Positions 1 to 32,000 of a stretch of 32,000 nucleotides of DNA are shown piece by piece (the first letter of the stretch is position 1; each line of letters opens with the position of its first letter). The stretch lies in the NCBI GenBank assembly GCA_000503875.1, contig CP006913.1, positions 990,001 through 1,022,000 of the forward strand, read 5' to 3'. The translations under genes were made by a program, and so were the position numbers. Under the pieces are notes generated by a model. It had not been told where the DNA came from, did not search any database, and saw nothing but the letters and a program-made list of their open reading frames with translations. This stretch comes from Candidatus Saccharimonadota bacterium. GTDB taxonomy: Bacteria > Patescibacteriota > Gracilibacteria > Absconditabacterales > Absconditicoccaceae.

Positions 1-645
1 AATCCAGAATTTAAACTATCCCAAAATATCCAAGAAATCCCAGAAAGACAAGAACATTTTGACTATATCTTTTGACCACATACCAGCAAAAATGCAGCAC
101 TTACATTAGCATTATTACGCACGCAAGACTCAAGTATATCAACACAAAAAATCCAACAATTCAAAGGCCTCCGACGCAGATTAGAATATCTCGGCACCAC
201 TCAAAATTGAGCAAAACTGTTTTCCGATTATGGACATATGGCATCATCAATCGTTATTGGATATCAATCGCTCAAACAAAAATTTCCCGACAAAAAAATA
301 ACAGCAATTTTTCAACCGCACCAGATCAATAGAATTTTTACAGGACGAGATGATTTTGTGCAAAGTTTCAAAGGGTTTGATAAAGTCATTATTTACGATA
401 TCTATGCTGCGAGAGAAGACATCGCTCATTTTGATTTTTCCAAAAGAGGACAAAATATCAACAGTGTAGAAGAACTTTGACATAATTTTGCAAACGCTTG
501 TTGAGGAACATATAGCAAGGAACGAGCGGAAATTAAACAACAAATAGAACAAGCTGACAACAATCATATTATTGCTATTTTTTCTGCAGGAGATATAGAT
601 TACGAAATTCGTACTCATCTTTCAATTAAACCATCTACAATTTAA
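1..645 (+). CDS. murC: UDP-N-acetylmuramate--L-alanine ligase MurC, C-terminal part (5' end outside window)
   Basis: Frame 1 is open from nt 1 to TAA 643-645 when the four in-frame TGA (73, 208, 478, 502) are read as Gly. The translation gives ...NAALTLALL...FKGLxRRLEYLG...FSDYGHMASS...IFQPHQINR...IFSAGDID. Order and spacing fit the Mur-ligase C-terminal domain (GxxRRF, DYxH, FQPH). Confidence 0.8.
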
Positions 646-708
646 GTTGATTTCTCTTACAAAAACAATAATCTGACAGCAATATAATTTTTATATTAAC
701 AAAAACAT

Positions 709-1242
709 ATGAAAAAATTATTCATCATCACAGCAAGTTTTGGAATGTTGTTTTTGATGTGATGTCAAAAAGTAACTATTATTCCAGATGAAAGCTTAAC
801 AGGAAATATCCAAGAAATAACATGATCTGTAGAAGAGACAACAGGATTTATAATCCAATCATTTGAAGATTGTTTAAACTCAGGCTTTCCGATAATGGAA
901 AGTTATCCAAGACAATGTAACGATGGTAAAACAACATATGTTGAAGAAATCGTACAAGAACTTACTGGAGAAAACACAAACGTAGACAATACAACTTGAC
1001 AACAAATAGGAGAAACTGGTACAAAACAAGAGGATTCTACAGGGACCAATCTTAGTATACTTCAACAAAAATTAAGAGCAATGATGGAAAGAAGAAATCA
1101 ACAAACACAAAGCGGAACCACAACAAATAGTTGAACAACCAGTACTACTATACAAACAACAACAGTATCAGACAACGAACAAGTAACAGAAGATGATATT
1201 GAAAATCTAGAAAACATTATTGATACCATTATAAAAAAATAA
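709..1242 (+). CDS. Lipoprotein, Thr/Gln-rich, unknown function
   Basis: ATG 709 to TAA 1240-1242, with 5 in-frame TGA. The N-terminus MKKLFIITASFGMLFLMGCQ is a signal peptide with an L-M-G-C lipobox whose Gly is the TGA at 760-762. Confidence 0.6.
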
Positions 1243-1250
1243 TTTGAATA

Positions 1251-1285
1251 CCCAAAGAATCTTAAAATATTGCTTTGGGATATGA
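1251..1285. repeat. Conserved intergenic hairpin element, copy 1
   Basis: cccaaagaatct-N9-gctttgggatatga with 7-bp stem cccaaag/ctttggg. A near-identical copy lies at 12388-12423. Confidence 0.5.
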
Positions 1286-1336
1286 AAATTATACTCACAA
1301 AAATTAGTATAAATTTAACTCTTCAAAAACAAAAAA

Positions 1337-1630
1337 ATGGCATTTTTTATGGAAATATGTAAGGGAATATTCTTTTTTATCACTATGGTAGTCGGTCTAT
1401 TTTTCCTAAGAGGACAAGATATTGTAAACCAACAATCATTTGTGATTATAAAAGAGATTTTGATGCCAGGTTACTTGATTTTTTGTGGAATTATGTTAGG
1501 ATATATTCTAGCTCGCATAAATATAGGATACAACGAACAACATGACGACGAAACCAAAATATATACAAAATATTTCCTAATAGGAACTAGCGTTTGACTT
1601 ATTCTTGCTGTTATTTACATTGTTTTGTAA
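1337..1630 (+). CDS. Small integral membrane protein
   Basis: Track ORF 1337..1597 ends on TGA; read as Gly it runs on to TAA 1628-1630. Several hydrophobic helices. The next gene starts 2 nt downstream. Confidence 0.5.
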
Positions 1631-1632
1631 TT

Positions 1633-2172
1633 ATGAAAAAAAACATCATAGGGTTAGTTATAGTACTATGATTATTCATGTGATGATGTACAAAAAAAGT
1701 AGAAAAACCCATCATTTTTGATCAGTATCATATTATTTTAACAACAGAATATATCTATCAAGAAATTGCTGCAAATACTATGGCCTGAGCTCCAGCAATT
1801 AAACAATATATACAAGAAAATGAGACATGATTTGCTGGTTCGATTATTATTGCAAAAATACAATTAGAAACAGGTATGGATATCTCAACATTTGCAACAT
1901 ACAATAGTAAATCAATAACAAGAAAAATAATGGGAAGTAATAAACCATCTACAGATAAATTCTCGTTTGAATGTGGCTCATGATCTATAGATTGAATTCT
2001 TCAAAAAATAAGTATTGAAGAGGGCGATCAAGAACAATATCTTAACCAAATGTTCTTTACAGATAAAAATTATCTTTATTGAATATCTACAATGACTACC
2101 AACAAAAGCGAAAGCAAAAACCTAGCCAAAAGTCTGAAAAACATTAGCTGTGCAACAACAGCCAAAGAATAA
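1633..2172 (+). CDS. Lipoprotein, unknown function
   Basis: ATG 1633 to TAA 2170-2172. N-terminus MKKNIIGLVIVLGLFMGGCTKK; both lipobox Gly are TGA. About 9 in-frame TGA and no TAA/TAG. Confidence 0.6.
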
Positions 2173-2196
2173 TATTTTACTCTTAATATATGCATA

Positions 2197-3060
2197 ATGA
2201 GTTTTGATTTACAGTGACTTGATCCTATTCAAGCTCCAAACCAACAAATGCCAAGCACAACAAATTTTGGCGCAAAACCAGAAAAAGCAAAAAATCTTTT
2301 CAACGAACCAGGAAATCTTTCTTGACGAGAATTAGTTGGAAAAGCTGGAATCGGACTCATTATTTGATGAGTTATCGCTGCATTATTATTTATTGTAACG
2401 ACATTTATTGGAACAATGTTAACTTCTGCAATAAGCCAAACATGAGCGGGTTCTTCTCCAAACCCAATGCTTTCAATTATATTACTTTTTATCGGATTTT
2501 TAAGTACATTTATTGGAAATATATCAGTTGCTGGAATATACAATCTTTTCTTTTCAAAAAAATATTATGATGGAACAAAAACATTCTGATTATTGTTGTT
2601 AACAAACGGTTTGTTGTTCTTTATCTTGGCTCCTATGTATTTTGTTTTTGCTAGTCAAATACAAAGTTTATTCTTAGTATTGGGTTTCCATATTCTTTTC
2701 TCAGTATTTGTTTCTGCATGTCAAATTGAATTTACTGCAAATCCAAATTATTCAGGATCTTCTTTGATGGGAAATATCATATGATTTGCAGGTTCTTTCC
2801 TAGTATATAGTTTATTCTACAAATCATTTACTATGAGTGGTGGAGTAGAAAATCAAACATATTTAATAATGTTGTTGCCTCCTGTACTAGCATACGCACT
2901 TATTCCCTTCGGAGCTGGAATTCGAGAAAAAATATATTACAAACTTTACGAAATGGGAAGTAATGCATTCTATATTCCTTCGCCAAGTGACGCACAAGAA
3001 AATCAAGATCCAGAACAAAAAGCCTTCCAAGAAGAAAGCGAAATCAACATCGATTCATAA
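2197..3060 (+). CDS. Multi-pass membrane protein, unknown function
   Basis: ATG 2197. Frame 1 joins track ORFs 2593..2784 and 2833..3060 across TGA codons. At least 6 hydrophobic segments and an acidic C-terminal tail. Confidence 0.6.
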
Positions 3061-3086
3061 AAATTAGCACTTAACATTTCAATAAC

Positions 3087-3464
3087 ATGTACTTATATCA
3101 CCTTGCTTCAGCGATAAAATTTGCATTAGGGATCGCTATTATCATTATCACCTATACAAGTATTAATGTTTATGAAGACCCTATCATAGGGATAGCTTTG
3201 GCATTTTTGGGAATCTTTATTGCTGCACGAGGCGGGAGCTTCTATCTTTTTTTGGGAATTCAAAAACTCTACCAACACAAAAAAACACTGTTGCTTATGT
3301 ACAAAGATAGCTATAAATTATCTCTTCTTTTTGGTATATATATGGTAATAAATTTTCTTTTGATTGTCTTGGGATGGCGAAATAAATTTATAGGAATATT
3401 GTTATTGGGAGGTTTTGTTCGAATCCATATTAGTTTATTTTGAAAGGATCAATCACATGAATAA
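3087..3464 (+). CDS. Small membrane protein
   Basis: Track ORF 3087..3443 ends on TGA and continues to TAA 3462-3464. Four hydrophobic helices. Overlaps the next start by 8 nt. Confidence 0.55.
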
Positions 3465-3768
3465 TATGCAAAAAATAGTAGAAGATAAACTAATGACTGT
3501 CTATGATCCAGAATTCCCTATGGTAGATATTTTTACCCTAGGATTAATATATAAAGTAACAATAAAAGAATCTGAAAAGACAATTCACGTTTTAATGTCT
3601 TTCACAACGCCAGCCTGTCCAATGGCAGAAATGATTCAAGAAATGATTAAAAATGCCATCAGGGAGATCGCACCAGATTTTTCCCTAGACATAGAAATTA
3701 CCTTCGACCCTATGCGATCTCCCTCTATGATCAGAGACGAAGACCTCAAGAAAATGTTTGATATGTAA
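3457..3768 (+). CDS. DUF59 / SufT-like Fe-S cluster assembly protein
   Basis: MNNMQKIVEDKLMTVYDPEFPMVDIFTLGLIYKV...SFTTPACPMAEM...ITFDPM(CGA)SPSMI matches the DUF59 pattern (DPE..vdi..LGliy, T.p.CP, dP.Ws). The internal ATG 3457 was preferred over the track start 3415. Confidence 0.75.
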   Translation: MNNMQKIVEDKLMTVYDPEFPMVDIFTLGLIYKVTIKESEKTIHVLMSFTTPACPMAEMIQEMIKNAIREIAPDFSLDIEITFDPMRSPSMIRDEDLKKMFDM

Positions 3769-3770
3769 AA

Positions 3771-4415
3771 TTACACACCTATCAAATTTCTTTTTAAGAA
3801 CATCTTTTTCATTTTTTCTTTAAAAATAATATCATCCCCATTACACTCCAAAAGTGTAAAATATTGATCATAAGCATTTATAGCAGTAAACTCTTTTTTC
3901 AACAAAATTTCCAAAACTTTTATCAAGACAGGGTCTCTTAATCTTTCTAAAGTATATGGATAGAAATTTTTAACGTTATCATATCATAGTTTTTCATATT
4001 CCATAGCTTGTACAGAAGCATCCAATTGATCAAGTTGTTTAACAATTTGAGCTTCTTTTGTTTCTTGTTTCTCAAATTCCATCCAAAGATCAAACAATTC
4101 TGATCATTTTTCTCATAAACTTTCTTGTAATTCTAATACTACTGCCTTTTCTCTCTCATGTTTTTCTTCTGGACTTATCTCTCAAGGAACATAATCTTTT
4201 TCTTTATATTCCGCTATATCGTGTATCTTAGCCATTTTAATTAGTTTATTTTGATCTATATCGGGAAAATGTTCCCCATAAATACGAGCAGCTTTTTCTA
4301 CTTTTTTAGAGTGTTGTCGAATTGTTTCCGCAATTTCTTCTGCAATATTTCTTTTTTGCCATCATGTTCTAATTTTATCAAGTCACTGTTTAATTTCTCT
4401 TATCTTTCCAAACAT
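3771..4415 (-). CDS. HD-domain hydrolase, YfbR/HDDC2-like 5'-deoxynucleotidase
   Basis: Absent from the track because it has about 7 in-frame TGA. Hand translation gives MFGKIREIKQGLDKIRTGWQKRNIAEEIAETIRQHS...KMAKIHDIAEYKEKDYVPGEISPEEKHEREKA...LWMEFEKQETKEAQIVKQLDQLDASVQAMEYE, fitting the R.GW / E..aeHS / HD.aE / lw.Efe..t.Ea pattern of this HD family. Confidence 0.7.
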
Positions 4416-4500
4416 TATATCAAATAAAACAATAAAAATACCAAGAACGAATCTCTTTATTTTTTTGTTTTATTTTTTAAAAAACTATACGAAAATATTC

Positions 4501-5847
4501 TTATAAATTTTCTCCTTTCACTAACTTACCATATACACAACCATTTAAAACATCTCTTTTTTTAGCTTCTGCTCGGAATACAGATTTTACTGTTGCTGAA
4601 GAATAACTAAGTTTCCATCATTCTATCATTCCTTTAAATACTTGATATGTTTCACAAGAAATTTTTGTACTAGGATTCGTCTTTGCTCCTATAATCTTTT
4701 TTTGATATGCAGTTACATAATACGTATAATAAGGATTTTTGGTTGTCACATAACTAAATTTCACTGATTCTTTTGAAGAAAGAATTGTTCCATTCATATC
4801 CATAAGGTAAACCAAGGCGTCCATTATAGTTACGCTAGATGTATCCGTTAGCTCAAGTTTTTGCTTAATTGCTGTAGAAGGATCCATTTGTGATCCAGTT
4901 CATTCATCATCAAGATCTGAAGTCTCATCTCACAAAAATACTGTATTAACTTGTGATGTAAATACTACCATACCCGTTTCTTCAAAAATATCTTCTTCTC
5001 TATCTCATGTTAATAAACTAACGCCTGAACCAATAACACTTCATTCTCAAGTATATAACAATGGGTCTTTGTTTGGTTTTTCTCTAAGTGTATTAAAAAA
5101 CGATGAAATATCTGACGCCATATTTGTTATAGATTCTCAAAGAGTATGTTTAGCAGGAAGAACAGCAAAAGATCGTATCAAAGCAACAAAAATTGCTACA
5201 AAATATATTCTTGCATAAGGCAAACGAAAGAAAAAACGGAATCCTTGATTTTTTATAAAAACATATCCTACAAAGAAAAATAAGAAAGAAACCAATAATG
5301 CTGATAACAACAAGATAGGTAAAATACTAAATATCAATGTTCCATATACCAATACACCTACAATAAGACTAGATATAAACAAGAAAAAATAGAAATTAAA
5401 GGTAAGTCCAAGTATTTTTATTTTATTATCTATAAGATCTTTCCCTGATATCAAAAGCAAGAAGAGGTACAACAACGGGAAAATCCAAATAAATTGTCAA
5501 AGAGTATGAAAAAGAGTTAAATCAAGTACAGAAAACAAGAACAAAAATAAAGCTGCAAAAAGCAGATATCAGACGATAGCCTTTCATTTCTTTTCATGTT
5601 TCATATATGGATATTTTACAAATTGATTAGGATGACGAACCTTTTCTTCTTTAAGCTCTTCAGAAGCTGTTTTTAAATTATCTTCTTGTTTTTTTACAAC
5701 AAAAGACACAACAAAGAAAATAAGCAAGGAAAGAAGATTAATCCCCGCTAACCAAAAAAATCTCGCGTCTTGCCAGAAAAACCCCAAAAGAGCAACAAAT
5801 ACTACCAAAAAGTAACAAACAAAAAACAAAAGAAAAGAAGTTAGCAT
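4501..5847 (-). CDS. Membrane protein with N-terminal multi-TM region and about 190-aa soluble C-terminal domain, unknown function
   Basis: Track ORFs 5584..5880, 5137..5475 and 4618..4887 share one frame and are separated only by TGA. I checked every codon between them and found no TAA/TAG. True stop TAA at 4501-4503. ATG 5847 was chosen; the track start at 5880 is a TTG. Confidence 0.55.
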
Positions 5848-6000
5848 GGTATATGGGTTATATTTTATAAAAAATGTCAATTTCTTTTACGAAGAATATT
5901 TGACTTATACACAACAAAAAGTTTTTTTCAAGGGAAAAGTTTGAAAAACAATGGTTTTTTGCATATAATAGAAGCAACCTTTATTTAGTAAAACAAAGAT

Positions 6001-6501
6001 ATGAAAATTATGAGAAAAATAGGATACATAGCCCTTCTTTGATTAGTAGGAATATGTAGTGCTCAACTTGAAATTCCTTGAGAAGCTACTATTTTTAATA
6101 GCAATCAAGATCAATATATCAATGCAAACGACATCTCAAATCCAATAAGAGATGGTGCATATACAGCAATTAAAAGCCCAGATGAAAGCAACGAAATTGG
6201 TGGTATACAAGGGACTAACCAAAAAATAGAAGATCACACAGATGCAAGAGAAAAAACATTTACTATAGTAAGAAATTTAATCAATTATTCTCTTGGATTA
6301 TTGAGTTTGGTAGCATTAGTATATATGATTTACCATGGGATTGTTATTTTGACTGCTGCAGGAGATGATGCAAAATACAAACAAGGAATGAAAGGTATTA
6401 AGTTTGGTGCAATAGCACTTATTGGAGTCTGATTTAGTCGAATTATTGTAAGTTCAATATTCTGGCTTATATTTGAAGTAATATTAAAACCATCATTATA
6501 A
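6001..6501 (+). CDS. T4SS-pilin-like (TrbC/VirB2-type) small membrane protein, paralog 1
   Basis: Signal peptide, then a hydrophilic region, then two C-terminal TM helices around a basic loop: NYSLGLLSLVALVYMIYHGIVILTAAGDDAKYKQGMKGIKFGAIALIGVGFS(CGA)IIVSSIFW. This layout recurs in CPR T4SS-pilin-like proteins. Confidence 0.55.
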
Positions 6502-6526
6502 TTTTTATTTTATTTATTCAATAATT

Positions 6527-7048
6527 ATGAAGAATATAATTAGTTATTTCAAAAGAATTTCTCTTTGGGGGATAACAATAGGGGCTATAGCATTATCAAT
6601 AACTACTTCTATTTCTTATGGACAAGGCGATGAAGGATTTTATTATGGAACAGAATATGAAGGAACTATGCTTAATGACGAGCAAAAAACAGATTTAGCT
6701 CAAGTTATAAAAGACGATAGCATTAACACAGAAGATACAACACTTTTGTACAAAATTCGTCAATATTTTAGATTAACAGGGACTGAAACATATGATCAAG
6801 ACAAGCCAGCAACAGGATATATCAACATGATAATCAATATGGCCTTGGGATTGACAAGTTTCATCTCATTAATCTTGATTCTTTACGCATTTTATCTTAT
6901 GTTCTTCGAAAAAGGTGAAGAAGGCTTCGCAAAAGCAAAAAAAATACTTATCGGAGTAGCTATAGCATTGGTGGTCATGGCTCTTTCTTGGCTAATAGTA
7001 AGTTTCTTTTTTGAAATATATACAACTCAAGCAGTTAAAAACATTTAA
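6527..7048 (+). CDS. T4SS-pilin-like (TrbC/VirB2-type) small membrane protein, paralog 2
   Basis: Same architecture as the upstream gene: NMALGLTSFISLILILYAFYLMFFEKGEEGFAKAKKILIGVAIALVVMALSWLIVSFFFEIY. SWLIV aligns with S(CGA)IIV of paralog 1. Confidence 0.55.
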   Translation: MKNIISYFKRISLWGITIGAIALSITTSISYGQGDEGFYYGTEYEGTMLNDEQKTDLAQVIKDDSINTEDTTLLYKIRQYFRLTGTETYDQDKPATGYINMIINMALGLTSFISLILILYAFYLMFFEKGEEGFAKAKKILIGVAIALVVMALSWLIVSFFFEIYTTQAVKNI

Positions 7049-7063
7049 TTATTATAACATATC

Positions 7064-7765
7064 ATGGGACTTTTTAATTTAGGCGATCAATCAAAAATAC
7101 AAAAGAATAAACATGAAAATATGTTTAATACAGAAACCATGCTTCCTTTTTCTGAAATTAAAAATGATACAGTTATTCTCAAAGATGGATGATTAAGATC
7201 TATTCTAAGAATAAGTGGATTAAATTTAGATCTCAAAAACTGAGATGAACAACAAATAGTTTTGGAACAATACAAAAAGTTTCTTAATGGACTCGATTTT
7301 CCTATCCAAATACTAGTTCGTAATAGTTATCTAGATCTATCGAATTATATTAATTATATGAAAGAAAATGTAACAAAAATAGAAAATTTAACTTTGCAAA
7401 AACAAGGTGATTGATATATTAAATTTTTGCAAGAAATTGACATGCAGCAAGGCCTAATTTATACAAAAGATTTTTATATAATTGTTCCTTATTATGATTG
7501 AGAAAAAGATAGCGAAAAAATAAATAAATCTTGGTTTACAAAATTTCTTGATGTGCTTAATAGCAAGGATGATGCAGAAAAAATAGTTTGAAGATATAGA
7601 GATTTCATTAAAGGGAGAAAAATGTTAGAAACAAGATGTAACTTAATCACGGAAGGACTAAATTCTATGGGAATATGAGTAGATAAAATAACTAACCCAG
7701 AAATCATCAGTCTCCTCTTCCGTTGCCATAATCCGCTTATTCATAATAGTCAATCTGAATTATAA
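7064..7765 (+). CDS. Stand-alone protein resembling the N-terminal domain of Gram-positive-type VirB4/TraC conjugation ATPases (no ATPase domain)
   Basis: ...LPFSEIKNDTVILKDGGLRSILRISGLNLDLKNGDEQQIVLEQYKKFLNGLDFPIQILVRNSYLDL... recalls VirB4-like N-termini (lp.keI.dg.v.lkdG..r.vl.v..iNf.lks.eEq..i...y..fLnsl.fpiQi.v). Ends at genuine TAA 7763-7765 and is followed by a terminator. Confidence 0.4.
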
Positions 7766-7802
7766 TTTTATCTTTGCAAATCTTTCCAAGAAATATATAG
7801 TG

Positions 7803-7831
7803 AACACATTCTCTTTTGAATGTGTTTTTTT
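7803..7831 (+). terminator. Rho-independent terminator
   Basis: Perfect 9-bp stem aacacattc/gaatgtgtt, 6-nt loop, then a T-run. Confidence 0.6.
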
Positions 7832-7881
7832 AATCCAAAGCTATTAGCCATAAGCTATTAGTTATCAGCTAATTATACACC

Positions 7882-9018
7882 ATGCCAATTATCATAATCT
7901 GAATAATATTAATTGCATTCTGACTCCTCGCAATCTATAGTGTAAGTATCCACGAATCTTTTACGCTAACATTAAAATTAATTGCAAATGGAAACCGGAC
8001 CTGAGATCCATCAAATTATTTCTATTTTCTCAGACAATTAAAAAACATAGCAATAGCAGTTATAATAGCATTAGGAGTATATATATTGCCTCTTAAATTT
8101 TTTCAAAAAAACAGAAATATCGTAATTATAGCTGTTATTCTAATGGTTTTACAAATTTTCGTATTTGTACCAGGAATAGGAATGGAGCTTAATGGTGCAA
8201 GATGATGGATTTCTCTACCATTCTTTCCAAGTATACAACCAGCCGAATTCTTTAAATTGGGATATGTTTTTTTCTTTTCTTCTCGGTTATTAAAAAAACG
8301 TGATATCATCAATCAAAAACAATTTTTTTCCAATTTCATTGTAATAAATATCTTATTATTGTGAATTTTTCTCCTTATACCCGATCTTTGAACATTACTT
8401 ATTTTGGGATTAACATCACTAACACTTTGTCGATATATCTGAACAAAACTTAAATATATTCTCTATTTATTATGATGAGCCTTAATATCAGGAATTTTGA
8501 TGGGAAGTATAGCCGGAATGATTAGTCCAAAATTTGATTATATTCAAAAAAGATTTACTTATTTTCTAGATTCTAGTGTCGATGAACAAAAGAGATGAGT
8601 ATGACGACAAAATCAGCAAGCACTTATAGCCGTTGGTTGATGAGGTCTTTTTGGAAAAGGATATGGAAAATGATTGCAAAAATTTGGATATATTCCAGAA
8701 GCGCAAAGTGATTTTATTTTCGCTGCATATTCAGAAGAAATTGGTTTCGTAGGAAATATAGCTTTGCTGAGTTTATATTTTTATTTAGCATACTATTTTC
8801 TTTCTAGATTACATACAATAAAAAATGAATATAATAAAACAATTGGAGTCTGAATTATTGCTCTTATTATGATTCAAGTATTTGTAAATATAGGAGTGAA
8901 TGTTAAAATCATGCCAAATACAGGATTAACATTACCATTTATTAGTTATTGAGGAACAGCATTAATGGTAAATTGTATTGAAATTATACTCCTTTACAAA
9001 ATTCTCAAAGAGAAATAG
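7882..9018 (+). CDS. SEDS-family peptidoglycan glycosyltransferase (FtsW/RodA/SpoVE)
   Basis: Invisible in the track (about 17 in-frame TGA). Translation shows NGARGWISLPFFPSIQPAEFFKLG, G(CGA)QNQQALIAVGGGGLFGKGYGKG...YIPEAQSDFIFAAYSEEIGFVG and PNTGLTLPFISYGGTA, the hallmark SEDS motifs. Stop TAG 9016-9018. Confidence 0.85.
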
Positions 9019-9019
9019 C

Positions 9020-11749
9020 ATGGGAAAAAATCAGAATTTTTATCAATATTCAATAGACCAAACACTAGATTTTTTTTGATCAACAAAAAATGGGCTATCA
9101 ACAAAAGATGCTCAAAAAATAATTGAAACGCATTGAAGAAACATATTACAAACGACCACAAAAAATAAAAACTGGCTTCGTTTTTTCGTACAATTCAAAG
9201 ATGTATTAATTCTTTTGCTTACTTGAGCTATGCTTATTTCTGTATATCTCAAAGATTATAGAGGTGCAGGAATATTAGGCGCAATTATTGTTATTAATGC
9301 AATTATCTGATATATTCAAGAAGCAAAAGCAGAAAAAATAATGGAATCTCTCAAAAAAATGATTCATCCAAATGCAAAAGTAAAAAGAGATGGTTTATTA
9401 TCAGAAATATCTTGAGAAGAAATTGTCGTTGGTGATATTGTATATATAGAAGAAGGTGATAGCATTCCTGCTGATATAAGAATTATAGAAAATAATAATT
9501 TACAAACCAATGATTTTGCACTGACAGGTGAATCAAGTCCTGTAAGTAAATTTACTCACGCAATAAAAGGAGATGTTGTTCTTTGAGAAAGAAATAATTG
9601 TATATTTATGGGAACAACAGTTGCAACAGGATTTGCACGAGGAATCGTTATAGCAACAGGTATGGATACACAATTAGGTAAAATAGCAAATCTTTCACAA
9701 GAGCAAATCCAGGAAAGTTCTCCTCTTGAAAAAGAAATGAAGAACATAGCAAAAAGACTTACTATTTGAACAATTGTTTTGTGTGGAATACTTATAATCA
9801 TAGCTTTATTAGCCAATTTTTCCTTGCAGGAAGCTTTTATTTTTGGAGTAGGAATTGCTGCAGCTATGGTTCCTCAATGACTTCCTGCACAAGTAAATAT
9901 AGCTTTATCTCTAGCAGCAGGCAGACTAGCAAAAAACAATGCTTTAGTAAAACAACTTGCATGTGTAGAAAGTCTTGGTGCTGTTAATATTATTTGTACC
10001 GACAAAACAGGAACCTTGACCAAAAATGAAATGACGGTCAAAAGAATTTTTATCAATAATCAACGAATTGAAATCTCTGGTTCTGGTTACGAACCAAAAG
10101 GAGAAATCAGAATAAACCAAACACTTAGCACTCAGCACGTAACACAACTATTGCACGCAGGGATTTTTGCATCCAATGCAAAAGTTAATCCACCCGACGA
10201 AGAACATTTAGATTGGTATTGTTTAGGCGATCCAACCGAAGGAGCACTAATTACTTTAGCTAAGAAATATAATATTGATACAGAATATCTCTATACACAA
10301 CACAAACAATATCATCAATTCTGATTTGATTCGGTAAGGAAAATGATGTCCTCTGTTCGTGATGTTGATGGGAAAACATTAGTATACGTCAAATGAGCTC
10401 CAAACGAATTACTCGAACACTGCACAACATATCATAATGGGAAAGAACAAAAGAATCTGACAAAAAAACAAAAAGAACGTATAATCAAAGCAATAGATGA
10501 AACATCAAAACAAGCCATGAGAAATATTGCATTTGCTTATAAAGAAATAGATACATACAACAAAGACACGACAATGGAGCTGGCAGAATCTGATCTCTGT
10601 TTCCTCGGATTCGTAGCTATCATAGACCCTGCCAGACCAGAAGTCCCAGCGGCGGTCGGAGCAGCTCGCGACGCGAGAATCAAAATTATTATGATTACCG
10701 GTGACTACGGCCCGACCGCCGAAGCTATTGCTGAAAATATAGGATTAGACGATGGAAAAATGAAACTTATTCCAAACGAAGAATTACAACATTTATCAGA
10801 CAAAAAGCTTTCTCTCATAATAAGACAGAATCGTTCAATTATTTTTTCTAGAGTAGCCCCCGAAGACAAACTCAGAATAGTAAAACTTCTCCAAAAAGAA
10901 CACAATATAATAGCAGTAACTTGAGATTGAATAAACGATGCTCCTGCACTAAAACGCGCTGATATTGGTGTCGCTATGTGAAGAATTGGAACTGATGTAG
11001 CCAAAGAAGCTTCAAAAATAATTCTCCTTGATGATAGTTTTAGTACCTTGGTCTATGCTATCCAAGAATGAAGAATTATTTATCAAAATCTCAGAAAAAC
11101 AATATTGTCTTGTATTACTTCAAATGGCGGAGAACTTTTTGCCATCCTTATTAGTCTAGTAATGAAAACATTTACAGGTATTCCTATAGCAATAAGCGCA
11201 GTACAAATTCTTGCAATTGATCTTATTTGAGAAATGGGTCCTTTGACTGCTCTTACCCGAGATCCTGGGCAAAAAAACATTATGAAAGGTCCGCCAAGAA
11301 ACCCCGCCAATCATATTATGAACAAAAAAAATATTATTGATATCCTATGGTCCTGAGCATTAATGTGATGATTAGCGTATCTAACATATTATATATATCT
11401 TCATCTAAATTCCGCTTCACCACAAACATTGATAAATACAGACAATACCTATATGATAGGAACATCTATAACGTATACGACTATTGTTTTCTGCCAATAT
11501 GCAAATATTATATCTCGCAGAGCTTGAGAAGTTCAACATATATTTACAAAATATTTTTGGACAAACAAAAAATTACTAGTATCTTTTTTATTAGGAATTT
11601 GAGCTATTCTTATTTTGATTTATTCTCCTTTACACAATTATTTTTGATTCTGAATAATGGATATACAAGATTGGTTATTTCCATTAAGTTGATGAATACT
11701 CTTTCTTATTATACGTGAATGATATAAACAAATTATTAAAAGAAAGTAA
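9020..11749 (+). CDS. P2-type cation-transporting P-type ATPase
   Basis: Frame 2 is continuous from ATG 9020 to TAA 11747-11749. Motifs: [46 protein letters not shown] (both Gly of TGDG are TGA, 10922 and 10928), plus about 10 TM helices. Start is 1 nt after the upstream stop. Confidence 0.85.
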
Positions 11750-11823
11750 ATTACAAAATTTTTCAAAATTCTTTGCGTCTACTATTACAGAAAGAAACTT
11801 TTTATTTATTAATCTCTTTCATT

Positions 11824-12327
11824 ATGAAAAAATTACTAGTATTAGCTGTCTTACTTGGAGCAAGTTTCACTACATTAACATTTGCTCAAGAAGAAACTAC
11901 AACAACCACTGGTGAGGGTTCATCAGGAACTGTTATCACTACAACAGGAGACACAACTACAGGAAGTACAGTAACAGGACACAAAGCTAAACGACAAGAA
12001 AAAAGAGCACAACAACTCCAAAAGAAAGAACAAATTATGCAAAAGAAAGCTGTTAAAGTAGGTGCTAGAGCAGAAAGATTAAGAGGTATCATCGCAAAAA
12101 TCAATGATGGATTTCTTAAAAGTCTTTTAACTCAAATTGATCATCTCTTTGCAAAAGCTAAAACTGAAGAATCAAAAGTAATGATTTGAGATATTAAACT
12201 TCTTATTCAAGATAAATTAGGATTGTTATCAGGATCTACAGTTGAAGATCCAACAGGAACTGGTTCTACAGTAACTACTCCAACAGATGACGACGATGAA
12301 GATGAAGACGAAAATGAAGATGACTAA
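11824..12327 (+). CDS. Secreted protein: Thr-rich, central basic coiled region, poly-acidic tail
   Basis: Signal peptide MKKLLVLAVLLGASFTTLTFAQ. One TGA read-through at 12187. Ends ...DDDDEDEDENEDD, TAA 12325-12327. Confidence 0.55.
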
Positions 12328-12347
12328 AAAATTAATATAGAACAAAA

Positions 12348-12376
12348 AGAGGAGCTAAATCGCTCCTCTTTTTTTT
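12348..12376. terminator. Bidirectional rho-independent terminator between convergent genes
   Basis: Stem agaggagc/gctcctct with an A-run upstream and a T-run downstream, so it is usable on both strands. Confidence 0.6.
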
Positions 12377-12387
12377 ATACTCGACCA

Positions 12388-12423
12388 CCCAAAGAATCTG
12401 TATCTATATGCTTTGGGATGTGA
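12388..12423. repeat. Conserved intergenic hairpin element, copy 2
   Basis: cccaaagaatct-N10-gctttgggatgtga. Same 12-nt left arm and 13 of 14 nt of the right arm as copy 1, with a different loop. Confidence 0.5.
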
Positions 12424-12461
12424 GAGAGTATACTAAATCTAATTAAAGTAATTACAGAATT

Positions 12462-13601
12462 CTAAACTGGTTTAGTATAAAATTCTTTTTTCCACTTTTC
12501 CAACATCGTATGTAAGTATGAAATATTATGAAGGCCTAATAAAATTCCACCCAACATTTCACCTTCTCTCATCAAATGATGAATATACGCTCTACTAAAG
12601 TTTTTACACGTATAACACTGACAGGTATCAGTCAGAGGCGCGAAATCTTCTCTATATTGAGCATTAGTTATTTTTATATTTCCATTATCAGAAAATCCAA
12701 TCCCATGTCTTCCTATTCTCGTTGGTTGCACACAATCAAACATATCAAATCCGTTTTCTATGGCATGCAAAATATCTTCTGGAGTTCCAACTCCCATCAA
12801 ATACCTTGGTTTGTCAGAAGGTAACTTATCACCAACATATTCAACCACATCACGAATAAGTTCTTTCGTTTCTCCAACACTCACTCCTCCAACAGCAATT
12901 CCGTCCCAAGCATATTGGCTAAGAAAATCTATAGATTCCTGTCTTAAGTCATGAAAAACACCTCCTTGAACGATAGGAAACAAGACACCACGAGCCTCAT
13001 CATATTTTGGTTTAAAATGATCAAATGCTCTTTTTGCCCAACGATGAGTCATATCCATATGTTTTTTGATAGTAGTTTTATCAGCTCACGAAGGAGAACA
13101 GACATCCAATACCATCATAATATCACTTCCAAAATTACATTGAATATCTACGACATTTTCTGGCGTAAACATATGCTTAGATCCATCTATAGGAGATGCA
13201 AATTTTACACCTTCTTCTCTAAGCTTCATACCAACAACATGACTATTTTGTTCACGATCATTTCTTTTGGATAGTCCCAAACTAAACACCTGAAATCCTC
13301 CACTATCCGTCAAAATAAGTCCATCTCGATGTTCAAAGGTATGAAGTCATCCAGCTTTTTTAATCAATTCATCACCTGGACGAAGATACAAATGAAAAGT
13401 ATTTGCCAAAATTAATTTAATCGTATTTTCATGACCCAGATAATTAGGATCTTTCAGAAGATCTAGAGGAATTCCTTTGATAGTAGCTTTGGTTCCAACA
13501 GGCATAAAAACTGGCGTAGACAAAGTCACTCCATTTAGCGTTATTTGTCCAACCCTCGCTTTTCCTTTTTGCTTCAGAACTTTAAAATCTAATTTTGACA
13601 T
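12462..13601 (-). CDS. tgt: Queuine tRNA-ribosyltransferase
   Basis: Three track ORFs in one frame, joined by TGA at 13347 and 13086. Motifs: [19 protein letters not shown](CGA)[32 protein letters not shown], CxCxxC (CQCYTC) zinc motif. Confidence 0.9.
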
Positions 13602-13618
13602 ATATTAAAAACAATAAA

Positions 13619-14359
13619 TTAAAAAAGTTTTATACTAGAATACCAAGGGTTCCCATCAAGACCCATAAGAGGATCTTGTCCAGCGTCTACGAAATAGAAA
13701 TGATCACTAGAATCTTGGCCAAGGAAAAAGCCAATTCTATCATCTCCTGCATATTTTGAACAGAATTGAGATGGATAACACATACCCTCAATACATTCAG
13801 CTTTTTCATCTAATGGATAATCGATAACAAAAGAACGATATCTTGTATTATTCAAAAATCATTCGTTAGATTGAAGAAAACATTTCTTATCATATTCAGC
13901 CAAAAAAAGTCTTTTAATAGCTTGTTCAACTGTCTCTGTTGATAATTTTTCAAAACGTTCAATATTAGAATACAATTCATCATAATCTGATTGTCAAAAA
14001 AATACCGCACTTCCAGATCTAACCAAAAGATAATACCAATTAGGATAGACTGAAGAATAAACAGAAACAGAAAACTCAAATCAAAGATCCAACGAATGAT
14101 ATGTTTTAAAATAATTTCAAGTACTAAACATATCCTGAGTTTTGATATCAAGGGGTCAAGTAATAACTAGAGAATCAGAAGGTCATATAACATCTCAAGA
14201 AGAAATATACGTAGAAATTTCAGTATTTGTTACATCTGAATATATTAATCATGATTCTGATCCAGAAAGATAAACAGAAGGCTGAGATAATAAATTATTT
14301 TGTCTTCAACATCCTATAAGAAAAAAACAAAGACAAAAGAGAAATAAGAATTTTTTCAT
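13619..14359 (-). CDS. Lipoprotein, unknown function
   Basis: MKKFLFLFCLCFFLIGCG has a lipobox. Frame verified codon by codon from 14359 to TAA 13619-13621 with about 9 TGA. Cys-rich C-terminal domain. Confidence 0.6.
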
Positions 14360-14431
14360 GGAATATAAGAAAAAAATAAATCTGATTTGGACTATACTGT
14401 TTGGATTTTTAAATGCAATATCGTTTAGTAT

Positions 14432-14469
14432 TTTAAAAATAAAAAGACCCTACCAAAATGGCAGGATCT
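14432..14469 (-). terminator. Probable terminator of the 14478..14798 gene
   Basis: On the minus strand, a 10-bp stem (agatcctgcc/ggtagggtct, two G-U pairs) followed by a T-rich run. Confidence 0.45.
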
Positions 14470-14477
14470 CTTACAAA

Positions 14478-14798
14478 TTACTCAAAATACTTCAAGAATG
14501 ATGCATCTCCTTTTATCAAGGAAGCAACATCTTTCCCATCAATATTTTCATAAATAAAAGCTGATGGAATTCTTTTTTTTAGAAGGACCTTATTAACCAC
14601 AGCATTTCTTTCTTGTATATCGTAAGGATAAATGATAAATGAACACTCAGGATAATCTGATGTTAATTTATCGAAAATTTGACGTAATTTATCATCTTTG
14701 AAAGTAGAAAAAAATGCTTTTTTATAAATTTTTTCCTGAGATTTTGGCATATCATCAACAGAGAATACCAAAACAAGAGCACAAGATTTTGTTTCCAT
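14478..14798 (-). CDS. Hypothetical small cytoplasmic protein
   Basis: Intact ORF with genuine TAA stop and no TGA. No motif I recognise. Confidence 0.5.
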   Translation of the reverse strand: METKSCALVLVFSVDDMPKSQEKIYKKAFFSTFKDDKLRQIFDKLTSDYPECSFIIYPYDIQERNAVVNKVLLKKRIPSAFIYENIDGKDVASLIKGDASFLKYFE

Positions 14799-14858
14799 CT
14801 TTTCTAGTTTTTTTGTTTTCGGAAAAATTATAATTATTTAAAATAAAATGTCAAGTAT

Positions 14859-15224
14859 TTATTTCACCATCACTTCAAAACTTTTTAATCCTTCCCGTTT
14901 TTTAGGATCCATACCATGTTTTTCATCAAACATTTCTGTCGCATCTATTCCACAAGAAGCCAAAATAGCTTTATCTCCACCAGGATGTTTACCAATCCAT
15001 GAAGTTAAATCATATACGTTTCCACTAATAACGGTCCAACAACTCGTTGCATCAGCATGACTAGCCACCAAAGACAAGACATCCTGTTCTGCAGAAATTT
15101 TCCCTTGAGGAACTTCCTGAGTTTCAACAGGAGCTTGTTGGGTACATCCAACCAAAAACAACAAACCAAACGCAGACAATACTATTCTCCCTAAAGGGAT
15201 TCACTTTGTTCAGAATTTTTTCAT
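14859..15224 (-). CDS. Lipoprotein with cytochrome b5-like heme/steroid-binding domain
   Basis: Extended upstream through two TGA to ATG 15224: MKKFGTKGIPLGRIVLSAFGLLFLVGCTQQ (lipobox). Domain: VASHADATSCWTVISGNVYDLTSWIGKHPGGDKAILASCGIDATEMF, fitting H...dCW..i.g.VYDvT.....HPGG...i....G.DaT..F. Confidence 0.7.
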
Positions 15225-15355
15225 AAGTATAAAATTACTAAATAAAACAAGTCAGTATACGAAAGAAAAAACAAAATACCAGATATTTTCTTGTTTTCTT
15301 GTTCTAAATAGCTAAAAAAATCCTTACCAAGACATTTATATCTTTAGTATATAGT

Positions 15356-18340
15356 ATGGCAACGCTTAAGGAAATTGGAGAAAAACGACAGAAAAAATGG
15401 AAAGAAAGCAATCTTTACCAAGTCAAAGAAGACAAAAATAAGAAAAAATTTTATGTACTAGAAATGTTTCCATACCCTTCTGGAGCTGGATTACACGTAG
15501 GACATCCAAAAGGATATATCGCTGGAGATGTTTTGGCACGCAAAAAAATGCTAGAAGGTTTTTCTGTTCTTCATCCAATGGGTTTTGACACTTTCGGTCT
15601 TGGAACAGAACAATATGCTATAGACAACAAAATGAAACCACAAGTGGTTGCAGAAAAAAATATAAATACATTTATCAACCAGCTCAAAGATCTAGGATTG
15701 ACCTATGATCGAGATAGATCTTTCAGTACTGCCGACCCTGATTATTACAAACGAACACAACGAATCTTTTTGAAAATGTACACGCATTACTACGATGAAA
15801 AAGAAGCCAAGGCCAAACCTATTACTGAATTAGAAAAACAACTCAAACAACAAAACAAATCTGAATCAGAAATCAAAGATATCATCGACAATCAACGTCT
15901 TGCGTATGTTGATTACAAACCTATCAATCGATGTCCAAAATGTATGACAGGGCTTGCCAACGAAGATCTTGACGATGGAAAATGTGAACGCTGTGGATCA
16001 GAAGTAGAACAAAAACCTATGAGACAACGAGTACTCAGAATTACCAAATATGCAGATAGATTGATTACAGGATTGGACAATTTGAATTGGGACGAATCTA
16101 TGAAAGATCTAGAAAGAAACCGAATTGGAAAATCCGAAGGAACTCAATTTAAGATGAATATCAAAGATTCAAAAGACCTTGCATTCGAAGTCTACACGAC
16201 CCGTGTTGATACCGTTTTTGGTATGTCTTTTGTCGTAATGGCACCAGAACATCCATTAGTAGATCAGATTACAACCAATGAATACAAAGCAAATATAGCT
16301 GCCTACAAAGAACAAGCTAAGTACAAATCTCAACTCGAAAGAACAGAACTTCAAAAAGAAAAAACAGGAGAATTCACGGGCGCATATGCTATCAACCCTT
16401 TCAATGGAGAAGAAATCCCTGTCTACGTTGGAGACTATGTCCTCGCAAATTATGGAACAGGAGTAGTAATGGCAGTCCCTGCACATGATGAAAGAGATTT
16501 TGAGTTTGCTAAGAAATATAATATTCCGATCGTTCATGTTATATGACCATCTTTTGCAAAAAAACACGAATGAGCAGAAGCAAAATTATCAGGATATGGG
16601 ATGATTTACGATGAAAAAGAAAACAAATTTTTAGTATGAAATTCCATTGTAGAAGGAAATAGATCTTTATTACGACTACCATGATGAACTATAGAAAAGT
16701 GAGAAAGTATTATAGAAGGAACGCTTCGCGAAATCATTGAAGAAACTGGCTATACAGATTTGGAATTCGTAAATGAAGTTTGTTGTTGCCAATCTTTTTA
16801 TCATACATGATGATCCAAAAACACACGAAGAGAAAACAATGCTAAATTTTTATTCTTCAAACTCAAATCAGATAAAAGACAAGAAAAAAAATTAACAGAA
16901 CATGAAGAAGACACACCAATAATCAAAGTTTCAATCGAAGAACTATTTGAAAGCACAAAAAACCAACCAGATAAAAAAGATGAATTCAATGGGAAAAAAG
17001 AAAGTGATTTTTTCAAAATAGAAATGCTCCAAAAATATATGACAGGTAATGCTGCTTACACAGAAAAAGGAATCCTCGTAAATTCCTGAAATTTCTCATG
17101 ACTCACTTCTGACGAGGCTATCGCAGCGATGCAAAAACGATTATCAGAAAATAATATTGGCGGAAAGAAATCCAACTTCAAAATCCAAGACCGAGTATTC
17201 TCCCGCCAAAGATATCGAGGAGAACCTTTTCCAGTTATCTTCTGTGATGACTGTGGAATCGTTCCTATGGACGAATCAGACCTTCCTCTTACTCTTCCAG
17301 ACGTCGAGAATTACGCTCCAACAGGAACAGAAGAATGACCGCTTGCTGCCATCGATGAATGGATAAACACTACCTGTCCACACTGTGGAAAACCAGCAAA
17401 AAGAGAATCCAACACGATGCCAGGACGAGCAGGTTCTAGTCGATACCGACTCAGATATATGGACAATAAAAACGATAAAGCACTCGTCAGCCCAGAAAAC
17501 GAAAACTATCGAGGCAATGTTGATGTCTATGTTGGAGGTGCAGAACACGTGACCAGACATATGATTTACGCAAGATTTCGACAAAAATTCTTGTTTGATA
17601 TCGGTATTGTTACCAAAGAAGAACCATTCGAAAAATATCATAAAGTAGGATTGATTATGGCAGAAGACGGTCGTAAGATGTCCAAAAGACGATGAAATGT
17701 CGTACTTCCTGACAGCATTATCGAAGAATTTTGAGCTGATACATTGAGAACCTATGAAATGTTTATGGGACCTTTTGATCAAGCTATTTCTCGAAATACC
17801 AATGGGATGAAAGGAATCAAAAAGTTCTTAGATAAAATTATTGCTCTACAAGACAAAATCAAAGAAGGTGACGAGGACAAAAAGACATTAAGTCTCCTCC
17901 ACCAAACAATCAAAAAGCTTACCGAAGATATCGATGGATTTAAATTCAACACAGCTATCGCTCAGTTGATGATTTTGGTAAACCATCTTACCGATCAACC
18001 ATCACTCACCAAAGAAACATTTCAAAATCTTATTATTCTTATAGCTCCATTCGCTCCGCATCTTGCCGAAGAATTATGGGAAACTTTAGGAAACAATTAT
18101 TCTATTTTCACAACATCTGTTTGGCCTAGTTACAACGAAAACTATTTAGTCGCAGATATGGTTACCTTACCCGTTCAATTCAATGGAAAAATGAGAGGTA
18201 CTCTGGAAATGAGTAAAAATGCAGGGGAGAAAGATGTCCTCGATGCTATCGCAGCAGACACAAAACTCTCCGCCCACCTCCCCACAACTCCAAAGAAAAT
18301 TATCTACATCCCAGGAAAAATCATCAACATCATAATGTAG
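15356..18340 (+). CDS. leuS: Leucyl-tRNA synthetase with an inserted Nudix domain
   Basis: Frame 2 is continuous across four track ORFs. Motifs: HVGH (HIGH), TTRVDTVFG (editing domain), AHDERDFEFAKKY, SRQRY(CGA)GEPFP, VGGAEH, KMSK(R)(CGA)(TGA)NVV. More than 12 CGA codons lie at Trp positions conserved in LeuRS. Confidence 0.93.
16547..17050 (+). other. About 165-aa Nudix hydrolase domain inserted in-frame in LeuRS
   Basis: Lies between ...KYNIPIVHVI and AYTEKGILVNSG (about 14 residues apart in E. coli LeuRS as I recall it). Canonical Nudix box GTIEKGESIIEGTLREIIEETGY at 16685-16753, preceded by LL(CGA)LPG. Confidence 0.75.
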
Positions 18341-18362
18341 CTTTATCCAAAAAAAACTGATA

Positions 18363-19565
18363 ATGTTTTTTAAAAAGATTTGATGATTAGAGGGAAATAT
18401 TTGGAAACATTTTTTTATACTTTTTACAGGTAGAAGAAATTTTATACCTATTTTGAGTATATATTATCTGTCTTTACCAAACACAAAAGCACAAGAGATT
18501 GGTTTCTATACAGCAGTTTGATATGCAATATCTCTCATTTTTCAAATTCCAGCGGGAATATTATGAGATAAATTATGAAATAAAACAATAATTATATTAA
18601 GTAAAATATTTTTGGTTTTATCAAGCTTAATGTTTATTGTTTGAGATAATTTTTGGTATTTTCTTGTAGGATCTATTTTAATGTCATTATGAATGGACGC
18701 CTTTGCTACTTGAAACACATCTGCATTTCTCCACGATACACTAACGGATATGAAAAAAGAATCTTTATTTAAAAAAATATCTTCTTCTATGAAATGACGA
18801 GTGTCATTTTTGAGTATATTTTTTATTGTTGCATTACCATTTTTTACTAAAATAGATTTAGTCCTGCCCTTTAAAATAGGACTAGGCATAGATATAATCT
18901 GATTAATAATAGCTTTTTCTTTGTTTCCAGCAAGATGAAAAGCCGAACATCACGAACCAATAAGTCTTTGAAATATAAAGAAAACATTACAAGAATCTAA
19001 ATGATCATGATTAATTCCTGTATTAACATTTTCAGCTATAGTATGAGCTTTTTTAATAGTAGATTGATCTTTTAGAAGCCCATACCTAGAAAGTTTAGGC
19101 TATCCAATAATATATATCTGATTTGTTATGTGATTATCAAGATTGGTTTGGTTTGTTGTAGGAAAATATGCACACAGAATAGAAAACTTCATACCATTCA
19201 AAAAAATGATGTTGATAGAAACATTTTTATTTTCTCTGTACTATATTAGTGCATCATTTATAAACGATCCTTATATTGTATGAATAATATTTTCATTAGT
19301 GGTTTGATATTTTCGAGGAAGAGCTGACATCTATACTGATCATATAATCAATCTAATACCAGGTCAAAAATATAAATCAACAATTCTTTCTATAAGAGGG
19401 CAAATAGCCGGTATAATTCAGATAATATTAATGACAATTGTTGGTCTTGTTATGAGCGTTTCTTATAAGTTATGATTTTTTATAATGTGAATATTATTAT
19501 TTATTCTTTTAATGAGTATATATTTGTTTTTTATAAAAGAGAATAAAATAAAAAATCAATTTTAG
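18363..19565 (+). CDS. MFS-type transporter
   Basis: Absent from the track (about 25 in-frame TGA; all 401 codons checked, no TAA/TAG before TAG 19563). About 12 hydrophobic segments and the MFS loop motif GILGDKLGNKT after TM2. Confidence 0.7.
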
Positions 19566-19579
19566 CTTTATATTTCGCT

Positions 19580-19804
19580 ATGAATACTAAAAATAAAGAC
19601 CAAGAAAAAATCACTTATCTCCACGAACTTAATTTCTGCTTACAACTCCGAGAAAAAGAATGAGGATGTACTTTTTGATGAAAAACAAAATGCGAACAAT
19701 GCGCAGTACCTTATCTTTTACGAAAACTTATTTCCTGAGAGGTTTTACATGGAGAAATGAAGAGATTAACGCTTCAAGATTGGAAAGAGAAAATAGAAAA
19801 ATAA
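19580..19804 (+). CDS. Small Cys-rich protein (C-x9-C-x7-C-x2-C), unknown function
   Basis: MNTKNKDQEKITYLHELNFCLQL(CGA)EKEGGCTFGGKTKCEQCAVPYLL(CGA)KLISGEVLHGEMKRLTLQDWKEKIEK. Looks more protein-like than the overlapping track ORF 19660..19863. Confidence 0.4.
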
Positions 19805-19859
19805 TAGATTTCTTTTCCAAAGTAAATCCTTATAATAAAAACAACCAAAAAAACAAAAA

Positions 19860-20117
19860 ATGAAAAGAAAAATATATTTCATTCTAACCATTTTTTTTAT
19901 TCTCACACATACCACAAGTTGTTCAAAAACTATATTTGGACCACATTACAAAAGTATAGCGTATGCGCAACAAAAACCATTTTCAAAGAGAATAAAAAAG
20001 ATAAAGTACAAAGTAGTCAAAATAGAAATCAAAAAAAGATTTCTTTTAAGAGACAAAATGACCATAAAGGAGTATTCTTCCAGAAAACATCCTGTAGGGA
20101 ATATTCCTTGCAAATAG
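19860..20117 (+). CDS. Possible small, very basic lipoprotein
   Basis: Intact ORF with hydrophobic N-terminus ...ILTHTTSC. Low complexity and Lys-rich, so the coding status is uncertain. Confidence 0.3.
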   Translation: MKRKIYFILTIFFILTHTTSCSKTIFGPHYKSIAYAQQKPFSKRIKKIKYKVVKIEIKKRFLLRDKMTIKEYSSRKHPVGNIPCK

Positions 20118-20145
20118 CTGTTAGAAATTATTTTATGAAAAAGAA

Positions 20146-20169
20146 AAAGAGGGGAATATTCCCCTCTTT
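20146..20169. terminator. Bidirectional terminator hairpin between convergent genes
   Basis: Perfect palindrome aaagagggga-atat-tcccctcttt, directly abutting the kinase stop codon. Confidence 0.55.
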
Positions 20170-20170
20170 A

Positions 20171-21892
20171 TTATAAAAAACCTTTAATTTGTTCTAGCAA
20201 TTTGTGCTGTTTTATTGGTTTGGCAATATAACCAACACAACCTGCCTTTAAAGCTGCTTGTTCAGTTCCATTCACAAAAGCCGTTTGCAAAATAATTAGT
20301 GAATCCGGCTTATGTTGAAGAATTTCTTTTGTGGCTTTTATTCCAGCCTCAGAATCTCCTTGCATTTTACAATCCATAAGAATCAAATCTATTTTTTGGT
20401 CAGACAATACAAGACTTATTACATCTTTAGTATTCTTAACAAACAATAGTTTTGCTTTAGTGGATTCTAACATAGTTTTTAACAACAATAGATTAATTTC
20501 TTCATCATCAACAATAAGAATTGTTTTGCCTATAAAATCAAAATCTAAACTCTTCTGTTCATAATGATTATTTACAGACAATAGTTTTGGAATTTTAATA
20601 GGACGATAAGGTACTTTGAAACGAAATACGCTTCCAGAAGGAATATTGTCTTCTATCCAGATCTCTCCTCCCATTTGACCTACAAGGCTTTTGCAAATAG
20701 AAAGACCTAATCCTTGTCCATGCTCTAATAGCCTATCATCCATAATACGATAAAATTTCTCAAAAACCATTTCCTTGTATTCTTGACTAATACCATCTCC
20801 TGTATCCCTAACTTCAAATTCTAAAAAATTATTTGAAACACTATAGCCAAAGGTTATTTTCCCCTGTTTTGTATATTTTATGGCATTAGTAAGTAAATTA
20901 TCAATAATTTGTTGAATTCGTTTGGGATCCAAAAGAGCTTTCACATCAGGATTATTATCATGCAAAACAAAATCAATTGCTTCTAATTTTTCCGATGGAA
21001 AAGTTTCCCTAAAATTTACAAATATACTTTGAAAAAGTATATGTAAATCAACTTCTTTAATATTCAATTCAACATTACCAGATTCAATTCTAGCAATATC
21101 AAGGATCTCATCAATCAAATTTAACAATTTCTGACCATTTGATCCAATTATTTCACAGTGATGCCGAACCTTAGGATCTTCATTGTGATATAATAATCCT
21201 GCGAATCCCATAATAGCATTCATGGGTGTTCTGATTTCATGAGACAAATTAGCTAGAAATTCGGACTTCAAATTATTCGCTTTTTCAGCATCTTGTTTTG
21301 CCTGAAGAAGTTCGATTTCCAAGCCAATCATGATTGATACATGTTTCAAGATAAGTAAATCAAGTTGTGAATAAGTTGATTCATTTTCATAATTTTGAAT
21401 AGCAACTATCCCAATAGACTTCTTTTCTGAGGTAAACAATGGCGCAGCCATCCATATAGCTAGAGGGTGACCTACTTGTTTAACCTCACCTAATTCAACG
21501 AGATCTTTAAAGATTTGCTTATCTATCAAACAAGATTCTCCTTTTCTTCTAACATAATCAGTTAATGAACCTTCCAGTGATAAATAAGCGCCATCATCAA
21601 CTTTATCATATTTATCTACATGATAAGGAAAATAAAATTCTTGCCTATGATAATCATATAATGCTATATAAAAATTTTCACATGCAACAATTTTCATTAG
21701 CTCTTGATGTATAATCTTACAAAATTCAGTAAGACTAGAGACCCTATTAACACTCTTTGTAATTTTATAAGAAAATTCTTCCATCTTTTTTGAATAAGAA
21801 ATTTTTTCTTTTAAAATCACATTTTTCTCCCTCAATTCACTAACTTCCGATTTTAAACGAAGAATTTCTTCGTCATCTTCTGATTTTCCCAT
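20171..21892 (-). CDS. Cytoplasmic hybrid sensor histidine kinase (coiled coil-GAF-HisKA-HATPase_c-REC)
   Basis: Uninterrupted 573-aa ORF even in the standard code. H-box [12 protein letters not shown]-box [11 protein letters not shown]-boxes DTGDGIS and GQGLGLSI, C-terminal receiver ILIVDDEE...LILMDCKM...AKP. No TM segment. Confidence 0.9.
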
Positions 21893-22027
21893 ATATTTAT
21901 GTTTTAGTTTTTATTCATTTTTGTTTTCTACTAGACACAATCGATATAGATTAGACGATAAAAGTCAAATAGTTATATATTTATATGAACCATAAGAGAA
22001 ATTTTTATACTTTTCTAAAAAAAGTAC

Positions 22028-22055
22028 TTGCATTTAAAAAATTTCTGACTATACT
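22028..22055 (+). promoter_or_regulatory. Putative sigma-70-type promoter of the csoR-cop operon
   Basis: TTGCAT (22028-22033), 16-nt spacer, TATACT (22050-22055), 42 nt upstream of the csoR ATG. Confidence 0.45.
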
Positions 22056-22056
22056 A

Positions 22057-22075
22057 CCTATACCATAGGTATAGG
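22057..22075. promoter_or_regulatory. Putative CsoR operator
   Basis: Perfect 8-3-8 inverted repeat cctatacc-ata-ggtatagg starting 2 nt after the -10 box. The TACC...GGTA core resembles described CsoR operators. Confidence 0.5.
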
Positions 22076-22097
22076 ATTTTATGTACTCACCAATCAT

Positions 22098-22373
22098 ATG
22101 AAAAAGAATCAAGAAAAAATACTTATCTCGCTCAAGAAAGCCAAAAGTTCACTAGAAAAAATTATTTCTATGATTGAAAGCAATCACTATTGTATCAAAG
22201 TAATTCAACAAAATCTGGCTGTAGTAGGGCTTCTCAAGTCAGTTAATCTCCAACTTTTGGAAGACCATCTAGGATGTTGTTTTGTGGATTCTATCAAATC
22301 CAACGACAAAAAAAGACAAAACGAAATGATCCAAGAAATCCTAACTATTGTGAAGACAGCTCAGAATAAATAA
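22098..22373 (+). CDS. csoR: CsoR/RcnR-family copper-sensing repressor
   Basis: A 91-aa helical protein with ...NHYCIKVIQQNLAVVGLL...EDHLGCC..., i.e. the C-H-C ligand pattern (Cys32, His57, Cys61) of Cu(I)-sensing CsoR. Confidence 0.8.
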   Translation: MKKNQEKILISLKKAKSSLEKIISMIESNHYCIKVIQQNLAVVGLLKSVNLQLLEDHLGCCFVDSIKSNDKKRQNEMIQEILTIVKTAQNK

Positions 22374-22391
22374 TTTATTTTCAACATTCCC

Positions 22392-22778
22392 ATGAAAAGA
22401 CTCATCTGAATCCTCAGTGGAATAATCTACCTTTTCTCGGCAAATGCACTTGTACACGCAAGTTTCATGGGTTTTTTCAATAATGAATCAGAACACACTA
22501 CAACACATTGTCACTCAACACAACCAACCGACCAACAAAAAGACAACATAGATTGTTGTGAATTAGTATATTCCAACGAATATTTTACCAACAGAATAGA
22601 TATTCAAAACAACTATAAAGCTTATGTTGCTATAGTAATATCCATTGATGATATCAAAAATATCGAGAAAACAAATCCAGAAAAAATAACAATAATTAAT
22701 AACCCACCCTGATGGAAGACAGACAATAAATATAACAATTTCTCTGATTTAGTCTGAATTGTTGTTAATACAATATAA
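22392..22778 (+). CDS. Secreted Cys/His-motif protein, possible metal-binding
   Basis: Signal peptide MKRLIGILSGIIYLFSANALVHA, then TTTHCHSTQP...NIDCCELVY. Three TGA are read through. Sits inside the cop operon. Confidence 0.5.
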
Positions 22779-22837
22779 AATATATAATTTTCTTAAAGCT
22801 TTGAAGAAAGCCAGAATTTTATATATTTTTTTTACAA

Positions 22838-24136
22838 ATGAAAAAAACAATATACATCAAAGGAATGCATTGCGCGTCTTGCGAAATGATTATCAAAGAT
22901 CGCGTAGAAAATATCAAAGGAGTACAAGTAGAAAATATTTCTGCAAAAAACGGAAAACTTGATCTAGAAATAGTCAATGAAAATCTTTTAAAAAAAATTA
23001 ATGAAGAAATTAAAAAAGCCTGATATACATCGACTACAGAGCCAACACAACCAACAGAACAAAATAAAAAGATATGAACACTTATTATAGCAAGTATAGT
23101 AATTCTTTTACTCGTACTACTAGGGAATAAACTAAATATTGCTCAACATATTCCCTCTTGAGATGGAAAAATATCCTATGGAATAGCACTTCTCACAGGA
23201 CTTATTGCTTCAGTTTCCACGTGTTTAGCCATAGTTGGAAGTATTGTCCTTGGGTTTTGAGCTTATGCTGACAATACGAAATGAACAAAGTGACTTCTCA
23301 AAACCCACTTATCATTCCACGCAGGAAGAATAGGCGGATTTTTTGTTGGTGGGGCGATACTTGGATTGCTAGGGCAGACCTTTTCTCTCTCACTAAATAT
23401 GACAAGCATGGTCACAATAATCGTGGGAATTATCGTTGTACGAATGGGATTGTATATTCTAAAAATCGTACCAAGTATAAGCTCTTTTGGTGTTCATCTG
23501 CCAAAAAAACGAACAGAGAAAATACTTACAACAAAAAATCCTCTCTTTGCGCCAATAGTAGGAGCACTGACTTTTTTTCTTCCTTGTGGATTTACCCTTT
23601 CTATGCAATTAGTAGCAATCACTAGCGGAAACCCTCTCCAAGGATGACTAATAATGGCGATATTTGCTCTAGGAACAATGCCCGTCTTGTTTGCACTTGG
23701 ATTAGGAAGTTCTTATATCAAAGAAAAGAAATTCACGCTCTTACATACAATTATTTGAGCAATAATTATTTTCTTTGGGATTTTTATGATCAATAATGGG
23801 CGAACATTACTTTGAACAGCACCACAAAAACCAGTTCAAGAAGAATTTAGTTCCAACATAGCGTACGAAACCATACACATAGAACACGATGGATATCAAA
23901 CAATTCCAGAAAAAATCCTTCTCCAAGCAGGAAAAAATTATGAACTTATTATCACGCCAAATAGCAATGGAAGAGGTTGCATGGTAAATATGCTTATCCC
24001 AAAACTTGATAGAACAATTCGTCCAATCAAAAAAGACCTGCCTATTGTCTATAGATTTACTAATATCCAAAAAGGACAATACGCTATCGTCTGTGGAACC
24101 ATGGGAATGTATCAAGGACAAATTCTTGTCCAATAA
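22838..24136 (+). CDS. HMA domain - DsbD_2/TauE-like membrane domain - cupredoxin-like domain fusion
   Basis: N-terminus IYIKGMHCASCEMI (MxCxxC). Membrane core with STCLAIVG and FFLPCGFT motifs. C-terminus LLQAGKNYELIITPNSNGRGCMVNMLIP...GQYAIVCGTMGMYQGQILVQ is a cupredoxin-type beta domain. About 9 TGA read as Gly. Confidence 0.7.
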
Positions 24137-24208
24137 TTCCATTTTGTCATTACGACTTTGTCAATTGGAGTCAGAATTCAGATTTTTATTTATTCTTATC
24201 CTATTATC

Positions 24209-27200
24209 ATGACCAAACCCAAAATAATAACCATAGATATCGAAGGAATGCACTGTTCCTCTTGTGCTCTTTTTATAGAAAACACGCTCAAAAAAACAGA
24301 GTGAGTACAAGAAGCCAATGTAAATTTTTCTTCTGCACAAGCAATTATCAAAGCCAATGAAGGCATCGAAAAAACAATTATAGACCTGATCAACAAAGCA
24401 GGATACAAAGGAACGATTGGAGGCGATCAAACAAATGAAACTGAGAAAAGAACAAGAGAAACAAATTATCGAAAAAGAAAATTCTGGGCATCATTTTTCT
24501 TAAGCATACCTATGATTACTTTTATGCTCTATGATCTTCTCCCAACAATACTTCCTGAAAAAGCAATAATTATGCCATGGGCTGCAATTATTTCGCTGAT
24601 ATGTACAACACCAATCTTATTTTTCATAGGCGCTGATTTTTTCAAAGGAGCACGATCAGCACTCAAAATGAAAACATTCAACATGTATAGCCTAATAGCT
24701 ATAGGAACAGGTGTTGCTTATCTTTACAGCGTATATCAACTAGGAACATTTTTTTATCAAACACAATCAATACTCTGACTCAATGGAATGATGGTTCCCA
24801 ATATTTATTTCGAAGTCGCTGGATTGCTTATTATGTTTGTTCTTCTAGGAAAATATTTGGAAGCAAAAGCCAAAGGATCTACCTCTCAGGCTATCGCAAA
24901 ACTCATCGGCCTTGCTCCCAAAACCGCCAAAGTAAAAAGAGGGGATACTTTCATAGATGTAGCAATTGATCAGGTCAAAAAATGAGACATCATTCTGGTG
25001 AAACCAGGAGAAAAGATACCAACAGATGGAATCCTTATCTCAGGACATTCAAGTATTGACGAATCTATGCTTACCGGAGAAAGTATCCCCGTAGAAAAAG
25101 AACGTGGATCAAAAGTTTTTGGAGGAACTATCAATAAGTTAGGAAGCTTTGAAATGGAAACTACCAAAATAGGAAACGAAACGATGCTTGCTCAAATCAT
25201 CAAACTGATCCAAGAAGCACAATGATCCAAAGCGCCTATCCAATGATTTGCAGATAAAATATCAGGAATCTTTGTCCCTGTTGTAATAGGTATTGCTATC
25301 ATTACCTTTTGAATTCGATACTTTGCTTTATGAGCAAGTTTTGAAACTTCTTTATTATATTTTGCAGCAGTAATCGTTATCGCTTGTCCATGTGCATTAG
25401 GTCTTGCTACCCCAACAGCTATTATGGTGGGAACAGGGAAAGGAGCTGAAAAAGGAGTTTTAATTAAAGGAGGAGAACCTCTAGAAAATCTCTGCAAAGT
25501 AAACACGATTGTCTTCGACAAAACAGGAACTATAACCGAAGGAAAACCAGAGGTTACAGATATTATTGCAACCAATGGACACGAAGTAACAAAAATTCTT
25601 GAAATAGCAATTAATCTAGAGTCCAATTCAGAACATCCATTAGCAGAAGCTATTGTCAGACACGGAAAAGAAAAAAACATTTGAAATCACAAAGTTCTGA
25701 ATTTTCAAGCAATTCCTGGAAAAGGAGTAGGCGGAGAAATCAACGGACAAAACTATTTCTTTGGAACCAAAACATTGCTCACAGAAAAAAACATTCCCAT
25801 CATTAATCCAGAAAAAATTAATCAATTAGAAAGCGAAGGAAAAACCGTTATGCTTCTTGCAACGGATGAGAAAATGATAGGAATCATAGCAGTCGCTGAT
25901 ATCTGCAAAACAAGCTCTGCACAAGCTATCAAAAGATTACAAGAAATGGAAATTAATCTCTATATGATTACCTGAGACAATGAAACAACCGCACAAGCAA
26001 TTGCTAGACAAGTTGGTATCAAAAATATTTTTGCTCAAGTACTTCCGGAACACAAAGCCTCCAAAATCAAAGAACTCCAAAAACAAGGCTATATCGTTGC
26101 TATGGTTGGTGATGGAATCAATGACGCTCCTGCTCTCACCCAAGCCGATGTCGGAATCGCAATGGGCTCAGGAACAGATATTGCTATGGAATCAGGAAAC
26201 GTCATTATTATGAAAAACAATCTCAACGATGTTATCACTGCCATCAAACTTAGCAAAGAAACGGTAAGCAAAATCAAACAAAATATGTTCTTTTCATTGT
26301 TATATAATAGTTTAGGAATCCCTATTGCAGGATGAGCATTCGCTGTATTTGGACTAACCCTCAAACCAGAATTCGCAGGATTAGCAATGGCCTTAAGTTC
26401 GGTTTCCGTGGTACTAAATTCCCTCTTATTGAAATTCTTTCATCCAACAAGAAGAAACCGACTATCACTTTTTGCTCCGCTAATTATGACTATTGCATTC
26501 CTCTGACTTTTCCGAAATTTTGCTCAAATAGGAAATGGACAACAACTAGTTTACTCAAAAATATCTTCAGGACAAAAAGCTGAAATCACAGAATATATAA
26601 TCAACACACCAAACAAAATCTGATTTACTCCCGACGGTATTCCTAAGATATTAATAGGAAATAATACGATCATAAATTGACTTTCTATTCTCGAATGATC
26701 CTGAGCTTTCGACTGATCCCAGACACCCCAGATGATCATAGGATTCAAAGAAGCTCAAATGATGAAAGACGAAGGATTGATCAAAGGAGTGTGAGAGAAT
26801 CTCTCTGGATTTTTTGGCCTCCCTACGGTAAAAATTGTGGGAATTCTCACTCCCACAAACACCTTCTTGGACGAAGTTCACATCGTAAACACACCAGGAT
26901 TCAACGGATTATCCATCCAAGATTCCCTCTTTCTCACAAAAAATCCAGAAAATGATATTAAAATATTCTACCTCTACGACGAAAAAAGCATTCCTTTGAA
27001 ATTCAAAAAAGAGATTACTACCCAACCGACAACATATGAAAAAGATGGGACAAAGTATATACCACTATCTATCGGATATGACGAAGCCCAAATGATGATA
27101 GAAGAAAATCTATTTCAAAATGTTTGAGACACTATCACAGACCTCTTTGGCAACGATGTTATCATTACGAGCATAGGCAAAAAAACCTACACCGCACTAG

Positions 27201-27241
27201 ATATGATGCACTTTGTCCCAAAAGATCAGTGGAAAAAATAA
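24209..27241 (+). CDS. copA: Cu(I)-translocating P1B-type ATPase with about 260-aa C-terminal extension
   Basis: Motifs: GMHCSSCA (HMA), GA(CGA)SALKM, TGESIPV, CPC ([11 protein letters not shown]), DKTGTIT, SEHPLA, MITGDN (Gly is TGA 25973), [10 protein letters not shown]. The frame stays open past the usual end (...[11 protein letters not shown]) through one more TM helix and a soluble domain to TAA 27239-27241. Confidence 0.85.
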
Positions 27242-27250
27242 TAATCAATA

Positions 27251-27283
27251 AAAGTTGTCCTCGTGGCAACTTTTTTTATTTTT
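27251..27283. terminator. Terminator hairpin shared by convergent copA and mscL
   Basis: aaagttgtcc-tcgt-ggcaacttt followed by a T-run. Overlaps the mscL stop. Confidence 0.5.
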
Positions 27284-27569
27284 TTATAACCGCAATATTT
27301 GCATATTTCACCAACAAGAAAATCAAAAACGCAGTAATCAAAAAATCTATTAGCGTGGCCAAAACCTTTCCATACAATATCCCCCTAAACGATAAATCTT
27401 CTAATTTTTTTACCTTCAATTTGGTAAGCAAAGGATTTAAAAGTAATGGTGTTACCAAATCATCAATCATCCCCTTCACCAGTTCTCCAACCTTAGTGGC
27501 AATTAATAATCCAACAGCAACTCCAAAGATATTATACTGTTCGATAAATAAAATAAATTCTTGAAGCAT
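27276..27569 (-). CDS. mscL: Large-conductance mechanosensitive channel (short form, no C-terminal bundle)
   Basis: MLQEFILFIEQYNIFGVAVGLLIATKVGELVKGMIDDLVTPLL...YGKVLATLIDFLITAFLIFLLVK aligns with the MscL TM1 / periplasmic loop / TM2 pattern. ATG 27569 was chosen; the track start is a TTG. Confidence 0.75.
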   Translation of the reverse strand: MLQEFILFIEQYNIFGVAVGLLIATKVGELVKGMIDDLVTPLLLNPLLTKLKVKKLEDLSFRGILYGKVLATLIDFLITAFLIFLLVKYANIAVIKK

Positions 27570-27602
27570 AAGTATATAGAACAAAATAAATCAGAATATA
27601 AT

Positions 27603-28073
27603 TTATGGTAAAATTGTATTTATTTCCTCATCTAATTTCTTCTCATTTTTTTCCAAAAGTCTTCTATTAAAATCTTTTTTGAAAAGAATAGTATTTCCTA
27701 GTAATATTTCTTCTAGATTATCTAAAGTCTTTTTGGGTCATCCCTCATGGGTACAAAAAAGAACAATTTTTTTGCTTTTCAAATGCGTATGTTTGAGAAA
27801 AGATCTAATGGCTGGCGTAAAAGTAAATGCCCAAACGGGAGTTCCTATATAGATAATATCATGATTTGTAAGATCAATCTGATAGGGTTCAAGTTCCGGA
27901 GTTTCTTTCATCATAACTTGTTTTCCTCCTCGAAGATATTTCATAAATCACGCTTTAATTTCTTTTTTAGGATGAATTTCTAATAGGTCTGCGCCTATCT
28001 TTTTCGCAATATTTTTTGCAACGTATCTAGTAAAACCTTCCAATGAATAATATACAATAAGCGGTTTTTTCAT
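27603..28073 (-). CDS. Flavodoxin-family protein
   Basis: MKKPLIVYYSLEGFTRYVAKNIAKKIGADLLEI...YL(CGA)GGKQ...DIIYIGTPVWAFTFTPAIRSFL...KKIVLFCTHEGG. Two TGA are read through; TAA at 27603-27605. Confidence 0.7.
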
Positions 28074-28170
28074 TGTAGATAAAAAAATAAAACGCTCTTT
28101 ATCTATTCCTATATATACAAAACTCCTTGAAAATCCATATCTTTTCCCTACACAGTAGCCACGATCACAA

Positions 28171-28255
28171 GGAAGGTTGGCAGAGCGGTCTAACGCGCAC
28201 CGTTGGAAACGGTGTGTACTGCAAGGTACCGGGGGTTCGAATCCCCCATCTTCCG
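28171..28255 (+). tRNA. tRNA-Ser (anticodon GGA), class II with long variable arm, no encoded CCA
   Basis: Acceptor GGAAGGT/ATCTTCC, anticodon stem CACCG/CGGTG with loop TTGGAAA, variable arm GTAC..GTAC, T-arm GGGGG-TTCGAAT-CCCCC, discriminator G. Confidence 0.9.
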
Positions 28256-28281
28256 ATTGAAAATTAGTTGTGAACTAACAT

Positions 28282-28309
28282 ATCACCTACAATTAAGGGT
28301 GATTTTTTT
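28282..28309 (+). terminator. Terminator-like hairpin after the tRNA
   Basis: Stem atcacc/ggtgat, 10-nt loop, T6 run. Overlaps the stop of the convergent RelA/SpoT gene. Confidence 0.45.
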
Positions 28310-29351
28310 ATTTAATAATATTACGTAAAATTCTCACAAATTCTGTTGTATCTCAAAAATAATTAGGATATCATTTTTTAAGTTCATTTAATCCTTCTCA
28401 CGAAACAAGAACAACCTGTCAATCTTTTTCATCAAGAAATAGTTTTTCTTTTTCCAAATATAAATTCGTTGCATCATCCAGTTTTCATTTTTCAAAACCA
28501 GTTACTGTAGCTGTTTTATTTATATTATCCAAAACCAGTAAATAGTGCTCATAATTCTCTTTTCTCTTACTTAATTTAGTATCAATAAACCTAATAGCAT
28601 TACTATATGTCTCCAATTTCTTTATTACATTCAAATCTGTTTCCATTATTTTTAAATGATTTTTTATTTCTTCCTCAGTTAAAGAACTATGTTTATCTAA
28701 AGTTGGCATTCCCTCTTTTATAGCCAAGTATGAACTACTCATTGCAAAAAAGTCCAATCGTTTTTCAGGTCATTCACTAGATTTTAAGGAATGTTCCAAA
28801 ACTATTCACATAGTTTCCACTGCCGTTGCCCATATATGCTGAATATCAGTCCTTAACTGAATTTCTATTTGTAATCAATTATAATGAGTACGATATTTAT
28901 TCTTATATTCATAAATAAGATGCAAAGACCTATATCAAGATTTTTTTGGATTTATAATGTAATTATTTTCCTTAATCAAAGAATGTAAAAATTTACTAGA
29001 AACAATAACATCTCTAAGCTTATTTACATAAGAAATATCTCTTAAAATAACTCTTAATCATCAAATATCCTGCATAGTTGGCAAAGACATCGATTTATAT
29101 CTTTCTAATTTTCTTATTATAGATGGAGTACGTTTTAGTCTCTCCACAACCAACGCAGAAAATCTCAAAGATTTTATCTTTCCTCTAATATTTGACTGAA
29201 AAGTATTCATAGGATAATCATGAGAAGACCTCCAATTATTTAATATAATTAGTGCTTCATTTTTATCTATAGCAGTAGCAGATGAGTCAATAAGAATTTT
29301 TCAAGCTTTAACTACCTGACTCCTAGTATAAATTGGCTTAATATATTCCAT
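28308..29351 (-). CDS. RelA/SpoT-domain (small alarmone synthetase / toxSAS-like) protein with extended C-terminal domain
   Basis: Frame verified from ATG 29351 to TAA 28308-28310 with about 11 TGA. Motifs: RLKRTPSIIRKL, MQDIGGLRVIL, NPKKSGYRSLHLIY, EIQLRTDIQHIWATAVE, LKSSEGPEK(CGA)LDFF. About 150 further residues of unknown fold follow. Confidence 0.75.
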
Positions 29352-29363
29352 ACAAAACAGAGC

Positions 29364-29640
29364 AAAAGATAAAACATTATATTTTCTATCAAAAAACAGT
29401 TATTAAATAGCATTACTCAGGAAAGATAACCTTTTTTCTTTAAATTACAAGAAGAAAAGATAAAATATTATATTTCTTATAGAAACACAGTTAAAACAAC
29501 GTATTATACAGGAAAGATAGTTTTTTTTCTTTAAAATTATAGAGAAAAAGATAAAACACTATATTTTCTAAGAATAAATAGTTTATAACTAGCATTACTA
29601 AGAAAAGATAACCTTTTTTTCCTTTAAAATTATAATTGTT
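29364..29640. repeat. Three imperfect tandem direct repeats, period about 91 bp
   Basis: Units begin with aaaagataaaa at 29364, 29455 and 29546. Shared blocks: aaaagataaaayaytatattt, gcattact / gtattata, ggaaagata, ttttttctttaaa(a)tta. The array ends 12 nt from the RelA/SpoT start codon. Confidence 0.8.
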
Positions 29641-29922
29641 CGCATTACTATCTCTTATTGTAAATCTATTTCCTCTCCCTCCTAAACTTACCATCCTTAC
29701 CACGAACCACACAATAGTCAGACACAGGACTCCACTCTTTTCATTTATACTCCCCGAAATCCAAATATTCTAGATTGAGCAGTTGTCATAAATCATAGTC
29801 GGGGACTGTACTAAAAAAAGTTCGCAACTCCGTTGCTGTGCTCCGAAGCTATTTCATCACACAAATGATGGTTTTTTTTATGAAAAAAATTCTAATAAAA
29901 AATAAAACCTTTTAAAATTAAA
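29641..29922. other. ORF-free, relatively GC-rich spacer with several stable hairpins (candidate structured RNA or leader)
   Basis: No ORF longer than about 15 codons in any frame even with TGA=Gly. Helix 29751-29757/29799-29805 (tccccga/tcgggga). Hairpin gcaac-tcc-gttgc 29824-29836 with an adjacent A7/T7 run. Hairpin 29854-29871 followed by T8 on the plus strand. Confidence 0.3.
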
Positions 29923-30588
29923 TTATCTCAGTATTTCTTTCACCAAAACATCTTGCAACCAACTAACAAATGGTTCTATTTTTTCAAAATTAGTAACAAT
30001 TTTTTTTTCAAAATCTTTAGATAACAATTCTGAATCTTTCAATGATTTTTCTACAATTCGATGTTTCAGTTTAAGTAATTCAATATGTGGACTATCTTTT
30101 TTATATCCTCTTGGTGCAGTTTTTACGGCTTCATCATACAAATAAAACATATCTCATGCAAAGATCTTATCAATAATTTTTTGAAATTTCTTTCCTTCTT
30201 CAGCTATTCAGGCTCTAATAATTTCTGTCACTTTAGACTCTGGCATATACAATCCTCCTGCGATAAAAGAGTTATTTCCTGGCTGAATATGAAGATAAAA
30301 ACATGGGGCACCTTGTCTCTTTCCACTTTGAGAAATTTCTATACCAAAGTTCGTTTTATATGGGGTTTTATCTTTAGAAAATCTCGTATCTCTATTGATA
30401 CGAAAAATACAATTTCCTGGTTTCATATCGTAAGGTAACTCAAAAAAATTGGAAATTTCATCAATCAGTTTCTGTGCTAATGCAAGAACTTGTTTCCTTA
30501 TCACAGCATATTCTTCTTGATGACCATGAAACCATTCACGAGTATTATTGACCTCCAATGCTTCCAAAAAAGCCAAGATTTGTTTCAT
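29923..30588 (-). CDS. DUF2461 (TIGR02453) family protein
   Basis: Two track ORFs in one frame joined through TGA. FLEALEVNNTREWFHGHQEEY...FRINRDTRFSKDKTPYKTNFG...FYLHIQPGNNSFIAGGLYMP matches the family signature. Confidence 0.75.
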
Positions 30589-30757
30589 AACAACATTTTT
30601 AACAATAAATACTGATAATATATAAAGATTTTATGAAAGCTTTCAATTGCTGATAATTTTTACACTTCTCTTACACCTTATCCATATACTACCCACGCAA
30701 TAATATATAAGAATACCAATCGGTATATTATGCGCTTTTATTCTTTATACTATCAAT

Positions 30758-31138
30758 ATGAAAAAATTAGTACTCGCATCTTTAATCGCCGTAGGATGAT
30801 TAGCAGCAGTTTCTACATTTGCTTATCAAGGAACACCTGGTGTTCAAAATCCAAATCCTACAGATCCTGTAAGACATGAAGCAATGCAAAAAGCATTAGA
30901 AACTAACAGTTACACTACTTGGAAAGAACTAATGGCAGGTAAAGGAATTCTCAACAAAATCACTACAGAAGAACAATTTAAATCGTTTATCGCTATGAGA
31001 GATGCTTACGCAAAAGGTGATATAACAACTTACAACAAACTAAAAGCAGAACTTTGACTTGGACAAAAAAACTGATCAGGACAAAAACAATGACTAAGAA
31101 ACGGTCAAAGAAATGGAATGGGAAGAAATAATAAATAA
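30758..31138 (+). CDS. Small secreted protein with Gly/Gln/Asn-rich basic tail
   Basis: Signal peptide MKKLVLASLIAVGGLAAVSTFA, a helical core, and a tail GLGQKNGSGQKQGLRNGQRNGMGRNNK in which several Gly are TGA. Confidence 0.5.
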
Positions 31139-31145
31139 ATGAAAT

Positions 31146-31173
31146 AAGAGGCTATTTAATGCCTCTTTTTTTA
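31146..31173 (+). terminator. Rho-independent terminator
   Basis: Stem aagaggc/gcctctt, 8-nt loop, T-run. Confidence 0.6.
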
Positions 31174-31299
31174 TAATAAATTTTAAATGAGTGTTCTTTT
31201 ATTAGTGATTTTTGTATTCTATAAAATTTAAATTTAAGATTTGTTGACATTTATAAGAAAATAGATAAAAAATAAGTCTTTAATAAATCACGATAAACG

Positions 31300-31569
31300 A
31301 TGATAAATCCAAAAGAATTTAAACAAGTTTTAAGAGAAATTACCAAAAATGACCCTAATTATTCTGAAATAACACAAGAGATTTTAAAAAACTTAGATCA
31401 AAATTATTTAAATGAAACCGAACAACAAAACATCTTAACTTCTCAAATGAAAGATGAAATTTTTAAGATGATATCTATAAAACTACCAGAAAAATTTAAT
31501 TATGATAGACACTCTTTTATGAAACAAATCACAAACGCATTACAAGAAAAATGAATTACTTTATATTAA
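31300..31569 (+). CDS. Hypothetical small helical protein
   Basis: Track ORF extended through TGA 31552 to TAA 31567-31569. No recognisable motif. Confidence 0.45.
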
Positions 31570-31614
31570 AAAAACGGCCCCTTAATAGGAGTCGTTTGTT
31601 AATAATTGATATTT

Positions 31615-31836
31615 TTAATTATTTATTTCATCATTCACTTCTTGAAGTCCTTCTGAAACATCTTCTTTAACATCACTAATACCCTCTACAACTTCGCCTT
31701 TAACATCAATCATTTCTTCTTTAGCTTCTCCTGCTGCATCATTATATGCATTTTTAACAGCATCTTTGTAAAAATATAAAATTCATCCAGCAATAATAAG
31801 GATAATCACCAAGATAATAATAAGCGTTTTTTTCAT
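31615..31836 (-). CDS. Small N-terminally anchored, acidic helical protein
   Basis: MKKTLIIILVIILIIAGGILYFYKDAVKNAYNDAAGEAKEEMIDVKGEVVEG.... One TGA. TAA at 31615-31617. Confidence 0.5.
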
Positions 31837-32000
31837 AGGAAAGTATTTATAAATAAAGGTGCCATTAGCACTAAGCTAACTGTACCCTTTAGGAAGAGTT
31901 AGTCAACAGTGTTAAATTACAAAGAAAGATATCAAATACTGGAATATTTTTATCCTATAATTTTTGCATCCTTTTTACATTTTATCCGCATACTGCAAAC

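Follow-up and report, generated by a model that had tools for sequence, protein, structure and literature searches.

The codon CGA, which normally specifies arginine, is almost certainly read as tryptophan in the uncultivated SR1/Absconditabacteria genome studied here, judging from sequence comparison, because CGA sits where tryptophan belongs. The analysis covered a 32,000-nucleotide stretch of this genome, referred to below as the window. The code that we propose with high confidence would assign UGA to glycine and CGA, together probably with the rare CGG, to tryptophan beside UGG, leaving AGA, AGG, CGU and CGC for arginine. Bacterial sense-to-sense codon reassignments are very rare. A sequence-only reading of the window had claimed that CGA encodes tryptophan on top of UGA encoding glycine, and leucyl-tRNA synthetase (LeuRS) columns, a codon substitution matrix and solved structures all agree with it. 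Every codon cited in that reading, CGA as well as CGG (7996, 8284 and, on the minus strand, 21164–21166), lies in the frame assigned to it.

The LeuRS gene matches the Pfam families tRNA-synt_1, tRNA-synt_1_2 and Anticodon_1, and its product aligns with T. thermophilus LeuRS (1h3n) at E = 3e-179. Seventeen of the CGA sites can be aligned to 1h3n, with Trp opposite 14 of them, Phe/Tyr opposite two and Lys opposite one. The gene was also compared with 30 standard-code outgroup genes and with 10 relatives belonging to the clade (Table 1). Trp was the commonest outgroup residue at 13 of the 19 CGA sites; two sites held Phe/Tyr with some Trp, one was variable, one was mostly Lys (KMSK-R-CGA-GN), and two lay in a clade-specific insertion. 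At the Lys-type site (codon 779) nine relatives have CGA and none has AGA or CGT, and at codon 136 AGT is found in all seven TGG-dominant loci (L003 and L006–L011). Codon 440 has no outgroup residue because it falls in the insertion.

Columns were treated as conserved where one residue was present in ≥80% of the 30 standard-code outgroups. Fifteen such Trp columns are written in the window gene as CGA (11) or TGG (4), and 11 conserved Arg columns as AGA, CGC or CGT only. Counted by codon, CGA on conserved columns fell on Trp in 11/11 cases and TGG in 4/4, while AGA, CGC and CGT fell on Arg in 11/12 and on Trp in none (Fisher p = 2.8e-6). The 12 LeuRS codons singled out by the sequence-only reading as lying at Trp positions are all in-frame CGA, out of 19 present, and the conserved columns bear the claim out. 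Pooling 11 clade LeuRS genes, CGA was on Trp in 56/56 conserved columns and CGG in 1/1 (relative L003); conserved Arg columns held AGA, AGG, CGC or CGT 118 times, GCG once and CGA never, as expected from the earlier claim that conserved arginines are written with those four codons.

Table 1. LeuRS and the CGA and CGG codons of the window, with residues or codons found opposite them (counts for relatives are codons).
Feature	Position	Strand	Observation
LeuRS gene	15356..18340	+	994 codons: CGA 19, TGG 5, TGA 13, CGG 0
CGA, LeuRS codon 11	15386..15388	+	outgroups Trp 26/30; relatives TGG 7, CGA 3
CGA, LeuRS codon 119	15710..15712	+	outgroups Trp 30/30; relatives TGG 7, CGA 3
CGA, LeuRS codon 133	15752..15754	+	outgroups Trp 28/30; relatives TGG 8, CGA 2
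CGA, LeuRS codon 136	15761..15763	+	outgroups Trp 27/30; relatives AGT 7, CGA 2, TGG 1
CGA, LeuRS codon 192	15929..15931	+	outgroups Trp 27/30; relatives CGA 10/10
CGA, LeuRS codon 225	16028..16030	+	outgroups Trp 30/30; relatives TGG 7, CGA 3
CGA, LeuRS codon 256	16121..16123	+	outgroups Trp 30/30; relatives TGG 8, CGA 2
CGA, LeuRS codon 440	16673..16675	+	Nudix insertion, just 5′ of ‘LPGG’; insertion-bearing relatives TGG 1, CGA 1
CGA, LeuRS codon 491	16826..16828	+	within insertion; relatives TGG 1, CGA 1, TAT 2
CGA, LeuRS codon 595	17138..17140	+	outgroups Asp/Phe/Tyr/His/Lys; T. thermophilus Trp; relatives TGG 8, CGA 2
CGA, LeuRS codon 613	17192..17194	+	outgroups Trp 25/30; relatives CGA 10/10
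CGA, LeuRS codon 621	17216..17218	+	outgroups Trp 30/30; relatives TGG 7, CGA 3
CGA, LeuRS codon 691	17426..17428	+	outgroups Phe 17, Trp 12, Tyr 1; relatives TGG 7, CGA 2
CGA, LeuRS codon 696	17441..17443	+	outgroups Trp 29/30; relatives TGG 7, CGA 2
CGA, LeuRS codon 698	17447..17449	+	outgroups Phe 15, Tyr 11, Trp 2; relatives TGG 7, CGA 2
CGA, LeuRS codon 719	17510..17512	+	outgroups Trp 20/30; relatives TGG 7, CGA 2
CGA, LeuRS codon 742	17579..17581	+	outgroups Trp 13, Phe 6, Met 5; relatives TGG 8, CGA 1
CGA, LeuRS codon 779	17690..17692	+	KMSKS-loop variant ‘KMSK-R-CGA-GN’; outgroups Lys 18, Trp 4, Arg 3; non-diagnostic
CGA, LeuRS codon 813	17792..17794	+	outgroups Trp 30/30; relatives TGG 8, CGA 1
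CGA, DUF59 protein gene	3715..3717	+	Trp opposite in 1uwd, 2cu6, 3lno (‘DPPW’)
CGA, small membrane (pilin-like) protein gene	6439..6441	+	Trp in adjoining paralogue (‘ALSWLIVS’)
CGG, FtsW gene	7996..7998	+	CGA in two relatives (compared with relatives only)
CGG, FtsW gene (‘FFSS-CGG-LLKK’)	8284..8286	+	P. aeruginosa FtsW Tyr; relatives CGA 1, TGG 1
CGA, FtsW gene (‘GVG-CGA-QNQQAL’)	8605..8607	+	P. aeruginosa FtsW Tyr; CGA in two relatives
CGA, Tgt gene (tRNA-guanine transglycosylase, 12462-13604)	13326..13328	-	Z. mobilis Tgt Trp opposite (‘FMGWDRPILTDSGG’); CGA also in three relatives
CGA, CopA gene (24137-27241; ‘FKGA-CGA-SAL’)	24653..24655	+	A. fulgidus CopA Phe; CGA in two relatives
CGA, CopA gene	25316..25318	+	A. 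fulgidus CopA Trp; relatives CGG 1, CGA 1
Exception: CGA, hybrid histidine kinase gene (20171-21892)	20918..20920	-	conserved basic residue of ‘DP.R(I/L).Q..NLL.NA’
Exception: CGG, histidine kinase gene	21164..21166	-	polar, variable; orthologues AAA, AAG or CAA

The LeuRS insertion is a separate matter from codon reassignment. It comprises approximately 175 codons (16544..17068, plus strand) and contains a Nudix domain (Pfam PF00293 at 35.2 bits, cut-off 21.1; Nudix box at 16685–16753), placed between residues aligned to T. thermophilus positions 362 and 375.

Other genes of the window gave a comparable result. Homologues of solved structure have Trp opposite CGA in Tgt, DUF59 (3/3) and CopA, as in LeuRS (14 sites), and Tyr or Phe opposite CGA in FtsW and CopA. 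The proposals that CGA replaces Trp in Tgt, DUF59 and the pilin paralogue, and occupies a position of FtsW (8605) where Tyr or Trp is usual, were upheld by the homologues listed in Table 1. For CopA the codon proposed (24653) is indeed an in-frame CGA, but the residue opposite is Phe rather than Trp. The paired arginines of MurC are written without CGA, as had been noted, with CGC and AGA at 175 and 178. A few CGA codons tell little either way: KMSK-R-CGA in LeuRS (mostly Lys in outgroups), MurC 172 (Gly/Asn opposite) and CopA 24470 (Met opposite). As for CGG, the sequence-only reading had left its meaning undecided and taken all three codons to be non-diagnostic. The two in FtsW pair with CGA (three cases) and TGG (one case) in relatives; the kinase codon (21164) pairs with AAA, AAG or CAA. 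The FtsW pairings lend weak support to CGG being read as tryptophan in this genome.

In about 30 open reading frames of the window (9,763 codons), CGA occurs 52 times, CGG three times, TGG 46 times and TGA 197 times, alongside 171 AGA, 27 AGG, 41 CGT and 12 CGC. AGA makes up 171/251 arginine codons, and GC content varies between 0.29 and 0.37 along the window. Tryptophan content is 1.0% if CGA is counted as Trp and 0.47% otherwise. That TGG is also still in use for Trp, another earlier claim, agrees with its 46 occurrences and with the conserved LeuRS columns on which it lies.

Codon interchange was followed in a substitution matrix compiled at the codon level from fetched DNA, comparing 17 window genes with 13 related loci. 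Among 240 comparisons involving CGA, the codon opposite was TGG in 113, CGA in 110 and CGG in one (224/240), and TGG was itself opposite CGA 18 times and CGG twice. AGA (341), AGG (32), CGT (88) and CGC (46) were never opposite CGA or TGG, and no interchange of AGA, CGT or CGC with CGA was seen outside a single histidine kinase site (20918–20920). Both the LeuRS columns and the matrix have CGT and CGC acting as arginine codons. TGA swapped with GGA and GGT in orthologues, and lay on outgroup-conserved Gly columns of LeuRS in 2/2 cases in the window and 54/56 across the clade. A mixture of Trp and Arg obtained at CGA columns from database protein homologues was discarded and replaced by this DNA analysis; the protein tabulation is confounded because many clade entries were translated with table 4, and all with CGA as arginine.

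These data bear directly on whether CGA might still be arginine, the lineage having swapped many of its conserved tryptophans for that residue. Such a reading has the standard code as its default and can point to the one histidine kinase site, but it demands that all 15 conserved Trp positions of LeuRS accept Arg, which is implausible. Moreover, CGA is absent from conserved Arg columns, and close relatives switch only from TGG to CGA or back in the columns concerned, never showing AGA, AGG, CGT or CGC despite the dominance of AGA. We regard this reading as refuted by the LeuRS columns and the codon matrix, and as extremely improbable. An artefact, whether assembly chimera, systematic sequencing error or wrong frame, might be suspected from the origin of the data, a metagenome-assembled bin that is approximately 50% complete and failed GTDB quality control. 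However, the NCBI contig is identical to an independent ENA re-assembly over the 21.7 kb compared, the same pattern recurs in relatives that come from different samples and were assembled separately, and the reading frames are backed by full-length homology, so that the chance of an artefact seems negligible. RNA editing of CGA to UGA was rejected on first principles, since its outcome would be Gly rather than Trp.

One gene departs from the pattern. The hybrid histidine kinase, with GAF-HisKA-HATPase-receiver domains, is encoded by a gene that is syntenic among Absconditabacteria. At its CGA site, Arg stands opposite in 7z8n and HK853, 113 other homologues include 65 with Arg and 46 with Lys, and four orthologues have AGA; its CGG faces Gln or Lys in PDB homologues. 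Each of the two codons is also present in two independent assemblies. In the window’s copy at least, the only CGA and CGG codons of the kinase occupy Arg/Lys/Gln-type sites, and Trp is written as TGG only. In five Absconditabacteria genomes (approximately 40% protein divergence) TGA accounts for 0/134 glycine codons of the kinase, compared with 25–40% in neighbouring genes. Without TGA, and with Trp as TGG, the gene therefore reads essentially alike under the standard and host codes. Recent import from a standard-code donor was considered and rejected: non-clade homologues (Bacteroidales) are 35–40% identical and six clade orthologues 56–61%, and synteny is conserved in those orthologues whose flanking DNA was fetched. 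As clade orthologues are both closer and syntenic, the absence of TGA is unexplained by recent transfer. Strand bias was also ruled out, other minus-strand genes being rich in TGA.

The kinase bears most directly on the proposal that CGA (and CGG) is decoded ambiguously, mostly as Trp with a fraction as Arg, through a tRNA(UCG) partly charged by ArgRS or through misreading by tRNA-Arg(GCG), comparable with CUG in some yeasts. Its CGA, at a strictly basic position, and its CGG, where Lys or Gln is typical, both recovered in two independent assemblies, are what such decoding would allow. Genes that look highly expressed and, apart from the site just described, the histidine kinase avoid CGA altogether, which fits a costly or error-prone codon, and ambiguity was left open by the authors of a published survey (PMC8629427). 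Yet an Arg-type site is found for just 1/52 CGA codons, AGA, CGT and CGC never swap with CGA beyond that site, and substantial insertion of Arg would be hard to tolerate in an essential enzyme, LeuRS, that has CGA at 11/15 of its conserved Trp positions. Ambiguous decoding is therefore considered very unlikely, and CGA as tryptophan remains the preferred reading. A more tentative thought, and one that we would not ourselves expect to hold, is that codons with a new meaning may not behave just like the ancestral ones, judged from the TGA-free kinase; this idea goes beyond the published description. If the kinase pattern were selected, it could reflect condition-dependent or imperfect decoding of UGA and CGA (such as CGR still being read in part as Arg) or, alternatively, a gene needing to stay readable across codes.

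How CGA would be decoded as tryptophan can be sketched from tRNA data published for the clade. CGU and CGC would be decoded by tRNA-Arg(GCG), which serves these codons in the Candidate Phyla Radiation (PMC8629427), the tRNA(ACG)/inosine system being absent according to the same analysis. This published absence fits the earlier claim, which ruled out the use of an inosine-34 tRNA-Arg(ICG). CGA and CGG would fall to tRNA(UCG) and tRNA(CCG), which would bear the identity elements of a Trp tRNA (G73, no A20) and be substrates of TrpRS; as U34 lets a tRNA pair with either codon, both would have changed meaning together. The clade’s tRNAs are reported to be Trp-type, consistent with reassignment, their identity being given for the clade only, and gene counts for assembly GCA_003543185.1 (50% completeness) are ACG 0, GCG 1, UCG 1, CCG 1 and CCA 1 (PMC8629427). 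ARAGORN, applied to the window and 11 loci (L001 and those of 10 relatives), detected no tRNA(UCG) or tRNA(CCG); it found a single tRNA gene in the window, tRNA-Ser(GGA), and Ser, Thr, Phe, Ile and Pro tRNAs only across window and loci. Once reassigned, tryptophan codons could have moved along the synonymous chain TGG to CGG to CGA, with AT pressure holding CGG rare and CGA free to become roughly as common as TGG.

Using Codetta, Shulgina and Eddy (eLife 2021) reported that Absconditabacteria have reassigned both CGA and CGG to Trp (PMC8629427), and this is the survey to which the sequence-only reading had pointed. The window is identical to contig DPJE01000001.1 of GCA_003543185.1, and its nearest LeuRS relatives are labelled Absconditabacteria/SR1. 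That assembly appears in Figure 4-source data 1 of the survey, on the sheet ‘Absconditabacteria CGR->Trp’, with UGA = Gly, CGA = Trp and CGG = ‘?’ (PMC8629427). The sequence-only reading had offered re-observation or extension; because the same assembly was already listed in 2021 with CGA as Trp, it is the former. The assignment of CGA made here is thus already published, and the observation adds nothing as a discovery. The survey’s authors note that decoding, and the absence of ambiguity, need experiments (PMC8629427). The contribution of this analysis is a codon-level demonstration that CGA and CGG exchange only with TGG, and CGT and CGC only with AGA and AGG, the kinase gene apart, together with the identification of that one gene as departing from the codon pattern.

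The practical consequence is that none of the standard annotation tables (11, 4 or 25) translates this genome correctly. Roughly one in two of the window’s tryptophans is written CGA and shown as arginine in public protein databases, where clade proteins carry Arg at CGA sites, and Trp at TGA sites wherever table 4 was applied; glycines encoded by TGA are turned into stops or Trp. For Absconditabacteria proteins this affects the search for homologues, the prediction of structures and any inference of function.

Among known codes, the window shares most with the Absconditabacteria CGR -> Trp code, described from the same clade and the same assembly, also with UGA = Gly, a GC content of 0.31, AGA-dominated arginine and no tRNA(ACG) (PMC8629427). 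Nothing essential sets the two apart. CGA is commoner relative to TGG in the window (52 to 46; 19 to 5 in LeuRS) than in the survey, where Pfam columns across the genome gave 25.4 versus 56.3 per 10,000, and, where the survey’s CGG call was ‘?’, the two FtsW codons are paired with CGA or TGG in relatives. NCBI translation table 25 (SR1 and Gracilibacteria code; Campbell et al. 2013) shares UGA = Gly, of which the window has 197 in-frame examples, but retains CGA and CGG as Arg, and so mistranslates about half of the window’s tryptophans; since CGA behaves as Trp, table 25 alone fails to describe the genome. Capture of a rare, GC-rich CGN codon at low GC is also seen in Anaerococcus and the RFN20 Bacilli clade (CGG -> Trp) and in Peptacetobacter (CGG -> Gln), the new meaning being Trp in two of the three. 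In these Firmicutes, however, only CGG is reassigned, CGA remaining Arg through tRNA(ICG) with tRNA(UCG) lost (PMC8629427), whereas here the reassignment concerns chiefly CGA, and the published data give no inosine system. ‘Enterosoma’-type Bacilli (AGG -> Met) offer another sense-to-sense reassignment of an arginine codon, whose usage likewise rebounded, although both codon and amino acid differ and the mechanism inferred is that an Arg tRNA switched its identity (PMC8629427).

In the window, the sequence-only reading had proposed that CGA is read as tryptophan on top of UGA as glycine; every codon it reported was found in frame at its coordinate, and the observation of CGA at Trp positions was confirmed. 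Opposite the 19 CGA sites of LeuRS, the T. thermophilus enzyme (1h3n) has Trp at 14, Phe or Tyr at two and Lys at one, the other two lying inside an insertion. Aligning the gene's DNA with that of 10 close relatives and of 30 outgroups that use the standard code (Bacteroidota, Clostridia, Elusimicrobia, Proteobacteria and other CPR) yielded 239 conserved columns (same residue in ≥80% of outgroups), 15 of them Trp and 11 Arg. In the window's gene the Trp columns held CGA (11) or TGG (4), and the Arg columns AGA (7), CGC (3) or CGT (1) and never CGA (Fisher p = 2.8e-6 for the CGA split). Across the 11 clade genes, 56/56 CGA, 1/1 CGG and 97/97 TGG codons in conserved columns were on Trp and 54/56 TGA codons on Gly, while conserved Arg columns held 118 AGA, AGG, CGC or CGT codons, one GCG and no CGA. 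The CGA of the KMSKS loop was shared by 9/9 aligned relatives, at a position occupied in outgroups mostly by Lys (18), with Trp (4) and Arg (3) less often; if CGA is Trp, the signature loop of the clade's LeuRS would be ‘KMSKRWGN’.

The same division emerged independently of outgroups when 17 window genes were aligned to orthologues in 13 related loci. Window CGA (240 comparisons) lay opposite TGG 113 times, CGA 110 times and CGG once, and window TGG lay opposite TGG (78), CGA (18) or CGG (2). Window AGA (341 comparisons), AGG (32), CGT (88) and CGC (46) paired with one another and with Lys codons, and zero times with CGA or TGG. From these pairings, the CGN box is cleanly divided: CGY groups with AGR (Arg), and CGR with UGG (Trp). 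Among other families cited in the sequence-only reading, the Tgt CGA faced Trp in a solved-structure homologue, the DUF59 CGA had Trp opposite in 3/3 structures, and the CGA of a pilin-like paralogue was also opposite Trp. For CopA the codon put forward, at 24653, proved to be opposite Phe, but another, at 25316, was opposite Trp. Solved-structure homologues placed Met opposite the CopA CGA at 24470 and Tyr opposite the FtsW CGA at 8605; in MurC, CGA was opposite Phe/Leu (346) and Gly/Asn (172), neither being diagnostic. In the pair of small paralogous membrane proteins, a shared Trp is CGA in the first and TGG in the second; the second uses TGA for 0/13 Gly codons. Codon-level alignments and structure homologues thus support the predicted reading of CGA as Trp, on top of UGA as Gly, in this organism.

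Features of the window and of related Absconditabacteria/SR1 loci (L numbers)
Feature	Coordinates	Strand	Remarks
Two small paralogous membrane proteins	5992-7048	+	adjacent; 33% identical over 67 residues
LeuRS	15356-18340	+	994 codons: 19 CGA, 0 CGG, 5 TGG
LeuRS insertion	16544-17068	+	~175 residues, between sites aligned to T. thermophilus 362 and 375
Nudix box	16685-16753	+	intact, G-x5-E-x7-REIIEETGY; GGTIEKGESIIEGTLREIIEETGY
KMSKS loop of LeuRS	17675-17698	+	K-M-S-K-R-(CGA)-G-N
Hybrid histidine kinase/response regulator	20171-21892	-	one CGA, one CGG, zero TGA
Copper-handling cluster	22038-27241	+	adjoins histidine kinase gene
Kinase orthologues	L005 13421-15124; L083 1402-3246; L084 4021-5727; L085 2831-4531
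Low-TGA gene run	L006 11550-12179; L007 18457-21050; L008 18082-20675		0-2 TGA among 15-30 Gly codons, zero CGA

The histidine kinase was an exception. Its single CGA falls on the basic residue in the motif leading into the N-box, ‘DP.R(I/L).Q..NLL.NA’, a residue that is Arg in the kinase structures 7z8n and HK853, Arg or Lys in 111/113 more distant homologues, and AGA in the four orthologues. This lone codon either is a recent missense mutation from Arg to Trp or hints that some reading as Arg persists. The kinase has TGA at 0/31 Gly codons (P = 5e-5 given the window's 27% TGA share) and, across five genomes, at 0/134, where adjacent genes have 25–40% TGA; its Trp codon is TGG only, and it reads nearly identically under the standard and host codes. 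Among 96 genes with ≥15 Gly codons in the loci, TGA was otherwise missing only from one 210-codon gene, in each of its three orthologues (L006–L008); CGA was absent there and in the low-TGA neighbours, and from size and order we guess that gene and its neighbours to be ribosomal protein genes. Some genes therefore avoid the reassigned codons, and the kinase belongs to this set; the run in L006–L008 suggests avoidance in highly expressed genes. The adjoining copper cluster comprises a CsoR-type repressor (PF02583), an HMA + DsbD_2 membrane protein and a 1,010-residue CopA, the C-terminal ~260 residues of which had no match in solved CopA structures (alignments stop near residue 749).

The site of the LeuRS insertion is the CP1 editing domain's C-terminal hinge, and the inserted sequence scores 35 bits with Pfam NUDIX, above the cut-off of 21. 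Among the window LeuRS and 120 clade homologues, 78 had no insertion, nine had 40–77 residues and 34 had 140–191 residues; a strict Nudix box was present in 22/34 of the last group, Trp in table 4 translations being counted as Gly. One relative additionally carries a PF13366 (GxxExxY) domain. A literature search for a LeuRS Nudix insertion found no paper.

The TGA-free kinase matched contig DPJE01000001.1 (190 kb) of assembly GCA_003543185.1, and the window was also matched by an independent ENA re-assembly from the same sediment metagenome; neither differed from it across the 21.7 kb compared. The nearest LeuRS relatives were labelled Absconditabacteria or candidate division SR1. GC content of the 32-kb window was 29–37%, its single tRNA gene was tRNA-Ser(GGA), and TGA was the sole interrupter of its long ORFs. 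NCBI gene calls for the assembly treat TGA as stop, fragmenting most genes. Many ENA/Logan clade translations used table 4, with Trp at TGA (‘LPWWTIEKWES’ in place of LPGGTIEKGES), and all (P0001–P0120) have Arg at CGA. Because of the codes used, public proteins of these organisms are systematically wrong at Gly and Trp.

Reassignment of CGA and CGG to Trp in Absconditabacteria was described by Shulgina and Eddy (eLife 2021, PMC8629427), the Codetta survey to which the sequence-only reading had referred, and the clade-level statement is restated in a 2026 NAR paper. Figure 4-source data 1 of the survey gives GCA_003543185.1 as UGA = Gly, CGA = Trp and CGG = ‘?’, with one tRNA gene each for GCG, UCG, CCG and CCA, none for ACG, and a GC content of 0.31; per 10,000 Pfam-aligned codons there were AGA 289, AGG 21, CGU 45, CGC 12, CGA 25, CGG 1.7 and UGG 56 (PMC8629427). 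CGA as Trp is thus already known for this very assembly, and our finding is a correct re-observation. Candidate Phyla Radiation genomes are without tRNA(ACG), reading CGU/CGC via tRNA(GCG) and CGA/CGG via tRNA(UCG) and tRNA(CCG) (PMC8629427). On the mechanism proposed there, Trp-type tRNA(UCG) and tRNA(CCG) would decode CGA and CGG, inosine would play no part, and U34 wobble would couple the two codons.

CGG had been left unresolved by the sequence-only reading. Its two FtsW codons (7996 and 8284) lie opposite CGA three times and TGG once in relatives, and 8284 is opposite Tyr in P. aeruginosa FtsW; this exchange supports CGG as a probable Trp codon in a genome whose columns were too few for Codetta. 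The kinase CGG (21164), opposite AAA, AAG or CAA, is at a Lys/Gln-type site. In about 30 window ORFs (9,763 codons), CGA was about as frequent as TGG (52 vs 46), with CGG 3, TGA 197, AGA 171, AGG 27, CGT 41 and CGC 12. Usage was uneven, with CGA:TGG at 19:5 in LeuRS vs 33:41 in the rest of the window (Fisher p = 0.004). LeuRS was also CGA-dominant in the closest relatives (L004 14:2, L005 20:3, L083 15:7) and TGG-dominant in seven others (L003 and L006–L011, with L006 an oral SR1 MAG by its label; 3 CGA vs 18–21 TGG). In LeuRS of the window's sub-lineage CGA has overtaken TGG as the Trp codon; CGG remains rare. Once CGR is Trp, we infer, the chain TGG to CGG to CGA would be synonymous, and under symmetric AT bias equilibrium would be expected near CGA = TGG with CGG rare, which is what the window's counts show. 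The evidence for CGG as Trp and this pattern of codon usage go slightly beyond the published description.

Follow-up and report, generated by a model that had tools for sequence, protein, structure and literature searches.

Can a bacterial leucyl-tRNA synthetase (LeuRS) carry a complete Nudix hydrolase within its own reading frame, and if so, what would such a domain do there? Aminoacyl-tRNA synthetases are textbook enzymes, and domains added to them usually signal new biology, whether editing, signalling or regulation. The window analysed here, a 32,000-nucleotide stretch of contig CP006913.1, contains a leuS gene in which the original prediction had placed a complete Nudix domain, functional in appearance rather than decayed. 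The features to which we refer below are as follows.

15356..18340, + strand: leuS, 994 codons plus a TAA stop; the frame is open only with TGA read as Gly, and CGA is read as Trp
15494..15505, + strand: HIGH signature of the class I synthetic site (H47-V-G-H50), seen in the sequence
16196..16213, + strand: Thr-rich motif of the CP1 editing site (T281-T-R-V-D-T286), aligning with T. thermophilus TTRPDT
16484..16498, + strand: editing-site motif H377-D-E-R-D381, from alignment to T. thermophilus LeuRS
16544..17053, + strand: in-frame insert of 170 aa (aa 397-566), a complete Nudix domain plus short linkers
16607..16969, + strand: Pfam NUDIX match (PF00293), aa 418-538 in the full protein
16685..16753, + strand: Nudix box GTIEKGESIIEGTLREIIEETGY, G444-x5-E450-x7-R458-E459-I460-x-E462-E463-x-G465-Y466
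16799..16831, + strand: loop downstream of the box, with Y482, K488, W491 (encoded by CGA) and R492
17054..18337, + strand: C-terminal part of LeuRS, comprising the end of CP1 (AYTEKGILVNSG...), the second half of the catalytic core, and the anticodon-binding and C-terminal domains
17675-17689, + strand: KMSKR, within the second half of the catalytic core

The host gene and the site of the insert

The reading of UGA as glycine and CGA as tryptophan is the documented code of the Absconditabacteria (PMC8629427), and under it leuS is a single frame with no stop or frameshift separating the insert from the rest of the gene. Thirteen TGA codons lie in frame, and CGA occupies every universally conserved LeuRS tryptophan position (RN[W]IG, RQRY[W]GEP, [W]AGSS[W]Y[W] and ARF[W]); the translation used in the original prediction, including LLWLPGG, is thus the correct Absconditabacteria decoding. 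The insert follows the same code, with eight TGA-Gly and two CGA-Trp codons of its own. Translated with table 11, the leuS open reading frame ends at the TGA at 16544-16546, and gene callers that use this table break up the insert region. Alternative-code lineages hide architectures of this kind, which table-11 gene calling shatters. Several Nudix-bearing LeuRS, including that of a close relative (P0013), are named by NCBI only as 'class I tRNA ligase family protein'. For the remote searches the queries were stretches of database proteins, in which TGA is rendered as W and CGA as R.

The product belongs among the bacterial leucine-tRNA ligases, scoring 937 bits against the TIGR00396 (leuS_bact) cut-off of 548, and its best PDB match is the T. 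thermophilus LeuRS 1h3n (E=8e-198). All of the LeuRS synthetic and editing motifs are kept despite the insert. In an alignment of 55 LeuRS sequences H47, V48 and H50 of the HIGH signature are invariant, as are T281, T282, R283, D285 and T286 of the Thr-rich motif and H377, D378, R380 and D381 of the second editing motif, and those of KMSK vary little or not at all. D381 precedes the insert by 15 residues and corresponds in the alignment to the second Asp of T. thermophilus HDQRD, the catalytic editing Asp.

Apart from the insert, which interrupts it in frame, this CPR LeuRS is complete, as had been claimed. The upstream motif IPIVHVI ends at aa 396 and AYTEKG begins at aa 567, so that the extent first given, about 165 residues at 16547-17050, was correct in position and is corrected to the slightly larger size and bounds listed above. 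The figure first given for E. coli LeuRS, only about 14 residues between these motifs, agrees with what is seen elsewhere: T. thermophilus LeuRS has a 12-residue loop (I362-R375) where the present enzyme has 170 aa, and of the 120 nearest LeuRS about 78 have a gap of 17-29 residues. The insertion splits Pfam PF13603 at profile position 166 of 185, which places it in a loop, by our inference a surface one, towards the C-terminal end of the CP1 editing domain.

Nudix character and selection

The insert is a genuine and complete Nudix domain, far beyond a chance match. Searched on its own it scores 39.7 bits against PF00293, and 35.2 bits within the full protein, where the cut-off is 21.1 (E=6e-10, covering profile positions 10-126 of 134). 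An AF2 model of the insert alone is confident (pLDDT 84.9, pTM 0.81) and has the strand and helix order of Nudix proteins, and its predicted structure is an alpha/beta/alpha Nudix fold. Foldseek aligns the model with 542 PDB Nudix chains at E<=1e-3 and TM about 0.6, the top matches including the Ap4A hydrolases 3i7u and 1ktg (target-normalised TM 0.71-0.72) as well as RppH, and a profile built from 16 inserts aligns over its whole length with 2azw, a free-standing Nudix protein (E=3e-12). The full-length AlphaFold model of the LeuRS is too poor (pLDDT 58, pTM 0.34) to show how the Nudix site lies with respect to the editing and synthetic ones.

The Nudix box, two of whose glycines (G444 and G449) are encoded by TGA, had been described as letter-perfect at 16685-16753. 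The coordinates hold, and the catalytic Glu and Arg residues are intact, E459, E462 and E463 being the expected metal-binding and catalytic residues; the sole departure from GX5EX7REUXEEXGU is a tyrosine at the last U, a residue found there in 73% of related LeuRS inserts. Outside the box the most conserved positions among 159 canonical-site copies are an aromatic residue (F/Y, 92%), a lysine (94%) and an arginine (88%). These sit in the substrate-specificity loop, corresponding to the 'X-loop' described for Nudix enzymes, where ApnA hydrolases carry a marker tyrosine downstream of the box (PMC5389931). Y482 lies 16 residues past the box in the present insert, and we regard the aromatic residue as only suggestive of an ApnA hydrolase.

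The insert falls below every cut-off of the curated NCBIfam Nudix subfamilies: RppH (PRK00714) gives 23 bits against 116 (E=4e-5), NudE (NF008736) 21 against 169, MutT (TIGR00586) 16.5 against 97.9, and the YffH/AdpP nucleoside diphosphatase family (TIGR00052) 16.4 against 79.6. None of these models, each so far below its cut-off, assigns the insert to a substrate class.

Purifying selection, rather than decay, is acting on the insert. For the insert dN/dS is 0.13, with 0.085 in the Nudix core, as against 0.11 over the remainder of leuS, and a second species pair gives 0.14 for the insert and 0.09 for the remainder; the box residues are kept between inserts that are only 20-40% identical. Taken with the intact catalytic residues, these values suggest that the domain is functional, as originally proposed, and it is apparently an active Nudix hydrolase.

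Two other accounts of the insert were considered and rejected. Nucleotide-level constraint does not explain its low dS, since deep pairs are at chance codon identity, Rfam gives no matches and the expectations from codon bias lie far below the observed values. Nor is it an intein, self-splicing or otherwise mobile insertion, since Pfam finds nothing but NUDIX within it, with no Hint or homing-endonuclease domains, and the copies are orthologous by site, those within one protein being just 33-48% identical.

The sequence itself is well corroborated. A 191-kb ENA contig matches the window at 100% identity, and the LeuRS protein is called on three contigs. Other samples (L001, L002) have the same Nudix-LeuRS architecture at 89% identity, and the suspicion of a chimeric assembly is not borne out. 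Orthologues at 45-89% identity are present in other samples and in at least five GTDB species, the GTDB scan with the alignment of type-A inserts giving a minimum, since back-translated patterns fail at TGA-Gly and CGA-Trp codons.

Distribution among CPR LeuRS

The original prediction knew of no synthetase with an internal Nudix module, and in the literature this stands, as our search of the accessible library found no paper describing a Nudix domain inside LeuRS or any other aminoacyl-tRNA synthetase. It does not hold for the databases, where a PF00293 match is already precomputed for hundreds of CPR LeuRS sequences. Comparison among the CPR shows the insert to be widespread: 174 of the 272 full-length LeuRS that we collected have one to three Nudix copies, at three fixed sites, and the copies are orthologous by site. 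The best 150 library matches to the insert profile are mostly LeuRS or LeuRS fragments, and only a few other host proteins (P0249, P0226) were seen. The source taxa that are named for Nudix-bearing LeuRS are Absconditabacteria, Falkowbacteria, Paceibacterota, Parcubacteria, Pacebacteria and the Patescibacteria group. LeuRS-Nudix is thus an old architecture, found widely across the CPR/Patescibacteria, and the present insert is its local and divergent 'type A' member.

The catalytic residues E450, R458, E459, E462 and E463 are all present in 164 of 201 canonical-site copies. The full box is lacking in about 18% of the copies at this site and in 45% of those at the N-junction; where a LeuRS has several copies, at least one box is usually intact. 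Close relatives differ in the state of the insert, which is whole in some, degenerate or truncated in others and missing from yet others; its repeated loss argues that it is an accessory with no part in core editing. Other inserts, unrelated or degenerate and of 42-72 and about 160 aa, can also stand at this site in relatives. In some other CPR LeuRS the sites flanking CP1 are occupied by HAD_2, Ser_hydrolase and alpha/beta-hydrolase modules, and the multi-hydrolase variants reach 1300-1560 aa, pointing to a wider and unexplored accretion of domains in otherwise minimal genomes.

Function and comparison with known systems

The neighbours of leuS (Tgt, an MFS transporter, a cytochrome b5-like protein, FtsW/RodA and P-type ATPases) give no hint as to function. 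The explanation that we favour, with moderate confidence, is that a Nudix domain nested in frame within CP1, with its catalytic residues intact, is a tethered accessory hydrolase for which ApnA-type substrates are the most plausible. LeuRS would charge and proofread tRNA-Leu in the normal way, and the Nudix module, acting in a Mg2+-dependent manner, would probably be dispensable for aminoacylation, because related lineages have lost the insert or let it decay. Its most plausible substrates would be adenine dinucleoside polyphosphates, or NDP-X by-products related to them, such as the Ap4A that forms when Leu-AMP reacts with ATP, and the module would clear or tune such a synthetase-made nucleotide at its source. 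The bacterial role of Ap4A is still debated. Aminoacyl-tRNA synthetases are known to make Ap4A and Nudix enzymes to degrade it (PMC10148737), and clearance of ApnA-type by-products is accordingly offered as our best guess on the substrate; the built-in clearing, editing or signalling role first suggested for the insert is similarly a conjecture. If such a role exists, Nudix-in-LeuRS provides a direct and testable link between aminoacyl-tRNA synthetases and the turnover of nucleotides such as Ap4A.

Rather unlikely, but the most serious of the alternatives, is that the insert is an active housekeeping Nudix whose substrate has no relation to LeuRS chemistry, the loops flanking CP1 simply tolerating insertions and an essential, constitutively expressed gene serving as a carrier for small hydrolases in streamlined CPR genomes. 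The HAD_2, Ser_hydrolase and alpha/beta-hydrolase modules found beside CP1 in other CPR LeuRS are as compatible with a permissive landing pad for passengers as with functional coupling. The unrelated or degenerate inserts at this same site in relatives are also in keeping with it, as are the close relatives that do without an insert and the free-standing proteins of the same Nudix family. However, the association with LeuRS is both old and highly specific, with three sites and site-specific orthology, and a mere passenger ought to turn up in a wide range of carriers rather than in the few other hosts seen.

A bolder reading, which we consider unlikely, is that the CP1-flanking loops of CPR synthetases are a platform for accessory hydrolases (Nudix in one to three copies, with alpha/beta-hydrolase and HAD in some lineages), that the Nudix domain degrades in cis the adenylylated by-products or alarmones (Ap4A/ApnN) of its own synthetase, and that the module passes between lineages as a recombining cassette. 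If true, no aminoacyl-tRNA synthetase before this one would have been seen to control its nucleotide side-products from within, or else the module would add a further layer of proofreading.

The proposal that the Nudix fold is non-catalytic, a structural, tRNA-binding or protein-binding appendage of CP1 whose box is kept for binding nucleotides or other ligands, draws on the many copies that lack box residues yet are full length (P0022, P0031, P0035, P0059, P0034), on second copies in multi-copy LeuRS that also lack them, and on the non-enzymatic members of the Nudix clan (PMC5389931). It appears improbable, given that the catalytic residues are all intact here and in most canonical-site copies at only about 20-40% identity, and that the retention of at least one intact box in multi-copy proteins is the pattern expected of an active domain paired with a degenerate one.

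We give a still lower probability to an RNA-directed activity, that of an RppH-like 5'-pyrophosphohydrolase or decapping enzyme working on ppp-, NAD- or Np4A-capped RNA near a tRNA-binding synthetase. The host enzyme binds RNA, RppH is the best of the NCBIfam matches, though a sub-threshold one, and RppH structures rank high in the Foldseek search; the score is nonetheless far under the RppH cut-off, and CP1 presents no obvious RNA substrate because the 5' end of mature tRNA is a monophosphate. Lastly, the idea of an artefact (a chimeric assembly, a pseudogene or a region translated wrongly) is effectively refuted, for the eight TGA codons that break the region under table 11 are read through in the documented lineage code, and the identical independent contigs, the orthologues and the dN/dS of the insert all argue against it.

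The tethered accessory hydrolase that we favour can be set beside several known systems. Relative to the LeuRS of T. thermophilus (1H3N/2BYT) and E. coli (4AQ7/4ARC) the host has the same HIGH, KMSK(R) and Zn-type Cys motifs in collinear order, and the Thr-rich motif of CP1, the editing Asp, and the anticodon-binding and C-terminal domains are likewise collinear. It differs from the T. thermophilus enzyme in missing the leucine-specific domain (about 581-627 in that protein) and in having an extra helical segment of about 37 aa (aa 143-181). The insert shares its Nudix box, alpha/beta/alpha fold and core of about 135-150 aa with 2AZW of E. faecalis, the Ap4A hydrolases 3I7U and 1KTG, and RppH, although its sequence identity to solved Nudix structures is 11-21%. 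Free-standing metagenome proteins of 143-190 aa match the insert profile at E of about 1e-20 to 1e-29 and have the same [FY]xAxxHKxxNR loop as the LeuRS inserts. Unlike free-standing Nudix proteins, the present domain is nested inside another enzyme and scores below all curated subfamily cut-offs. The IleRS with a GNAT domain (NCBIfam NF040702) is likewise a class I synthetase with an additional catalytic domain, and proteins in which Nudix is duplicated in one polypeptide are known from Lin et al. 2009, as cited in PMC5389931. In contrast to both of these, the LeuRS Nudix sits inside the editing domain rather than being appended, and it occurs at up to three sites in one to three copies, sometimes together with HAD and alpha/beta-hydrolase modules.

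Reading frame and genetic code of leuS

Translated with the standard bacterial code, leuS is cut short by a TGA codon (16544-16546) that marks the exact start of the proposed insert. Once TGA is read as sense there is a single uninterrupted frame of 994 codons (15356-18340, + strand) with 13 in-frame TGA codons, and, as the original prediction held, neither a stop codon nor a frameshift separates the insert from the synthetase. The assignment of UGA to Gly and of CGA/CGG to Trp is the Absconditabacteria (SR1) code of Shulgina and Eddy (PMC8629427). The closest database proteins to the window's LeuRS carry the names Absconditabacteria, SR1 or Gracilibacteria, and the universal LeuRS tryptophan positions are all CGA (RN[W]IG, RQRY[W]GEP, [W]AGSS[W]Y[W]LRY and ARF[W]), with 19 CGA and 5 TGG codons at the Trp positions of leuS as a whole. 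Across 27 ORFs of the window CGA and CGG make up 55% of Trp codons (CGA 57 and TGG 50 per 10,000 codons), and CGA is the majority Trp codon. Because this CGA usage exceeds the value of <37 per 10,000 given for Absconditabacteria (PMC8629427), it is an advanced stage of CGA reassignment. Related leuS loci differ in their CGA and TGG counts (7 and 16 in L005, 3 and 20 in L006).

The insert contains eight TGA-Gly and two CGA-Trp codons. TGA accounts for 8 of its 15 Gly codons, whereas elsewhere in leuS it accounts for 5 of 54 (Fisher p=6e-4) and in other genes for 28%. The insert's GC content is 29.8%, that of the remainder of leuS 38.1%; GGN codons are unusually well kept in the LeuRS core, and the insert has a composition of its own. 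Both CGA positions, W440 and W491, align with Trp in relatives, including L003-L006, which were decoded by the same rule and compared at the residue level. Table-11 gene calling breaks leuS up at its TGA codons, and code-4 calling puts Trp for Gly. Many records that are called whole are named only 'class I tRNA ligase family protein' by NCBI (e.g. database proteins P0013, P0132/P0271, P0302 and P0323), others being leucine--tRNA ligase; the inserts apparently disrupt the equivalog call.

A Nudix domain within the editing domain CP1

The IPIVHVI motif ends at residue 396 and AYTEKGILVNSG begins at residue 567, leaving 170 extra residues between them (nt 16544-17053), a trivial correction to the predicted extent. 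The insert is far longer than the normal loop, as had been proposed: 12 residues (I362 to R375) fill the site in T. thermophilus LeuRS, and the gap is 17-29 residues in about 78 of the 120 closest LeuRS. The LeuRS editing-domain model PF13603 is split at profile position 166 of 185, which places the insert in a loop close to where CP1 ends on its C-terminal side. It begins 15 residues past D381, the residue aligned with the second Asp of HDQRD in T. thermophilus, the catalytic editing Asp. The signature motif, read from the correctly decoded translation, lies where it was originally placed:

16685-16753, + strand: Nudix box

The predicted identity of the insert is borne out by the Pfam NUDIX model, which scores 39.7 bits against a gathering score of 21.1 and covers profile positions 10-126 of 134. 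A profile built from 16 related inserts aligns end to end with the free-standing Nudix protein 2azw (E=3e-12). AlphaFold modeling of the insert alone (pLDDT 84.9, pTM 0.81) gives the strands, Nudix-box helix and C-terminal helices in the expected order, and Foldseek matches this model to 542 PDB Nudix chains at E≤1e-3, the best being AtNUDT7, the Aquifex and C. elegans Ap4A hydrolases, YmfB/NudJ and RppH, at 11-21% identity. Every curated Nudix subfamily model run on the protein scores far under its cut-off. The modeled fold is certainly that of a Nudix protein, and we regard the nested segment as almost beyond doubt a genuine Nudix domain.

Over 6985 nt the window matches a 191-kb contig of an ENA sediment metagenome with 100% identity, and three contigs have the protein as a gene call. 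The same architecture is present in orthologues from other samples (the leuS locus L001 at 89% identity) and in five GTDB species representatives, with the box intact in all five after correct decoding. Comparison of the window with L001 gives dN/dS values of 0.13 for the insert, 0.085 for the Nudix core and 0.11 for the rest of leuS, and the second, independent pair L005/L006 gives 0.14 versus 0.09. These data demonstrate that the insert is real and maintained by selection, and artefact is effectively excluded as its explanation. In the GTDB species representative L002 (CAYRHE010000006.1, labeled 'Candidatus Peribacteria' by NCBI despite its SR1-type code), the leuS frame shifts soon after the insert, leaving a longest ORF of 791 aa with an out-of-frame end; either a pseudogene or an error of assembly is the probable reason.

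Distribution, lability and exchange

An exhaustive HMMER search with the insert profile matched 575 cluster representatives at E≤1e-10, of which the best 150 are mostly LeuRS or LeuRS fragments. The original prediction knew of no aaRS with an internal Nudix module, and we likewise found no paper describing one nested in LeuRS CP1 in the freely searchable full-text literature; the combination is nonetheless already visible in databases as automatic Pfam hits. A search seeded with database protein P0130 returns about 120 LeuRS, and a PF00293 hit is precomputed for almost all of them (where a source is named, it is Falkowbacteria, Paceibacterota, Parcubacteria, Pacebacteria or the Patescibacteria group). 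LeuRS and Nudix are both well-known families, and each part agrees with its family in every feature that sequence or model can address. Far from being a singular event, the window copy belongs to a large and undescribed architecture found across the CPR, and this architecture and its multi-hydrolase relatives would surprise specialists in either family.

In a set of 272 full-length LeuRS that is skewed towards Nudix carriers, 98 have no Nudix copy, 107 have one, 53 two and 14 three. Copies occupy three fixed sites, namely the canonical loop used in the window, the N-terminal CP1 junction and a third near the CPxCG motif. Copies are orthologous by site (a canonical copy is closest to another canonical one in 182 cases, an N-junction copy to another N-junction one in 95) and copies inside one protein share a mere 33-48% identity, indicating old insertions and duplications and not recent hops. 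The full box is found in 164 of 201 canonical, 54 of 99 N-junction and 3 of 8 third-site copies, and multi-copy LeuRS usually retain at least one. With its WRENNAK motif, the insert of the window falls into a divergent subgroup, 'type A'. Database protein P0123 has two tandem canonical-site copies that match two other, single-copy subtypes, so that some of the diversity is due to old paralogues having been lost differentially.

In some CPR LeuRS of 1300-1560 aa the N-terminal CP1 junction also holds a Ser_hydrolase or alpha/beta-hydrolase, and a HAD module follows further downstream. Four giant proteins (P0278, P0284, P0287 and P0296; 1493-1564 aa) combine up to three Nudix copies with a hydrolase of either type at that junction or a downstream HAD_2, and another multi-hydrolase LeuRS, P0379, has the JGI name 'leucyl-tRNA synthetase/phosphoserine phosphatase'. 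Free-standing relatives are uncharacterised metagenomic proteins of 143-190 aa with a downstream [FY]xAxxHKxxNR motif. Rare hosts of this Nudix family other than LeuRS are a GNAT - Nudix (x2) - GNAT - M17 leucyl-aminopeptidase fusion (P0249, 1318 aa) and a Ser_hydrolase-Nudix protein (P0226, 393 aa).

The insert behaves as a labile accessory. In the 120 nearest LeuRS it may be intact, degenerate, truncated (42-72 aa) or absent, and these states are mixed even in clusters with <20% LeuRS-core difference; the window's own cluster has five intact, two short and one degenerate. In two independent close species pairs dS is much lower in the insert block than in the rest of leuS (0.23 vs 0.71 and 0.23 vs 1.44), and the block coincides with the Nudix insert (window about 16550-17150; about residues 442-590 in L005/L006). 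Codon identity at same-residue sites between L005 and L006 is 0.89-0.97 in the block and about 0.55-0.65 outside. A functional element at the nucleotide level could lower dS in this way; however, codon identity in deep pairs is exactly at chance both in the insert and outside, and no Rfam family matches the segment. The best reading, based on two lineage groups, is therefore that the segment has a more recent shared ancestry through recombinational exchange among related lineages.

Proposed function and the host synthetase

Both LeuRS and the Nudix domain are intact, and the latter is under selection. The domain is probably catalytically active, and would be a pyrophosphohydrolase that depends on metal and is tethered to LeuRS. 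As substrates, the most economical choice would be adenine dinucleoside polyphosphates or related by-products, because aaRS make Ap4A from aminoacyl-adenylate and ATP and Nudix enzymes are widespread Ap4A hydrolases (PMC10148737), because in this family the specificity loop, in which ApnA hydrolases have a marker Tyr (PMC5389931), conserves an aromatic residue, a Lys and an Arg, and because the best structural matches include compact Ap4A hydrolases. That it acts on adenylyl by-products related to LeuRS is a tentative suggestion. A passenger housekeeping hydrolase exploiting permissive CP1 loops is a rival that accommodates both the co-insertion of HAD and alpha/beta modules and the repeated loss of the insert. 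Degenerate copies would fit a non-catalytic binding module, and an RppH-like RNA enzyme draws on similarity that is weak and sub-threshold. We infer the function, and with this architecture one can test directly whether an aaRS and ApnA turnover are linked in cis.

The window's neighbour genes, which offer no obvious link to the insert, include:

12462-13601, - strand: queuine tRNA-ribosyltransferase (Tgt)
28171-28255, + strand: tRNA-Ser(GGA)
28308-29351, - strand: RelA/SpoT-domain small-alarmone-synthetase-like gene

Others are FtsW/RodA, two P-type ATPases, an HMA-DsbD_2 protein, a hybrid histidine kinase, an MFS transporter and DUF2461.

As a whole the protein is a LeuRS of the bacterial type, with a TIGR00396 score of 937 bits (cut-off 548). 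In 55 relatives with and without the insert the HIGH residues, the Thr-rich editing motif and HDxRD are invariant, and those of KMSK show no variation or almost none. The full-length structure model (pLDDT 58, pTM 0.34) is too poor for arguments from geometry. The orthologue P0002/L001 has an additional 17-aa insertion, VIASDGVIASEAKQSIG, early in CP1. Set against the T. thermophilus enzyme, the window's LeuRS carries about 37 additional residues as a Lys/Glu-rich helical segment (residues 143-181; 15782-15898) past the first half of the Rossmann fold, and it is missing, at about 17650-17670, the leucine-specific domain that spans about 581-627 in the T. thermophilus enzyme.
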